Part shown: piece by piece, positions 1 to 64,000 of the stretch | Position numbering within the stretch: position 1 is the first letter of the stretch | Layout: each line of letters begins with the position of its first letter | Assembly: GCA_963752285.1 (NCBI GenBank) | Contig: CAVVXN010000002.1 | Location: forward strand, 320,001-384,000 | Reading direction: 5' to 3' | Length of the DNA: 64,000 bases | DNA from: an uncultured Planctomycetota bacterium | Lineage (GTDB): Bacteria; Planctomycetota; PLA2; JAEUHO01 | The notes under the pieces: model-generated | The model's input: only the letters and a program-made list of their open reading frames with translations | Told to the model about the DNA's origin: nothing | Databases searched by the model: none | Position numbers and translations under genes: made by a program

Positions 1-1
1 G

Positions 2-487
2 AGCGGGGCGAACCTCCAGCCATGGCACTTCGTCGTGGTGCGAGACGGAGCGCTGAAGCGCCGCATCCGCGAGGCGGCCGAGACCGAGGAGCGCGCCTTC
101 TACGAGCGCCGCGCGCCCGACGAGTGGCTGGCGGCGCTCCGCCCGCTCGGGACGAACGCCGAGAAACCCTTCCTCGACACGGCGCCCGCCCTCGTCGCGA
201 TCTTCGGAGCGAGGTGGGGGACCCGTCCCGACGGCGGGCGGCGCAAGCACTACTACGTGGACGAGTCGGTCGGGATCGCGACCGGGTTCCTGATCGCGGC
301 GCTCCACCACGCCGGGCTCGCGACGCTGACGCACACGCCGAGTCCGATGCGCTTCCTCGGCGAGATCCTCGAGCGGCCCGAGAACGAGCGGGCGTTCCTG
401 CTGCTGGTCGTCGGCTACCCGGCCGAGGACGCGCGGGTCCCGGACCTCTCGCGAAAGGATCTCGACGACATCGCCACCTTCCTCTGA
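2..487 (+). CDS. Nitroreductase-family flavoprotein, iodotyrosine-deiodinase-like (5' truncated by window edge)
   Basis: Frame from nt 2 reads [13 protein letters not shown]...[10 protein letters not shown]...KPFLDTAP...[12 protein letters not shown]...LTHTPSPM...VGYPA, typical of the IYD subgroup of nitroreductases. Confidence 0.85.
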
Positions 488-508
488 GCCCGCCGGCGGC
501 CCCGCGCG

Positions 509-1255
509 CTACCGGGCGTCCAGCAGGGCGGACCAGGCGCGGTCGAGAGCCGGCGCGAGGAGCGAGACGTCCGTCGCGCCCGCGCCCGGCCCGTGCGCGA
601 AGAAGTGGTTGAGGCCGGGGAGCGTCTCCATGCGCGCGCCGGGCGGGAGCGCGGGCTCGAGGTCCTCCCGCGGCGCCACGACGTCGCGCTCGCCGACGAT
701 CACCCGGACGGGCACCGGGACCTGCGCGAGCGCGTCGAGCGACCGTTCGTCCCTCGCCGCGGTCTCGAGGGGTCGCCCCAGGAGGAGGCGCCCGAAGTCG
801 CGGGCGCTCCTCGGGACGCGGGTGGCGGGCGCGAGGAGGACGAGGCCGGCCACGTCGAGCGGCGCCTCCCCGCTCGGCCCGCCCGCGGCGAGACGCGCGA
901 GGGCGCGCGCGCCATACGAGAACCCGGCGCCGTAGAGCGGACCGCGCGGCTGGAGCGCGCGAACGTGGGCGGCGGCGCGGCGCACCTCGTCGAGGTGGGC
1001 GCGGGCGTCGTCCGCGTCGCCCTCGCTCTCGCGCACGCCGCCGAAGTCGAACCGGAGCGCGACGAGCCCGGCCGCCGCCGCGCGTTCGGCCGTGAGGACC
1101 ACCACGGGATGGTCCATGTGGCCGCCGTGCGCGGGGTGCGGGTGACACACGACCGCCGCGCCCCGGGGGTTCGGGCCCGCGAGGTGGACGAACGCGGTGA
1201 GCCGGCGGCCGCGGGCGAGGACCACGTCGGGGCGCGGCCCGCCGGGGCCGCTCAA
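509..1255 (-). CDS. Alpha/beta-fold hydrolase
   Basis: CHPHPAHGGHMDHPVV, LRFDFGGVRES, nucleophile GFSYG, C-terminal NHFF; TTG start overlaps the parA stop (TTGA). Confidence 0.8.
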   Translation of the reverse strand: MSGPGGPRPDVVLARGRRLTAFVHLAGPNPRGAAVVCHPHPAHGGHMDHPVVVLTAERAAAAGLVALRFDFGGVRESEGDADDARAHLDEVRRAAAHVRALQPRGPLYGAGFSYGARALARLAAGGPSGEAPLDVAGLVLLAPATRVPRSARDFGRLLLGRPLETAARDERSLDALAQVPVPVRVIVGERDVVAPREDLEPALPPGARMETLPGLNHFFAHGPGAGATDVSLLAPALDRAWSALLDAR

Positions 1256-2133
1256 CGCGCCACGCCGTCGCCCTTCGCCGACGCCTCTCGCGACGTCTCC
1301 CCCGACGTCGCCCCCGGCGTCCCGGGCGACGGCGGACGCTCGGCGGTCGCGACGGGCGGGGCGAGGCCGGCCGGGGAGGTCGTCTCGACCTCCTCCGCGA
1401 GCGCGCGGTAGTCGGCGGCGCCCGCCGATCCGGGGGCGTACTCGAAGATGTGCTGCCCGTGGCCGGGCGCCTCGGCGAGCCGTACGTTCTGGCGGACCCG
1501 CGTGTGGAACACGCGGGAGGGGAAGTGGCGCTTCACCTCCTCGATCACCTCGCGGGCCAGGTTCGTCACGGGGTTGACCATCGTCGTGACGATGCCCGTG
1601 ATCCTCACCTCGGGATGGATCCCCTGCTGGACCATCGACACGATGCGGGAGAGCTGTCCGAGGCCGCGCAGGGCGAAGTACTCGGTCTGGAGCGTGATGA
1701 AGACCTCGCGGCACGCGGCCATCGCGTTCAGGGTGAGCAGGCCGAGGCTCGGCGGGCAGTCCACCAGGATCCAGTCCCAGCGGTCCTTCGGCGCCGCCGC
1801 GACCGCACGGCGAAGGAGCGTCTCCCGGCCGGGCCGGTCCGCGATCTCGACCTCGACGGCCGCGAGGTCCTCGTCGCCGGGGATGACCTCGAGCCGCTCC
1901 GTCGCCGTGGGGATCGCCGCCTCGACGAGGGGCGTGCCCGCCGTCAGCACGTCGTAGATCGTGGCCTCGTCCTCGAGCGAGCCGACGCCGAGGTGGTCGG
2001 TCAGGTTCCCCTGGGGGTCGAGGTCCACCAGCAGCACGCGCCGTCCGCGGAGCGCGAGCGCGGCCCCGAGGTTCACGGCGGTGGTGGTCTTCCCGACGCC
2101 GCCCTTCTGGTTCAGGATCGCGACGACCCGCAT
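1252..2133 (-). CDS. parA: ParA/Soj-family ATPase
   Basis: Deviant Walker A NQKGGVGKTT, DLDPQGN, DCPPSLG, LAEAPGHG. Confidence 0.93.
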   Translation of the reverse strand: MRVVAILNQKGGVGKTTTAVNLGAALALRGRRVLLVDLDPQGNLTDHLGVGSLEDEATIYDVLTAGTPLVEAAIPTATERLEVIPGDEDLAAVEVEIADRPGRETLLRRAVAAAPKDRWDWILVDCPPSLGLLTLNAMAACREVFITLQTEYFALRGLGQLSRIVSMVQQGIHPEVRITGIVTTMVNPVTNLAREVIEEVKRHFPSRVFHTRVRQNVRLAEAPGHGQHIFEYAPGSAGAADYRALAEEVETTSPAGLAPPVATAERPPSPGTPGATSGETSREASAKGDGVAR

Positions 2134-2139
2134 CCCGTA

Positions 2140-2145
2140 AGGCTA
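2140..2145 (-). promoter_or_regulatory. Putative -10 box (TAGCCT) of a leaderless parA transcript
   Basis: TANNNT 6 nt upstream of ATG 2133, no Shine-Dalgarno. Confidence 0.5.
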
Positions 2146-2249
2146 CCCGCGGCCGCGGACGGCCGACGGAGACGGGACGGCCCCGGCCTCCGGCGCCGCG
2201 CGGGCGTCCCCGCCTCGGCCGCGAGCCGGTGGGATCTCGCGCCCGCCGC

Positions 2250-3506
2250 TCACACCGGCCGGCCGACGAGGTAGGAGAGGAGGACCGTCGCGAAGCAGCC
2301 GGGCGGGAGCACGAACCGGACGAGGACCGAGCCGCCCGGCTCCTCCTCGAGGCTCGCCTCCTCGATCGGCACCGCGAGCGGGCGCCGGTCGCCCCGCGCG
2401 CGCGCCGCCTGCGAGGAGAAGGCCTCGGGCAGCACGCCTTCCTTCGCGAGCACCTCCCGCTCGATCGTTCCGGGGCGACCCTTTGCGAGGTCCAGGTCGT
2501 ACCCCACGAGCGGGCCCGTGGGGACCGCGCGCGTGGGCCCGCCGCCGAGCGCGAGGGCCTCCGCCTCGTCGCGCACGGGGACGCGTGCCCCGCTCGGGTA
2601 CAGCGCGGCGACGTCCCCGACCTCCAGGCGGTCGTAGGTGCCGTCGGCCACCCGGCGTTCGAGGATGCGGTTGAAGAGCCAGGCCTGCCACGCGGCGATC
2701 CAGATGCGTCGGGGCCGGCGGCCGAGCGCGAGGAACGCCTCGCGCGGGCTCTTCGTCTTGAGCAGGGTGCTCGCGACCTTCTTCTCCGTCCGTCGTTTCA
2801 GCGGGATCAGGTCCCGGCAGGTGGCCAGGTCGCCGCGGTCGTAGGCCTCCCGCGCCGCGACCATCCGAGGGTCGCGCTCGTGCTCGGACGGGCGCCCGAG
2901 GAGCTGCGACGCGAAGCCGTTCCAGTCCTCGTTCACGATCGACCGTCCGAGCAGGTGACCGTCGCGACGCACGCCGAACCGCTGCGACCCGTAGGCGTTC
3001 GGCATCCCGCGCGCGGCGAAGAGCTCGATCGCGCGCCGCGCGGACCCGACGCGCGTCGCGTCCACGCCGCGGATGCGGATCGTGAACCGGTTCCCGCGAT
3101 GGTGACCGATGCGGACGGGCGACACGTGCCGGGCCGCCGTGAGGACGCGAAAGCGCGGATGGCGGATCCGCAGCACGCGCTCGGGCGGCACGCGCGGGAC
3201 CGAGAGGTACTGCCGCGTGACCGCCTGCGTGTCCTTGAGCCCGGCGTATCCGACGTCGTTCTCGCTCACCTTCGCGCTCTTGCTCACGCGGAGCAGGACG
3301 TCGAACGTGGAGATCTGGCGCTTCTCGACCTGGAACACGACGTACTCGCCGCGTCCCGTCGGACGGACGAGGGGGATCTCCTCGACGCGGAAGTCCTCGG
3401 GGACGTCCCGGATGCGGCCGCCCAGGAGGACGGGCTCCCCGCCGAGGGCGGGGGGCATCGTGTCCTCTGCGGGCTCCGGGAGGACGTCGGCCTCCGGGTC
3501 CCTCAC
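2250..3506 (-). CDS. truD: tRNA pseudouridine(13) synthase TruD
   Basis: PEDFRVEE, GYAGLKD..AVTRQ, GNRFTI, PNAYGSQRFG, F.LPPGCFAT; GTG start overlaps the upstream stop (alternative ATG at 3458). Confidence 0.93.
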   Translation of the reverse strand: MRDPEADVLPEPAEDTMPPALGGEPVLLGGRIRDVPEDFRVEEIPLVRPTGRGEYVVFQVEKRQISTFDVLLRVSKSAKVSENDVGYAGLKDTQAVTRQYLSVPRVPPERVLRIRHPRFRVLTAARHVSPVRIGHHRGNRFTIRIRGVDATRVGSARRAIELFAARGMPNAYGSQRFGVRRDGHLLGRSIVNEDWNGFASQLLGRPSEHERDPRMVAAREAYDRGDLATCRDLIPLKRRTEKKVASTLLKTKSPREAFLALGRRPRRIWIAAWQAWLFNRILERRVADGTYDRLEVGDVAALYPSGARVPVRDEAEALALGGGPTRAVPTGPLVGYDLDLAKGRPGTIEREVLAKEGVLPEAFSSQAARARGDRRPLAVPIEEASLEEEPGGSVLVRFVLPPGCFATVLLSYLVGRPV

Positions 3507-4861
3507 CGGTCGGTCATCTCGACGGAGTCCAGGAGCTCCTGGATCGTCTTGCCCCACTTGTCCATGCCGCGGCGCGATATGTCGATGATGATCGCGCAGG
3601 ACAGCTTGCTCGTGCCCCAGGCGAGCCGGGTCACCACGTCCTCGCCCACGCCCCGCGGCGCGATGCCGCCGAGCACGCCGCGGAAGGCCTCGATGGTCTT
3701 CTCGGAGCCGAGACGCTCGTTCTTCGCCTTCTCGACGGCGCGGAGCTTGCTCAGGTCCTCGTAGTCGAGCTTGTCGGGTCGTTTGTCCTTCTCGGAGAAG
3801 GCCTCCTTCTGCTTCTCCCAGTCGGGCAGGGCGAGGAACGTCTTCGTCTTCTTCGGCCAGTCGTACGTCCAGACCCGCCCGGACGGATGCTGATGGTTGA
3901 AGCCGTTGTCTCCGCCCCACCAGAGGTCGAACGCCCAGTTGCGGATGTTCACGGTCTGGCCCATGCCGCGCTGGAACACGTAGAACAGGATCTGGTACGA
4001 GCCCCCGCGTTCGTTGTCCTCGAACCACGCGACCACGCCGGGGTACTTCTGGCGGTCGAACTCCTTCGACTTGAGGCCCTTGGGCTTCACGAGCTTCCAG
4101 CCGACGGCCACGTTCTCGACCGTGCGCTCCTCGGCCTCGTCGCCGGTCGGCTGCTTCTCCTCGTCGGGCGGCGGGCCGGCGTCCGGGTTCTGCTCGGGCT
4201 TGGGCTTCTGCTTGACGGTCTTGTCCAGGAGGTCGAACCCGTTCTCGATGCTGTAGAAGTCGGCGACGATCCCCTCCTCGTCGCGCTCGGTGGGCCACGC
4301 GTAGACGCGGACCTCGTAGAGCTTTCCCTCGAAGACCACGAGCATCAGCGCCGCCTTCGTGTCGGCCGACTTCCCGTCGAGGTTGTTCGACCTGCCCTTG
4401 ACGTCCAGCGTGCGGAGCGGGATGCCTCCGTCGAGCTCGTCCTTCTCGATCTCCACCTCGGGCCACTGGGAGGGGTCGCTCCCGAACCGCTCGAGGAGGA
4501 GCCGCTGGACGTCCTTGTCGGCGGCGATCTGGTCGATGTCCTTGTCCGCCGGAGCCTCCGAGATGGCGACGTGCATCTCGCCCCCCTGCCCCGTCGCCGG
4601 CTCGCCGTTCGAGAGCTTCGCGAGCTTCCGGACCGCGCCGAACTTGATGTGGAGGGCGTCCCACGCGGGGAGCGGCGTCTCCGTCTTCCACTCCGCGGGG
4701 AGCTCGAACGTGACGTTCAGCTCCGGCTTGTCCACGATCTCGCCGCGCGCGGGGGGCGCGCCCGGAAGGGCCAGCAGCGCCGCGGCGATCGACCCGAGCA
4801 ACGCCCGCGTCCCGAGCCGCCGGGCCGCAGACCGATCTCGTCTCGGCGCGCGCATGGTCAC
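3503..4861 (-). CDS. Exported hypothetical protein with two PsbP/Mog1-like repeats
   Basis: Signal peptide ending ARG; two segments beginning VTFELPAEW and WKLVKPKGL; Lys/Glu-rich, unlike the shadow ORFs. Confidence 0.7.
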   Translation of the reverse strand: MTMRAPRRDRSAARRLGTRALLGSIAAALLALPGAPPARGEIVDKPELNVTFELPAEWKTETPLPAWDALHIKFGAVRKLAKLSNGEPATGQGGEMHVAISEAPADKDIDQIAADKDVQRLLLERFGSDPSQWPEVEIEKDELDGGIPLRTLDVKGRSNNLDGKSADTKAALMLVVFEGKLYEVRVYAWPTERDEEGIVADFYSIENGFDLLDKTVKQKPKPEQNPDAGPPPDEEKQPTGDEAEERTVENVAVGWKLVKPKGLKSKEFDRQKYPGVVAWFEDNERGGSYQILFYVFQRGMGQTVNIRNWAFDLWWGGDNGFNHQHPSGRVWTYDWPKKTKTFLALPDWEKQKEAFSEKDKRPDKLDYEDLSKLRAVEKAKNERLGSEKTIEAFRGVLGGIAPRGVGEDVVTRLAWGTSKLSCAIIIDISRRGMDKWGKTIQELLDSVEMTDR

Positions 4862-4865
4862 CTCC

Positions 4866-6578
4866 TCAGAACTTGACCGCTCGCTTCAGGTCGCGAAGGA
4901 CCGACGAGAACGTGTGTTCGGCGTTCTTGCCGCCGAGCTGGATGCGGATGACGTAGATGTACTGCTTGTAGCGGACCACGTAGCCTCGTTCGGAGAAGGG
5001 AGCGTCGCGGAGCGTGCCCGTGAACTCGTAGCCCAGGCCCTTCCCGCGGCCCCACTTGTCCTTGAAGGAGTTGGCCTTGCCCTTCGTGTTCACCTCCGGC
5101 GAGGCCACCGCGTCCTTCCACGTGTTCGCGCGCTGGTCGATGTAGCTCTGCTCCGGGTCCTTCATGTTGGGCTGGTACGCGATCGACGCGACGTCGAAAT
5201 AGAGGTACGACTGCTTGTCCTCGCTCCGGACCTCCCAGGCGACCTTGAGATCGCCACGACCCCCCGGGTCGAGGAGCGACGACATGTCCTCGGGTTTCTT
5301 CGCCGTGAACCCGAGGGACGTGACGTCCTCCTCCTTCCCCTCGCCCGTGCCCCGGGACTGGTTGAAGGGGGGCACCTCGGGGATGCCCGCGGGACCCGTG
5401 ATCCACTCGGTCGTGTCGAGGAACTGGAGCGACGCGACGATGTCCTTGGCCGCGCCCGCGAAGATCACGCGCGCGTCCTTCCATCCGTACATGTCGAGCT
5501 GGAGCTCGTACTGGAAGCGCTGGAGCACCACGAAGTTCCACACCCGGTAGTGCATCTCGCGGTCCTTCCAGCCCGCCATGATGAGCTGTGCGCCCTTGAC
5601 GTTGCCGATGGTGGCGTCCGTGACCGCCTTCGTGTACCGACCGACCACCTTGTCGAACACGTGCTCGGAGATGTTGCTCTGGACGTTGTCCGACTCGGCG
5701 ATGTGGTTCGCGTCCACCCCGGGGCGCGCGGGCGCGGCGAGCAGCCGGACCTCGAAGTACACCTCCGTGGGCTCCCCCTCCTTCTCGGCCTTGCGCTCCG
5801 CCTTCGCGGCGAGGGCGCCGAGGAGGACGCCCCCGCTCTCGGGCACCTTCGCCTCGTCCGAGATCACCGCCCTCCACTTGAGGGGGCTGTCGGCGGGGAC
5901 CGCCCACTTGAGGTTGTAGTGGGGGAAGAGCGCGGCGTTCCCCTCGCGTTTCGGACCGTGCTCGGGCCAGCTGTCCGCGGAGCCGGCGGACTTGGGGTCG
6001 GGCTCCGCCGACCCCGACTCGTCCGCGGGCTCCTCCGGTCCGGCGCCCTCGAGGAGCCGATACGCGCGCCTGAGCGCGTCCACCTCGCCGGCGAGGGTCT
6101 TGTCGCCCTCGCCGCGGAACTGGCAGATGAGCTGGTGGAACAGGCCCTTCGACACGGTGGACCAGACCCGGACCAGGACCGGCACGCCGCTCCCGTCGGT
6201 GCCCTTCACGATCACCTGGCTCGCCCGGATGCCCGAGAGCAGGCCGTCGTGGACGGCCGATCCCTCCACCTTCGACACGCCGAGGCTCGACGCGTTGTCC
6301 ACCACCTCTTGCGTGAGCTCGTCCAGGGAGAGACCGTTCGTGGGGACCACCCGGACCGACACCGTGGCCGTCGCGCCGTCCTTGTTGCGCATCAGCTTCG
6401 CGACGTACCCGTACCCCTTCGCGTCCGGGCTGACGTCCATCCACTCCCAGCTGTCGTTCGGCGTCGTCAGCTTGAAGTTCTTGTCCTTGAACTCCTTCGT
6501 CTCACCGGCCGCGCGGACCGGGGACGGCGCCAGGAGGAGCAGCGAGGTGACGAGGAGCAGCCAGCGGGCGCGGGGCAT
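4866..6578 (-). CDS. Exported hypothetical protein with three PsbP/Mog1-like repeats
   Basis: Signal peptide (MPRARWLLLV...VRA), GGAGG SD; repeats starting FKLTTPNDSW, LKWAVPADSPLKW, FTAKKPEDM. Confidence 0.72.
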   Translation of the reverse strand: MPRARWLLLVTSLLLLAPSPVRAAGETKEFKDKNFKLTTPNDSWEWMDVSPDAKGYGYVAKLMRNKDGATATVSVRVVPTNGLSLDELTQEVVDNASSLGVSKVEGSAVHDGLLSGIRASQVIVKGTDGSGVPVLVRVWSTVSKGLFHQLICQFRGEGDKTLAGEVDALRRAYRLLEGAGPEEPADESGSAEPDPKSAGSADSWPEHGPKREGNAALFPHYNLKWAVPADSPLKWRAVISDEAKVPESGGVLLGALAAKAERKAEKEGEPTEVYFEVRLLAAPARPGVDANHIAESDNVQSNISEHVFDKVVGRYTKAVTDATIGNVKGAQLIMAGWKDREMHYRVWNFVVLQRFQYELQLDMYGWKDARVIFAGAAKDIVASLQFLDTTEWITGPAGIPEVPPFNQSRGTGEGKEEDVTSLGFTAKKPEDMSSLLDPGGRGDLKVAWEVRSEDKQSYLYFDVASIAYQPNMKDPEQSYIDQRANTWKDAVASPEVNTKGKANSFKDKWGRGKGLGYEFTGTLRDAPFSERGYVVRYKQYIYVIRIQLGGKNAEHTFSSVLRDLKRAVKF

Positions 6579-6752
6579 GGGGCGACCTCCGTCGGGGCGG
6601 ATAGCGGGGGTCGGCGATTCTAACGCAACGAGCGTGCCGTCGCGGAGTCACCCCGGGGCGCCCGTCGCGCGCCCGCGCCGCGCCCCGACGGCACCGTTCG
6701 GTGTCGGACGTGGCGCGGGGCCCACGCGCGGTGCCCCTCGGCGTCGCGCGAC

Positions 6753-9323
6753 CTACGCGCCCTCCGGGGGAACGCCGGGCGTGTCCTCCGCGGGCGTGCT
6801 CTCCGGCGCGGCGTCCGGCCCGTCCTCGGCGGCCCCGGTGGCGGCTCCGGCGTCGTCGTCGGACGCCCCGGTGGTGTCGCCGTCCGCGTCCTCGGGGCGG
6901 ACCCAGGCCATCGAGACGAGCCGGTCGCCCTCGGGGACCGCGATCGCCTTCACGCCGGCCGTCGCGCGCCCGGTGGTGCGGAACTGGTCTTCCGTCACGG
7001 ACATGCGGAGCGTCTGGCCGCCCTCGGTGATGACGATGATCTCGTCCCCGTCCCGGACGGACCGGGCGGCGACGACCTCGCCGTTCCGCTCGAGGCCCGC
7101 CTGCGAGATGTTCATCACCCCCTGGCCCCCGCGGTTGTGGACGGGGTACTCGTGGAAGTGGGAGCGCTTCGCGTAGCCGCGCTCGCACACCGTGAGCAGC
7201 GTGGCGTCCTCGCCGGGGATCGCCATGCCCACGACCCGGTCGCCCTCGCGGAGCGAGATGCCCTTCACGCCGCTCGCGGTGCGCCCCATCGCGCGGACCT
7301 GGGCCACGGGAAAGTGGATCGCCTTGCCCCGCGCGGTCACGAGCACCAGGTCCTGGGCGTCCTCCACCAGCGCGGTGCCGATCAGGGCGTCCCCCTCGCG
7401 GAGCGCGACGGCGAGGATGCCGCCGCTCCGGATGTTCTGGTACTCCGACAGGCGCGTCCGCTTCACGCGTCCCTCGCGCGTCACGAAGAGGAGCGAGCGG
7501 GCGTCGTCCATGTCGCGGAGCTTCAGGATCGCGTGGACGTTCTCGCCCGGCTCGAGCCTCAGGTAGTTCACGAGCGCCCGGCCCTGGGCGTACCGGCCCG
7601 CCACCGGAAGGTGGTACACGAGCTCCTTCAGCACGCGACCGCGGTCGGTGAAGAACAGCAGCCAGTCGTGGGTGTTGGCCACGAGGAGGCGTTCGACGAA
7701 GTCGCCCTCCTTCGCCTCGGTGCCCTTGATGCCCTTGCCGCCGCGGAGCTGCATGCGGTACTCCTCGAGGGGCGTCCGCTTGATGTAGCCCTCGTGCGAG
7801 ACCGTGACGACGACGTTCTCGGGCACGACGAGGTCGAGCGTGCCGTACTCGCCCTGTGCGTCCTCGATCACGGTGCGACGGGGATCCGGGTAGCGCTTGC
7901 CGAGCTGGACCATCTCGTCGCGGATGAGCGCGAGGACGTGCTTCTCGTCGGAGAGGATCCGGCGGTACTCGGCGATCTCGGCCTGGAGCGCGCCGTGCTC
8001 CGCCTCGAGCTCCTCGCGCTGCAGGCCCGTGAGACGCTGCAGCCGCATCTGGAGGATCGCGTCCGCCTGGACCGCCGAGAAGCCGAAGCGGGAGACGATG
8101 CCGTCCTTCGCGGCCTGGGGGTCCCGGCTCGCCCGGATCAGCGCCACGATCTCGTCGATCCGGTCGAGGGCCTTCAGGAGGCCCTCCACGATGTGGTCGC
8201 GCTCCTCGGCCTTGCGGAGCAGGTACCGCGTCCGCCGCGTGAGGACCTCCTGGCGGTGCCGGACGTACTCCTCGATGAGCCGCTTCAGGGGGCAGAGGAC
8301 CGGCCGCCCGTCCACGAGCGCGATCATGATCACGCTGAACGACTCGCGAAGCGGCGTGAACCGGTACAGCTGGTTCAGGACGATCTCGGGGTCCTCGCCC
8401 TTCTTCAGCTTGATCACGATGCGCGTCTTCGTGTCCGACTCGTTGCGGATGTCGGAGATCCCGGTGACGCGGTCGGCCTTCGCCGCCTCGACGATCTTCT
8501 TGACGAGCGTCTCGCGGCCGAGCTGGAACGGGATCTCGCGCACGACGATCTCGGGGGCCGTGCGCTCGTTCTCGACGATCTCCGTGAGCGCGCGCACCTC
8601 GAGGATCGCGCGGCCCGTGGTGTACGCGTCGAGGATGGCCTGCCGCCCGCAGATGCGACCGCCCGTGGGGAAGTCGGGACCCTGCACGTGCTGCATGAGG
8701 CCCGCGACCGTGATCTCGGGGTCGTCGAGGTACGCCACGATCGCCGCCGCGACCTCCGCGGCGTTGTGGGGCGGGATCGAGGAGGCCATGGCGACGGCGA
8801 TGCCGGCGCCCCCGTTGACGAGGAGGTTCGGAAAGAGGCCCGGCAGGACGGTCGGCTCGAGGCGCGACTCGTCGTAGTTCGGGCGGAAGTCCACCGTCTC
8901 CTTGTCGAGGTCCTGGAGCAGCTCCATGGCCGAAGGCGTCAAGCGGCACTCCGTGTACCGCATCGCGGCCGGGGGATCGCCCTCGATCGACCCGAAGTTG
9001 CCCTGCGGGTGCACGAGCGGCATCCGCATGTTGAAGTCCTGCCCCATGCGGACGAGCGTCGGGTAGACGACCTGGTCGCCGTGGGGGTGGTAGTTGCCGA
9101 CCGTCTCGCCCGCGACCTTCGCGCACTTCTGGGTCTTGCGGTTCGGGGAGAGCCCCAGGTCGTTCATCGCGACGAGGATGCGGCGCTGGCTCGGCTTCAG
9201 GCCGTCGCGCACGTCCGGCAGCGCGCGGTCCACGATCACGCTCATCGCGTACCGGAGGTACGACTGCTTGAGCTCCGTCGCGATGTCGAGGTCCTGGATG
9301 CGCTCGGGGGCTTCGGGAGCCAT
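6753..9323 (-). CDS. gyrA: DNA gyrase subunit A
   Basis: RALPDVRDGLKP, HPHGD, catalytic AAMRYTE, GyrA-box-like QLRGGKG, C-terminal beta-pinwheel repeats. Confidence 0.96.
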   Translation of the reverse strand: MAPEAPERIQDLDIATELKQSYLRYAMSVIVDRALPDVRDGLKPSQRRILVAMNDLGLSPNRKTQKCAKVAGETVGNYHPHGDQVVYPTLVRMGQDFNMRMPLVHPQGNFGSIEGDPPAAMRYTECRLTPSAMELLQDLDKETVDFRPNYDESRLEPTVLPGLFPNLLVNGGAGIAVAMASSIPPHNAAEVAAAIVAYLDDPEITVAGLMQHVQGPDFPTGGRICGRQAILDAYTTGRAILEVRALTEIVENERTAPEIVVREIPFQLGRETLVKKIVEAAKADRVTGISDIRNESDTKTRIVIKLKKGEDPEIVLNQLYRFTPLRESFSVIMIALVDGRPVLCPLKRLIEEYVRHRQEVLTRRTRYLLRKAEERDHIVEGLLKALDRIDEIVALIRASRDPQAAKDGIVSRFGFSAVQADAILQMRLQRLTGLQREELEAEHGALQAEIAEYRRILSDEKHVLALIRDEMVQLGKRYPDPRRTVIEDAQGEYGTLDLVVPENVVVTVSHEGYIKRTPLEEYRMQLRGGKGIKGTEAKEGDFVERLLVANTHDWLLFFTDRGRVLKELVYHLPVAGRYAQGRALVNYLRLEPGENVHAILKLRDMDDARSLLFVTREGRVKRTRLSEYQNIRSGGILAVALREGDALIGTALVEDAQDLVLVTARGKAIHFPVAQVRAMGRTASGVKGISLREGDRVVGMAIPGEDATLLTVCERGYAKRSHFHEYPVHNRGGQGVMNISQAGLERNGEVVAARSVRDGDEIIVITEGGQTLRMSVTEDQFRTTGRATAGVKAIAVPEGDRLVSMAWVRPEDADGDTTGASDDDAGAATGAAEDGPDAAPESTPAEDTPGVPPEGA

Positions 9324-9506
9324 GCGGAGATCCCCACGGGGTCGGGTGCGGACGTGGACGGCGGGAGGCGGGAAGGAGGCCCGGGCCCTCCGGTCGGCCG
9401 GGGCCGGCCGCCCCGCGCGAGACGGCCGGGGCCGCGCGCACCAAAGGCCCGATTTTACGCGCCTCGGCGGGCTTTCTCCCCCCTTTCCAGGGGTGTCCGA
9501 CCGGCG

Positions 9507-11509
9507 TCAGCGCCCCCCGGGCGGGATGCGCTCCAGGAGCCGCCGGGCGTCCTCGCGGAGCTCCTCCCACTCGGTGGCGTCGCCCGACCGGGACGCGAGC
9601 ACCTTCGTCTCGACCCGGTGTCGCGCCTCCTCGAGACGGCCGGCGGCGGCGTCGATGGAGGCCTCGAGGAGCGCCAGCCGCGCGTCCCGGTAGGCGTCGC
9701 CCCCGGCCCCCGCGTCGTAGCGGACCGCGCGCGCCTTCTCGAGGAGGGCGCGCGCACGCTCGACGTCGCCCGCTTCCGCGAGCGCCCGGCCGAGGTCCAC
9801 GCGGAGCGGGAACACGAGCAGGGCCATCTCGTCGGGCTCGAGGTCGCTCCGCTCGACCGCGTCGAGCGCCTCGTCGAGGTCGTGCCGCGCGCCCGCGAGG
9901 TCCCCGAGCCCGTGCATGCGCGCGTCGGCCCGGTTCGCGAGCGAGAGGAGACGATACCTCTCGGCGCGTCGTCCCCCCGGCCCGCGAGCGAGCGCGCGGC
10001 CTCGTCGAAGTCGTCGAGCGCTTCGCGCCAGCGCGCGGCGTCCTCGGGGCGTCGCACGGGCAGCCGCGCCTCGAGCGCGGTCGCCGCCTCGATGCCCCGG
10101 TCGAACGCGACCACGCCCCGCGCGACCGCGAGCTCGGTCGGCACGCGCACCGCCGTGACCAGCACCGCGAGCAGCACCCCCGCGGCGAACAGGCGGTGGA
10201 GTCCGCGCCGCCGTCGCTGGAAGCGCTCCCGCACCTCGGGGTCCGTCGCCCACGCGGCGACGTACGCCACGCGTTGGCTGATCGTCCCGTGGGTGTGGCT
10301 CCGCCCCTCGCCGGCCACGAGCCGCACGCGCTCGAGCGCGCGGATCATGCGCGTGGCGCCCGCGGGGATCGGGGCCGCGAGGCCCGGCACCCACAGGCTC
10401 TCGGGGCTCGGCTCCAGGTCCGCGGCGTGGTCCGCGCCGTACACGTCCGCTTCGCGTTCGAAGAACCGCGCGACGACGCCGAGGAGCACGAACCAGATGA
10501 ACAGCAGGTACACGCCGAGCCCGAGCTCCTCGGGCAGGCCCCACGCCTCGAAGACCGCGTCCAGCACGCCGAAGGCGAGCGCCGTGGACGCGAAGAGGAG
10601 GAGGAAGAGCGGGAGGTGGCGCTTCATCGCGTGGCCGGCCTCGTGGCTGAACACGGCGAGCACCTCCTCCTCGGGGAGGTGGTTCAGGAGCCCGTCCGTG
10701 ACGAAGATCGTCCGGGTGCCCGGCGTGAACCCGACGACCATCGCGTTCAGCATGCGCCCGTGGGTCCTCCAGACGACGATGTCCCGGTAGCGGAGGCCGA
10801 TCGCCGTCGCCTGCCGCTCGAGCAGGGCGCGCGTCGGCCCGGCCGGCATCGAGGTGGTCGAGAGGAGGCGGCGGAGCGCCCCGGGGAGCGCGAAGGAGAC
10901 GAGGGCGAGGACGACGATCGCGGTGGCGAGGCCGAGGATCGGCATCGCCTCGAACCACTGCGAGGCCTCCCGCATCCCCGGCACGCCCCAGTGCCCGAGC
11001 AGCCAGATCCCCTGGAGGACCCCCACGACGATCGGGAGCGGCGCGAGGAACAGCCCGTTTCGCGCCAGCCCCCGGCGGACCGACGCCCAGGGGCCGGGCG
11101 CGCCCCGTGCGGCGCCGCCGGGCGAGAGCGCCGAGGCGATCCGGCCCTGCGCGGCCCACTCGGCCGACCAGAGCACCGCCACGGGCAGGAAGAGGACGAC
11201 GTAGGGGAGCAGCCACGTCGTGCGCGGGAACGTGTCCACGACCCACGTCACCCAGTCGAACCCCTCGACGGCCGCGATCCAGGCCACGAGCGGCCAGACG
11301 CCGCTCAACCGCACCACCCGCCGTCGCCGCCCGTCCTCGGGGTTCTTGACGAGGCGGATCACCCGCTCCGCGGACAGCCACGAGAGGGCGACCCCGGCCA
11401 ACGTGGCGGCGACGGTCCCCGCGACCGCCCGCACGCCGTCGACGGGACCCGTCGAGGCCGAGGACAGCCCGAGGAAGAGCGCGACGAGGAGCGAGAGGTC
11501 GGGAAGCAA
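9507..11509 (-). CDS. M48 (Ste24/HtpX-like) membrane zinc metalloprotease with C-terminal TPR-like helices; reading frame broken near 9960-9980
   Basis: Multiple TM helices, NAMVVG, HEAGH, FEREAD, THGTISQR in one frame; TPR-like tail (RYRLLSLANRADAR...LGRALAEAGDVERARALLE) in the adjacent frame; TTG start 7 nt after TACAAT. Confidence 0.78.
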
Positions 11510-11686
11510 GGGGCGGATTGTAGGGCGTGGGGGCGCGGATCCTCCGGGCCGCCCCGGACACGACGCGATGTCGCGGCACGCGGGGTCGGGCGGTACCGTG
11601 GCGCGGCCCGAACGGGGTCCGTAGCCTCGGGCCCCCTCGCGCCGCGCGCCCGTGCGGTCCCGCGAGCGGCCCACGGGAGGAGTTCG

Positions 11687-12214
11687 ATGAGCGCAAACCT
11701 GGGCGCCACGCGCCGGAAGGTCCACCTCGTGCTCGACGTGAACGGCGATCGGCACGAGGCGGCCTTCGCGCCCCAGAAGACGCTGCTCGAGGTCCTCCGC
11801 GAGGACCTCGGTCTGACCGGGACCAAGCACGGCTGCGAGCTCGGCGAGTGCGGCACCTGCACGGTCCTCGTGGACGGGGAGCCGGTGCTGTCGTGCCTCG
11901 TCCTCGCGCTCGACTGCGCGAACCGGCGGATCGAGACGGTCGAGGGCCTCGCCGGGCCCGACGGCCTCCACCCCCTGCAGCGCGCGTTCGCCGAGCTCGG
12001 CGCCGCCCAGTGCGGCTACTGCACGCCCGGGTTCCTTCTCACCGCGAAGGCGCTGCTCGAGCGCGAGCCGGCGCCCTCGCGCGAGACGATCCGCGAGGAG
12101 CTGTCCGGCAACCTCTGCCGCTGCACCGGCTACCTCACGATCTTCGAGGCCGTCGAGCGCGCCGCGGCCGAGATGCGCGGCGAGGCCCCGTCCGCCACCG
12201 AGGAGGCCCGATGA
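11687..12214 (+). CDS. Xanthine-dehydrogenase-family 2x[2Fe-2S] small subunit (HcrC/CoxS-like)
   Basis: GCELGECGTC...SC and QCGYCTPG...NLCRCTGY; GGAGG SD. Confidence 0.95.
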   Translation: MSANLGATRRKVHLVLDVNGDRHEAAFAPQKTLLEVLREDLGLTGTKHGCELGECGTCTVLVDGEPVLSCLVLALDCANRRIETVEGLAGPDGLHPLQRAFAELGAAQCGYCTPGFLLTAKALLEREPAPSRETIREELSGNLCRCTGYLTIFEAVERAAAEMRGEAPSATEEAR

Positions 12215-14655
12215 GCGACGCGCGGCCCTTCCGGCTCGTGGGCCGGTCGCCGACGCGGGTGGACGGCCCCGCGAAGGTGACGGGCGAGACGCGCTTCGCC
12301 GACGACCTCTCCCTGCCGCGGATGCTGTACGCCAAGATCCTGCGTTCCTCCGTCGCACACGCGCGGATCCTCTCGATCGACACGAGCGAGGCGGAGGCGA
12401 TGGAGGGCGTCCAGGCCGTCCTTACCGGCCGCGACCTGCCCGTGTCCTTCGGCATCCTGCCCGTGTCGCAGGACGAGCACGCCCTGTCGATCGACCGCGT
12501 GCGGTTCGTGGGCGACCCCGTCGTGGCCGTCGCGGCGGTGGACGAGGACACGGCCTTCCGCGCGATCCAGCGGATCCAGGTCGAGACCGAGGAGATCCCC
12601 GCGGTCTACGACCCCGCCCGGGCGATTCGAAACGAGACCCCGCCGATCCACGACTACGGCGACGACGGCAACGTGCACAAGCGCGTGTCGATGTGCTTCG
12701 GGGACGTCGAGGGCGCGCTCGGCGCCGCGGACCTCGTGCTCGAGGACGTCTGCTTCTACGAGGGCAACACGCACCTGCCGATGGAGCAGCACGCCGCGCT
12801 CGCCGTGCGCGAGGCGGACGGACGGCTGACGATCTGGTCGTCCACCCAGACGCCGCACTACCTGCACCGCGCGCTCGCGCAGGTCCTCGGGATGCCGCCG
12901 TCGCGAATCCGGGTGGTCGCGTGCCCGAACGGCGGGGGCTTCGGCGGCAAGAGCGACCCCTTCAACCACGAGATCGTCGTGGCGAAGCTGGCCCTCCTCA
13001 CGAACCGCCCCGTCAAGATCACGCTCACGCGCGAGGAGGTCTTCTACTGCCACCGCGGACGCCATCCCGTGCACATGCGGATCCGGACGGGCTTCCGGAA
13101 GGACGGCTCGATCACGGGCATGCACTTCGAGAGCCTGCTCGACGGCGGCGCGTACGGCTCCTACGGCGTGGCGAGCACGTACTACACGGGCGCGCTCCAG
13201 ACCGTCACGTACCGGGTGCCCGCGTACCGCTTCGACGGCGTCCGCGTGTTCACGAACAAGGCGCCCTGCGGGCCGAAGCGCGGACACGGAACGCCCCAGC
13301 CCCGGTTCGCGCTCGAGGTGCAGCTCGACAAGGCCGCCGAGCAGCTCGGCCTCGACCCCGCCGAGATGCGGCTCTCCATGCTCCAGCCGCCCGACTCCGT
13401 CACGGCGAACTGGCTCCGGATCGGCTCGATGGGCCTCGGCGCGTGCATCGGGAAGGTGGTCGAGGGGAGCGGTTGGCGCGAGAAGCACCGGCGCCTCCCG
13501 CGCGGGCGCGGCGTGGGCCTGGCGTGCTCGTCGTACATCTGCGGGGCCGGTCTGCCCATCTACTGGAACGCGATGCCGCACAGCGGCGTGACCGTCGGGC
13601 TCGACCGTGGGGGCGGCGTCGCCGTGCTCTGCGGCGAGACCGAGATCGGGCAGGGCAGCGACACCGTGCTCGCGACGTGCGTGGCCGAGGTGCTCGGGGT
13701 GGACCTCGCGGACGTCCGCCTCCTCGTGGCCGACACCGCGCTCACGCCCGTGGACCTCGGCTCCTACAGCAGCCGCGTCACGCTGATGGTGGGGAACGCC
13801 GCGATCCAGGCCGCGACGCGCGCGCGGGACGTCCTCGCCCGGGCCGCCGCGGCGCGTCTCGAGGTGCCCGAGGCCCGGCTCGTCTTCGCCGACGGCCGGG
13901 TGTTCGACGCGGAGGACCCGGAGCGCGGCCTCGCCTTCGACGAGGCGGTCCGACTGGCCGAGGCGCAGCACGGCACGCTCGCCTTCGCGGGCTCGTACAC
14001 GCCCCCGCGCTCGCCCGGCCGCTACCGCGGGGCCGGCGTCGGGCCCTCCCCCGCCTACTCGTACACGGCCGCGGTGGTCGAGATCGAGGCCGACGAGGAC
14101 ACCGGCGAGATCCGCGTGGACCACGTGTGGATCGCGCACGACGTCGGTCGGGCGATCAACCGCGCGCTCGTCCGCGGCCAGGTGGAGGGCGGCGTCTACA
14201 TGGGCCTCGGCGAGGCCCTGATGGAGGAGATGACGTATCGGCCGGGGCGCTTCGGCGTCCACAAGATCCCGTCGCTCCTCGAGTACAAGAGCCCGACGAC
14301 CCTGGAGATGCCCGACGTCACGACGTACCTCGTCGAGGACCCCGACCCGAACGGTCCCTTCGGCGCGAAGGAGGTCGGCCAGGGTCCGCTCCTTCCGATC
14401 ATGCCCGCCGTCGCGAACGCGCTCTACGACGCGCTCGGCGTGCGCGTGGACGAGGTGCCCATCACCCCGGACAAGGTGCTCCGGGCCCTCGATGCGCCGA
14501 ATCGCCGCGCCGGGCCGCGGAGCTACCCGGACCTCCGGATCACCGAGACGATGCGCGTGAAGACCCGGGAGGAGGGCGGCGACGGGACCGCGCCGAGGCC
14601 CGAGAAGCCGACGGGCCAGAGCGGGAAGCCCGCGCCGGAGGCGGCCTCGCGATGA
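12211..14655 (+). CDS. Xanthine-dehydrogenase-family molybdopterin-binding large subunit (HcrA-like)
   Basis: KVTG..FADD, GGGFGGK, KRGHGTPQ, EIGQG, YSSRVT, GQVEGG, GPFGAKEVGQG; ATGA overlap with the small subunit. Confidence 0.93.
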   Translation: MSDARPFRLVGRSPTRVDGPAKVTGETRFADDLSLPRMLYAKILRSSVAHARILSIDTSEAEAMEGVQAVLTGRDLPVSFGILPVSQDEHALSIDRVRFVGDPVVAVAAVDEDTAFRAIQRIQVETEEIPAVYDPARAIRNETPPIHDYGDDGNVHKRVSMCFGDVEGALGAADLVLEDVCFYEGNTHLPMEQHAALAVREADGRLTIWSSTQTPHYLHRALAQVLGMPPSRIRVVACPNGGGFGGKSDPFNHEIVVAKLALLTNRPVKITLTREEVFYCHRGRHPVHMRIRTGFRKDGSITGMHFESLLDGGAYGSYGVASTYYTGALQTVTYRVPAYRFDGVRVFTNKAPCGPKRGHGTPQPRFALEVQLDKAAEQLGLDPAEMRLSMLQPPDSVTANWLRIGSMGLGACIGKVVEGSGWREKHRRLPRGRGVGLACSSYICGAGLPIYWNAMPHSGVTVGLDRGGGVAVLCGETEIGQGSDTVLATCVAEVLGVDLADVRLLVADTALTPVDLGSYSSRVTLMVGNAAIQAATRARDVLARAAAARLEVPEARLVFADGRVFDAEDPERGLAFDEAVRLAEAQHGTLAFAGSYTPPRSPGRYRGAGVGPSPAYSYTAAVVEIEADEDTGEIRVDHVWIAHDVGRAINRALVRGQVEGGVYMGLGEALMEEMTYRPGRFGVHKIPSLLEYKSPTTLEMPDVTTYLVEDPDPNGPFGAKEVGQGPLLPIMPAVANALYDALGVRVDEVPITPDKVLRALDAPNRRAGPRSYPDLRITETMRVKTREEGGDGTAPRPEKPTGQSGKPAPEAASR

Positions 14656-15629
14656 TGCGCCTCCCGCTCTTCACGTACCGCGCGCCGACGACGCTCGACG
14701 AGACGATCCGCATCCTCGCGGGCGAAGGCCCCGGCGCCATGATCGTGGCCGGCGGGACCGACCTCTGGCCGAACATGAAGCGGCGTCACCAGACGCCCGC
14801 GACCGTGGTCTCGGTCCGTCGCATCCAGCGTCTCAAGGGCCGTGCGCGGTCCGACGACGGCGCGTGGCGCCTCGGCGCGGGCGAGTCGCTCCGTGCGCTC
14901 GAGCGGGATCCCGCGCTCCGAACCGACGCCCCGGCGCTCGTGGACGCCGTGCGCTCGATCAGCACGCCGATCCTCCGCAACATGGCGACGATCGGCGGGA
15001 ACGTCTGCCTGGACACGCGCTGCAACTACTACGACCAGACGTGGGAGTGGCGGCGCGGCGTCCGCTTCTGCATGAAGTGCGAGGGGGACGTCTGCTGGAC
15101 CGCGCCCGGCAGCGACCGCTGCTGGGCCGTCAACTCGTCCGACTCCGTGCCGGTCCTCGTCGCCCTCGGGGCGCGCGCCCTCCTCGTCGGTCCGGACGGC
15201 GAGCGCGAGGTCCCCTTCGAGGACCTGTTCCGGGACGACGGGATCGACTACCTCACGAAGAAGAAGGACGAGGTGCTCGTGGACCTCGCGCTGCCCGCCC
15301 CCGGCGCCGGCCGGGCGGCGTACCGGAAGGTCCGCCGGCGCGGTGCGTTCGACTTCCCGGTGGCCGCGGTCGCCGTGTGGCTCTCGATGGACGGCGAGCG
15401 CGTCGCCGAGGCGCGGATCGTCCTGAACGCGGTGGGCTCGGCGCCGGTCCGGAGCGCCGACGCCGAGGCCGTTCTCGTCGGGCAGGCGCTCGGGGACGAG
15501 GTGATCGAGGAGGCCGCGCGCCTGGCCGGGCGGCCCGCGAAGCCGCTCGACAACACGGACCACCTCCACACGTGGCGAAAGAAGATGATCCGCGTGGAGA
15601 CCCGGCGGGCGCTCGCGTCCCTCCGCTGA
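14652..15629 (+). CDS. FAD-binding medium subunit with [4Fe-4S] insert (HcrB/PaoB-like)
   Basis: AGGTDL, RNMATIGGN, Cys-rich insert CLDTRCNYY...CMKCEGDVC...RC, RRGAFDF. Confidence 0.92.
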   Translation: MMRLPLFTYRAPTTLDETIRILAGEGPGAMIVAGGTDLWPNMKRRHQTPATVVSVRRIQRLKGRARSDDGAWRLGAGESLRALERDPALRTDAPALVDAVRSISTPILRNMATIGGNVCLDTRCNYYDQTWEWRRGVRFCMKCEGDVCWTAPGSDRCWAVNSSDSVPVLVALGARALLVGPDGEREVPFEDLFRDDGIDYLTKKKDEVLVDLALPAPGAGRAAYRKVRRRGAFDFPVAAVAVWLSMDGERVAEARIVLNAVGSAPVRSADAEAVLVGQALGDEVIEEAARLAGRPAKPLDNTDHLHTWRKKMIRVETRRALASLR

Positions 15630-15650
15630 GCCCTCCGCGGGGACCTCGCC

Positions 15651-16952
15651 TCAGCGGCCCGTGCCCGCCGCCTCGCGACGGAGGTCCGGCAGCGCGGCGC
15701 GCGCGCGCTCCGCGGCCTCGCTGTCCGGCGCCTCCTCGACGATCTTCTCGTACTGGCGGATCGCCTCCGCCGCGTCGTCGCGCCCGTACGCGAGCTCGGC
15801 GAGCAGCGCGCGCGCGTCGATCGCCGGCGCGGTCTTCGGCGCGAGCCTGACGGCGGCCTCCGCCTCGGTCCGCGCGGCGGCGAGGTCGTTCGCGCGCACC
15901 GCGGCGCGTGCGAGGAGAAGGTGCGCGCGGGCCGCGCTCCCGCCCTCGGCGAGGTGCGCCACCACCCATCGCAGCTCCTCGTCCGCGCCCGCCTCGTCGT
16001 GGTGGTCACGCAGGAGGTCGGCGACCACGAGACGGACCTGAGCCTCGCCCTCGCGTCGCCCCGCGTCGGCTTCGGCCTTCCGAAGCGCCTCGAGGCGCTC
16101 GAGCCGGCCCCGGTAGAGGGTCTCGCCGTCGGACGCCCCCTCGAGGTCCATGGTCGCGCGCCGGACGAGCCAGGCGACGCGGTCGGGATGGTCGGGCCAT
16201 CGCTGGAGCAAGAGGTCGAGCGCGCGGCGCTCGAGCGCGGGGTCCCGCGCCTTTGCCGCGAGGGCCACGACCTGCTCCCACAGCCCGGGCGAGGGCGAGC
16301 GTTCGGCGACGCGGAGCATCGTCTCGGCGGCCGACCGGGGATCGCTCCGCTCGAGGTAGAGCAACGCGAGGCGCTGGAGCGACTCCGCGCTGTCCTCGTG
16401 GCGGAGCGACGCCTCCCGTTCCCGGAACGCCCGGTTCTCGACCTCCGCGCGCTCGAGGTCGCGGACGAGCGCCGCCGTGTCGGGGAACCCGTCGGCGAGG
16501 AGGTCCCGGACCACGACCTGCCCGTCGGCGGTCAACACCAAGAGCGCCGGGAAGCCCTCGACGTCGTACCGATCGAGGAACGACTTCGCCGCGGGCGTCT
16601 CGTCCTCGCCCCCGAGGACGCGGACCGCCACCCAGCGGTCGGAGAGCACGCGGCTGTCCGGCTTCGAGAACACGTCGCGCTCGAGCCGTGCGCAGCCCGG
16701 ACAGAACGGTCGGTGGCGCCCCACGTAGACGAAGAGGAGGCGGTCGGGCCCGCCCGCGCGGGCGGCGCCCGCGGCGAAGCCGTCCACGAAGCGGACGCCG
16801 GGCGTCTCCGCGCCGGCCGGCTCGTCCGCGCGCGCATCGAGCGCCCCCGCGAGGAGGGCGAGCGCGCCGAGGATCGCCGCCAACGCCCGGCGCTCCGCGT
16901 GGCGCGCGCCACGGGCGGGCTCGGCGGTCGGTCGAGGCGTGCGCGTCGGCAC
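15651..16952 (-). CDS. Exported thioredoxin-fold (CPGC) + TPR protein
   Basis: Signal peptide ending ARA, FCPGC, YDVEGFP (cis-Pro loop), followed by TPR-like helical repeats. Confidence 0.75.
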   Translation of the reverse strand: MPTRTPRPTAEPARGARHAERRALAAILGALALLAGALDARADEPAGAETPGVRFVDGFAAGAARAGGPDRLLFVYVGRHRPFCPGCARLERDVFSKPDSRVLSDRWVAVRVLGGEDETPAAKSFLDRYDVEGFPALLVLTADGQVVVRDLLADGFPDTAALVRDLERAEVENRAFREREASLRHEDSAESLQRLALLYLERSDPRSAAETMLRVAERSPSPGLWEQVVALAAKARDPALERRALDLLLQRWPDHPDRVAWLVRRATMDLEGASDGETLYRGRLERLEALRKAEADAGRREGEAQVRLVVADLLRDHHDEAGADEELRWVVAHLAEGGSAARAHLLLARAAVRANDLAAARTEAEAAVRLAPKTAPAIDARALLAELAYGRDDAAEAIRQYEKIVEEAPDSEAAERARAALPDLRREAAGTGR

Positions 16953-16979
16953 GGAGGCTCCGGGGGCGACCTCCCGATC

Positions 16980-17741
16980 CTACGGGCGGCCGCCGGCGAG
17001 GTCCTCCGGCGGCTCGCTCTCGAGGACGAGCGTCCGGCCGGTCCTGGGGTGGGGGAGGCGGAGCGACGTGACGTGCGCGGCGAGGGGGCGGCGGCCCTCG
17101 GGTCCGCGGCCGGGGCGGACCGCCGGCCCCGCGCCCGAAGCCTGGAGGCGGGCGACCGCCCCCGCGGACCCCACCGCGCCGACCCGCTCCGAGCGCACGT
17201 CCCCGGGGGCGGCGCCGCAGGCGAGGTAGCGGAGGCGGAGCTGCGCCTGGCCCTCGAGAAAGGCCGCCTCCACGCGTCGCCCCGCGTCGGAGGACAGCGT
17301 GGCGAGAACGATCCCGCCGACCCGCTCGTCCGGCGGGGGGAAGAGGGCGGGCTCGAGCCGGGCGCCCGTGAGGCCCGCCCGGTCGAGCGACGACCGGACC
17401 CGGGCCACGAGCTCGCCGTCCGCGACCGGGAGGGGCGCGTGCTCCACGACGAGGACGTGGCGGTCGAGGTGGAGGACCGGGAGCGGAAGCGACCGGGGCT
17501 CGTGACCTGCGGCTCCCCGCCCGTCCGGCGGCCACAGGCCGAGGTCCACGCGGGACCCGGCCGGCGGGACCGAGCGGGCGTCCCGCTCGACCCGCCCCTC
17601 CACGCGCACGGCGCCGGCCTCGATCCAGCCGGCGAGTCGTCGGCGCGACGGGGGGATCCCCTCGCGACCCAGCGCCGCGCGGAGCAGGTCGAGCAGGGGC
17701 TCCGTCCCCGTCGCCTCGAGCTGGACCTCGGCCGGGTTCAT
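16980..17741 (-). CDS. Degenerate S4 + RluA-like pseudouridine-synthase-fold protein
   Basis: S4-like SRRRLAGWIEAGAVRVEG, VLHLDRHVLVV, C-terminal H...LRLPHPRTGRTLVLESEPP; HRLD motif replaced by PPPD. Confidence 0.6.
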   Translation of the reverse strand: MNPAEVQLEATGTEPLLDLLRAALGREGIPPSRRRLAGWIEAGAVRVEGRVERDARSVPPAGSRVDLGLWPPDGRGAAGHEPRSLPLPVLHLDRHVLVVEHAPLPVADGELVARVRSSLDRAGLTGARLEPALFPPPDERVGGIVLATLSSDAGRRVEAAFLEGQAQLRLRYLACGAAPGDVRSERVGAVGSAGAVARLQASGAGPAVRPGRGPEGRRPLAAHVTSLRLPHPRTGRTLVLESEPPEDLAGGRP

Positions 17742-17885
17742 CCCGGGAAGCGTAGCGACCCCCTCCCCCCACGCCCGAGGGGAAGGACCGGAGTCCTATT
17801 CACGTGTTGCCAGAATCTTCAGGTGGGGTAGGGTCCCGGCGGACGAGTGGATGGACCGTGGTGGGGGGCCTGCGGAGAGCAGGTC

Positions 17886-19238
17886 ATGCCCCTACAGAAG
17901 CCGAACCGCCGCGACCGGGGCGCCGCCCTGATCATGGCGCTCATGACCTGCATGCTCGTGGGCGGCATCATCGTCGCCTCGACGGGCGAGATGTCCGCGA
18001 TGACGCGGGCCACGGAGGTGGAGTTCCAGGCCGAGGCGCAGTCCCGGAGCCTCGCGGAAGCGGGGCTCGTGGACGGCTACGCGTGGCTCCGGCGCCAGAC
18101 GGTCCAGCCCGTGGCGACCTTCGCCCCGCGGCGCGACCTCTCGGCGAACCCCCCCGTCAACGAGACCGACGACCCCTCGCTCGGCCTCGTCCGCGAGTTC
18201 GAGATCTCGCGCGGCCTCTGGGGCCGCTACGTGGTGACGCCCGGCGCCCCGCCGGAGCCCTTCACCGACGACAACGGCGACGGCTCCTGGCAGGAGGGCG
18301 AGGCGTACACCGACGTGGACGGCAACGACCGCTGGTCGCCCGGACACGGCACGCGCGACGTCACGAAGGAGCGCGGCCTCCCCGGCGTCGGCGCGGTCTG
18401 GCTCGTCGAGTCCACCGGGATGGTGTTCCGCCGTCCCCGCGCGGACCTTCCCCTCGACCAGGGCCCGAACGTCCGTCTCTCGAGCTCGAGGGTGGCCAGC
18501 GAGATCCGGCGGCTGACGATCGCGCCGCCGGCCCAGTCGGCGATCTGCGCGACGCGCGGCAGCAACGTGACGATCGGCAACCGCGGTCGTCTCCGCGGCT
18601 CGGTCACGGGCATCACCTACGCCACGTCGACGGGCACGCCGTACCTTCAGTCGGGATCCGAGGTCCTCACGCCTACGAAGTACGCCAGCATCCCGTCCTT
18701 CGGCGCGGGCGTCGAGGACGTGTTCGGCGTGGACCTCGCCCAGCTCAAGTCGATGGCGGACCTCAGCACCGCGGCCGGCGTGGACGGCCTGCCCTCGCAG
18801 CTCCCGGACTTCAGCCTGGTCGTCGTGGACGGCGACGTGACCTTCGGGGCGACCCACCCCCTGCGCGGCACCGGCGTGCTGGTGGTCAACGGCGACCTCA
18901 CCATCGGGGACGGCTCGAACTCCTTCTTCAACGGGGTGATCCACGTCTCCGGCAACCTCACCGTGCGTGCTCCCGCGTACCTCCGGGGCACGATCGTCGT
19001 GGAGGGGAAGGTCACCGTCTCGGGCACGGGCGGCGACTACGCCGAGATCGAGCACGACCCCGACATCATCAGCCGCCTCCTCACCGTGATGGGGCAGTAC
19101 CGCCTCTCGAAGGCGACGTACCAGCCCGGGCGTGTGACGCCCGACGGACGTCCCTACCTCTCGATCGGGCCGGAGGCCACCGACCGCAAGTCGGGGCTCC
19201 TGTCGATCCTCCGTGGCCTCCTCGGCCGCCTGCTGTGA
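17886..19238 (+). CDS. PilX/GspK-like minor pilin with Ca-binding repeats and beta-helix-like C-terminus (copy 1)
   Basis: RG|AALIMAL hydrophobic class-III-like N-terminus without Glu5; LAEAGL; EPFTDDNGDG/YTDVDGND repeats; VVDGDVTF/VVNGDLTI/VSGNLTV repeats. Confidence 0.75.
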   Translation: MPLQKPNRRDRGAALIMALMTCMLVGGIIVASTGEMSAMTRATEVEFQAEAQSRSLAEAGLVDGYAWLRRQTVQPVATFAPRRDLSANPPVNETDDPSLGLVREFEISRGLWGRYVVTPGAPPEPFTDDNGDGSWQEGEAYTDVDGNDRWSPGHGTRDVTKERGLPGVGAVWLVESTGMVFRRPRADLPLDQGPNVRLSSSRVASEIRRLTIAPPAQSAICATRGSNVTIGNRGRLRGSVTGITYATSTGTPYLQSGSEVLTPTKYASIPSFGAGVEDVFGVDLAQLKSMADLSTAAGVDGLPSQLPDFSLVVVDGDVTFGATHPLRGTGVLVVNGDLTIGDGSNSFFNGVIHVSGNLTVRAPAYLRGTIVVEGKVTVSGTGGDYAEIEHDPDIISRLLTVMGQYRLSKATYQPGRVTPDGRPYLSIGPEATDRKSGLLSILRGLLGRLL

Positions 19239-19386
19239 CGAGCGAAGGTTGAAGGAAGGGTTGGCTTCTCCCTCGCGCCGCGCTCATCTCGCCGGAGCCC
19301 GCCCGCCGATAGGGGGTCGCGTGCTCCGGCGCCGGACGGCTCCGGGCCGGGGACGGGGTGTGCCCGGAGGACGAAGGAGCCCGGCC

Positions 19387-20676
19387 GTGTCGAACCGACC
19401 CAACCGAAGCCCCGGGCCGCAGCGCGGGAGCATCCTGATCTGGGCGGTCCTCGCCGTCCTCCTGATCGCGGGGGTCCTCACCCTGGGCAACGAGGGGGAC
19501 CGCGCGATGGACCGCCTGGCGAAGACCCAGGTCGAGTCGCCCGAGCAAGCGCGCGCGGTCGCGGAAGCCGGCCTCGTGGACGCCTACGCCTGGTTTCGCC
19601 GCCAGACCGTTCAGCCGGTCTCGACCTTCGCGCCCCGCCGCGACCTGAGCGCGAGCCCGCCGATCAACGAGACGGACGACCCGTCGGTCGGCCTGGTGCG
19701 CGAGTACGAGATCGCGCCGTACCTCTGGGCGCGGTACGAGGTCCGAAAGGCCCGGCCGGCCGAGCCCTACTCGGACGACAACCAGAACGGGCTCTACGAC
19801 CTGGGCGAGACCTTCACGGACACCGACGGGAACGGCGCGTGGTCGGGGCCTCGGGAGACGCGCGACGTGTCCGAGGAGCGCGGGCAGGTCGGCTCCGGCT
19901 CCATCTGGATGGTCGTGAGCCACGGCATGGTCTTCGCGCGGCCGCGGCGCGACCTCGCGCTCGGCGAGGGGCCCAACCAGCGCCTCGCGATCGCTCGCGT
20001 CGCCACCGAGATCCGGCGCCTCGCCCTGACGCCGCCGGCCGCCGCCGCGCTCTGCTCGAAGACGGCCAACCGGACGACGGTCGGCGCGCGCACGCGCATC
20101 CTCGGCGGGACGGGGGCGGGCATCGTCTACACCTCCGGCACGGGGTCGGTCGCCCTGCTCTCCGGGTCGGAGGTGAAGGGGTCGCCGGCCACCTCGTCCG
20201 TTCCGGGCTACGACGGCAGCGTCTCCGGCGTGTTCGGCGTGAGCCTCGCCGAGCTCAAGTCGATGGCCGACCTCTCGACCAGCGACCCCGCGACGGTACC
20301 GGGCCGCATCGGCGACTACACGCTCGTCGTGCTCGACGGCGACATCACGTTCGACCTCGCGCGCCCGCTGCGCGGGACCGGCATCGTCGTGGTGACCGGC
20401 TCCTGCACGTTGGCGGCGGGCTCGAACTCGTTCTTCAACGGCCTGTTGTGGGTGGGCGGGAACCTCACGGTTCGCGCGCCGGCGTACGTGCGCGGCACCG
20501 TCATCGCGGAGGGCAAGGTCGACGTGCAGGGCGCCGGCGGCGACTTCGTCGAGATCGACCACGACGACGGGATCATCAACGAGCTGCTCGCCGTCATGGG
20601 GCAGTACCGGCACACGAAGGCGATCTACGACCACGACCAGGACCATCTCCAGGACAGCCTCGAGACGGCGGAATGA
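19387..20676 (+). CDS. PilX/GspK-like minor pilin (copy 2, tandem paralog)
   Basis: AAGGAG SD, QRG|SILIWAVL N-terminus; colinear with copy 1 (AEAGLVDAYAW.RRQTVQPV.TFAPRRDLSA.PP.NETDDPS). Confidence 0.75.
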   Translation: MSNRPNRSPGPQRGSILIWAVLAVLLIAGVLTLGNEGDRAMDRLAKTQVESPEQARAVAEAGLVDAYAWFRRQTVQPVSTFAPRRDLSASPPINETDDPSVGLVREYEIAPYLWARYEVRKARPAEPYSDDNQNGLYDLGETFTDTDGNGAWSGPRETRDVSEERGQVGSGSIWMVVSHGMVFARPRRDLALGEGPNQRLAIARVATEIRRLALTPPAAAALCSKTANRTTVGARTRILGGTGAGIVYTSGTGSVALLSGSEVKGSPATSSVPGYDGSVSGVFGVSLAELKSMADLSTSDPATVPGRIGDYTLVVLDGDITFDLARPLRGTGIVVVTGSCTLAAGSNSFFNGLLWVGGNLTVRAPAYVRGTVIAEGKVDVQGAGGDFVEIDHDDGIINELLAVMGQYRHTKAIYDHDQDHLQDSLETAE

Positions 20677-20689
20677 CGGCGGAGGCGAC

Positions 20690-23600
20690 ATGATCCGAAG
20701 TGACGACCACATCCGGGGCTTCAGCCTGATCGAGGTGCTCCTCGCCGCGGCGCTCGTGTTGATCGCGGCGTTGGCGGGTGTCGCCTACGTGACGCGCAGC
20801 GCGCAGCACGCGGACTGGGCGCGCGACAAGGTGTTCGCGCGGCAGAAGGCGGTGTCGATCCTGGCGGAGCTCCGCGCGTACGTGGAGGGTGGCGAGGGCG
20901 AGGTCGCGGCCGACCTCGACGGCTTCGACGACGGCCTCTCCGTCGATCCCTCCCTCACGATCACGCCCGACCCGGGCGACCCGGGCGCGTTCCTTCCCCC
21001 GGACCACCCCCTCTCCGGCAACATCAGCGACAGCAACGTGTGGCGCTGGTTCCGACGGATCACGGTCCGCCGCTTCCCGGGCGTGGACACCCGCGACCTG
21101 AGGATCTGCACGGTCCGCGTGTTCCGCATGCGGCTCGGCGACGTGATGCCGGGCGAGCAGATGGCCGAGGTCTCGTCCGTCATCCGGACGGTCGGGGACG
21201 CCTACCCGACCACGCAGGTCTACGACGTCTACCTGCTGGCCCTCGAGAACGTCCCCGGCTGGTGGGTCTACATGGACGCCATCCAGCCGTTCATCGAGGC
21301 GACCCTCACCGACCTCGAGTCCCGGAACCCCGGGCTCCAGTTCCGGACCCACTGGATCACGAAGCTCGGCTACGGACGCGACCAGGAGTACGCGCCCTAC
21401 ACGAACGAGGCCGTGGACAGCCAGCAGGACACGCCCTGGACGTACGTCTACCCGGGGCGCATGCCCACCGGCGAGTCGGCGCAACGCTACTACGTCGCCG
21501 ACCGCATGGGGGCCCGCGTCAACGTGGATGGCGCTCCCAACCCGAGCTTCGTGCACGACCACTCGGCCAGCGAGCCCTACACCGATACGAACGGGAACGG
21601 GCGCCGCGACGCCGGCGAGCCGTACACCGACGTCAACGGCAACGGCAGCTGGGACGTGGGCGATCCCGTCCCCTATGCCCTGGCCGACATGAACAACCAC
21701 TGCGAGCGCTGGCCCGACGCGAACGCGAAGTTCGAGGCCCGCGTCGCCGCGGGCCAGGACACGGAGGACACGCCGACCTGGCGCCTCCTGCTCGACCGGA
21801 TGAACGCGGAGCCGGATCGCTACCACAACGCGATCCTGATCAACCTCCACGGCGAGCTCGTCCCGGTGCCGCCCGCGCGCAACTACAGCGATGCGGCGAA
21901 GGCGCCGTCGCTCCGGCCCGGCTGGCGCGTCGTGACCCACCCCGAGCTGCTGCGTCCGGCCCGCGTGGCGGGCAACGACTCGGCGTCCGACGCGCCGCGC
22001 TACCGCGTCTATGCGTACAAGACCGAGTTCCAGAACACCGAGGTCCTGATGACCCAGGAGGAGCCGTTCCGCGACATGAACGGGAACGGGACCTGGGACA
22101 GCGGCGAGCCCTACCTGGACTGGAACGGGAACGGCACGCGGGACGTCTCCGTGCCCGCGACGATCTTCTTCCCCGGGGCGAACCTCACGTGGGCGCCGAA
22201 CGCCGCCAGCAACCCGTCGCTCGTCGTGAAGCGTCTGTCCGGCGGCATCGACGGGAACGGCGACGGACAGCCCGACACGTACGTCGACTGGAGCGCGGCG
22301 CCGCACTATCCCGAGGTCTTCACCGACGCGAACGGCGACAAGCTCCGCCAGGTGGCCGAGCCGTGGCTCGACCTGAACGGGAACGGCGTCCGCGACCCGA
22401 CCGAGCCCTACCAGGAGCTGGACGGGGACGGGGCCTTCACCTCCGCCTCCGAGGCGCTCGTCGACCAGAACGGCAACAACGACTGGGACCCCGCGCGTCC
22501 GGCGGAGCCGTTCACCGACATGAACGGGAACGGCAAGTGGGACGGCCCCGAGCCCTACTGGGACGTGGACGGGAACGGCGGGTGGACCCCGCCCACCGCG
22601 CCGGTCTTCCCCTGGGTCCCGTGGAACCCGGCCAACTTCGGCAACGCCGCGGCGACGGCCGCGTACGTGAAGTCGTACGGCGAGCCCTTCCTCGACCTCG
22701 ACGGCAACAAGATCCGCGGAACCGGTGAGCCCTTCTTCGACGCGAACGGAAACGGCGTGCGCGACGGCGGGTTCCAGCGCGGCGAGATGTGGTTCGACGT
22801 GTCCTACGACGCGACCCGCGGCGGCACCGTGGTCCACCTCTACGGGACGCCTCTCGAGACCCCGTACGTGGACAACGCGTCGAACGCCCAGAAGGGCCTG
22901 CCGACGTCCGCCCGTCTGTACGACCTCGACTACGTCCCCTGCCCCACGCCGGACACCGCGGCGGGCACGGACCGGTTCGCGCGGGATCTCTACAGCTCGA
23001 GCAGCTCCAACCCGAAGAACACGGCTCGGTGGACGATCGAGGTCCCCGTGCCCGCGCTGCGCAAGGGCTACGAGACCGGCGCCGGAGCCAACAACGGGGA
23101 CGCGGCGGACCGCATCCTGACGGTCGAGACGCGCATCGGGACCGATCTCTCGACCGGCACGATGTGGCCGACGAAGAACCAGCCGACGAACGTCTCGCGG
23201 GCGTTCTCCTACTACTACGCGAGCCCGGACGACGTCCCGTTCAGCGAGCGCTACCAGTTCCTCGGCGACCCCCGGCACTCGCCGTACGCCGACACCGACG
23301 CGCAGGGCAACACGGCGCGCAACGGCTACAACTGGTACTGGGACGACTTCGTCAACGGCACGTACGACTACCGCTCCAAGTGGCTCGCGTTCGACACCGG
23401 GCGGATGCGCGAGAAGTGGATGGGGCGGAACGCGAACGACGTCCCGCGCCTCTTCCAGTGGCTCCGCCAGGCGCTCGTGAAGACCGAGGCCGTCTACACG
23501 ACGCTCACGGGCTTCTCGTACTACTACATGTCGGTCGGCGGCGACGTCGGCTACGACGACGCGAACGGCTTCCCGAACAGCATCCCGATGGACGGCAAGC

Positions 23601-24820
23601 CGTTCGGGATCTCGGGCGACGTGTACGAGAACACGATCATCGACGGCAACGGCACCTCGTCGATCCGCGGGTCGTACAAGCTCGTGCGCAGCAACGACGG
23701 GGCCGCCGCGAGCATCCGCTCGGGCGGCTACTGGTGGTCGAAGCCCTGGCTCGGCGAGCTCTTCCAGGACTCCGCCTACGCGACCGAGTGGACGCGGTGG
23801 GGGAACCTGCGGGCCAATACGGGCTCGTCCGCCGGCGAGTACCACCTGGTGAAGCGCGGTTCGATCACGGGCAACCAGCAGCCGCGGGGAACGACGCTCG
23901 TGGACTCCTACGCGCGCGTCACCGAGGAGGGGTCCACCTCGATGTTCAACATCGGGAGCTCCTCGAGCACGTTCCACCACCAGTATCAGGACGGTCAGTC
24001 GGGCACGCTCGTCGAGGACGGGCCCCAGCTGGCGCAGAACTACAACTTCCCCATGCCCACGACGGCGGCGATCAGCCGTCCGTTCAGCCTGACGGCGAAC
24101 GGGTCGGGCGGCGTCGGCCCGGAGTTCTCGTACACCGACTCGTATCCGCGCTTCGCGGCGCAGATCGTGCGGCGGTACTACAACCACCAGTCCGGCACGA
24201 CCGGCAGCGCACTCGTGCGGCTCCAGGAGCCGGGCGCCGCCCGCGCCGCGTACATCGTGGTGAACGGCATCGACAAGACGATCGAGTCGGGGTCGGCGTT
24301 CATCGCGCGGTACGCGACGCTCTCGCTGATCCACTCCTACTTCGCCGCGGGCGCTCCGGGGCTGCCCAACCGCGTACACCAGCTGCCGAGGTTGCAGATC
24401 CGGAACCCCACGCTCATCACCGAGCTCGAGGACCCGGTCGCCATCCCGGTCCAGTGGAGCACGGAGTGGAAGCGCTGGGACGGCCTGCCGTACACGAGCA
24501 CCTTCCCCGCGAACTTCGCCGAGAACGAGTCGGACCTCGTCTACGTCCTGTCGTACTCGAAGGACGGCGGTAGGACCTGGCTCAACATGATGGACGACCA
24601 GCCGTCCGAGCTCGGGGTCATGCCGTGGATCAACGGCGTGGGGCCCGATCCCTCGCGCACGCTGAACGACTCCAACTCGGGTGGCGACGAGGTCTGGATG
24701 TGGAACACACCCGTTTCGAAGTTCCCCCAGGGCTCGTACCTGATCCGCATCGAGGGCTACCGGGCCTCCGAGTCGCTGCACTACAGCCAGCACGTGGAGA
24801 AGATCTATGTCAACCGCTGA
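20690..24820 (+). CDS. Giant (1376 aa) prepilin-type protein: PilV/GspI-like N-terminal domain plus large extracellular region with ~13 EP[FY]xDxNGNG repeats
   Basis: RG|FSLIEVLLA type IV prepilin cleavage/methylation motif; Dx[DN]xDG-type repeats; Asn/Thr/Tyr-rich; GGAGG SD. Confidence 0.85.
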   Translation: MIRSDDHIRGFSLIEVLLAAALVLIAALAGVAYVTRSAQHADWARDKVFARQKAVSILAELRAYVEGGEGEVAADLDGFDDGLSVDPSLTITPDPGDPGAFLPPDHPLSGNISDSNVWRWFRRITVRRFPGVDTRDLRICTVRVFRMRLGDVMPGEQMAEVSSVIRTVGDAYPTTQVYDVYLLALENVPGWWVYMDAIQPFIEATLTDLESRNPGLQFRTHWITKLGYGRDQEYAPYTNEAVDSQQDTPWTYVYPGRMPTGESAQRYYVADRMGARVNVDGAPNPSFVHDHSASEPYTDTNGNGRRDAGEPYTDVNGNGSWDVGDPVPYALADMNNHCERWPDANAKFEARVAAGQDTEDTPTWRLLLDRMNAEPDRYHNAILINLHGELVPVPPARNYSDAAKAPSLRPGWRVVTHPELLRPARVAGNDSASDAPRYRVYAYKTEFQNTEVLMTQEEPFRDMNGNGTWDSGEPYLDWNGNGTRDVSVPATIFFPGANLTWAPNAASNPSLVVKRLSGGIDGNGDGQPDTYVDWSAAPHYPEVFTDANGDKLRQVAEPWLDLNGNGVRDPTEPYQELDGDGAFTSASEALVDQNGNNDWDPARPAEPFTDMNGNGKWDGPEPYWDVDGNGGWTPPTAPVFPWVPWNPANFGNAAATAAYVKSYGEPFLDLDGNKIRGTGEPFFDANGNGVRDGGFQRGEMWFDVSYDATRGGTVVHLYGTPLETPYVDNASNAQKGLPTSARLYDLDYVPCPTPDTAAGTDRFARDLYSSSSSNPKNTARWTIEVPVPALRKGYETGAGANNGDAADRILTVETRIGTDLSTGTMWPTKNQPTNVSRAFSYYYASPDDVPFSERYQFLGDPRHSPYADTDAQGNTARNGYNWYWDDFVNGTYDYRSKWLAFDTGRMREKWMGRNANDVPRLFQWLRQALVKTEAVYTTLTGFSYYYMSVGGDVGYDDANGFPNSIPMDGKPFGISGDVYENTIIDGNGTSSIRGSYKLVRSNDGAAASIRSGGYWWSKPWLGELFQDSAYATEWTRWGNLRANTGSSAGEYHLVKRGSITGNQQPRGTTLVDSYARVTEEGSTSMFNIGSSSSTFHHQYQDGQSGTLVEDGPQLAQNYNFPMPTTAAISRPFSLTANGSGGVGPEFSYTDSYPRFAAQIVRRYYNHQSGTTGSALVRLQEPGAARAAYIVVNGIDKTIESGSAFIARYATLSLIHSYFAAGAPGLPNRVHQLPRLQIRNPTLITELEDPVAIPVQWSTEWKRWDGLPYTSTFPANFAENESDLVYVLSYSKDGGRTWLNMMDDQPSELGVMPWINGVGPDPSRTLNDSNSGGDEVWMWNTPVSKFPQGSYLIRIEGYRASESLHYSQHVEKIYVNR
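21570..22770 (+). repeat. Intragenic repeats EP[FY]xDxNGNGxxD (putative Ca-binding)
   Basis: e.g. EPYTDTNGNGRRD, EPYTDVNGNGSWD, EPFRDMNGNGTWD, EPYLDWNGNGTRD, EPWLDLNGNGVRD, EPFTDMNGNGKWD, EPFFDANGNGVRD. Confidence 0.85.
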
Positions 24821-25832
24821 CCGTCCCCGCGGTGCCGTCCCGGGGCGCGCAGCGCGCCGGGGCGTCCGAGGCTTCACGTTCGTCGAGATCACGGTGGCGC
24901 TGGGCATGCTCAGCCTGATGGCGCTGGTCATCGAGCGCACGCTGTCCACGACGAACGACGCCGAGCAGTACCTCGCGACGGTCCGCCGCGTCACCGAGCG
25001 TGGGCAGAAGATCTCGTACGAGGTCTTCGACAGCGTGAGCGCGAGCCGCAAGCTCTTCCAGAACGACGGCGTCGGGCAGGGGTATCTCGCCGCGCTGGAC
25101 CTCTCCCGCGACCCGCTGCTCGCCGGCGCCCGGCTACCGCTGTTCGACGAGATGGGCACGCTCGGCCCGGACCTCGCCGGAGACCCCCACACGGGGAACG
25201 TCCTCCTCTTCGTTCGCGAGGGCGACCCGGCGCCGTGCGTGGCGGACGCCACGACCGAGAAGATCCGCTACATCGACACGTACCGCTTCGTCTGCGTCTA
25301 CCCGCACCTCGAGACGCGCCGTCTCGTCGCGAAGGACCCGCGGAAAGCCGTGGACCTCGTCGTGTGGAGGAGCATCCCGTACCCGAGCTACTCGCAGATC
25401 ATGGCGATCCAGAGCACCGCGGAGCGGAAGTCGGTGGTGGCGGACCTGTACGCGCGCTACGGCACCCAGGTCGCCTGGGACCCGAACGGCGCCGTGGACC
25501 AGGCGTTCTACGCGGTGGACTACCTGGGGACCGTCTCCGGTACCCCCATCTCGAGCCCGCTCGTGGCGGAAGACGTGGACGTCTCCGGACGCGGACGACT
25601 CGTGTACGCCAACGTCCAGCTCGCGCGCACCGACGCGACCTCCTACTACCGGCGTCCGGTCTTCACCATGGACGATCCGGCCAGCTGGGTCCCTGAGGGC
25701 TTCGAGGTGAAGGTGGCGGGCGCGTCCGGGTCGCGGAAGGTCTGGCTCCACGTGGTGGTCGAGGCGCAGGCGACGCCGGGTCGGGTCGCGGTCCACGCCA
25801 ACACGATGATCGCGAGCACGCGGGACCTCTAG
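24807..25832 (+). CDS. PilW/GspJ-like minor pilin
   Basis: RG|FTFVEITVALGML prepilin motif; overlaps the giant pilin stop. Confidence 0.8.
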   Translation: MSTADRPRGAVPGRAARRGVRGFTFVEITVALGMLSLMALVIERTLSTTNDAEQYLATVRRVTERGQKISYEVFDSVSASRKLFQNDGVGQGYLAALDLSRDPLLAGARLPLFDEMGTLGPDLAGDPHTGNVLLFVREGDPAPCVADATTEKIRYIDTYRFVCVYPHLETRRLVAKDPRKAVDLVVWRSIPYPSYSQIMAIQSTAERKSVVADLYARYGTQVAWDPNGAVDQAFYAVDYLGTVSGTPISSPLVAEDVDVSGRGRLVYANVQLARTDATSYYRRPVFTMDDPASWVPEGFEVKVAGASGSRKVWLHVVVEAQATPGRVAVHANTMIASTRDL

Positions 25833-25954
25833 AGGGAGTCCCCCGTCCCCCGGCTCGGGAAGCGAGCGCGCGCTCGTCGTCGGGGCCGAGGCGCCGGGGG
25901 CCGGACGCCCCCCCGCGCCGTGGCGGCGCGCTCCCCCGGCCGTAGGATGCCCTC

Positions 25955-26086
25955 GTGAGCGACGTCCCCCCGATCCCGCCCGTCCCGCCGCGCGATCCGA
26001 GAGGGCTCGTCGGTTGGGGGCTCCTCCTCGCCGGCGCCGTGATCCTCCTCCTCGTGCGGCTCCTCGGCGGGGGCTGCGGCACCTGA
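25955..26086 (+). CDS. 43-aa single-TM micro-protein
   Basis: MSDVPPIPPVPPRDPRGLVGWGLLLAGAVILLLVRLLGGGCGT*; TAGGAT -10 box 6 nt before GTG; GC-rich third positions. Confidence 0.55.
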   Translation: MSDVPPIPPVPPRDPRGLVGWGLLLAGAVILLLVRLLGGGCGT

Positions 26087-26184
26087 GGCTAGGCGCGGGC
26101 CCCCGGGTGGGGCCCAGCGGCACGACCCGCCTTCCTTGCGCGGCCTCGCCGCCGCGACCAGGATGGGCCGCGAGGAGGGAGTCG

Positions 26185-27297
26185 ATGTCCGAGCCCCAGC
26201 CTTCGAGCGCTCCCGAGTCCCGTCGCGAGCTCCACGACGGCGTGTCGGACGGCCTCGTGCCGCTCGAGACGCTGGACCTCGCGGGTGTGGACTCGGTGGA
26301 CGCCCTGCTCCGAGGACTCTCCGCGACCGCTTTCGGGGGACGGGCGCTCGGCGAGGCCGCGGACGTGGTCGAGGCGATGCTTTGCGACCCGGACTGCCTC
26401 GTCGTGCTGACGCTCTCGGGCGCGATGACGATCGCCAAGATGGGCCTCGTCGTCTGCGACATGGTGGACCAGGGCTGGGTACAGGCGATCGTCTCGACGG
26501 GCGCGCTGATGGCGCACGGCTTCGTCGAGGCGACGGGACGCACCCACTTCAAGCACGACCCCGGTCTCTCCGACGACGAGCTGTTCGCGCGAGGCTACGA
26601 CCGCGTCTACGACACGCTGGAGCTGGAGCAGAGCCTGGACGACGTCGAGCCCATCGTCGCGGCCGCCCTGGGCCGCCTGGCTCCGGGCCAGCCCTTCGGG
26701 TCGTACGAGCTGCACGACCTCCTCGGCGCCTGGCTCGCCGCCCACACGGAGGGACGCGGGATCCTGCGCTCCGCCTACGAGCAGCGCGTGCCCGTCTTCG
26801 TCCCGGCCTTCACCGACTCCGAGCTCGGCCTCGACGTGGCCCTCCACGGCCGCCGGTGCCGGAGCCGCGGCGAGGAGCCGCCGCGGTACGACGGCTTCCG
26901 CGACCTCGAGACGTACACGGCGGAGGTCGTGGGCGCTCCGAAGATCGGGATCTTCACGGTGGGGGGCGGCGTCCCGAGGAACTGGGCCCAGCAGGTCGCG
27001 CCGTACCTCGACATCATCGCGAAGCGGCTCCACGAGGAGGTCCCGGCCCGGCGCTTCGCCTACGGGGTGAGGATCTGCCCCGAGCCCGTGCACTGGGGGG
27101 GGCTCTCGGGCTGCACGTACTCGGAGGGCGTCTCGTGGGGGAAGTTCGTCGCACCCCGGGACGGAGGTCGCTACGCCGAGGTCCTGTCCGACGCCACGAT
27201 CGCCTGGCCGCTCCTCTTCCTGGCCGTGCGCGAGCGCCTGGGCGGTGGGAAGGCCCCGGCCCGGTCGTTCGCGTGGAGACTGCCAGCCGCGCGCTGA
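26185..27297 (+). CDS. Deoxyhypusine-synthase-family protein (bacterial; probably polyamine/homospermidine synthesis)
   Basis: SGAM, STGALMAH, PAFTDSELG, GGGVPRNW, GGLSGCTYSEGVSWGK (catalytic Lys present), DATIAWP. Confidence 0.9.
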   Translation: MSEPQPSSAPESRRELHDGVSDGLVPLETLDLAGVDSVDALLRGLSATAFGGRALGEAADVVEAMLCDPDCLVVLTLSGAMTIAKMGLVVCDMVDQGWVQAIVSTGALMAHGFVEATGRTHFKHDPGLSDDELFARGYDRVYDTLELEQSLDDVEPIVAAALGRLAPGQPFGSYELHDLLGAWLAAHTEGRGILRSAYEQRVPVFVPAFTDSELGLDVALHGRRCRSRGEEPPRYDGFRDLETYTAEVVGAPKIGIFTVGGGVPRNWAQQVAPYLDIIAKRLHEEVPARRFAYGVRICPEPVHWGGLSGCTYSEGVSWGKFVAPRDGGRYAEVLSDATIAWPLLFLAVRERLGGGKAPARSFAWRLPAAR

Positions 27298-27304
27298 CCA
27301 GCCA

Positions 27305-27343
27305 TATTAACGCGTTGTCAATAGAATAACCGCGCGTTATGTA
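27305..27343. promoter_or_regulatory. AT-enriched tandem palindromes, candidate operator/promoter
   Basis: AACGCGTT (27309-27316) and ATAAC-CGCGC-GTTAT (27326-27340) flanking TTGTCA; a conspicuously AT-rich patch in this window. Confidence 0.4.
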
Positions 27344-27578
27344 GGCCTGTGTGGGTCCAGATTTTTGCCTTGCCTGGCGCGACGGATCGGTGACACTTCG
27401 GGGGTCGCCCACCGTGTCATTTCGCGGGGGGTAGGCCCTCCAGTGTTGCGGGCGACCCTGAGAATGACCTGCAGGAATCTGCTCCAACCGGATCCCGTCC
27501 AAGAACGTAGGACCTGACCAGAGCCCTCCGGGCGGATCCGGCCCGACTGTCCAAGTTCACCGCTGTACAGAGGCCCAC

Positions 27579-28370
27579 ATGCTGCGACGCTTCCCCCACC
27601 TCTCCCGCCCCGACGTCCTCGAGCGCCGGCGCCCGTTCCCGATCCTCGACCGCGCCTTCGACGCCGTCGAGCGGGTCCTGGCCCGCCTCGGCGTCGAGGA
27701 TCCCGCCTCGCTCCGCTCGCCCCGACCCGTCGAGGACGCGCTGAGCTCGACGGCGCTGCCCGCCGGCACCCTCCTCATCCTCTCCCCCGCGGAGCTCCGC
27801 GCCGCGGAGGTGGACGTCGAGGAGACCGTCAAGGACGAGCGCTCCGGCGGATCGGTCTTCGTGTCGTTGCCCGACGACGGCAATCTCGACGCGAAGAAGC
27901 GGAGCCTCCGCGAGCTCGCCGTGTCCACGCCGACCTACTGTCTCTCCTCGACCGGCGTGCTCCCTCCGGGCTACTCGCGGCTCCGCCCCGTGCGCACGCC
28001 CGAGGCGCTGCGCGGCTATCACATCCTCCTGGCCGACACGCCCGGCTTCCGCGTCGCCGTCGTTCGTCGCCCGCTCCCCGGCGGCGGCTTCATCGCGCTG
28101 TGGACCGGCAACGAGCAGGCGATCAACGAGGTCGGCGACATCCTGCGTCTCCTCGCGGTGGCCTCCGGCCATCAGGTGCCCGCCGCGGCGCCCAGCGTCC
28201 CGCCCCTCGACGGCGTGGACTCCGAGCACGACGTGTGGAAGCAGGCCGCCGACCTCCGCGCCTACCGCGTCGTCCGCGAGGCGGAGCTCCGCGAGATCGC
28301 ACGCCAGGCCGCCTTGAAGGGCGTGGCCATGCGTAGGGAGCGTGAGGCCAACAAGCGCGCCGCGGGCTAA
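27579..28370 (+). CDS. Hypothetical protein, possible stand-alone DICT-like sensory domain
   Basis: HILLADTPGFRVAVVRR...GFIALWTGNEQAINEV resembles the DICT C-terminal signature as I recall it; C-terminal coiled helix. Confidence 0.55.
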   Translation: MLRRFPHLSRPDVLERRRPFPILDRAFDAVERVLARLGVEDPASLRSPRPVEDALSSTALPAGTLLILSPAELRAAEVDVEETVKDERSGGSVFVSLPDDGNLDAKKRSLRELAVSTPTYCLSSTGVLPPGYSRLRPVRTPEALRGYHILLADTPGFRVAVVRRPLPGGGFIALWTGNEQAINEVGDILRLLAVASGHQVPAAAPSVPPLDGVDSEHDVWKQAADLRAYRVVREAELREIARQAALKGVAMRREREANKRAAG

Positions 28371-28499
28371 CTCCCCCCCTTCGGCGCGCTGAGGGCCCCG
28401 TTCGCGGCCCTTCCTCCTCCTTGCGTGCATTCGCACGCGGCGTCGTCGTCAGGACCACTCCTTGGGGCCCTCAGCGCGCCGATGGCGTGCGGACGGGTG

Positions 28500-28790
28500 T
28501 GGGCGGGCTCGCGGGCCCGCCTTCGGCGGGGCCCGCATCGCGAGGGGCGGCGGGGGGGCGGGCTCGCGGGCCCGCCTTTGGCGGGGCCGCATCGCGGGCG
28601 GGGGCTTGCGGGCCCGCCTTTGGCGGGGCCGCTTCGCGGGGGGCGAGGCGGGGCGGGCTTGCGGGCCCGCCTTTGGCGGGGCCGCTTCGCGGGGGGCGAG
28701 GCGGGGCGGGCTTGCGGGCCCGCCTTCGGCGGGGCCGCGTCGCGGGGCCGCGTCGCGGGGGGGCGTGGCGGGGCCGCTTCGCGGGGGCGC
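28500..28790. repeat. Cluster of five REP-like palindromic repeats
   Basis: Core GCGGGCCCGCC-TT(C/T)-GGCGGGGCC starting at 28511, 28566, 28608, 28661, 28714 (periods 55, 42, 53, 53). Confidence 0.85.
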
Positions 28791-28813
28791 GGGGCGGGGG
28801 GTAGAAGGGGGGG

Positions 28814-29509
28814 ATGGCGGTGTTCGAGGCGAGGGTCGGCGAGCTTTCGCGGTGGGCGCGGGAGCGGGGGTTTCCGGGGGAGGTGGGCGGGCTCGGGCTC
28901 CTCGTGCAGTGGGTGGAGGGGGTCGTCGGGTGCGGGGTGAACCTGACCGGGGTGGCGGACGTCGGGCGGGGGATCGGCGTGCTCGCGGCCTCGGCGTTCG
29001 CGGTCGTGAGGGCCGTGGCGCGGGCGCCACGGCTCGTCGTGGACCTGGGGAGCGGGAACGGGTTGGTCGGCGTCGTCGCGGCCGTCGCCTGGCCCGGCGC
29101 GCGCGTGTGGTTGGTCGAGCGTCGCGCGCGGAAGGCCGAGGCGCTCGCCGCGCTGGTGGGGGCGCTCGGTCCCGCGAACGTCGAGGTCGTCCCGGTGGAC
29201 GGGCGCGCGCTCCTCGCGGTGCGCCCGGACGCCCGGGGCGCCGTGGACCTCGTCACGGTGCGGGCCGTCGGAACGCTCGCCGAGACCACCTCGATCGCGG
29301 CGCCCTGGCTCGCGCCCGGCGGACGCGTGGCGCACTGGAAGGGACGCGGGCTCGACGAGGCCGAGGCCGCCGAGGGCCTCGTGGAGGTGCGTCGCGCCGG
29401 CCTCGTGGCCCGCGAGACGCTGTCGTTCGACGACGAGGTCGGGCCGGCGCGGCTCGTCGTGTACGAGCGCGCGCGCGCGTCGGTGGGCCGGCGACCGAAG
29501 GGAGGTTGA
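28814..29509 (+). CDS. rsmG: 16S rRNA m7G527 methyltransferase RsmG (divergent)
   Basis: NLTG, VDLGSGNG.VG SAM motif, LVERRARK, VTVRAV, WKG. Confidence 0.8.
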   Translation: MAVFEARVGELSRWARERGFPGEVGGLGLLVQWVEGVVGCGVNLTGVADVGRGIGVLAASAFAVVRAVARAPRLVVDLGSGNGLVGVVAAVAWPGARVWLVERRARKAEALAALVGALGPANVEVVPVDGRALLAVRPDARGAVDLVTVRAVGTLAETTSIAAPWLAPGGRVAHWKGRGLDEAEAAEGLVEVRRAGLVARETLSFDDEVGPARLVVYERARASVGRRPKGG

Positions 29510-29511
29510 GC

Positions 29512-29874
29512 GTGGAGCTCGGTCGGATGCAGTCCGAGGTGGCGGCGCTGATGCGGGGCATCGAGCACCCGCGCCTGGCGGCGGCGCTGGCCCTCGCGGA
29601 AGAGTGTGGCGAGGTCGTGCGTGTCGTTCTCGACCGCGAGGTCTACGGGACGCCCGACGAGGGCCGTCTCGGCGCGGAGGTGGGCGACGTGCTGCTCTCC
29701 CTCCTCGAGCTCTGCGACCGGTACGGCCTCTCGGCGGCCGAGTGCGCGGCGGCGGCCGTCGAGAAGCTCCGGCAGAAGGCGCCCGAGTGGCGGGAGATCC
29801 TCGGCGACCGCCTGGAGCGCCTGCGCCGTCGCCTCGACGGTCCGCCCGACGGCGACGCCTCCGAACCGGCGTGA
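29512..29874 (+). CDS. MazG-like nucleotide pyrophosphohydrolase
   Basis: LAEECGEV...AEVGDVL (ExxE...ExxD) all-alpha NTP-PPase motif. Confidence 0.8.
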   Translation: MELGRMQSEVAALMRGIEHPRLAAALALAEECGEVVRVVLDREVYGTPDEGRLGAEVGDVLLSLLELCDRYGLSAAECAAAAVEKLRQKAPEWREILGDRLERLRRRLDGPPDGDASEPA

Positions 29875-29955
29875 TCGCCGCGCCCGCGGGGCCTTCGAAG
29901 CGGCGTGGACGGTCGTGTCCCGGTGCCTGCGGGGGCCGCGCGTGTTCGCGCGACC

Positions 29956-30378
29956 TCAGCGCGCGTGTTCGCGCGACGCGAGGTCCAGGGTCACGACCGG
30001 CGGGGGGGGCGCGGTGAGGGTGAGGCTCGCGAGGCGTCGGGGGGGCTTCGTGGACCGGTCCCGGACCACGACCGTCACCTCCTGGTGCGCGGGCAGCGGC
30101 GGGAGGACCCACTCGCCGGCACGTCCAGAGGGCCGCGCCTCCTCCGAGACGAGGTCGGGCCCCTCCCGCCAGCGGACCACGACGTCGAGCGAGGCGTCGT
30201 CGGCGTGTCCCGCCAGCCGAAGGCGGGGCGCGGACGTGACCGGTACGGGCGAGAGCAGCAGCGCGACGAAGCCGACCGCCCCGGCCAGGAGGGCCACCAC
30301 CCCGACCCCCACGGCGACGGAGAGCATCGACGGACGGCCCATGCGCGCGCGCTCCTCGTTCGACCGGGGGAGGACCAC
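29956..30378 (-). CDS. Hypothetical membrane-anchored protein
   Basis: N-terminal TM helix, beta-rich tail; TAGACT 6 nt before GTG. Confidence 0.5.
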   Translation of the reverse strand: MVLPRSNEERARMGRPSMLSVAVGVGVVALLAGAVGFVALLLSPVPVTSAPRLRLAGHADDASLDVVVRWREGPDLVSEEARPSGRAGEWVLPPLPAHQEVTVVVRDRSTKPPRRLASLTLTAPPPPVVTLDLASREHAR

Positions 30379-30451
30379 GCGGGGAGTCTACGGCCTGTTC
30401 CCGGGCGTGGCCGGGGGCCCCGGTCCCGGCCGCGGCGGCACCGGTCGGCGT

Positions 30452-30679
30452 TCAGCGGAGCGCGACCCGGACGGCCGCCGCGAGGAGGCCCGCGGCGAGC
30501 AGGAGGAGGACGCGCGCGGTCCATCTCCGGTCCGCGACTCCGCGGAGCCAGCGCCACGTCTTCGACGGGGGACCGCCCTCCCCGCGCCGCGCGTCCTGGC
30601 GCCGCACGATCCACACGCGCGCCGCGAGCCAGACGCAGAGCAGCGCGGCCGCGACGAGCCAGGCCGTCTCGGGAGGCAT
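30452..30679 (-). CDS. Small two-TM membrane protein
   Basis: MPPETAWLVAAALLCVWL...RVLLLLAAGLLAAAVRVALR; alternative TTG start at 30709 overlaps the upstream stop. Confidence 0.5.
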   Translation of the reverse strand: MPPETAWLVAAALLCVWLAARVWIVRRQDARRGEGGPPSKTWRWLRGVADRRWTARVLLLLAAGLLAAAVRVALR

Positions 30680-30705
30680 CCGCGGCAGCCCGTCGAGGCG
30701 TGCCG

Positions 30706-32454
30706 TCAAGGCGCGCCCACGACGATCTCGGTCGTCTCGCCCGCGCGGACGTCCACCCGGCGGTCGGGGACGATCGGCGCGTCCCGTCCGGGAGCGAGGA
30801 CCTCCACCACGTAGCGGCCGGGCGGGACCCGTCGGGCGCTCTCCCAGCGCGGCGCGCCCGGCACGCGCCGGAGCCGCACGGAACCGGTGCCCACGCCGTC
30901 GGGCGCCACCCGCGCGCCGCCCGGTTCGTCTCGCCCCCGCTCCCAGCGAACGACACGGTCTCCGGTCTCCTCCGCCGCGTTCTCGTCCACCAGCGCGAAG
31001 CGCCCGCCTCGGACTTCGTGCGCGGCGAGGTGGAGCGTCTGACCGGCCGCGAGCGTGCCCGCGAGGAAGAGCGTCGCCCGCGTCTCGTCTCGCGGCTCGA
31101 CCACGGCCTCCACGTCGCCCGCGGGCACGTGCGGGAACGTCGCGCTCGTGCCGAGCCCCGGGAGACAGGTCGTCTGGCGCTCGGGCGCGGGTTCGACGAG
31201 CCGGACGGAAGCGCCGCGCCGCGTCGCGCCCTCCTCGTCGAGGTCCACGACCACCGTTCCCCACGGGGTCTCGTCGAAGGGAACGGCCACGGTGTAGCCC
31301 CGCGGCGCGTCGGCCGTGACCTCCGCCGAGCCGTGCTCGGGCGCGTGGTCCGCGTCGCCCGCGACGCGCACCGCGATCCGGTAGGGCCCCGGGCGCGGGA
31401 GGGCGAACCAGACCGTCGCGTCCTTCACGCGCGTCCAGGTGCCGCGCCACGGCGCCGCGTCGGTCGGGCCCGTGGCGAGGACGTCGTACACGACGGGTCG
31501 CGCCCCCGCGTCGGCGTCCGCCACGTCCGCCTCGATCCACGGGCGCGCGACCGCCGGTCCGAGCACCGCCTCCTGGCCGCCCGCGACGGTCTTCGGCTCG
31601 ACGTCCGCGAAGTCGAGGTGCGGCACGAGCCGGTAGAGCCCCTGGCCCGAGAACGGCACGCGGAACGACCCGTCCTCGGCCACGGTGACGTCGTAGGGCG
31701 CGCGAACCACGGACTGGTCGTCGAGGATCTCGAAGACCTCGAGGCGCCCGCCGAGGTCCGGCGGCGCGAGGTCCCCGTAGAGGACGTGTCCGGGGATCGG
31801 CTTCGACGCCTCGGCCGCGATCTCGACCTCGCGGAGGTAGCCGGGACCGGGCGGCTCGAGCGGCGTTACGCGCGCGGCGACGCCCTCCGCCCCCTCGACG
31901 CGCACGCGGAGCGGGCCTGCCCCCGGGAACACGCGCCACGTGGCGATCTGGGCGGGCCGCGCCACCGCCACGCCTTCTTCCGCGACGACGCGACCGGGCG
32001 GGCCGTCGTGCTCGAGCCACGCGTGCACCTCGGGGAGCTCTGTTCCGTGCAGGATCAGCCGCACGCGCGCGAAGCGCTCGAGGACGACCCTCGCGTGCCA
32101 CGCGCCCGCCGCGTCGCGCGTCACCGCGGGCGGGTGCCCGGGCCGCGGCGCGGCCCACTCGTCTTCGACCACGAGCGCGGCGGCGATCGACGCGGGCGAG
32201 GGCTCGTCCCCCGTTCGGAGGCGCACGCCTCGGAGCACGGCCCGACCCGACGCGTCGGTTCGCGCCGCCACGGACGCGTACCGCGCCGCCGCACGCGCGC
32301 CCGCGACGGGGCGCCCCATGGGGTCCACGGTCACCACGTCGAGGGACAGGCCGGAGGGCGCCGAGGCTCCGCCTCGGGCGTGGAGGAGCGCCCACGTCGC
32401 GACCCCCGCCGCGACCGTCCCGAGGAGCACGAGGAGCGCGCGCCGTCCGCTCAC
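30706..32454 (-). CDS. Membrane-anchored carboxypeptidase-regulatory-like (beta-sandwich repeat) protein
   Basis: N-terminal TM, VVTVDPMGRPVAGA..ARTDASGRA, VPPGRYVVEV, VDVRAGETTEI; GTGA overlap with the upstream protease. Confidence 0.65.
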   Translation of the reverse strand: MSGRRALLVLLGTVAAGVATWALLHARGGASAPSGLSLDVVTVDPMGRPVAGARAAARYASVAARTDASGRAVLRGVRLRTGDEPSPASIAAALVVEDEWAAPRPGHPPAVTRDAAGAWHARVVLERFARVRLILHGTELPEVHAWLEHDGPPGRVVAEEGVAVARPAQIATWRVFPGAGPLRVRVEGAEGVAARVTPLEPPGPGYLREVEIAAEASKPIPGHVLYGDLAPPDLGGRLEVFEILDDQSVVRAPYDVTVAEDGSFRVPFSGQGLYRLVPHLDFADVEPKTVAGGQEAVLGPAVARPWIEADVADADAGARPVVYDVLATGPTDAAPWRGTWTRVKDATVWFALPRPGPYRIAVRVAGDADHAPEHGSAEVTADAPRGYTVAVPFDETPWGTVVVDLDEEGATRRGASVRLVEPAPERQTTCLPGLGTSATFPHVPAGDVEAVVEPRDETRATLFLAGTLAAGQTLHLAAHEVRGGRFALVDENAAEETGDRVVRWERGRDEPGGARVAPDGVGTGSVRLRRVPGAPRWESARRVPPGRYVVEVLAPGRDAPIVPDRRVDVRAGETTEIVVGAP

Positions 32455-33110
32455 GAGACGAGGAGGCCCAGCCAGGCGTCCGCGACGTTCCCGGCGAATT
32501 CGAAGAGGAACCCCGCGCCGTAGAAGACGCCGATGAAGGCCACGAGCCACAGGCCGCGGTTGTTCGGGTCGTGGACGAGGCGCCGGTACGGCCGCACGAA
32601 CGAGGCGAGCACGCTCGATCCGTCGAGCGGCGGGATCGGCACCAGGTTGAACACGAGCAGGACGACGTTCATGGTGCCGAAGACGAAGAGCACGGACCGC
32701 GCGTTTCCAACGACCGCCGACGGCGCCGCGCCGCCCACCCGCAACCAGACGCCCAGGGCCGTCAGGGCGAGGAGCGCGAGGAGGAGGTTGACGAGCGGGC
32801 CGGCGAGGCTCACCCACGCGTCGCCGTGGCGGCTTCGGAACCGCCGCGGGTCCACGGGCGTGGACCCCCAGGCGATGCCGACGAGGAGGAGCATCACGAG
32901 CGAGACCGGACCCATGTGCTTCAGGGGATCGAGCGTCCAGTGCCCCGCGAGCCTCGGCGTCGGGTCGCCCTGGCGCATCGCAGCCCATCCGTGCCCCAGC
33001 TCGTGGAGCACCACGCTCACCACGACGGTTCCGACCACGCTCGCGAAGTAGAGGGGGTCGCGGGTGGCCTCCTCGATGAAGAACGAGAACGCGAGGGGGA
33101 CGGGCATCAT
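32451..33110 (-). CDS. Site-2 protease (M50 family)
   Basis: HELGH, GDPTPR, SLAGPLVN, FNLVPIPPLDG. Confidence 0.92.
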   Translation of the reverse strand: MMPVPLAFSFFIEEATRDPLYFASVVGTVVVSVVLHELGHGWAAMRQGDPTPRLAGHWTLDPLKHMGPVSLVMLLLVGIAWGSTPVDPRRFRSRHGDAWVSLAGPLVNLLLALLALTALGVWLRVGGAAPSAVVGNARSVLFVFGTMNVVLLVFNLVPIPPLDGSSVLASFVRPYRRLVHDPNNRGLWLVAFIGVFYGAGFLFEFAGNVADAWLGLLVS

Positions 33111-33294
33111 GGCGCGGCCCTCCGCGGCGGGCCCGGAGGCTTCGACGTCATGGGATTCCCCGGCGCATCGCGGCGATTCTGACAGGGGTTGCGGGCGGCG
33201 GCCAAGCCCGCGCGCGGGCGGGTCGGCGCCGTCGCGCGGGCCCCGGCCCCGCGTACCCTGGCGCGACCCTCCGCCTCCGGGGGGAGGACGGGGC

Positions 33295-33714
33295 ATGCGG
33301 CAGCACCAGAGGACCCTCGAGATCGACACGCCGGGCCGCGCGCTCGTCGAGGTGACCGACGACGTGCGCCGCATCGTGGACGCGGCGGGCGTCGAGACGG
33401 GGCTCTGCGTCGTCTACTGCCGCCACACGTCCTGCAGCCTGCTGATCCAGGAGAACGCGGACCCGTCCGCCGCCGACGACCTGCTCCGGTGGCTCGGACG
33501 GCTCGCGCCCGACGGCGACCCTCGCTACGCCCACGTCGCGGAGGGCCCCGACGACATGCCGAGCCACCTCCGCGCGGCCGTGACCCGCACCGCGGAGACG
33601 ATCCCGGTCGTGGGCGGGCGGCTCGCGCTCGGACGCTGGCAGGGGATCTTCCTCGCCGAACACCGGACGAAGGGGCACCGGCGGGAGCTCGTCGTCCACG
33701 TGACCGGCGCATGA
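33295..33714 (+). CDS. yjbQ: YjbQ/UPF0047 family protein
   Basis: HTSCSLLIQENADP, EGPDDMPSH, LGRWQGIFLAEHR. Confidence 0.92.
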   Translation: MRQHQRTLEIDTPGRALVEVTDDVRRIVDAAGVETGLCVVYCRHTSCSLLIQENADPSAADDLLRWLGRLAPDGDPRYAHVAEGPDDMPSHLRAAVTRTAETIPVVGGRLALGRWQGIFLAEHRTKGHRRELVVHVTGA

Positions 33715-34643
33715 GCCCCCGGGCCGCACGCTCCCGGCGCTCGGGGGTCGCGCCGCTCCTCCCGCTCGGGGTGGCGGGCGTCCTGCTCCTCGCCGTGCTG
33801 GGCATCCCGCAGGCGCTCGTGCTCGGGGTCGTGGAGGGGATCACCGAGTACCTCCCCGTCAGCAGCACCGGCCACCTCATCCTGGCCGAACGCGCGATGG
33901 GGATCGGCGCGTCGGCGGCGGCGAACGCGTTCGCGATCGCGATCCAGGCGGGCGCGATCGTGGCGGTGCTCGGCCTCTATCGCGCGCGGGTGGCTTCGGT
34001 CTTCCGCGGGCTCGCCGGTCGCGACCCCGCGGGTCGGCGCCTCGCGGGGGCCCTCCTCGTCGCGTTCCTCCCCGCGGCCGTCTTCGGGCTGCTCCTCGGC
34101 CACTGGGTCGAGGACCACCTCTTCGGGCTCTGGCCGGTGGTCCTCGCGTGGTTCGTCGGCGGCGTCGCCATCTTCGCGCTCCGGGGGCGCGGTCGCGACG
34201 CCTCGACGCGCCGGGGCATCGAGAGCCTCGCGCCCTCCTCGGCGCTCGTGATCGGCCTCGCGCAGGTCCTCGCGCTCTGGCCGGGTACGAGCCGCAGCCT
34301 CGTCACGATCGCCGGGGGGCTCCTCGTCGGCCTGACGCTCCCCGCGGCCGTCGAGTTCTCGTTCCTGCTCGGCGTGGTGACGCTCGGGGCGGCCACCGCG
34401 TACGAGACGTACCACGCGGCGGCCGAGATGCTCCGGGCGTTCGGCCCGGCGACGCTCGCCGTCGGGTTCGTCGCCGCCGCGATCTCGGCGGCGGTGGCGA
34501 TCGCGTGGTTGGTCCGGTGGATCGAGCGCCACGGTCTCGTGCTCTTCGGGTGGTGGCGAGTCTCGCTCGCGGTCGTCGTCGCCGCGCTGATCCTGCTCGG
34601 CGTCCTCGACGCCTCGACGGTCAACGCGTCGCCTGCACCGTGA
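33711..34643 (+). CDS. uppP: Undecaprenyl-diphosphate phosphatase
   Basis: EGITEYLPVSSTGH, IQAGAI, PGTSRS, EFSFLL. Confidence 0.93.
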   Translation: MSPRAARSRRSGVAPLLPLGVAGVLLLAVLGIPQALVLGVVEGITEYLPVSSTGHLILAERAMGIGASAAANAFAIAIQAGAIVAVLGLYRARVASVFRGLAGRDPAGRRLAGALLVAFLPAAVFGLLLGHWVEDHLFGLWPVVLAWFVGGVAIFALRGRGRDASTRRGIESLAPSSALVIGLAQVLALWPGTSRSLVTIAGGLLVGLTLPAAVEFSFLLGVVTLGAATAYETYHAAAEMLRAFGPATLAVGFVAAAISAAVAIAWLVRWIERHGLVLFGWWRVSLAVVVAALILLGVLDASTVNASPAP

Positions 34644-35556
34644 CCGCCACCAGGTAGGCAGCGTAGACGGCCAGCAGGAACAGGCCCTGCCGGCGGCGCA
34701 CGCGCGCCCCGAAGAGCGCGAACAGGAAGGGCAGGACGGCGAGCGCGATCATCACCGGCAGGTCGAAGGCGACCAGGCGGCCGCCCTCGTCCGGCTGGGG
34801 CGCGAGCACGCCGGCCACGCCGAGGACCATGAGCAGGTTGAAGATGTTGCTTCCGACCACGTTTCCCACCGCGAGCTCCATCCGCCCCCGCTTCGCCGCG
34901 GCGACGGTGGTCGCGAGCTCGGGCAGGCTCGTGCCCACCGCGACGAGCGTCAGGCCGATCACGACCTCCGTCACGCCGAGCCACCGCGCGATCTCGATGG
35001 CCCCCTCGAGGAAGACGTGCGCCCCCCCGACGAGCAGAACGAGCCCCACAACGGCCATCGTGAGCTCGAGCGCGGGGCGGTGGGGCTTCTCGTGGGGCTC
35101 CGGCGCGGGACGGCGCGACGCGGTGAGGCACGCGAACGCCACGTAGACGGCGAAGGCCGCCAGGCAGACGAGCCCGTCGGTGCGCGAGAACGACCCGTCG
35201 CGGAACAGCGCGTAGACGAGGACGCTCGCGCCGATCGCGAGGGGCATCTCCACGCCGCGGAGGAACCGGTCCACGTGGACCACGCCGAGGGCCGCGGCGA
35301 GGCCGAGGATCAAGGCGACGTTCGCGATGTTGCTCCCCACGACGTTGCCGGAGGCGATGCCGGGATAGCCCCGGACCGCCGCGATCACCGACGTCGCGAG
35401 CTCCGGCGCGGACGTCGCGAACCCGAGGATGAACACGCCGGCGAGGCTCGACGGCATGCCTCGGCCGCGGGCGAACCGGTCGGCGCCTTCGACGAGCCAC
35501 TCGCCCCCGAACCAGAGGAGCGTGACGCCGAGCGCGACCTCGAGGGCGGGCAGCAT
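34621..35556 (-). CDS. Ca2+/Na+ antiporter (CaCA, YrbG-like)
   Basis: Two alpha repeats TSAPE...GNVVGSNIAN and GTSLPE...GNVVGSNIFN. Confidence 0.92.
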   Translation of the reverse strand: MLPALEVALGVTLLWFGGEWLVEGADRFARGRGMPSSLAGVFILGFATSAPELATSVIAAVRGYPGIASGNVVGSNIANVALILGLAAALGVVHVDRFLRGVEMPLAIGASVLVYALFRDGSFSRTDGLVCLAAFAVYVAFACLTASRRPAPEPHEKPHRPALELTMAVVGLVLLVGGAHVFLEGAIEIARWLGVTEVVIGLTLVAVGTSLPELATTVAAAKRGRMELAVGNVVGSNIFNLLMVLGVAGVLAPQPDEGGRLVAFDLPVMIALAVLPFLFALFGARVRRRQGLFLLAVYAAYLVAVTVQATR

Positions 35557-35652
35557 GGGGAAGGTGTAGCCGCGTGGGCCCCCGTGTCGAGGGACTTCTC
35601 TCGCGGCGAACGTGCGGACGCGGCGTCGGAACGCCGGGGTACCGTGCCCCGC

Positions 35653-36858
35653 GTGGGTCCCCTCGATCGCCTCCACGGTCTCGCGGCCCGCCCGAATCGT
35701 CTCGCGCTCGGTCTGATGTCGGGCATGAGCGCCGACGGTCTCGACCTCGCGCTCGTGCGGCTCTCGGGGCTCGGCCCGCGACCCGGCGTGGACCTCGTGG
35801 CGACGAGGACGGTCGCCTACGACGCGGCGCTCCGCGCGCGGATCCGCGGCGCGATCACGGGGGGCGCGCGCGAGGTCTCGACCCTCTCGTTCGTCCTGGC
35901 CCGGGCCTGGGCCGGCGAGGTGCGTCGCTTCCTCTCGGAGATCGGCGTCGGCGCTCCCGAGGTGGACGTCCTCGGCTCGCACGGCCAGACGATCGACCAC
36001 GTGCCGCGAGGTGCCGGTCCGGTCGCCGCGACGCTCCAGATCGGCGACGGAAACGTCCTCGCGTTCGAGACCGGGATCGTCGTCGTGTCGGACTTCCGAC
36101 CGGCCGACGTCGCGGCCGGGGGCGAAGGCGCGCCCCTCGTGCCCTTCGCTGACTGGGTGCGCCACGCGGCGCCGGGACGGACCCGCGTCTGCGTGAACCT
36201 GGGCAGCATCGCGAACGCGACCGTCGTGTCGGAGCGACTGGAGGACGTGTTCGCGTTCGACACGGGGCCCGCGAACGCCCTGCTCGACGGTCTCTGCCGC
36301 GCCCGCACGGGCGACGAGGAGGCGATCGACCGGGACGGGACCGTCTCCGCCGGGGGCCGGGTACGGGACGACGCGCTCCGGTGGCTCGAGGACCGCGCTC
36401 GCGCGTTCCTCGACCGTCCGCCGCCCCGGAGCGCGGGCTACGACGAGTTCGGGCCGTCCCGGGCCGTGGACCTCGCGCGCGCCTTCCCCGGCGTGTCGCT
36501 AGAGGACCTCGCGCGCACGGCGGTGGAGCACACCGCGAGGACGCTGGCGGGCGCGTTCGAGCGGTGGATCCTCCCGCGCCGCCCCGGCGCCCGCGAGGCG
36601 TGGACGACGGGCGGCGGGGCGAGGAACCCGACGCTCCTCGGCCGGGTCCGCGAGACGCTCGGCGCCCTCGGGGTGCAGACGGTCGTCGAGGACGACGCGT
36701 GGGTGGACGGGAAGGAGGCCGTGGCCTTCGCGCTCCTCGCCGACGCGACCGCGCGCGGCCTGGCCTCGAACGTCCCGGGCGCGACGGGCGCCGCCCGCGC
36801 GGTGCTCCTCGGCAAGATCGCGCTCCCGTCCGCCTCGGGTGGGGGGGGTGGGCAGTAG
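35653..36858 (+). CDS. anmK: Anhydro-N-acetylmuramic acid kinase
   Basis: [54 protein letters not shown]. Confidence 0.93.
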
Positions 36859-36868
36859 GGTCCGCGCC

Positions 36869-37327
36869 GTGGCGGACGACGCGATCGACCTGCCGGTGGA
36901 GGTCCTCCCGCACGGTCGCGGGCTGGAGCTGCCGAGCTACGCCACGGCGGGCGCGGCGGGGATGGACCTCCGCGCGGCGGTCGAGGCGCCGCTCGAGCTC
37001 GTGCCCGGCGCGCGCGCGCTCGTCCCCACGGGCCTCCGGATCGCGGTCCCGCCGGGCTTCGAGGCGCAGGTGCGCGCGCGGAGCGGCTGGGCGCTCCAGA
37101 GCGGCGTGGTGCTCCCGAACGCGCCGGGGACGATCGACGCCGACTACCGCGGCGAGGTCCAGGTGATCCTCATGAACCTCGGATCGGAGCCCGTCCGCGT
37201 GGAGCGGGGCCAGCGCATCGCGCAGCTCGTCCTGGCCCCCGTGGCCCGCGCGCGCCTCCGGCCCCGGGAGGGGCTCGGAGACACCGCGCGGGGCGCGGGC
37301 GGGTTCGGGCACACGGGGGACCGCTGA
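36869..37327 (+). CDS. dut: dUTP diphosphatase
   Basis: [33 protein letters not shown]. Confidence 0.96.
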
Positions 37328-37342
37328 GCGTGGTCCCGCGGG

Positions 37343-37963
37343 TCAGCGGGCGTCGCTGGAGGACGACGACGTCGTCGTCGCGTGGTTCCGGGACGCGGGC
37401 CGCGCCGTCGTGTGGGTCTCGGTGCGGCGGCTGGCGATCGTGTGGTGCGCCGCCTGCGCCTGGGCGAAGCCCGCGCGCCGCACGGCTTCGACGAGCCGGG
37501 TCACCGTCGCCCTCCGCGCGTCGAAGTCGACGCGCGCGAGGGACGTGCTCTCGACGGCGATCCTGCGGACGCCCGGCACAAGGCCGAGCGCCGCGCGCAC
37601 GCGCGTGCTCGCGTTCTCGGGTCGCATGTCCACCTCGATGGCCAGGCTGCGTACCGGGATCACGGACGCCCCGTAGCCCAACGCGTGCACGGCGTACTCG
37701 AGCTGGGCGTCGGACGCCGTCCCGCGCGAGCGGACCACGACGGCCTCGTTCTTGAGTCGATCCACGTTGGCGTAGAGAACGCCGCGCACACGGCGCAGCG
37801 CCGCGGTCACCTCGACCGCGCACGGGCCTCACCCCATCCCGCTGAGCTCGAGCACCACCCTCTCGTTCGTGATCGGGTGCGTGCTGGTTCCCGCGCGCGC
37901 CGTGCCCGCGAGCGAGACGGCGACGAGGGCGGTGAACGTCGAGATCCAGGCCATGCGATTCAC
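37343..37963 (-). CDS. Probable exported selenoprotein with two HMA (MerP/CopZ-like) domains; in-frame UGA at 37829-37831 read as Sec (GMG-U-GP-C)
   Basis: GGAGG SD, GTG start, signal peptide (..SLAGTARA), ERVVLELSGMG*GPCAVEVTAALRRVRGV; TGA sits at the first Cys of the GMxCxxC motif; second HMA-like domain lacks Cys. Confidence 0.75.
37802..37820 (-). promoter_or_regulatory. Bacterial SECIS-like stem-loop
   Basis: mRNA CGCGGUC-GAGGU-GACCGCG: perfect 7-bp stem, 5-nt loop starting with G at the 16th nt after UGA. Confidence 0.6.
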
Positions 37964-38260
37964 GGGGATCCTCCCGGAAGCGAGTTGCAAAGGTCGGGAC
38001 GGTACGACCCGTCGCCTCCTCGACGACGGGAAAAACCGGCCCCGCGGGAAGAATTCCCCACGTTTCCGTCCCTGCGTCCCGTGCCTGAATCGTTCCTTCG
38101 TACACGGAATCTGAAGAACCAGTCGGCACGCCGGTGCTCGAATCGCTACGGAGGCGTGATTCGTGCGCCTCGCGTGCCGCGCCGCATCCGGAGGCGCGGC
38201 GCCGGCGGGCCGGTCGTCCCGCCCGACGGCGGCGCGCGAACCGGGGCCATCGCCCCCGGG

Positions 38261-39273
38261 CTATACGGCGTCGGCGGACGGGGGTGCGGCGGACGACGTC
38301 GCGGAGGACGTCGGGCGGCGGAGGACGCGGCGCGGGGGCGCGGCGGGCGCGGCGGCGGGCGGTACGTCCGGGAGCTCCCGCGGGGGGGCGGGCGGGACGG
38401 CCGACGCCGTGCGCAGGAGGACCCGTCCCGGCGGGTCCCACGTGAGCGCGAGCACGAGCGGGAACACGGAGAGCGAGACGAGGAGCATGAAGCCCGCGAC
38501 GCTCTCGAGCGGGACGCCCAGCACGTCGTGCGCGACGCGCGCGTAGTCGTTCGTCAGCCCGAACGACCCGCTCTGCATGTACCACGCGCGCGCCGACGAG
38601 GTGAACGCGAGCCCGCCGGCCAGCGCCACGTTTCGTGCGACGAGGAACCACCCCAGGCACGCGTAGAGCGGACGTTCGGACTCGTGCTCCACCGCGTCGC
38701 CGGTACGGGCGCGCGCGAGGAACACGCCGGCGAACACGAGCTCGCCCAGGTGGCCCGAGAGCAGGAAGCCGAGCTGGCGCGCCGTCGGGAGGAACGCGAA
38801 GAGCGGCCACGCGGCGAGGAGCCCGATCGCGAGCCCGAAGAACCTCTTCGTGCGCCAGGCGAGGACCACGCCCGTCACCAGGATCGCCGCCACGAGCACG
38901 AGGATCGTGACGCTCTGCGGACGGTGGAACGCCGCGGCGTGTCCCCGGAGGCTGATGACGGGCCAGGCGGCGGCGCCCGCGTACCACGAGAACGCGACGT
39001 GTCCGGTCTCGTGGAAGAGCGAGCCGAGCAGCCAGCCCATGAGGCGGAGCCACGGCGCCATCGTGAAGAGGCTCGCCAGGGCCGCGCCCAGGGCCAGCCA
39101 CGGCCAGCCGACGTCCACCCGCCTCGGGGCGCGGACCGACCCGGGACGCCCGGCACGAGGCGCGCGCGGCGGGGGCCGGACGCGGGGGGCGCCACCCGGA
39201 GCTCCCCGCAGAGGCCGCACGTGGGACGGTCGTCGGGGTTGGGGTAACCGCAGCGGACGCAGGAGTAGCCCAT
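38261..39273 (-). CDS. Zinc-ribbon + M50-like (HExxH) membrane protein; reading frame broken near 39120-39190
   Basis: MGYSCVRCGYPNPDDRPTCGLCG (CxxC-CxxC) in one frame; multi-TM domain with HETGH, SGHLGEL, LTNDY in the adjacent frame. Confidence 0.65.
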
Positions 39274-39341
39274 TCCGGTCTCCATTTCGCCCATCGAGGC
39301 GCCTGGACTTGAGTCCCCGTCCCCCCCCCGGGGCGCGGCGC

Positions 39342-40031
39342 TCAGGGGGCCCGCGTGGCGCGGGCCTCGGCCAGGATCTCGGCGGCCCGGGAGGTACCGA
39401 GGCGGTCCGCGCCCGCGTCCAGGAGGGCGCGCGCCTGGGCGAGGGTACGGATGCCACCGGACGCCTTGACGCCGAGGCGGTGGCCCACGAGGCCCCGGAG
39501 CCGGCGTACGGCCTCCACCGAGGCGCCCGGCGGGCCGAACCCCGTCGAGGTCTTCACGAACGAGGCGCCCCCTCGCTCGGCGCACTCGGCGGCCCGGGCG
39601 AGGAGCTCGGGGGAGAGGAGCCCCGTCTCGAGGATCGCCTTCACGGGGCGGCCGTCCGCCGCCTCCACGACCGCCCGCACGTCGTCGATGACCTGTTCCC
39701 GGCGCCCGCTCGCCAGCCAGCCGATCTGCACGACGGCGTCGATCTCGTCCGCGCCCAGGCGGACCGCCTCGCGCGTCTCGAACGCCTTCACGCGCGGCAG
39801 GGTGCTCCCGAGGGGAAAGCCCACGACCGCGACGACGCGTACGGCCGTCCCCGCCAGAACCTCCGTCGCCACGGGGAGCCAGCACGGCGCGACGCACGCG
39901 CCGGCGACGCCCAGGGCCCGCGCCTCGCCGAGCATCTTCCGGATCCGCTCCTCCGTCGCGTCGGGCTGGAGCAGCGTGTGGTCGATGCGCGCCGCCAGCG
40001 CGTCCGGGTCGAGCGTCGGGTCCCAGGTCAT
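39342..40031 (-). CDS. deoC: Deoxyribose-phosphate aldolase
   Basis: IDHTLL, VVGFPLG, GADEID, KAILETG, FVKTSTGF, VKASGGIR, RLGTS. Confidence 0.96.
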   Translation of the reverse strand: MTWDPTLDPDALAARIDHTLLQPDATEERIRKMLGEARALGVAGACVAPCWLPVATEVLAGTAVRVVAVVGFPLGSTLPRVKAFETREAVRLGADEIDAVVQIGWLASGRREQVIDDVRAVVEAADGRPVKAILETGLLSPELLARAAECAERGGASFVKTSTGFGPPGASVEAVRRLRGLVGHRLGVKASGGIRTLAQARALLDAGADRLGTSRAAEILAEARATRAP

Positions 40032-40085
40032 GCCAGCCCCTCCGCTCCCGTTGCCCCGCGTCGGGCGGCACGGTAGGACGGCCCC

Positions 40086-40511
40086 GTGGCGCGTCCCGCC
40101 TACCGCCTCCTCGACCACACCGCGGACCTGGCCTTCGAGGTCCAGGCGGAGAGCTGGCCCCGGCTCCTCGAAGCGGCGACCGCCGCGCTCGGCGACGTCA
40201 TCCTCGCCGAGACGGGGGACGCGCGCCGCGAGGCGCGCCCGCTCGACGTGCAGGGCGACGACCGCGAGGACGTCCTCGTGGCCTGGCTGGGCGAGATCGT
40301 CGCCCTCCTCGACGAGTGCGGCTGGCTCACGCGCGCGGCGAGGGTCGAGCGCGCGGAGGCGGGCCGCGCGACCGGCGTCCTCCTCGGCCGGTCGCTCGGG
40401 GACGCCGAGCCCGTGGATCGCGTGGTGAAGGCGGTCACGTATCACGACCTCTGCGTCCACGAGGGCGAGGGCCGCCGACCGTGGCGCGTGGCCGTGGTGC
40501 TGGACCTGTGA
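40086..40511 (+). CDS. Archease
   Basis: YRLLDHTADL, VKAVTYHDL, C-terminal VVLDL; immediately upstream of rtcB. Confidence 0.93.
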   Translation: MARPAYRLLDHTADLAFEVQAESWPRLLEAATAALGDVILAETGDARREARPLDVQGDDREDVLVAWLGEIVALLDECGWLTRAARVERAEAGRATGVLLGRSLGDAEPVDRVVKAVTYHDLCVHEGEGRRPWRVAVVLDL

Positions 40512-40518
40512 GGAGGGG

Positions 40519-41970
40519 GTGCCCATGTCGCCCGAGTCCCCGCCGGCCGTGGAACGCGTGGACCGGTTCCGGTGGCGGATCCCGCGTAGCGGGGCGATGC
40601 GGACGGAGGGTCTCGTCTTCGCCACCGAGAGCCTGCTCCGGACGATGCAGGGCGAGCGGGCCCTCGAGCAGGTCCGAAACGTCGCGTGCCTGCCGGGGAT
40701 CGTCGGGCCGAGCCTCGGCATGCCCGACCTCCACTGGGGCTACGGCTTCGCGATCGGCGGCGTCGCGGCGTTCGACCCGGACGAGGGCGTGATCAGCCCG
40801 GGCGGCGTCGGCTACGACATCAACTGCGGGGTACGGCTGCTCCGGACCGACCTGGACGCGGCGTCGGTCGGCGGCCGGCTCGACGCGCTCGCCGACGCGC
40901 TCGTCGACGAGGTCCCCTGCGGCGTGGGCGCGGCGCAAGAGGACCTCCACCTCACGGGGCGCGAGATGGACGCCTGTCTCGCCGACGGGGCGGCGTGGGC
41001 CGTCCGGCGCGGGCTCGGCGTGCCCGAAGACCTCGAGCACGCCGAGGAGAACGGGCGCCTCGAGGGCGCGCGACCCGACGAGGTATCCGACCGTGCGAAG
41101 CGCCGCGGCGCGCGACAGCTCGGGACGCTCGGTTCCGGCAACCACTTCCTCGAGGTGGACCGCGTGGCGGAGGTCGAAGACGCCGAGGCGGCCCGTGCGC
41201 TCGGGTTGGTCGAGGGGCAGGTCGCCGTGCTCGTCCACTCGGGCAGCCGCGGCCTCGGCCACCAGGTGTGTACGGACCACCTGCCGACGATGAAACGGTC
41301 CGCAGAGAGGCACGGCATCGTGCTCCCCGACCCGCAGCTCGCGTGCGCGCCCTTCCGCTCGCCGGAGGCCGAGCACTACCTCGGCGCGATGCGCGCGGCC
41401 GTGAACTTTGCGTTCGCGAACCGGCAGGCGATCGCGGCGGGCGTGCGGCGCGCGTTCGACCGCGTGTTCGGGGCGGCCGGCGTCCTCGCGCAGGTCTACG
41501 ACGTGTGCCACAACATCGCGAAGGTCGAACGGCACGTCGTCGGCGGCCGCGAACGAGACCTCGTCGTGCACCGCAAGGGCGCGACGCGCGCGTTCCCTCC
41601 GGGGCACCCGCTCACGCCGGTCGCGTACCGGGCGGTGGGGCAGCCGGTGATGGTCCCGGGCGACATGGGCCGGTACTCGTTCGTGCTCGTCGGCACCGAG
41701 GGGGCGTGGAGGGAGACGTTTGGCTCCTCGTGCCACGGCGCGGGCCGCCTCCAGAGCCGCACGCGCGCGCGGAGGGAGACGCGGGACCAGGACGTGCGCG
41801 GCGACCTCGAACGACGCGGGATCCGCGTCCGCGCCGCGAGCCGCCGCACGATCGACGAGGAGCACCCCGGCGCCTACAAGGACGTCGCGGAGGTGGTGGC
41901 GGTGGTGGAGGGCGCCGGGCTCGCGCGTCGGGTCGCGCGCCTCGAGCCGATGGCGGTCGTGAAGGGCTGA
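40519..41970 (+). CDS. rtcB: RtcB RNA 2',3'-cyclic phosphate ligase (archaeal/eukaryotic-type)
   Basis: MPDLHWGYGFAIGG, GYDINCG, GSGNHFLE, HSGSRG, HNIAK, HRKGAT, SCHGAGR, YKDV. Confidence 0.96.
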   Translation: MPMSPESPPAVERVDRFRWRIPRSGAMRTEGLVFATESLLRTMQGERALEQVRNVACLPGIVGPSLGMPDLHWGYGFAIGGVAAFDPDEGVISPGGVGYDINCGVRLLRTDLDAASVGGRLDALADALVDEVPCGVGAAQEDLHLTGREMDACLADGAAWAVRRGLGVPEDLEHAEENGRLEGARPDEVSDRAKRRGARQLGTLGSGNHFLEVDRVAEVEDAEAARALGLVEGQVAVLVHSGSRGLGHQVCTDHLPTMKRSAERHGIVLPDPQLACAPFRSPEAEHYLGAMRAAVNFAFANRQAIAAGVRRAFDRVFGAAGVLAQVYDVCHNIAKVERHVVGGRERDLVVHRKGATRAFPPGHPLTPVAYRAVGQPVMVPGDMGRYSFVLVGTEGAWRETFGSSCHGAGRLQSRTRARRETRDQDVRGDLERRGIRVRAASRRTIDEEHPGAYKDVAEVVAVVEGAGLARRVARLEPMAVVKG

Positions 41971-42301
41971 CGCCCCGCGGGACCTTCCCTCCGGGCGCTC
42001 TGCCGGGCGGCGCTCGCGGTCGCCGCGGCCCGCGTCGGGGGCCCCCGGCCTCGGCGTGGTTTCGTCCACGGGAGGCCCCTCGGACCGCCGCGACCCGGGG
42101 GGGGCGGCGCGGGAGCGGGGGCGGGGGCGGAACGGATCTCGCGCGGGGATTGGAGCTCGGGGTAGGGTGCCGCGGATCCGGTCGCCGGTACGGCCGCCGG
42201 ACGAGGACCCCATGGACGACCCCGGCGGCAGTCGAACGTCTCGAACCCCTTGACGGCGCCGGGCGCGGAGGCGGGCCCCGCACGGCGGCGGGAGCCTCCC
42301 G

Positions 42302-43606
42302 ATGTCCCAGGTGCTCCACGAGATCCAGGAGGCGTGGCCGGTCCTCCTCGCGGACGAGCGCCTGGATCGCTTCCGCGCGCTCTCGCCCGCGGACGCCGAG
42401 GAGTTCTTCCCGACGCTCTCGTCCCGCGCGCAGGCCGACATCGTGCTCGGGCTCCCGCCCGGCGAGCGGAGGCTCTGGCTCCGCCTTCTACCGCCCGACG
42501 ACCTCGCCGACCTCGTCCAGGAGGCGCCCGAGGAGGAGCGCGCGAACCTCGTGGCGGAGCTGACCGAGCCCGTGCGCCGCGAGGTGCGCGCGCTCCTCGC
42601 GTACGCGGAGGACGACGCCGGCGGCCTGATGAGCCCGCGCTTCGCGCGTCTTCGACCCGACATGCCCACGGAGGACGCGCTGCGCTACCTGCGGCGCCAG
42701 GTGGCGGGCCAGCTCGAGACGATCTACTACGCGTACGTGCTCGACGGCGAGCAGCGTCTCCTCGGCGTCGTGTCCATGCGCGACCTGCTCGCCGCGTCCG
42801 GCGAGAAGACGGTGCGCGAGATCATGAGCGGGGGCGTGGTGAGCGTCCCGCAGGACATGGACCAGGAGGGCGTCGCCCGCCTGATCGCGAAGCACGACCT
42901 CCTCGCCGTGCCGGTGGTGGACGAGCAGGGCCGCATGAAGGGCATCGTGACGGTCGATGACATCGTGGACGTCGTGCAGCACGAGGCCACCGAGGACATC
43001 CACAAGCTCGGCGGTCTCGACGCGCTGGACCGCCCCTACCTGCAGATGGCCTTCTTCCCGCTCGTGCGCCGCCGAGCCGGCTGGCTGGCCGTGCTGTTCC
43101 TCGGCGAGCTGCTGACCGCCAGCGCGATGGCGTACTACGAGACCGAGCTCGCCCGCGCGGTGGTCCTGACGCTGTTCCTCCCGCTGATCATCTCGAGCGG
43201 CGGCAACGCGGGCTCGCAGGCCACGACGCTCATCATCCGCGCGATGGCGCTCGGCGAGGTGCGGCTCAAGGACTGGTTCCGCATCGTCCGACGCGAGCTC
43301 CGGATGGGCCTGGCGCTCGGGTTGATCCTCGCCTGCATCGGTCTGGCGCGGGTCCTCGTCTGGCAGGGCCTCTTCCACTCGTACGGGGAGTACTACGTGC
43401 GCATCGCGTTCGCGGTGGCCGTGAGCCTCGTGGGCGTCGTCACGTGGGGCACGCTCTCGGGGTCGATGCTCCCGTTCGTTCTCCGGCGTTTCCATCTCGA
43501 CCCGGCGAGCGCCTCCGCGCCGTTCGTGGCGACGCTCGTGGACGTCTCCGGGCTCGTCATCTACTTCTCGGTGGCGGAGGTCCTGCTCCGGGGCGCGCTC
43601 CTCTGA
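42302..43606 (+). CDS. mgtE: Magnesium transporter MgtE
   Basis: N-domain, CBS pair, GIVTVDD, SSGGNAGSQ, DPASASAPFVATLVD. Confidence 0.95.
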   Translation: MSQVLHEIQEAWPVLLADERLDRFRALSPADAEEFFPTLSSRAQADIVLGLPPGERRLWLRLLPPDDLADLVQEAPEEERANLVAELTEPVRREVRALLAYAEDDAGGLMSPRFARLRPDMPTEDALRYLRRQVAGQLETIYYAYVLDGEQRLLGVVSMRDLLAASGEKTVREIMSGGVVSVPQDMDQEGVARLIAKHDLLAVPVVDEQGRMKGIVTVDDIVDVVQHEATEDIHKLGGLDALDRPYLQMAFFPLVRRRAGWLAVLFLGELLTASAMAYYETELARAVVLTLFLPLIISSGGNAGSQATTLIIRAMALGEVRLKDWFRIVRRELRMGLALGLILACIGLARVLVWQGLFHSYGEYYVRIAFAVAVSLVGVVTWGTLSGSMLPFVLRRFHLDPASASAPFVATLVDVSGLVIYFSVAEVLLRGALL

Positions 43607-44906
43607 GCGGCAGGGGCGCGTCGCGCGGCGCGCGGCCAGCCCGGCTCGCGCCGACGACCAGCAGGACGGACGCCAGCAGGAGCGGACCGGCGGCGCCGAC
43701 GGGCTCGAGGGGGCGCGCGACGTGCGCGAGGTAGAAGAGCGCCTCGCCGGCGACGAAGACGCCCACGAGGCGCCCGGGCCTCGCCACGAGACCGTCCGCC
43801 GCCACGAGCAGCGCGACGAGCGGGAGCACGACCGTGTAGTGCGTCGGCCACGCGTAGCGCACGGCGAGCACGGGCAGGAACCCCACGAGCGCGAACGCGA
43901 GCGCGAACCCGCGGTCGTCGGGGGCGCGCAGGCGTCGCCAGCCGAGGAGCGCCGCGAGGAGGACGGCCAGGGCGGTGACGACGCGCGCGGCGTCGTCGAC
44001 CGCGCGCCACGCGGCGTCCGAGAGCGACGGCCGTTCGTCCTCGAAGGACGCGCCCGCCGCCCACCCGGTCCACGTCGCGAACACGCGGCGAGGCGCCTGG
44101 TTCTTGAACCGGTACTCGTTGATGTTCGCCATCTCCTCGAGGTCGGCGAGCCGCCCGGGCGGCGCGGCGAACACGGCCTCGGAGGTCTCGAGCCATCGCT
44201 GGGTGACCGTGCGGGCGCGCGCCGGCCCGAGGACCGCGACCGGGATCAGCACGAAGAACGCGAGGAGCCCGCCGGCGACGCCGACCGACAGCCGGAGGAA
44301 CGGCCTCCCGCCTCTCCTGCGCCACGCGGCGAGCAGGCCGAGGCCCACGGCCGCGGCGGGCAGGAGGGGCGTCAGCCGGAGCGCACCGCCGAACGCCAGG
44401 AGCGCGCCCGCGACGACCTCGCGGCGCCGGACGAGGAGCACGAGGGCGCCGACCTGGATCGCGACGAGGGCGACCGTCACCTGCCCCCGCTCGAACGACT
44501 GGTGGAGGAAGGGCAGCGCCACGGCCGTGCCCACGAGCGTCGGGCGCCATCCGACCCGTCCCGGGCCCCAGGGCATCCGCGCGAGCGCGAGGAGCGCGGC
44601 CCCGAGCGCCGCGAGGGAGAGGGCGTAGAAGACGAGCGCCGCGTCCGGCGGGCGCGCGGGCCCGAGCGGCATCAGGAGGATCGCGAGGAGGGGAGGGTAG
44701 ACGTACGGGTAGCCCCGCGGGTTCCTCGCCTCGTACGGGTCCGTGCCCTCGTCCAGGGCGCGCGCCGCGGCCTGGTAGACCGTGAAGTCGGTCCGGTGCG
44801 CGCGGAGCCCGCGGTCCACGCGCGCGCGCTGCCGCACGTCGAGCCCGCCGTACAGGCCGGCCAGGAGGACGAGGACCAGGAGGAGGAGGAGAGGGGTCCG
44901 CCGCAC
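43557..44906 (-). CDS. GT-C glycosyltransferase, GT87/DUF2029-like
   Basis: TDFTVY.AAA...DPY, YVYPP, GQVT, multi-TM. Confidence 0.8.
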   Translation of the reverse strand: MRRTPLLLLLVLVLLAGLYGGLDVRQRARVDRGLRAHRTDFTVYQAAARALDEGTDPYEARNPRGYPYVYPPLLAILLMPLGPARPPDAALVFYALSLAALGAALLALARMPWGPGRVGWRPTLVGTAVALPFLHQSFERGQVTVALVAIQVGALVLLVRRREVVAGALLAFGGALRLTPLLPAAAVGLGLLAAWRRRGGRPFLRLSVGVAGGLLAFFVLIPVAVLGPARARTVTQRWLETSEAVFAAPPGRLADLEEMANINEYRFKNQAPRRVFATWTGWAAGASFEDERPSLSDAAWRAVDDAARVVTALAVLLAALLGWRRLRAPDDRGFALAFALVGFLPVLAVRYAWPTHYTVVLPLVALLVAADGLVARPGRLVGVFVAGEALFYLAHVARPLEPVGAAGPLLLASVLLVVGASRAGRAPRDAPLPLRGARPGAGPPPPRSR

Positions 44907-44988
44907 GCCCCCCTTTTCGCCGCCCGACGGGCGCGCCGCCAGAACGCGCTGGCGTCCGTGCCGGCCGCGAGGAAGATGGCGGCCCCCC

Positions 44989-45822
44989 GTGCCCCTCCCC
45001 TCCCTCTCCCTCGTGATCCCCGCGTTCGACGCGGCCTCGCTCCTCGACGCGTCGCTCGAGCGCGCCTGGCGCTGGCTCGAGGGCCTCGACCGGGCCGTCG
45101 AGCTGGTCGTCGTGGACGACGGGAGTCGCGACGCGACGCCCGCGATCCTCGCGCGCTTCGCGTCGCGGGCGCGGGCGATGGGACGCGGGCGGTTCCGGGC
45201 GCTCCGAAATCCCATGAACCGGGGGAAGGGGTATGCGGTCCGTCGGGGCGTGCTCGCGGCGCGCGGGCACGTGCGCCTCTTCGTGGACGCCGGCCTCACG
45301 TACCCCGTCGAGGCGCTCGCGCGCGTCACGGAGACGCTGGACCGCGGCGCGGACGTGGCCATCGCGAGCCGCCTGCATCCCGAGAGCCTCTACCTCGTCC
45401 CGCCGGGCCGCCTCTACCCGCTCGTCCGGCGCCACCTCGTCGGCCGTCTCCACAACCGGGTCGCGCGCGCCATCGCCGTGCCGGGGATCCTCGACACCCA
45501 GGCGGGCCTCAAGGGATTTCGCGCCGCCGCCGCCGAGCGCGTGTTCGGGGTCGCCCGGCTCGACCGGTTCACGTTCGACGTCGAGACGCTGTTCCTCGCG
45601 CGCCGGTTCGGGTTCCAGATCGCCGAGGTGCCCGTGCGCTACGTGGACCTCGCGGAGCGGACCACGCTCCGTCCGTTCCGCGACGGCCTCTGCGGTCTGG
45701 GCGACCTCATCCGCATCCGTGCGCTCGCGCGGGCGGGCGCGTACGAGCGTCGAGCGCCTCGAGGAACGTCGCCGCAGAGAGCCCTCGCGCCCGAAGACGG
45801 GAGGCGGTCTCTCTCGAGGTGA
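44989..45822 (+). CDS. GT2 polyprenol-phosphate glycosyltransferase-like (DxD altered to DAG)
   Basis: LSLVIPAF, VVVDDGSRD, NRGKGYAVRRG, DTQAGLKGF, FTFDVE. Confidence 0.85.
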   Translation: MPLPSLSLVIPAFDAASLLDASLERAWRWLEGLDRAVELVVVDDGSRDATPAILARFASRARAMGRGRFRALRNPMNRGKGYAVRRGVLAARGHVRLFVDAGLTYPVEALARVTETLDRGADVAIASRLHPESLYLVPPGRLYPLVRRHLVGRLHNRVARAIAVPGILDTQAGLKGFRAAAAERVFGVARLDRFTFDVETLFLARRFGFQIAEVPVRYVDLAERTTLRPFRDGLCGLGDLIRIRALARAGAYERRAPRGTSPQRALAPEDGRRSLSR

Positions 45823-46531
45823 GGGCTTCGCGCTCGCGCGGCCGCGCCGGGTGCACGACGCACTCCAGGGGTCCGCACGCGCCGAGCCCTCCGAGGGCCG
45901 CGAGCCACGCCGCGACGTCGCGCTCGCGCTCCAGGCCGAGGCCGACGAAGGGGAGGTGCGCCGGACCGCGGCCCCGCGCCTCGGCCAGCGCGCGCGCGAG
46001 CCCCGCGGAGACGCGCGCGAGGAACGCGCGCTTCGCCGGGGCGAGCCGCGGGCCCGCGCGACGGTCGGCCGGGACGCGCAGGTAGGGGAGCTGGCGCGCC
46101 CGTGCCACCTCGAGGACGACCTCGCGGATCCCGGGGAAGGCGTGCGCGTGGTGGTGTCCCGTCACGTGGACGACGCGCCCCGCGAGTCGCTCGACCGCGT
46201 CCCACTGCGCCTCGACCTCGCGCCGGACGTCGTCGCGGCGAGGGCGCCGCGCGAGGCAGCTCGCGAGCACCGTCGGGAGGGGGAGGAACCGCCCGCCGCG
46301 GTCGGTCAGGCCGGCCAGCGGGCCCGTGAGCGCGACCCCGTCGGTGAACGCGAGGTGCAGGCCCACGGGGAAGGGCAGGTCCGCCGCGACGCGCGCGCCC
46401 TCGGCCGCCTCGGGACCGGTAGGCAGGTACGCGACCTCGCGCACCCAGCCCGCGCGCGCCGCCCTGCGGATCCCGTCGTTCGCGGCCGCCGAGAGACCGA
46501 GGTCGTCGGCGCAGAAGACGACCTGCCGCAC
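45707..46531 (-). CDS. ChbG/YdjC/HpnK-family carbohydrate deacetylase
   Basis: ADDLG, VGLHL, EVEAQ, HVTGHHHAH, ECVVHP, RERE...LTS; 3' end uncertain (116-nt convergent overlap). Confidence 0.8.
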   Translation of the reverse strand: MRQVVFCADDLGLSAAANDGIRRAARAGWVREVAYLPTGPEAAEGARVAADLPFPVGLHLAFTDGVALTGPLAGLTDRGGRFLPLPTVLASCLARRPRRDDVRREVEAQWDAVERLAGRVVHVTGHHHAHAFPGIREVVLEVARARQLPYLRVPADRRAGPRLAPAKRAFLARVSAGLARALAEARGRGPAHLPFVGLGLERERDVAAWLAALGGLGACGPLECVVHPARPREREALTSRETASRLRARGLSAATFLEALDARTRPPARAHGCG

Positions 46532-46540
46532 GAGGCGCCC

Positions 46541-48172
46541 CTACCCGCTGCCGGTGCGCGAGGTGACGAGGACGAGGAGCAGGCGGCGCTCGAGGGGCCG
46601 GGTGCCGAGGAGCGCGGGGAGGGAGATCTGCGCGTACGTTCCCTCGTCCACCACCCTCGTCACGAGACCCGGGTCGTCCGCGAGGAGGTGGAGGTCGTCG
46701 TCCTCCAGCACCACCCACGCGCGCGGCGCGCGCCGGCAGGTCGCGCGGAGCTCGTCGGGGTCGCGGAGCGAGAAGAACGGACGGTGCCCGTAGAAGGTGA
46801 GGCTCTGGAGGCCCACGGCGTAGCGGCCCGACACGTCGCCGGGGGCGGCCTCCCGGGCGATCCGTTCGGCGAACGCGCGCGCGGGGCGGACCTCGCCGAT
46901 CCGTCCGAGCACGATCGCGGTGCCGAAGGCGAGGACGGCCAGGGTCGCGAAGGTCGCCTCGGCCGCGCGGAGGAGCCGGCGCCCGCGCCACGCCCAGAGC
47001 AGGAGCGCGGTCCACGACAGGAGCAGCGCAGACGTCGCGATGCCGACGTCGCGGAGCGGCGGGAGACGCACCGTGAGCACGATCGCGACGGCCGTCGCGC
47101 CCGTGGCGACGCCGACCAGGGGCAGCACGATCCAGCGGGCCCGGCGCCAGTCCTGCGCACGGACGAGGCGGTCGATCGTCACCCCCAGCACGACCGCCAC
47201 CGCGGGATAGGCCGGCAGGAGGTAGACCGATCGCTTGCCGGTGGAAGCCGAGAAGAAGCCGAACACCACGAGCACCCAGAGCAGGGGGAGGAGCCGCGCG
47301 TCCGCGCGCCAGCGACCCCCGCGCCCCTCGGCGAAGAACACGACGACCGCGCCCAGGAACGGGAGCGACCACGGGAGCGCGTCGCCCAGGAACGCCATGG
47401 GAAGGAAGAGCGGGCCCCGCGCGCCGTAGAGGTCGGTCAGGAAGCGGAGCGCGTTGTTCCTGAGGAAGTACTCGTGGACGAACCCGTCGTAGCTCGCGGC
47501 CATGTACACGAACCACGGCGCGGCGACGGCGAGCGCGAGCGCCAGGGGACCCACGGGCCGGAGGCGCGGCGCGGGGCGCACGCGCCGGGCGAGGAGCCGA
47601 TCGAGCACGAAGAGGCCCGCCGCGAGGACGAGCGCCACGGGACCCTTCATGAGGACCCCGACGCCGAGCGTGAAGCCCGCGACCCAGAGGCCGCCGCGCC
47701 GGGCCCCGTCGGAGAGGAGCCAACGCACGTAGCCCCAGCCGGCGACGGCGAAGCACGTCGTGAGGAACACGTCGCCCGCGAGCTGACGCGAGAACATGAA
47801 GTGCTTCGCCGTGGTGGCGAGGACGGCCCCCGCGAGGAGCCCGGCGCGCCAGCTCGCGAGGCGCCGCGCCACGTCGAACGTGAGCAGGACGGTGAGCGCC
47901 GCCGCGAGCGCCATGGGCAGGCGTCCCGCCAGCTCCGACGCGCCGAGGAGCGCGTAGAAGGGGATGGTCGCCCACGTGACCCCGGGCGGCTTCACGAACC
48001 ACGGCTCGTAGTTCATCGTCGGCACGAGCCAGGCGCCGGTCTCGATCGCCTCGCGCGGGGGCTCGGCGTAGAGGGTCTCGTTCGCGTCCCACAGGTCCGG
48101 ACGTCCCAGGCCCACGAAGTAGGGGAGGACGAGGACCCCGAGCAGGACGAACGTCAGGACGCGGCGCGACAT
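46541..48172 (-). CDS. ArnT-like (GT83/GT39) lipid-carrier glycosyltransferase
   Basis: LWDANE..YAE..RE, WLVP, KPP, RLP, MKGP, KRSVYLLPAYP; many TM helices. Confidence 0.88.
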   Translation of the reverse strand: MSRRVLTFVLLGVLVLPYFVGLGRPDLWDANETLYAEPPREAIETGAWLVPTMNYEPWFVKPPGVTWATIPFYALLGASELAGRLPMALAAALTVLLTFDVARRLASWRAGLLAGAVLATTAKHFMFSRQLAGDVFLTTCFAVAGWGYVRWLLSDGARRGGLWVAGFTLGVGVLMKGPVALVLAAGLFVLDRLLARRVRPAPRLRPVGPLALALAVAAPWFVYMAASYDGFVHEYFLRNNALRFLTDLYGARGPLFLPMAFLGDALPWSLPFLGAVVVFFAEGRGGRWRADARLLPLLWVLVVFGFFSASTGKRSVYLLPAYPAVAVVLGVTIDRLVRAQDWRRARWIVLPLVGVATGATAVAIVLTVRLPPLRDVGIATSALLLSWTALLLWAWRGRRLLRAAEATFATLAVLAFGTAIVLGRIGEVRPARAFAERIAREAAPGDVSGRYAVGLQSLTFYGHRPFFSLRDPDELRATCRRAPRAWVVLEDDDLHLLADDPGLVTRVVDEGTYAQISLPALLGTRPLERRLLLVLVTSRTGSG

Positions 48173-49923
48173 CACGACACGCGCGCGAGGCCCGCCCGCG
48201 CCGCGCCGGGGCGGGCGACACCCGGGGCGAGGGCGAGGTAGGGCCCGAGCGCGAGGGCGTCGAGCCCGCCCTCGCAGAAGGTCTTCACGGCGTCGTCCGG
48301 GGTGCAGACGATCGGCTCCTCGTGCCGGTTGAAGGACGTGTTGATGAGCGTGGAGCGGCCCGTGGCGCGACGATAGCGGTCGAGCACCGCCCAGAGCCGC
48401 GGGTGCTCCGACCTCGTCGCGACCTGGCAGCGCGCGGTCCGGTCCACGTGCACCGCGCCGGGCGCCTCCTCGACGAGCTTCGGTCGCGCGGCGAACGCGA
48501 CGGTCATGTGGCGCCCGGCCTGCGGCGCGCGTTCGAGCCCGGCCACCCGCTCCGCCGCGCCCTCGTCGAGCAGGACGGGGGCGAACGGCATGAACTCGGT
48601 GCGGTTCAGACGGCGATTCAGGTCCTCGCGCACGTCGGACCGCTTCGCCTCGGCGAGGACGGAGCGATGGCCGAGCGCGCGGGGGCCGTACTCCATGCGC
48701 CCGTCGAAGTGCGCGACGACGCGACCCGACGCCAGGAGCCGCGCGACCTCCTCCGCGAGGTCCGCGGGCCGGTGGTGGGGGACGGGCCCGAGCGCGCGCC
48801 GGAGCGCGGCGTCGTCGAAGCCCGGGCCCAGCGCGAGGCTCGGGAGCGTCCACCCCGCGGGACGAAGCGCCGCGAGCACGGCGCCGACGGCGAGACCCCC
48901 GTCGCCCATGTGCGGGAACACGTGGAGCCGTCTCGTCCCCTCGGCCCCGGCCAGGCGCGCGTTCAGCCGCACGTTCGCGAAGACGCCGCCGGCGACGCAG
49001 AGGTCGCCGACGCCGGTGCGCCGCTGGTGCTCGCCGACGATCGCGAGGAGGCCGGTCTCGAGGCCCTGCTGGAGCCAGGCGGCGACGTCCTCGCGCGCGT
49101 ACGCGGACAGGCGCGCGAGCCAGGGCCACGCGCGGAGGCCCCACGCGCCGTCGTAGCGGAGCGCGCCGTCCTCGTAGCGGAGGGGGAACGGCACGCCGAC
49201 GCGCCGCGCGTCGCCCGCGGCGGCCAGCGCGAGGACCTTGCCCTCGTGGCGGTACGGACGGAAGCCGAGGTGGCGCGTGACGAGCGCGTAGAACGTGCCG
49301 AACGAGACGAACGGGTCGGCGGAGAAGACGCGCCGGACCCGCGTGCCCTCGGCGTAGGAAACGGTGAGCGAGCACCCGTCGCCGAGCGAGTCGGCCGTGA
49401 CGACGAGCGCGCGGTCGAAGCCGGAGCCGAAGTACGCGCTGGCCGCGTGGGCCGTGTGGTGGTCCACGAGGAGGAGGCGCGCGCGCCGGGCGCCGGCCGG
49501 CAGGCGGCGCCGGAGCAGCGGGCCGGCCAGCGCGGCCTCGATCCGGCCGCCGGGGCCGCCGGGGCGGTTCGTCGTGAGCCGGAGCCGGTAGCGGGCGAGG
49601 TCGGCCAGCCGCTCGAGAGGGGAGTCGGCGTGCTCGAACACGATCCCCGCCGTTCCCCCGAGGCGCGCCTGGAGCCGGCGCGAGAGCCGCGTTACGACCG
49701 ACGGGGTCGCGATGCCGCCCACGGCCACCAGGTCCACGTCGGACGGTCGGATCCCGCCCAGCGTGAGCACGGTGTCGATCGAGCGCTCGGGGAACCCGCC
49801 CTGGAGCTTGGTGCGGGTGAGTCGCTCCTCGTTCACGGCCGCGACGAGCCGGTCTCCGACGAAGAGGGCCGCGCCGGCATCCGAGATGCCGTCCACCAGG
49901 CCGAGCACCGCGCGTTCCGTCAC
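48172..49923 (-). CDS. Carbamoyltransferase (NodU/CmcH family)
   Basis: AVNEERLTR.K, HHTAHAASAY, EGKVLALAA, AGGVFANV, GDGG, EYGPRALGHRS, FMPFAP, NTSFN.HEEPIV. Confidence 0.93.
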   Translation of the reverse strand: MTERAVLGLVDGISDAGAALFVGDRLVAAVNEERLTRTKLQGGFPERSIDTVLTLGGIRPSDVDLVAVGGIATPSVVTRLSRRLQARLGGTAGIVFEHADSPLERLADLARYRLRLTTNRPGGPGGRIEAALAGPLLRRRLPAGARRARLLLVDHHTAHAASAYFGSGFDRALVVTADSLGDGCSLTVSYAEGTRVRRVFSADPFVSFGTFYALVTRHLGFRPYRHEGKVLALAAAGDARRVGVPFPLRYEDGALRYDGAWGLRAWPWLARLSAYAREDVAAWLQQGLETGLLAIVGEHQRRTGVGDLCVAGGVFANVRLNARLAGAEGTRRLHVFPHMGDGGLAVGAVLAALRPAGWTLPSLALGPGFDDAALRRALGPVPHHRPADLAEEVARLLASGRVVAHFDGRMEYGPRALGHRSVLAEAKRSDVREDLNRRLNRTEFMPFAPVLLDEGAAERVAGLERAPQAGRHMTVAFAARPKLVEEAPGAVHVDRTARCQVATRSEHPRLWAVLDRYRRATGRSTLINTSFNRHEEPIVCTPDDAVKTFCEGGLDALALGPYLALAPGVARPGAARAGLARVS

Positions 49924-50687
49924 GTGGTGCGCTCCCTCGACCGGGCGGCGGCGCGCTCCTCGGGGGTCGCCGCGTACTTCCCGCGCCAGTCGCGCCACGC
50001 GATGCAGAGGAGCTCCAGGAGGCTCTTCGGGACCGCGAGCAGCACGCGGACGCGCGAGTCGGGGTCGTGCCGCCACGCGACCGGCAGCTCGCGTCGTACG
50101 AGCCCCAGCCGGCGGGCGATCAAGGCGATCTCGGCGTCGAAGGCCCAGCCGTCCACCCGCGAGCGCCCGAACACGGCCGCCGCCGCGGGGCGGCGGAACC
50201 CCTTGAAGCCGCACGTGATGTCCGTCGCCGAACGGTCGCAGAGGAGGCGCGACAGCGCGAGGAACCCCCGACCGAGCCAGCGCCTCGCCCGGTTCTGCGC
50301 CACGACGATCGCGGCGCCGTCCCGGTTGCGCGATCCCGCCACCACGTCCGCCCCGTCGAGGAGGTGGGGCACCGCGCGGTCGATCGCGTCGAGCGGCGTC
50401 GAGAGGTCGGCGTCGAGGAAGAAGACCAGGTCGCCCCGCGCGGCCTTGACCCCCTCGCGGACCGCGCCGCCCTTCCCCCGGTTCTCGGGGAGCTCCACGA
50501 GCCGGATCCGGCTCGTCCGCCGCGCGGCCTCGCGGACCACCTCGGCCGTGCCGTCCCGGCTCCCGTCCTCGACGCAGATCACCTCGTAGTCCACGCCGAG
50601 CCGGTCGAGGTGGGGCACGATCTCGTCGAGCGCGGGGCCGATGCGGCGGGCCTCGTTGTAGGTGGGGATGATGACGCTGAGGTCCAT
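49920..50687 (-). CDS. GT2 dolichyl/undecaprenyl-phosphate glycosyltransferase
   Basis: LSVIIPTYNE, EDGSRDGT, NRGKGGAV, DADLSTP, CGFKGF, WAFDAE. Confidence 0.9.
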   Translation of the reverse strand: MDLSVIIPTYNEARRIGPALDEIVPHLDRLGVDYEVICVEDGSRDGTAEVVREAARRTSRIRLVELPENRGKGGAVREGVKAARGDLVFFLDADLSTPLDAIDRAVPHLLDGADVVAGSRNRDGAAIVVAQNRARRWLGRGFLALSRLLCDRSATDITCGFKGFRRPAAAAVFGRSRVDGWAFDAEIALIARRLGLVRRELPVAWRHDPDSRVRVLLAVPKSLLELLCIAWRDWRGKYAATPEERAAARSRERTT

Positions 50688-50823
50688 GGTCGGCCGGGAT
50701 CTTACCGCTCGCGCCCCTCGGGATCGCGCCTCGCGTCGCGCCCGCCGGGGGACCACGCCCCTCGGCCCGTGGTTCCCTGGGGACCGGCGACGGCGCCCAC
50801 GCGCGATCGGCGGGAGGATCTCG

Positions 50824-51405
50824 ATGGCGAACGTGCTCCGAGGCCGGGACGGGGTCCTCGCCGGGCACGCCGGGCTCGCCGGCCTGGCGCTCCTCCTCGT
50901 CCTGGCCACCACCGGATGCGGCGACCACGACGAGACGGCGGCGACCCCGCGTCGGGGCGCCCCGGAGGCGTCCCCGGAGCCGGCCCTGCCGCCTCCGGCC
51001 GCGATCGCCCCCTGCGAGCTCCTGACGCTCGCCGACGCCCGGGCCGTGCTCCCGGGCGCGAAGGAGGGGATCGTCTCCCACGACGGGAAGTCGCTCCAGA
51101 AGGGGATCCGCCTCTACCAGTGCACGTACGCGAACGACCGCGGCGCGGTCCTGGTGGTCGGGGTGCGCGTGGCCGAGGACCGGGAGAGCATCGCGTGGAC
51201 CGGCGCGAGCGAGATCTCCCACGGGGGCGAGAAGCGCGTGGACGTCGGGGAGAAGGGGTGGCTTCGCGTCGACGAGAACCGGGCGGTCGTGACGGCCGTC
51301 CACGGCTGGTGCGTGGCCGAGGTCGCGCTCACCGGGGCGGGCGCCGGGGCGCGTGGCGACGCGCTCGTGGACCTGGCGAAGCGGGTGGTGGACCACCTGC
51401 CCTGA
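50824..51405 (+). CDS. Putative lipoprotein
   Basis: GGAGG SD, hydrophobic stretch then LATTG|C lipobox-like site, Pro-rich linker, PCELLT...QCTY. Confidence 0.65.
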   Translation: MANVLRGRDGVLAGHAGLAGLALLLVLATTGCGDHDETAATPRRGAPEASPEPALPPPAAIAPCELLTLADARAVLPGAKEGIVSHDGKSLQKGIRLYQCTYANDRGAVLVVGVRVAEDRESIAWTGASEISHGGEKRVDVGEKGWLRVDENRAVVTAVHGWCVAEVALTGAGAGARGDALVDLAKRVVDHLP

Positions 51406-51422
51406 GGCCCCACCCGGCGCGC

Positions 51423-52583
51423 TCACGCCCCGTTTGGCCCGGTCCTGCGAATGCGCGCGATCGCCTCGACGACGACCCGACGGGCCTCGTCCACCTCCGC
51501 CTCGGTCGTGAAGCGCCCGAGGCCGAACCGAACGCTCTGGTCGGCCGTCCGCTTCGGGAGGCCCATCGCCGCGAGCACGTAGGAGGGCTCGAGCCCCGCG
51601 GACGCGCACGCCGAGCCCGTCGCCATGGCGACCGAGGGCACCGCGAGGACGAGCGCCTCGCCCTCGACGCCCTCGACCGAGAGCGCCGACACGTTCGGCA
51701 GGCGGTGGCGGACGTCGCCGAGCACCGCGACGCCGGGCGCCGCGTTCGCGATGCCGTCTTCGAGCCGGTCGCGGAGCGTCGACACGCGCCGCGCGTCGTC
51801 GGCTCGTCGCTCGCGGCAGATCTCGGCGGCGCGCCCCATGCCGACCGCGCCGGGGAGGTTGGGGGCGCCGGCCCGCAGGCCGCCCTCCTGGCCCCCGCCG
51901 TACAGCAACGGCGCGAGGCGGACCCGCGGTCTCCGGCGGACGTAGAGGGCGCCGACGCCCATCGGACCGTGCATGCGGTGGGCGCTCAGCGAGAGGAGGT
52001 GGACGCCCATGCGACGCACGTCGAGCTCCACCCACGCCGCGGCCTGCGTCGCGTCGGCGTGGAACGTCACGCCCCGCGCGGCGGCGAGGTGGCCCACCGC
52101 CTCGACGTCCTGGAGCGTCCCGACCTCGGCGTTCGCGACCTGGACCGACACCAGCGCCACCTCGCCGTCGAGCGCCCGTTCGAGCGCCGCGAGGTCCACG
52201 CGCCCGACCGAGTCCACGCCGACGAAGGTCACCGGTACGCCCTGCTTCTCGAGCGCGCGGGCGGCGTCGTGGACCGCGCGGTTCTCGACCGCGCTCACGA
52301 CGACCCGTTCCCCGGCGCCGCGCGCGCGGACGCGGCCGAGGACGGCGAGGTTGTCGGCCTCCGTGCCGCCCGACGTGAATACGATCTCGCGCGGCTCGGC
52401 GTGCACGAGGTCGGCGACCTCGGCGCGCGCGAGCTCGAGCGCCTTCTCGGCGTCCCAGCCGAACACGTGGTGCGGGCTCGCGGGGTTCCCGAACCGGCCG
52501 CCCAGCCACGGGTCCATGGCCCGGGCGACGTCGGGATCGAGGGGCGTCGTGGCCGTGTGGTCGAGGTAGATCCGGGTCGTCAC
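51423..52583 (-). CDS. IscS/NifS-like cysteine-desulfurase homolog with substituted PLP-binding residues
   Basis: YLDHTATTP, FGNPAS, FTSGGTEADN, DATQA, GGGQE, GSAC retained; SAHR replaces SAHK and ENRAV replaces EHxAV. Confidence 0.88.
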   Translation of the reverse strand: MTTRIYLDHTATTPLDPDVARAMDPWLGGRFGNPASPHHVFGWDAEKALELARAEVADLVHAEPREIVFTSGGTEADNLAVLGRVRARGAGERVVVSAVENRAVHDAARALEKQGVPVTFVGVDSVGRVDLAALERALDGEVALVSVQVANAEVGTLQDVEAVGHLAAARGVTFHADATQAAAWVELDVRRMGVHLLSLSAHRMHGPMGVGALYVRRRPRVRLAPLLYGGGQEGGLRAGAPNLPGAVGMGRAAEICRERRADDARRVSTLRDRLEDGIANAAPGVAVLGDVRHRLPNVSALSVEGVEGEALVLAVPSVAMATGSACASAGLEPSYVLAAMGLPKRTADQSVRFGLGRFTTEAEVDEARRVVVEAIARIRRTGPNGA

Positions 52584-52724
52584 GCCCTGAGACTATCGCC
52601 GGCGGGCCGCGGTCCCCTCGGCGTCGCCGGGCGCGCGCGGTCCCTTCCGGCGGCCGGTATCATCCCCGGTGTACGCGCCCGGGCGCCCGATCCCAGGCGG
52701 AGCGCGCCCCAGAGGAGTCCGACC

Positions 52725-53057
52725 TTGTCCGTGATCGTCCTCACCACGAAGGCGGCCCAGAAGGTCCGCGAGCTGATGAAGCAGCCCGAGCAGCGGGATG
52801 CGAAGGGCCTCCGCGTCCGCGTCGTGGGCGGGGGGTGCTCCGGGCTCTCCTACCAGCTGGCCCTCGAGCGCGACGCCGAGCCGACCGACCGCGTCTTCGA
52901 GTCCGAGGGGATCTCGATCTTCGTGGACCCGAAGAGCGACCTCTTCGTGCACGGCACCGAGATCGACTATCAGGAGTCCCTGATGGGCTCGGGGTTCCAG
53001 TTCAAGAACCCCAATGCCACGGGGTCTTGCGGCTGCGGCTCCTCGTTCTCGGCGTGA
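52725..53057 (+). CDS. erpA: A-type Fe-S carrier (IscA/ErpA, HesB family)
   Basis: GGGCSG..Y, F.NPNA..SCGCGSSF; AGGAG SD; TTG start (GTG 52731 alternative). Confidence 0.92.
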   Translation: MSVIVLTTKAAQKVRELMKQPEQRDAKGLRVRVVGGGCSGLSYQLALERDAEPTDRVFESEGISIFVDPKSDLFVHGTEIDYQESLMGSGFQFKNPNATGSCGCGSSFSA

Positions 53058-53067
53058 GGGACGCGCC

Positions 53068-53709
53068 ATGGGCGCGCTCCAGCACTTCCTCGAGCGGGCC
53101 GCCGCCGACCACATCGAAGCGTTCGATGCGTGGTTCCCGGCCGGCTTCGACTGGGCGCGGCTCTGCGGCGACGTGCCCCGCCTCGCGCGCGAGGGCGGCG
53201 TTGCGACGGAGGGGCTCCCCGACGAGGACCTCGTGAAGATGGCCCGGGCCGTCTTCCGGGGCGCGCACCTGTTCACGCTCGCCGTGCTCGCGGCGGGAAG
53301 CGAGGGCCGGGGCGATCCCCAGGACCTCCTCTCCCGTCTCACCTCGCCGCCCGACGAGGAGGTCGAGGAGCACTTCCTCGCCCTCGCGGAGGAGCTTCTC
53401 CCGAGCGTCGAAGCGCGGATCCCGATCGAGACGTCCGGCGCGGAGCAAAGCGCTCCGCCCAAGGACGACGACGAGGGCGTCGACGAGGCCGAGGCGGCGA
53501 TCCGCCGCGCGGTGGCCCTCGTCCGCGCGACGGCGCCCGCCGTCGAGCACGTCCTCGCGAACGACGAGAGCCGCGTGTTCGCGCGCGCGGGAGAGACCGC
53601 GGGCGTGCTCTGGGCCCTCGCGCGGGTCGCGGCGGCGCTCGCGGCGCTGCGGTGGATGGCGTCGGAGCGCCTCGAGGAAGACTGGCCGCGTCTCGACCTC
53701 GCGGGCTGA
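53068..53709 (+). CDS. Hypothetical alpha-helical protein
   Basis: Acidic 213-aa ORF between erpA and trxB with natural composition. Confidence 0.65.
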   Translation: MGALQHFLERAAADHIEAFDAWFPAGFDWARLCGDVPRLAREGGVATEGLPDEDLVKMARAVFRGAHLFTLAVLAAGSEGRGDPQDLLSRLTSPPDEEVEEHFLALAEELLPSVEARIPIETSGAEQSAPPKDDDEGVDEAEAAIRRAVALVRATAPAVEHVLANDESRVFARAGETAGVLWALARVAAALAALRWMASERLEEDWPRLDLAG

Positions 53710-53746
53710 CGGAGGTGGGGTAGCATCCCCGCCGCGGAGGGCATCC

Positions 53747-54718
53747 ATGACGAGCGACCGGGTCGAGAAAGTCACGATCATCGGAAGCGGTCCGGCGGGC
53801 TGGACCGCGGCGATCTACGCGGCGCGCGCCGCCCTGGACCCCCTCGTGTACGAGGGCGCGCCCTCGCAGCAGATGATCCCCGGCGGGCAGCTGATGTTCA
53901 CGACGGAGGTCGAGAACTACCCCGGCTTCCCCCACGGCGTGGACGGCAAGGAGATGATGGGGCTGTTCCGCGAGCAGGCCGCGCGTTTCGGTACCCGCAT
54001 CGTGACGGACGACATCGCGCACTGCGACCTCTCGGAGCGGCCGTTCCGTCTGCGGAGCCTCGAGGGCCAGGAGATCCTCACCCACACCGTGATCATCGCG
54101 ACGGGCGCGAAGGCGAAGTGGCTGAACCTCGAGAACGAGCAGCGACTCGCCCAGACGGGCGGAGGCGTCTCCGCGTGCGCGGTGTGCGACGGCGCGCTGC
54201 CGGTGTTCCGCGACCAGCACCTGGTGGTGGTCGGCGGTGGCGACACCGCCATGGAGGAGGCGCACTATCTCACGAAGTTCGCGGGCAAGGTCACGGTCGT
54301 CCACCGTCGGGACGCGTTCCGCGCGAGCCAGATCATGCAGGACCGCCTCCTCGCGAGCCCGAAGGTCGAGGTGGCCTGGAACAGCGAGGTGACCGAGGTG
54401 TTCGGCGAGGACCGGATCTCCGGGGTCGAGCTCACCGACACGAAGACGAGCGCGAAGCGACAGGTGGACTGCCGCGGCCTGTTCATCGCGATCGGCCACG
54501 AGCCGAACACGCGGTTCCTCGAGGGCCAGATCACGACCGACGAGCAGGGCTACATCGTTCTGCCCGACCCCGCGCGCACCACCACGAACGTGAACGGCGT
54601 CTTCGCCGTGGGCGACGTGACGGACAAGGTGTACAAGCAGGCGATCACCGCCGCTGGCATGGGCTGCCGCGGCGCGCTCGACGCCGAACGCTGGCTCGCG
54701 GCGGCCGGGGTGCACTGA
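53747..54718 (+). CDS. trxB: Thioredoxin-disulfide reductase
   Basis: IIGSGPAG, GGQL..TTEVENYPGF, CAVCDG, GGGDTAMEEA, HRRD.FRAS, QAITAAG.G. Confidence 0.97.
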   Translation: MTSDRVEKVTIIGSGPAGWTAAIYAARAALDPLVYEGAPSQQMIPGGQLMFTTEVENYPGFPHGVDGKEMMGLFREQAARFGTRIVTDDIAHCDLSERPFRLRSLEGQEILTHTVIIATGAKAKWLNLENEQRLAQTGGGVSACAVCDGALPVFRDQHLVVVGGGDTAMEEAHYLTKFAGKVTVVHRRDAFRASQIMQDRLLASPKVEVAWNSEVTEVFGEDRISGVELTDTKTSAKRQVDCRGLFIAIGHEPNTRFLEGQITTDEQGYIVLPDPARTTTNVNGVFAVGDVTDKVYKQAITAAGMGCRGALDAERWLAAAGVH

Positions 54719-54755
54719 CCCGGGGGCCGCCCCGCGCGCGGGCGGGTCGGGGGGC

Positions 54756-55970
54756 TCAGGAGGCGGGCGCGACCAGGAACACCTTTCCCTGGTCGAGCGA
54801 GACGACGTAGAGCTCGCCCTGGTTGTCCTCGCCCATCGAGCAGGCGCCGGCGACCTTCGCGAGCGTCCGCCAGTCCTTCGCCTGTCCGCTCGCCACGTCG
54901 ATCACGTACACGGAGCCGCGTGCGTAGTCGCCGAACAGGTACTTGCCCTGGAGCGCCGGGACGCGGCTGCCCCGGTACACGTAGCCGCCCCAGCCCGCCG
55001 TGACGTCCGGGTCCGGGCCCCGGACCCAGTCGAAGAACGACTTCGCGAACGAGGCGGCCGACACGTTCTGCGGCATGGGCTCGAGCGGACGGCTCCCCTC
55101 CATGTAGGGCCAGCCGTGGTTCTTGCCCCGCTCCACCTTCACGACCCACTCGTGGCAGCCCTCGCCCTTCGAACCCGGCTCCGTGGTCCAGAGGGTGCCC
55201 TGCGCGTCGAACGAGAAGCGCCACGGGTTGCGGAACCCGTAGGCCCAGATCTCGCGTCGTACGCCGTTCGCGGTGGCCCAGGGGTTGTCCGAGGGGATCC
55301 CGTAGGCGAGCCCCGGCTGGGGGTGGTCCACGTCGATCCGCAAGAACTTGCCCAAGAGGGAGGTCGGGTTCTGGGAGGTCAGCGTCGCCGCCTCCTTCTG
55401 GTTCCCGTTGTCGCCCGTGCTGATGTAGAGCATGCCGTGGGGGCCGAAGGCGAGGCAGCCGGCGTTGTGCACGGCGGTCGTCTTGGGGATGACGAGCAGG
55501 TCCTTCTCGGAGGCCGGGTCGGCGGCGCCGCCCGTCGCGTGGAACTCGGCCACGACGATCTCGAAGCCGCCCGAGGCGGCTTGGCGGACGTAGTCGACGA
55601 AGAACCGTCCGTTCTGGGCGGCGGCCGGATGGAAGGCCATCCCCAGGAGGCCGCCCTGCATGCGGGGGAAGACCTTGGCGGTGATGTCGAGGAAGACGGC
55701 CGGCTGCGGGGCCGGCGTCTGGCCCCTCGGCTTCGCGATCCGCTTCACGCGCCCGACCTGCTCCAAGACGTAGAGGTCGTCCGATCCCTGGGGACCGGGC
55801 ACGAGGCCGAGGGGCGTCTCGAAGGTGAGGCCCGGGTACGCCTCGATGACGCGCGCCCCGGCCACGGCGGGGGGGTCGCCCTCGGCCGAGGCGGGACGCG
55901 GCGTGGCGGCGATGAGACCCGCGATCGCGAGGAGGGATCCGAGCCACAGCGACGGTCTGGCGTGCTTCAT
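54756..55970 (-). CDS. PQQ-dependent glucose/sorbosone dehydrogenase-family protein (exported)
   Basis: Signal peptide, GLLGMAFHP, HNAG.LAFGP.G.LYISTGD, GKFLRIDVD, YGFRNPWR.SFD, NHGWP. Confidence 0.9.
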   Translation of the reverse strand: MKHARPSLWLGSLLAIAGLIAATPRPASAEGDPPAVAGARVIEAYPGLTFETPLGLVPGPQGSDDLYVLEQVGRVKRIAKPRGQTPAPQPAVFLDITAKVFPRMQGGLLGMAFHPAAAQNGRFFVDYVRQAASGGFEIVVAEFHATGGAADPASEKDLLVIPKTTAVHNAGCLAFGPHGMLYISTGDNGNQKEAATLTSQNPTSLLGKFLRIDVDHPQPGLAYGIPSDNPWATANGVRREIWAYGFRNPWRFSFDAQGTLWTTEPGSKGEGCHEWVVKVERGKNHGWPYMEGSRPLEPMPQNVSAASFAKSFFDWVRGPDPDVTAGWGGYVYRGSRVPALQGKYLFGDYARGSVYVIDVASGQAKDWRTLAKVAGACSMGEDNQGELYVVSLDQGKVFLVAPAS

Positions 55971-56080
55971 GGTGTCCTCCGAGCGCGGCATCCTACTCCT
56001 CGCGGGGGGAGACGCGACCGAGGTCCCGGCAAACCGTCCGGAGGGAGCGCAGGCGCGGTATCGTCCGAGGTCCGGGCCCG

Positions 56081-56515
56081 ATGAACTTCGACTTTGCCAG
56101 CGTTCTGGTCTTCTCGGTCGCCGCGGGCCTCTTCGTGGTCGTGAACCTGCTCGTGGGGCGGCTCCTCCTCCGGCCCCGGAGCACCGACATCGGGTCCAAG
56201 CGCAGCATCTACGAGTGCGGCGAGCCGACCGTGGGGCGGGCGTGGATCCGCTTCGACATCCGCTTCTACACGATCGCGCTCATGTTCGTGGTGTTCGACG
56301 TCGAGGTCGCGCTCCTGTTCCCGTGGGGCGCCGTGTACCGCGACCTCGTCCAGTCGGGGGCCGGCCTCCTCGCGTTCGTGGAGGCGCTGACCTTCATCGT
56401 GATCTTGTCCGCGGGCCTCGCGTACGTGTGGGCGCGCGGCGACATCGAGTGGACCCCCCAGCCGACCGCCCGGCCCGGCGCGGCGCCCGGGCGGGAAGGA
56501 GACGTCGATGCCTGA
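56081..56515 (+). CDS. nuoA: NADH-quinone oxidoreductase subunit A
   Basis: [23 protein letters not shown]. Confidence 0.95.
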
Positions 56516-57125
56516 GCCGGTCGACCCCGCGCTCGACGCGGAGCTCCGGTCGCAGGTCGTGCTGACGCGCCTCGACCAGCTGAAGGACTGGGGGCGGCGG
56601 AACGCGCTCTGGCCCATGTCCTTCGGGCTCGCGTGCTGCGCCATGGAGATGATGGCCACCGCCGCCACGAAGTACGACCTCGACCGCTTCGGCGCCGGCG
56701 TGTTCCGCGCGTCGCCGCGGCAGAGCGACCTGATGATCGTGGCCGGCACCGTCACCCACAAGATGGCGGCGCGCGTGAAGCGGCTCTACGACCAGATGCC
56801 CGACCCCAAGTACGTGATCGCCATGGGCGCGTGCACGGTGGGGGGCGGGCCCTACGTGAAGTACGGCTACCACGTCGTGCAGGGCGTAGACCTGATCGTG
56901 CCCGTGGACGTGTACCTGCCTGGCTGCCCGCCCCGTCCGGAGGCGCTGATCGACGCGATCCGCAAGCTGCAACGCCGCATTCAGGAACGCGGCGGGTCCT
57001 CGCTCCCCGTGGAGCGTGTCGAGGAGGCCCGGACGCGCGCGCGCGACCTCGCCGCCACCGGGCGCCGGCCGGGTGAGGCGCCGATCGACGTTTCCGGCGC
57101 GGCGCCCGACGAGGGGGCGGCGTGA
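56508..57125 (+). CDS. nuoB: NADH-quinone oxidoreductase subunit B
   Basis: [31 protein letters not shown]. Confidence 0.96.
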
Positions 57126-57694
57126 TCGCGGACGACGACCGCCGCGCCGCCGCGGGCGACGACCCCGTGGCGGTGGACGCCCGCGACCGGATCGCGGCGG
57201 CGTTCCCCGACGCCCTGGAGGAGACGGTCCTCGGCGGCCGCCACCCGTTCCTTCGCGTGAAGGCCGACCGGCTCTTTGACGTGTGCCGGTTCCTTCGCGA
57301 CGAGGCGGGCTACGAAGGCTGTCACCTCGTCACGGGCGTGGACCAGGGCCCCGAGGAGGGGACGATCGACGTCGTCTACCACCTCGTTTCCTGGTCGCGG
57401 CGTCCCGACGACGCGTACCGCCGTCGTCCCGAGAAGAACGACCCCTGGCTCGCGCTCGTGGTCCGTGTGCCGCGGGACCGCCCCGAGGTGCCCTCGGTTG
57501 CGTCCGTCTGGACGGGCGCGGACTGGCACGAGCGCGAGACGTACGACCTGGTCGGGGTGGTGTTCACGGGGCGCGACGACCTGCGGCGCATCCTCCTCCC
57601 CGAGGACTGGCCGGGCCACCCGCTCCGCAAGGACTGGACGTTCCCGCCCTCCTACCACGGCGCGCCGATCATCCCGCCCGAGGCCCAGCCATGA
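57122..57694 (+). CDS. nuoC: NADH-quinone oxidoreductase subunit C
   Basis: [29 protein letters not shown]. Confidence 0.93.
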
Positions 57695-58839
57695 CCCCGG
57701 ACGAGCGCCTCGACACCCGTCCCGACGTGCGCACGGAAGACCTCGTCTTCAACATGGGGCCCCAGCACCCCGCGACGCACGGCGTGCTCCGGGTGGTCGT
57801 GAAGTCGGACGGCGAGGTGGTGCGCGGGCTCGAGCCGCACGTAGGGAACCTCCACCGCTGCTCCGAGAAGATCGGCGAGTCGGTCGCGTACGACCAGTGG
57901 CTGCCCTACGTGGACCGCTGGGACTACCTCGCCGCGATCAACAACGAGCACGTGACCTCGATGGCGATCGAGCGGCTCGCGGGCATCGAGGTGCCGGAGC
58001 GCGCGGAGTACGTGCGGGTCATCGTCGCCGAGGTGCAGCGCATCCTGAGCCACCTGATGGCGATCGGGACGTACGGGCTCGACCTCGGTGCCTTCACCCC
58101 CTTCCTCCACCAGTTCCGCGAACGCGAGCGCGGGCTCGACCTGCTCGACCACATCTCGGGCGGGCGGCTCCTCTACCACTTCGTCCGCATCGGAGGCGTG
58201 AAACGCGACCTGTCGCCCGAGTGGCTGGACGAGCTCGACGTGTGGCTGAACGCCGTGGAGCGACGGCTGCCCGAGTACAACACCTTGCTCCTCGAGAACC
58301 ACATCTTCCAGGAACGCACGTGCGGGATCGGGATCGTGGACCGCGCGACCGCGATCCGGTGGGGCGTGACGGGACCGGCGCTCCGCGCCGCCGGCGTCGA
58401 CTGGGACACGCGTCGCGACGCGCCGTACTCGATCTACGACCGGTTCGAGCTCGACGTCCCCGTCGGCCCGAGCCCGATCGCGGGCGTCGCGGGCGACTGC
58501 TTCGCCCGGCACTGGCTGCGCGTCCGCGAGGTCGAGACGTCCCTCTCCATCGTCCGCCAGGCGCTGCGGCAGATGCCCGAGGGCCCCGTGATGGGCCGTG
58601 TCCCGCGCGCGCTGAAGCCTCCCGAGGGCCAGGTGTACGTGCGCGGCGAGAACCCGCGGGGGGAGCTCGCCGTCTACCTCGTCTCCCGAGGCAAGGACCG
58701 CGCGTGGCGCGCCCGGTGCCGCGGTCCGTCGTTCAGCAACATCGCCGTGATCACGGAGGTCGCGGAGGGTGAGCTCCTGGCCGACCTCGTGGCCCTCATC
58801 GGCAGCATGGACATCGTGCTCGGGGAGGTCGATCGCTGA
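57691..58839 (+). CDS. nuoD: NADH-quinone oxidoreductase subunit D
   Basis: NMGPQHPATHGVLR, LHR..EK, ENPRGE, DIVLGEVDR. Confidence 0.96.
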   Translation: MTPDERLDTRPDVRTEDLVFNMGPQHPATHGVLRVVVKSDGEVVRGLEPHVGNLHRCSEKIGESVAYDQWLPYVDRWDYLAAINNEHVTSMAIERLAGIEVPERAEYVRVIVAEVQRILSHLMAIGTYGLDLGAFTPFLHQFRERERGLDLLDHISGGRLLYHFVRIGGVKRDLSPEWLDELDVWLNAVERRLPEYNTLLLENHIFQERTCGIGIVDRATAIRWGVTGPALRAAGVDWDTRRDAPYSIYDRFELDVPVGPSPIAGVAGDCFARHWLRVREVETSLSIVRQALRQMPEGPVMGRVPRALKPPEGQVYVRGENPRGELAVYLVSRGKDRAWRARCRGPSFSNIAVITEVAEGELLADLVALIGSMDIVLGEVDR

Positions 58840-59945
58840 TGCGCGCCTGGCTCGACCAGCTGATCGAGAGATCCCACCTGCTCCAGACGGTGCCGCCGGG
58901 CGTGGTCTACGCGGTCGCGATGTTCGCCGTGGCGGGGGTCGTGCTCACCGTGACGGCCGTGCTGGCGGGCGAGATGGTGTGGATGGAGCGCCGCGTCTCG
59001 GGCCGCATGCAGGCGCGGATCGGCCCCAACCGCGTCGGACCCCAGGGCCTCCTCCAGTTCCTCGCCGACGCGCTGAAGCTCCTCGCGAAGGAGGACATCG
59101 TCCCCCGGGAGGCGGACCGCAAGGTCTTCCTCCTCGCGCCCGTGGTGGTGTTCGTCGGGGCGTTCACGGCGTTCGCGGTGATCCCCTTCGGGTACGGGCT
59201 GGTCGCGGCCGACATGAACGTGGGCCTGTTCCTCGTGCTCGCCGTCACGAGCATCGAGGTCGTCGGCGTGATCATGGCGGGCTGGGCGAGCAACTCGAAG
59301 TGGGCGGTGCTCGGCTCCATGCGCGAGGTCGCCCAGGTCGTGAGCTACGAGATGCCGCTCTCGATCTCGGCCCTCGCGATCGTGGTCCTGGGCGGCACGC
59401 TCGACTTGTCGCAGCTGGTCGTGCAGCAGAGTGGCGGCATCTGGCGCTGGTACCTCTTCCGCGGGCCGTTCGCGTTCGTCGCGTTCTTCACGTTCGGCGC
59501 GGCCACGCTGGCTGCGCTGAAGCGCGCCCCGTTCGACCTGCCGGAGGCGGAGTCCGAGCTCGTCGCCGGCTTCCACACGGAGTACACGGGCTTCCGCTTC
59601 GCGGTCTTCTTCCTCGGCGAGTACGCCGGGATGGTGCTCTTCTCGATCGTCATCGCGCTGCTCTTCCTCGGCGGTTGGGACCCTGGCGTGCCCATCGACC
59701 TCACCGGCCCCGTCGGTCGCTGGATCGGCGCGTTCGTGCTCCTCGCGAAGGCGATGGTCCTCGTGTTCGTGATGATGTGGCTGCGGTGGACGCTGCCGCG
59801 CTACCGAATCGACAAGGTGATGTACCTCTGCTACAAGGTCCTCCTGCCGTGGAGCATCGTTTGCGCCGTGGGTGCCGCCGCGCAGGTGCTCGTCGGCTCC
59901 GCCTTGCCCGACGGCGCCTTCTCCGCCTGGCTGATGGGGAGGTAG
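58839..59945 (+). CDS. nuoH: NADH-quinone oxidoreductase subunit H
   Basis: ERRV...Q.RIGPNRVG, ADALKLL.KE, RAPFDLPEAESELVAG..TEY. Confidence 0.96.
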   Translation: MRAWLDQLIERSHLLQTVPPGVVYAVAMFAVAGVVLTVTAVLAGEMVWMERRVSGRMQARIGPNRVGPQGLLQFLADALKLLAKEDIVPREADRKVFLLAPVVVFVGAFTAFAVIPFGYGLVAADMNVGLFLVLAVTSIEVVGVIMAGWASNSKWAVLGSMREVAQVVSYEMPLSISALAIVVLGGTLDLSQLVVQQSGGIWRWYLFRGPFAFVAFFTFGAATLAALKRAPFDLPEAESELVAGFHTEYTGFRFAVFFLGEYAGMVLFSIVIALLFLGGWDPGVPIDLTGPVGRWIGAFVLLAKAMVLVFVMMWLRWTLPRYRIDKVMYLCYKVLLPWSIVCAVGAAAQVLVGSALPDGAFSAWLMGR

Positions 59946-60416
59946 ATGAGCTACTTCCGTCGCATCTGGGCCGGGATCGCCACCACCGCGAAGGGTCTCG
60001 GGCTCACGTGGCGCCACCTCCTCACGAAGCCCACGACGATCCAGTATCCCGAGGAGGAGACGTACATCTCGCCCTACGAGCGCGGCCTCCACGAGTTCGA
60101 GCCCGACGTCTGCATCATCTGCGAGCTGTGCGCCAAGGCCTGCCCCGTGGACTGCATCTACATCGAACAGGAAGGACGCGGGAAGACGGCGCGGCTGACG
60201 CGCTTCGCGATCGACTACAACAAGTGCCTCTTCTGCTCGCTCTGCATCGACCCCTGCCCCGTGGACTGCATCCACATGGGCCAACGCTACGATCTCGCGG
60301 CGTTCGAGCGGCAGAAGGCGACGATCATCGAGTTCACGAAGGGCGAGGGCCCCTGGCGGACCGCCGAGACGAGCGCCGAGCCGGGCGCCGGCCTCCCGCC
60401 GCGGAGTCGTCCGTGA
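59946..60416 (+). CDS. nuoI: NADH-quinone oxidoreductase subunit I
   Basis: TIQYPEE, CIICELCAKACP, CLFCSLCIDPCP. Confidence 0.95.
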   Translation: MSYFRRIWAGIATTAKGLGLTWRHLLTKPTTIQYPEEETYISPYERGLHEFEPDVCIICELCAKACPVDCIYIEQEGRGKTARLTRFAIDYNKCLFCSLCIDPCPVDCIHMGQRYDLAAFERQKATIIEFTKGEGPWRTAETSAEPGAGLPPRSRP

Positions 60417-60955
60417 CGGCCCTGGCGATCCCCCTCGCCTCCGCGCCTACCCTCGAGGTCGTCCTCTTCGGCGCGTTCGCCCTCCTCGCCGTGGGGTCGT
60501 CGCTCATCGCGGCGCTCGCGCCGCGCATCGTGCACGCCGCCCTCGGGCTCCTCGGCACGTTCCTCGCCGTCGCCGGCCTGTACGCGCTCCTCGGAGCCGA
60601 CTTCGTCGCGCTCGCGCAGGTGCTCGTCTACGTGGGCGGGATCCTCGTCCTTCTCGTCTTCGGCGTGCTCCTGACCGGGCGGGCGCTCTCGCTGCTCGGT
60701 CTCGAGCGTCGCCCGTCGATCGTGTTCCCCTCCATCGCGGGAGGACTCCTCGTCCTGGGCCTGCTCCTCGCGACGTTCGGCACCCGGTGGCCGGTCGTGG
60801 GCGCGAGGCCCGCGCCCGAGCCGACCACCTCCCGAATCGGGCACGCGCTCCTCGACCCGAAGGGCGACCTCGTCGCGTTCGAGCTCGCGTCGATCCTGCT
60901 CCTGGCCGCCCTGGTCGGGGCGGCGTACCTCGTGCGGCGGAGGCGCGAAGGATGA
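60413..60955 (+). CDS. nuoJ: NADH-quinone oxidoreductase subunit J
   Basis: QVLVYVGGILVL, FELASILLL. Confidence 0.92.
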   Translation: MTALAIPLASAPTLEVVLFGAFALLAVGSSLIAALAPRIVHAALGLLGTFLAVAGLYALLGADFVALAQVLVYVGGILVLLVFGVLLTGRALSLLGLERRPSIVFPSIAGGLLVLGLLLATFGTRWPVVGARPAPEPTTSRIGHALLDPKGDLVAFELASILLLAALVGAAYLVRRRREG

Positions 60956-61257
60956 ACCTCGGGCTCGAGGCCTGGCTCGTGGTGGGGGCCCTGCTCTTCG
61001 GAGCGGGGATCGTGGCCGTGCTCTCGCGACGCAACGCGATCGCGGTCCTGATCGGCATCGAGCTCATGCTGAACGCGGCGAACGTGAACCTCGTCGCGTT
61101 CGACCGCTACGAGGGAGGGATCCGGGGCCAGGTGTTCGCGCTCTTCGTCCTCGCGATCGCGGCGGCGGAGGCCGCCGTCGCGCTGGCGATCGTTTTGAAC
61201 GTGTTCGACGCGCGCGACCGGATCGACGTGGACCGCGTGGACGACCTGAAGGGATAG
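60952..61257 (+). CDS. nuoK: NADH-quinone oxidoreductase subunit K
   Basis: RRNAI..LIGIELMLNA, AAAEAAV.LA. Confidence 0.95.
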   Translation: MNLGLEAWLVVGALLFGAGIVAVLSRRNAIAVLIGIELMLNAANVNLVAFDRYEGGIRGQVFALFVLAIAAAEAAVALAIVLNVFDARDRIDVDRVDDLKG

Positions 61258-61305
61258 GGAGAGGGCCGCGGCCCGCCGGGGCCGGGCGAGGGAGGACCGA
61301 CCGGG

Positions 61306-63273
61306 ATGCTGGCGCTCGCGCTCGTCTGCCTGTTCGGGCCGATGCTGGGCTTCGTGCTCGTCTTCGGGCTCGGCCGCCGGCTGCCGCGCGGGGGCGACTT
61401 CATCGCACTGCTCGGGATCGGCGCGTCGCTCGTGGCGGCGGCCCTTCTGGCCGGGCGCGTACTCGGGGGCGAGCGCCTCGCGTGGAGCGCGCCGTGGTTC
61501 GCCCCGTTCGGCCACGGCGCGCGGCCGATCACGGTGGGCGTCCTCGTGGACGGCCTCACCGCCACGATGCTCCTGGTGGTCACGATCGTGTCGTTCCTCG
61601 TGCACCTCTTCAGCACGGGCTACATGCGCGGCGATCCCCGCTACTCGCGGTTCTTCGCGTGGCTGCAGATGTTCTCGTTCTCCATGCTCCTCCTCGTGCT
61701 CGCCGACAACCTCTTCGTCCTCTTCGTCGGCTGGGAGCTCGTGGGCCTCTGCTCGTACCAGCTGATCGGCTTCTGGTCTGAGCGTCCGGCGCCGGGCAAC
61801 GCCGCCCGCAAGGCCTTCATCACGACGCGCATCGGCGACCTCGGCCTCTTGCTGACCCTGATGGTCGTCGGAACGCGGGTGGGCGCGTTCGACTTCCGGT
61901 CGCTCGGTCAGGCCGTCGCGTCCGGCGCCCTCGGCGGGCCCTGGCTCGTCCTGGCGGCGTTCGGCCTCTTCGCCGCCGCGGCCGGCAAGAGCGCGCAGCT
62001 CGGCTTCCACGTCTGGCTCCCCGACGCGATGGAGGGCCCGACGCCGGTGAGCGCCCTGATCCACGCGGCGACCATGGTGGCGGCGGGCGTCTACCTCCTG
62101 GGCCGCACGATCTTCATGCTGCCGCCCGAGGTGCTCCACGTCGTCGCGGTCGTGGGCGCGATCACGGCGCTCTTCGCCGGTCTGATCGCCGTCGCGCAGG
62201 ACGACATCAAGCGCGTCCTCGCGTACTCGACGATCAGCCAGCTCGGCTACATGTTCCTCGGCATCGGCGTCGGGGCGTGGCACGCCGCGCTCTTCCACCT
62301 GACGACGCACGCTTTCTTCAAGGCCCTCCTCTTCCTCGGCTCGGGAAGCGTGATCCACGCCTGTCACCACGAGCAGGACATGCGCCGCATGGGCGGGCTC
62401 CTCCGTCGCATGCCCGTGACGGGCACCACCTTCGGCGTCGGCGTCCTCGCGATCTCGGGGCTGCCGTTCCTCTCGGGCTTCTACTCGAAGGACGCGATCC
62501 TGTCGGGCGCCTACCACGTCGAGCCCGCGCTGTTCTGGATCGGCCTCGGGGCCGCCGTGCTGACGGCGTTCTACATGTGCCGCCTGTTCGTCATGACGTT
62601 CCTCGGCCGTCCGCGCGACGAGGAGCTCTACCACCACGTCCACGAGTCGGGCCCCTCGATGCTCGTCCCGCTGGTGGTCCTCGCGGCCCTCGCCGTCGGC
62701 GCGGGCTGGCCCTTCCTCGGCTGGCATGCAAACGAGGAGGAGACGGGCCTCCTCGAGCCTCCCGTCCACGTCGTCGTCGCCGGTGAAGAGACGGTCGGTG
62801 ACGTGCACCACCTCGAGCACGACGGGACGGTCCAGGTGCTTGCGATCACGGCGGGCCTCGGCGGGCTCGCGCTGGGCTGGCTCGTCTTCTCGACCTTCGC
62901 CGCGGTGCTCGGGCGCCTGAAACGCCCCCTCCTGCCGCTCGAGAGGGCCTGCGTGGCGAAGTTCTTCTTCGACGAGCTCTGGCGAGAGGTGCTGTTGCGT
63001 CCCGCGTACGGGATGTCGCGCGCAGCGGCGCGGTTCGACCGCGGCGTCGTGGACGGTCTCGTGAACGAGATCGGCCGGGAGGGCCGCCGCGTGGCGCGTC
63101 TCTCGGGCTGGAACGACGCGCGGGTCGTGGACGGCGCGGTGCTCGGCGTCGGAGCCACCGCGCTTGCCGGCGGGGCCCGTGTGTCGAGGCTCCAGAACGG
63201 TCGCGTCCGGTTCTACCTCTCCGTGGCCGTGGGCCTCGTCGCCGTGGTCCTGGTGCTTCGCGGGCTCCTGTAG
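61306..63273 (+). CDS. nuoL: NADH-quinone oxidoreductase subunit L
   Basis: GWELVGLCSY.LIGFW, GKSAQ...WLPDAMEGPTPVSALIHAATMV, HAFFKALLFL. Confidence 0.96.
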   Translation: MLALALVCLFGPMLGFVLVFGLGRRLPRGGDFIALLGIGASLVAAALLAGRVLGGERLAWSAPWFAPFGHGARPITVGVLVDGLTATMLLVVTIVSFLVHLFSTGYMRGDPRYSRFFAWLQMFSFSMLLLVLADNLFVLFVGWELVGLCSYQLIGFWSERPAPGNAARKAFITTRIGDLGLLLTLMVVGTRVGAFDFRSLGQAVASGALGGPWLVLAAFGLFAAAAGKSAQLGFHVWLPDAMEGPTPVSALIHAATMVAAGVYLLGRTIFMLPPEVLHVVAVVGAITALFAGLIAVAQDDIKRVLAYSTISQLGYMFLGIGVGAWHAALFHLTTHAFFKALLFLGSGSVIHACHHEQDMRRMGGLLRRMPVTGTTFGVGVLAISGLPFLSGFYSKDAILSGAYHVEPALFWIGLGAAVLTAFYMCRLFVMTFLGRPRDEELYHHVHESGPSMLVPLVVLAALAVGAGWPFLGWHANEEETGLLEPPVHVVVAGEETVGDVHHLEHDGTVQVLAITAGLGGLALGWLVFSTFAAVLGRLKRPLLPLERACVAKFFFDELWREVLLRPAYGMSRAAARFDRGVVDGLVNEIGREGRRVARLSGWNDARVVDGAVLGVGATALAGGARVSRLQNGRVRFYLSVAVGLVAVVLVLRGLL

Positions 63274-63281
63274 GAGACGAC

Positions 63282-64000
63282 ATGCTTTCCGCCACCGTCT
63301 TCCTGCCCCTCCTCGGCTTCGTGCTCGTGCTCGTCCTCCCCGCCCGCCACGCGAGGGCGGTCAGCGTGCTCGCGAGCCTCGCCGTGCTCGGTCTGTCGGT
63401 GACCGTCGCCGCGACGGCGGGGGACCTGTCGCAGTACCAGATGCGCGAGACCGTGAATTGGATCCCCGCGCTCGGCATCCACTACGACGTCGGCGTGGAC
63501 GGCATCGGCGCGAGCCTCCTCGTGCTCACGGCTTTCGTGTCGTTCGGCGCCGCGCTGGCCTCGTGGCGCATCGAACAGAGCCCGCGCGGCTACCACGCGA
63601 TGTTCCTCCTGCTCATGACGGGCATGCTCGGCGTGTTCGTCGCCCTCGACCTGTTCCTCTTCTACATGTTCTGGGAGATCGTGCTGCTCCCGATGTACTT
63701 CCTGATCGGGGTGTGGGGCGGTCCCCGCCGGCAGTACGCCGCCATCAAGTTCTTCCTCTACACCCTGTTCGGCTCGGTCCTCCTCCTGGCGGGGCTCCTC
63801 GTGGTGGTGCTCTCGAACCGGGATCCGGCGACGGGGCTCCCGGTGTGGCAGATCGACCGGCTGGCGCACCTCGCCGCGGAGCACGGCAGCCTGCTCACCG
63901 ACCCCGCCCTCGCGCGCGTCGTGTTCGTGGGGATGTTCGTCGGGTTCGCGATCAAGATCCCGTCCTTCCCGTTCCACACGTGGCTGCCGGACGCGCACGT
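63282..64000 (+). CDS. nuoM: NADH-quinone oxidoreductase subunit M (3' truncated by window edge)
   Basis: AGGAG SD, ATG 63282; WIPALGIHYDVGVDG, FYMFWE..LLPMYFLIGVWG, AAIKFFLYT, KIPSFPFHTWLPDAH. Confidence 0.93.
   Translation, partial: MLSATVFLPLLGFVLVLVLPARHARAVSVLASLAVLGLSVTVAATAGDLSQYQMRETVNWIPALGIHYDVGVDGIGASLLVLTAFVSFGAALASWRIEQSPRGYHAMFLLLMTGMLGVFVALDLFLFYMFWEIVLLPMYFLIGVWGGPRRQYAAIKFFLYTLFGSVLLLAGLLVVVLSNRDPATGLPVWQIDRLAHLAAEHGSLLTDPALARVVFVGMFVGFAIKIPSFPFHTWLPDAH

Follow-up and report, generated by a model that had tools for sequence, protein, structure and literature searches.

The locus raises one question: does the TGA at 37829-37831 end a short reading frame, or does it encode selenocysteine (Sec) inside a longer gene? 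Within the window, i.e. the whole stretch of 64,000 nucleotides that was analysed, the ORF list places a gene at 37343..37810 on the minus strand (155 aa, GTG start); upstream of 37810 the frame stays open, through this one TGA, to a GTG at 37963. The sequence-only reading had proposed a hidden gene running from 37963 to 37343 through the single TGA, with a GGAGG ahead of its GTG, and each of its statements about the sequence holds: translation of 37963..37343 with TGA read as U gives 206 aa, including the segment ERVVLELSGMG-U-GPCAVEVTAAL. The product comprises, in order, a signal-peptide-like N-terminus, an HMA domain with the motif G-M-G-U-G-P-C, a Cys-less HMA domain and a disordered tail, and the same architecture is found in six further genomes (G009, G011, G001, G022, G027 and G013) and in the metagenome locus L039. 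Our analysis suggests that the locus very probably encodes an intact, predicted-exported two-HMA metal-binding protein in which the internal TGA specifies Sec at the metal site. The features on which the argument draws are the following.

37343..37963, minus strand: full candidate selenoprotein gene, with GTG start at 37963, putative Sec codon and TGA stop at 37343-37345; 206 aa
37970..37974, minus strand: Shine-Dalgarno-like GGAGG, 6 nt ahead of the GTG start, read directly from the sequence
37892..37963, minus strand: predicted Sec-type signal peptide, residues 1-24 (...SLAGTARA|G), from sequence features only
37829..37831, minus strand: UGA codon 45, probably read as Sec, in place of the leading Cys of the G-M-x-C-x-x-C metal motif
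37802..37820, minus strand: putative SECIS hairpin, 7-bp stem CGCGGUC/GACCGCG with loop GAGGU, starting 8 nt past the UGA
37780..37800, minus strand: possible second hairpin (GCGCUGCG/UGCGCGGC region), directly 3' of the first, from folding prediction
37655..37867, minus strand: HMA domain 1, residues 33-103, with U45-x-x-C48 (Pfam HMA stretch 38-97 and AlphaFold)
37454..37654, minus strand: HMA domain 2, residues 104-170, Cys-less here (DMRPENAS) (second Pfam stretch and AlphaFold)
37346..37453, minus strand: low-complexity C-terminal tail rich in Thr, Ser, Arg and Ala, residues 171-206 (pLDDT 50-59)
37343..37810, minus strand: shortened 155-aa ORF of the gene callers, its GTG start inside the hairpin loop

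We infer GTG 37963 as the start codon; the starts chosen in five of the six orthologs are also preceded by GGAG/GGGAG-like motifs. The N-terminus, which in the translation with TGA as U reads MNRMAWISTFTALVAVSLAGTARA and then G after the predicted cleavage point, has a basic N-region, a hydrophobic core and an A-x-A, and an equivalent N-terminus is present in seven of seven orthologs; AlphaFold assigns residues 1-28 a pLDDT below 50. At the other end of the protein, a tail of comparable length occurs only in G000 (the window's own genome) and G009, and its sequence is not conserved.

If the TGA were a Sec codon, it should be held in place by selection together with the coding sequence on both sides, and this is what the comparison of relatives reveals. 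A six-frame search of 61 related genomes for homologs of the read-through protein returned, besides the window's own genome, the six genomes named above, each with a match containing one TGA (E-values from 6.5e-39 to 2.2e-14). In the codon alignment, the TGA falls in one column in all eight orthologous sequences, i.e. in seven species genomes and the metagenome contig L039; the motifs at this column are GMGUGPC (including L039), GLTUGPC, GVTUGSC, GVTUVSC and DLTUVVC, and the U column and the Cys three residues on are invariant in all seven genome copies, every one of which also has a signal-peptide-like N-terminus and two HMA domains. The column is kept across protein identities of 28-50%. Taken together, the TGA column conserved in eight of eight sequences and a local drop in synonymous divergence, described below, exceed what chance would produce. 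The coding signal is continuous across the codon: GC3 hardly differs between its two sides, at 0.95 upstream and 0.94 downstream; the 12 codons upstream (−12 to −1) show pN 0.22 against pS 0.58 among the five closest sequences, so the conservation upstream of the TGA, whose absence would have spoken against a selenoprotein, is present; and the closest pair, G011 and L039, differs upstream of the TGA by four synonymous and no nonsynonymous changes.

The same data bear on the simplest alternative, namely that the TGA is a nonsense mutation in a pseudogene or an error of assembly. Genes decay most commonly through a single in-frame stop, and the window's genome is of the metagenome-assembled type and 89% complete. 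Against this, the identical TGA recurs in eight of eight orthologs, drawn from seven independent species genomes and a metagenome contig and hence from different species and assemblies, which also speaks against a sequencing error; the TGA site is covered, in pieces, by contigs from three other public runs, with no difference listed there; and both halves of the gene are under purifying selection. We therefore consider decay or error extremely improbable.

It had been expected that homologs would carry either Cys or TGA at this column. The expectation stood for TGA, found in all eight orthologous sequences, and failed for P0047, the nearest full-length relative without the TGA (177 aa), which has lost both ligands, the U and the C alike. 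The searches brought up no close ortholog with Cys in place of Sec; the Cys homologs that align at this column are the ATP7B, CopA and MerP-type domains. The corresponding site of domain 2 behaves differently: it is a CxxC in G011, G022, G027, G013 and L039 (four of the seven genomes and L039), it has been lost in G000, G009, G001 and in P0044, and most relatives keep it.

Public databases hold the gene only in pieces. A word-index protein search retrieved only three proteins, all shortened (155, 152 and 121 aa), and the public 155-aa protein P0002 is identical to the shortened ORF. An exhaustive profile search was dominated by multi-HMA proteins; in it, about ten metagenome protein clusters start at profile position about 55, just past the TGA (among them P0027, P0034, P0036, P0044 and P0095, the rest being P0114, P0115, P0118, P0003 and P0004). 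P0017, from JGI, is full-length at 179 aa and has W at the critical column (GMTWVGC), probably a TGA read as Trp by the gene caller. Source records label such proteins 'copper chaperone CopZ' or 'heavy-metal-associated domain-containing protein [Planctomycetota bacterium]' (MFV1958679.1, 155 aa). The prediction that standard annotation would miss or split the gene agrees with entries that are cut after the TGA and carry CopZ or HMA names. In NCBIfam, all seven proteins stay below the curated cut-offs and no curated model covers the family; a model built for it would correct the stored fragments.

This splitting is exactly what would be seen if the TGA were a real stop, separating a 44-residue peptide from a 155-aa protein started at GTG 37810, or if it were passed by near-cognate read-through with Trp or Cys. 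Such a 155-aa product would lack strand β1, the metal loop and the signal peptide; the Pfam HMA profile and the structure model both require residues on either side of the TGA, and the HMA model is confident only as a whole. A true stop also sits badly with a TGA column that persists at these low identities between flanks under purifying selection, and with the position of GTG 37810 in the hairpin loop. We regard a stop, or a near-cognate read-through, as very unlikely; the remaining evidence on it comes from the RNA and from the decoding machinery of the organism.

The hairpin CGCGGUC-GAGGU-GACCGCG claimed for the mRNA is located at 37820-37802, with the first loop G as the 16th base after the UGA. 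Its stability is unexceptional for the local composition, which is compatible with a plain stop: the 56-nt fold is not stabler than its shuffles (z = −0.83; 38 of 200 shuffles fold equally well), as expected at about 72% G+C. Comparative data are more informative. On the seven-sequence alignment, 85.7% of the cells of the 7-bp stem are paired, compared with 33-63% when the partners are slid by 1-3 columns; two stem pairs have changed on both sides (GUC/GAC to GCC/GGC), with two amino acids altered as well; and 7-11 of 500 shuffles reach the observed values, support that is overstated, the sequences being kin. As controls we took the same offset after the Cys codons of HMA motifs: the median best-hairpin energy is −11.9 kcal/mol at the eight Sec sites and −4.6 kcal/mol at the 24 Cys-codon HMA sites with a local G+C of at least 0.62 (Mann-Whitney p = 0.003, a value overstated by the kinship of the Sec sites), and −10 kcal/mol or better is reached, at a comparable offset, by the hairpins of four of 39 ordinary Cys-codon HMA sites. 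G013 has a weak hairpin at this offset, and RNAfold there favours a longer stem that takes in the UGA. The putative SECIS element at +12 to +30, counted from the U of the UGA, is thus conserved, has changed on both sides of its stem and is stronger than its Cys-codon counterparts.

The strongest result for a candidate RNA element is a dip in the synonymous rate: in the five closest sequences, pS in codons +1 to +10 is 0.16, compared with 0.58 just upstream and 0.50-0.56 over the remainder of the gene, and with all eight sequences it is 0.31 compared with 0.52-0.59. A contig of another run, which is identical over exactly 37778-37848 and diverges outside, fits this dip. Sequence comparison hence displays constraint at the RNA level directly after the UGA. 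The possible second hairpin is also predicted in G009, G011 and G001; its region (codons +11 to +18) has a pS of 0.22 in the five closest sequences, rising to 0.52 when all eight are taken, and as the strongly conserved peptide AALRRVRGV is encoded in an overlapping stretch, we treat it as a candidate RNA element only. Stems of 6-8 bp, lying 12-20 nt after the UGA and closed by small, mostly G-first loops, characterize the other Sec genes of the genome; the hairpin of the HMA gene stands at the near end of that range, its loop starting closer to the UGA than theirs. No SECIS-type match emerged for 37300-38300 from Rfam (4227 families, E up to 10), which we read as the absence of a suitable model rather than as evidence, and pattern scans for promoters and terminators over 37100-38400 found nothing.

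The organism is equipped to decode UGA. The sequence-only reading had made its case conditional on the presence of selA, selB, selC and selD, and all four are in the genome above curated cut-offs: tRNA-Sec at 70 bits (cut-off 47; called SeC with anticodon tca by ARAGORN), and, by profile search, selA at 507 bits, selB at 317 bits and selD at 356 bits, the last with an in-frame TGA of its own at ...GAGGUAAKL. selA is present in 27 of the 29 genomes of the taxonomic family, in 26 of them above the cut-off, and the copy in G022 is cut at a contig end. Scanning the genome for in-frame TGAs flanked by coding signal yielded 94 candidates, mostly plain gene ends, from which nine were picked by eye for redox-like motifs and seven run against Pfam: four are AhpC/TSA-Redoxin proteins with the TGA at the catalytic Cys, and the remaining three are a sub-threshold Thioredoxin_7 match (26.9 bits against 27; UGSC), a DUF5049 protein (CxxU) and one protein without a family. 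The machinery and the other TGA-containing redox genes indicate that Sec decoding is in regular use in this organism, a further argument against a stop at codon 45. On all of this evidence we consider it highly likely that the TGA encodes Sec and that this is a real selenoprotein gene.

What the protein would do is best approached from its fold. Pfam HMA (PF00403) matches at 48.7 bits (gathering cut-off 24.8) in two stretches, and an AlphaFold2 model built on the seven-sequence alignment (mean pLDDT 81, above 90 over residues 33-170) has two βαββαβ domains, the topology of HMA. Foldseek matches the model to the tandem domains of Bacillus subtilis CopA (2RML, 7.9e-10) and, as a single domain, to MerP (1OSD, rmsd 1.0 Å over 70 residues) and CopZ, with a probability of 1.00 to MerP, CopZ and CopA domains. 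In CopZ, MerP and P-type ATPase domains, two loop cysteines serve as ligands for Cu(I), Hg(II) and similar soft metals. The placement of the TGA at the first Cys of the HMA motif, asserted earlier, agrees with the phmmer alignments, in which ATP7B and B. subtilis CopA have the first Cys of their GMTCxxC opposite residue 45. Domain 1 accordingly offers two potential ligands in the β1-α1 loop, U45-x-x-C48; domain 2 in this protein has none, DMRPENAS standing in place of the CxxC, as the description of a Cys-less second domain had it.

The same U-x-x-C could instead be a redox centre, i.e. that of a selenylsulfide-forming envelope oxidoreductase for which the Cys-less domain 2 serves as a docking module. 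Most UxxC/CxxU selenoproteins are thiol-oxidoreductase-like according to the 2026 review PMC13188914. Every other selenoprotein detected in the genome is a redox enzyme whose N-terminus resembles a signal peptide; loss of the CxxC from domain 2 is compatible with retention of the Sec site; and no metal-resistance genes lie nearby. Fold and motif, on the other hand, are those of a metal-binding HMA domain, not of a thioredoxin, every one of the nearest curated families consists of metal chaperones or transport proteins, and we know of no enzymatic redox role for an HMA domain. We thus judge the redox centre to be an unlikely reading, ranked second to metal binding.

Genomic context offers no functional support, the neighbours being housekeeping genes: a dUTPase (convergent), AnmK, a Na/Ca exchanger, DeoC, archease and RtcB, with no metal-related operon or metal-resistance gene found at the locus. 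Upstream on the same strand lies a membrane protein with an HExxH motif, whose position is conserved in G000, G009 and G001; it matches no Pfam family and gives only a weak M50B-peptidase lead. As to the metal, the genome, at 89% completeness, yielded no match for MerT and none above the cut-off for MerA, and it encodes a copper P1B-ATPase (605 bits); copper is therefore likelier than mercury, and our analysis favours the binding or hand-over of copper, or of soft metals in general, outside the cytoplasm over a MerP-like mercury shuttle. A sequencing-run search found no run with half or more of the sampled words of the stretch and no RNA dataset among its matches.

We infer the insertion of Sec, the export of the protein, the metal bound and any partner within the following scheme. 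Translation would start at GTG 37963; the hairpin 8 nt past the UGA at 37831-37829 would recruit SelB with Sec-tRNA(Sec), so that selenocysteine is inserted; and the following TGA, 37345-37343, which lacks a hairpin of this kind, would terminate translation. The predicted signal peptide, of Sec type, would direct export, with cleavage probably after Ala24, and leave a mature protein of two HMA (ferredoxin-like) domains: domain 1 would present the selenolate/thiolate pair U45-x-x-C48 in its metal loop, and domain 2 has lost here the CxxC that most relatives retain. The likeliest role would be high-affinity binding or hand-over of a soft metal outside the cytoplasm. As a whole, the explanation (a 206-residue exported selenoprotein, Sec insertion via the hairpin and a soft-metal role) seems to us likely, with good confidence.

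The family is narrow. Its members occur in seven of the 40 genomes of the order, all in one taxonomic family, within which six of 28 genomes besides the window's own have it, and in none of the 11 genomes of the sister family; in a sample of 401 Planctomycetota genomes, no further ortholog was found outside the family, the matches there being P-type ATPase HMA domains. A search of metagenome loci with a four-sequence alignment added L039 as the sole new member. Several other candidates were set aside: L040, L041 and L045 are ordinary CxxC HMA or unrelated stretches; the TGAs in G016, G316 and G350 are terminal stop codons; and a tandem-HMA subfamily (G007, G024, G021, G016, G020 and one copy in G012), considered as Cys forms, has neither U nor C at the site.

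These results add to the evidence for a high-GC Planctomycetota lineage with a sizeable selenoproteome overlooked by standard gene calling. A bolder proposal, which we put forward tentatively and think more likely wrong than right by a good measure, is that one Planctomycetota lineage depends on selenium for soft-metal handling in its cell envelope, the selenolate of domain 1 being an obligatory ligand or redox-active centre; the proposal stems from the observations that Cys never replaces Sec in the close relatives seen and that the all-sulfur second site is dispensable. If true, the family would be a natural test case for Sec outperforming Cys at a metal site in an oxidising compartment, and, along with a tandem-HMA protein of another family in G391, both domains of which carry a TGA, it would suggest that exported HMA proteins have recruited Sec in place of Cys more than once. 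For gauging the contribution of selenium to Cu(I) or Hg(II) binding, a small, soluble, predicted exported protein of two domains would also be convenient, its Sec site being invariably retained and its Cys site optional.

How does this protein compare with known systems? The statement that Sec-HMA proteins have been predicted yet barely characterised agrees with the 2026 review PMC13188914, where Table 1, of experimentally verified selenoprotein families, contains no Sec-containing HMA protein and where HMA, PF00403, Planctomycet, periplasm and signal peptide are not mentioned. From Table S9 of PMC4807772 (Planctomycetes genomes), which lists selenoprotein candidates, the terms heavy metal, HMA, copper and mercur are all absent, and a full-text literature search combining Sec with HMA terms found no paper. 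The Planctomycetota family is likewise absent from the curated lists checked. Sec in the CxxC motif of an HMA domain is in itself already known, from P-type ATPases with UxxC and from NF041115 with UxxU.

NF041115 (UxxU metal-binding selenoprotein) shares with our family the HMA fold and Sec at the first metal-ligand position; it is the best NCBIfam match for five of the seven orthologs and the second-best for G027 and G011, with scores of 60.1, 78.5, 78.7, 77.7, 76.1, 78.1 and 90.3 bits, all below its cut-off of 95. It is, however, a single domain of about 74 residues with two Sec (UxxU), whereas the proteins described here have UxxC, two domains and a predicted signal peptide. The UxxC P-type ATPases likewise have Sec at the first Cys of the HMA CxxC, but there the HMA domain forms the N-terminal, cytoplasmic portion of a membrane pump; here the tandem HMA protein is free-standing and predicted to be exported, and has no ATPase part. 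NF045683 'MerT_CopZ_Se' (MerT/CopZ fusion-like heavy metal transport selenoprotein) resembles it in combining Sec with a CopZ/HMA-like module, but that module is fused to a MerT membrane part; our proteins lack any membrane part and score 39.6-66.1 bits against a cut-off of 375.

Among proteins with Cys at the site, MerP (TIGR02052; 1AFI, 1OSD) is likewise an HMA protein with a GMxCxxC-type loop (31-37% identity over the match), exported by means of a signal peptide such as is predicted here, and differs in having Cys rather than Sec, a single domain and a gene placed in a mer operon, whereas the neighbours here are housekeeping genes; TIGR02052 scores 53.5 bits against 92.55, and no mer genes lie nearby. 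The tandem N-terminal domains of B. subtilis CopA (2RML, 1P6T) and ATP7B, the best two-domain matches by Foldseek and phmmer, share the arrangement of two consecutive HMA domains; they form the cytoplasmic portion of pumps, carry a CxxC in each domain and have neither Sec nor a signal peptide. Set beside these systems, the Planctomycetota proteins form, as judged by their sequences, an uncatalogued family with an architecture of its own: predicted export, tandem HMA domains, a Sec site that is kept and a Cys site that is optional.

Four AhpC/TSA-Redoxin genes with an in-frame TGA lie outside the window in its own genome (G000):

G000:C5:1821334-1822389, plus strand, motif WUGPC
G000:C5:251406-252300, minus strand, motif TUVPC
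G000:C5:1051088-1051700, minus strand, motif WUPWC
G000:C4:141218-141800, minus strand, motif TPGUT

In each the TGA falls at the catalytic Cys position and is followed by a hairpin 12-20 nt to its 3' side, and all four predicted products begin with a signal-peptide-like N-terminus. The same genome holds further candidate selenoproteins, together with selD:

G000:C5:65200-66058, plus strand, candidate selenoprotein with NVUGSC; sub-threshold Thioredoxin_7 match (26.9 bits vs. 27)
G000:C4:47508-48530, plus strand, candidate selenoprotein with HATUSYC, without a Pfam family
G000:C5:1450316-1450684, minus strand, candidate selenoprotein, a DUF5049 protein with CARU (CxxU)
G000:C1:736073-736999, plus strand, selD with an in-frame Sec codon (GAGGUAAKL)

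The selD product is itself a selenoprotein, and selA (C1:734626-736002) lies directly 5' of its gene.

Tandem-HMA proteins of other types were also noted. One is encoded at locus L074 of G391, a genome from a different Planctomycetota family:

G391:C116:39318-42821, about locus positions 1441-2016, minus strand, tandem-HMA gene with an in-frame TGA in each domain

The exported protein reads GMQ-U-RVN-C and GMQ-U-GVS-C at these codons, a U-x-x-x-C spacing; it reached no NCBIfam cut-off (best 68.7 bits vs. 95), and its genome contains selA (501 bits). It is possibly a double selenoprotein. Another type is an exported paralogous subfamily (L052, L056, L057, L058, L063 and L036, from G007, G024, G021, G016, G020 and G012), found within the same family of genomes as the Sec-type HMA gene; its domain 1 lacks Cys and Sec, and L-H-C-x-x-C is conserved in domain 2. 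G022 carries both the Sec type and the paralogous type.

Genes neighboring the HMA gene in the window include:

38264-39121, minus strand, gene for a membrane protein in which FHETGH forms an HExxH motif, upstream of the HMA gene on the same strand
40086-41970, plus strand, archease then RtcB RNA ligase, adjoining (Pfam, 87.7 and 557.9 bits)

The membrane protein keeps this upstream position in G000, G009 and G001 (~60% identity). It matched no Pfam family; the ESM Atlas suggests clusters of M50B-like metallopeptidases (score 0.94; in one cluster, 15% of the members carry PF13398), weakly hinting at such an enzyme. The archease/RtcB adjacency is the ordinary pairing of these genes.
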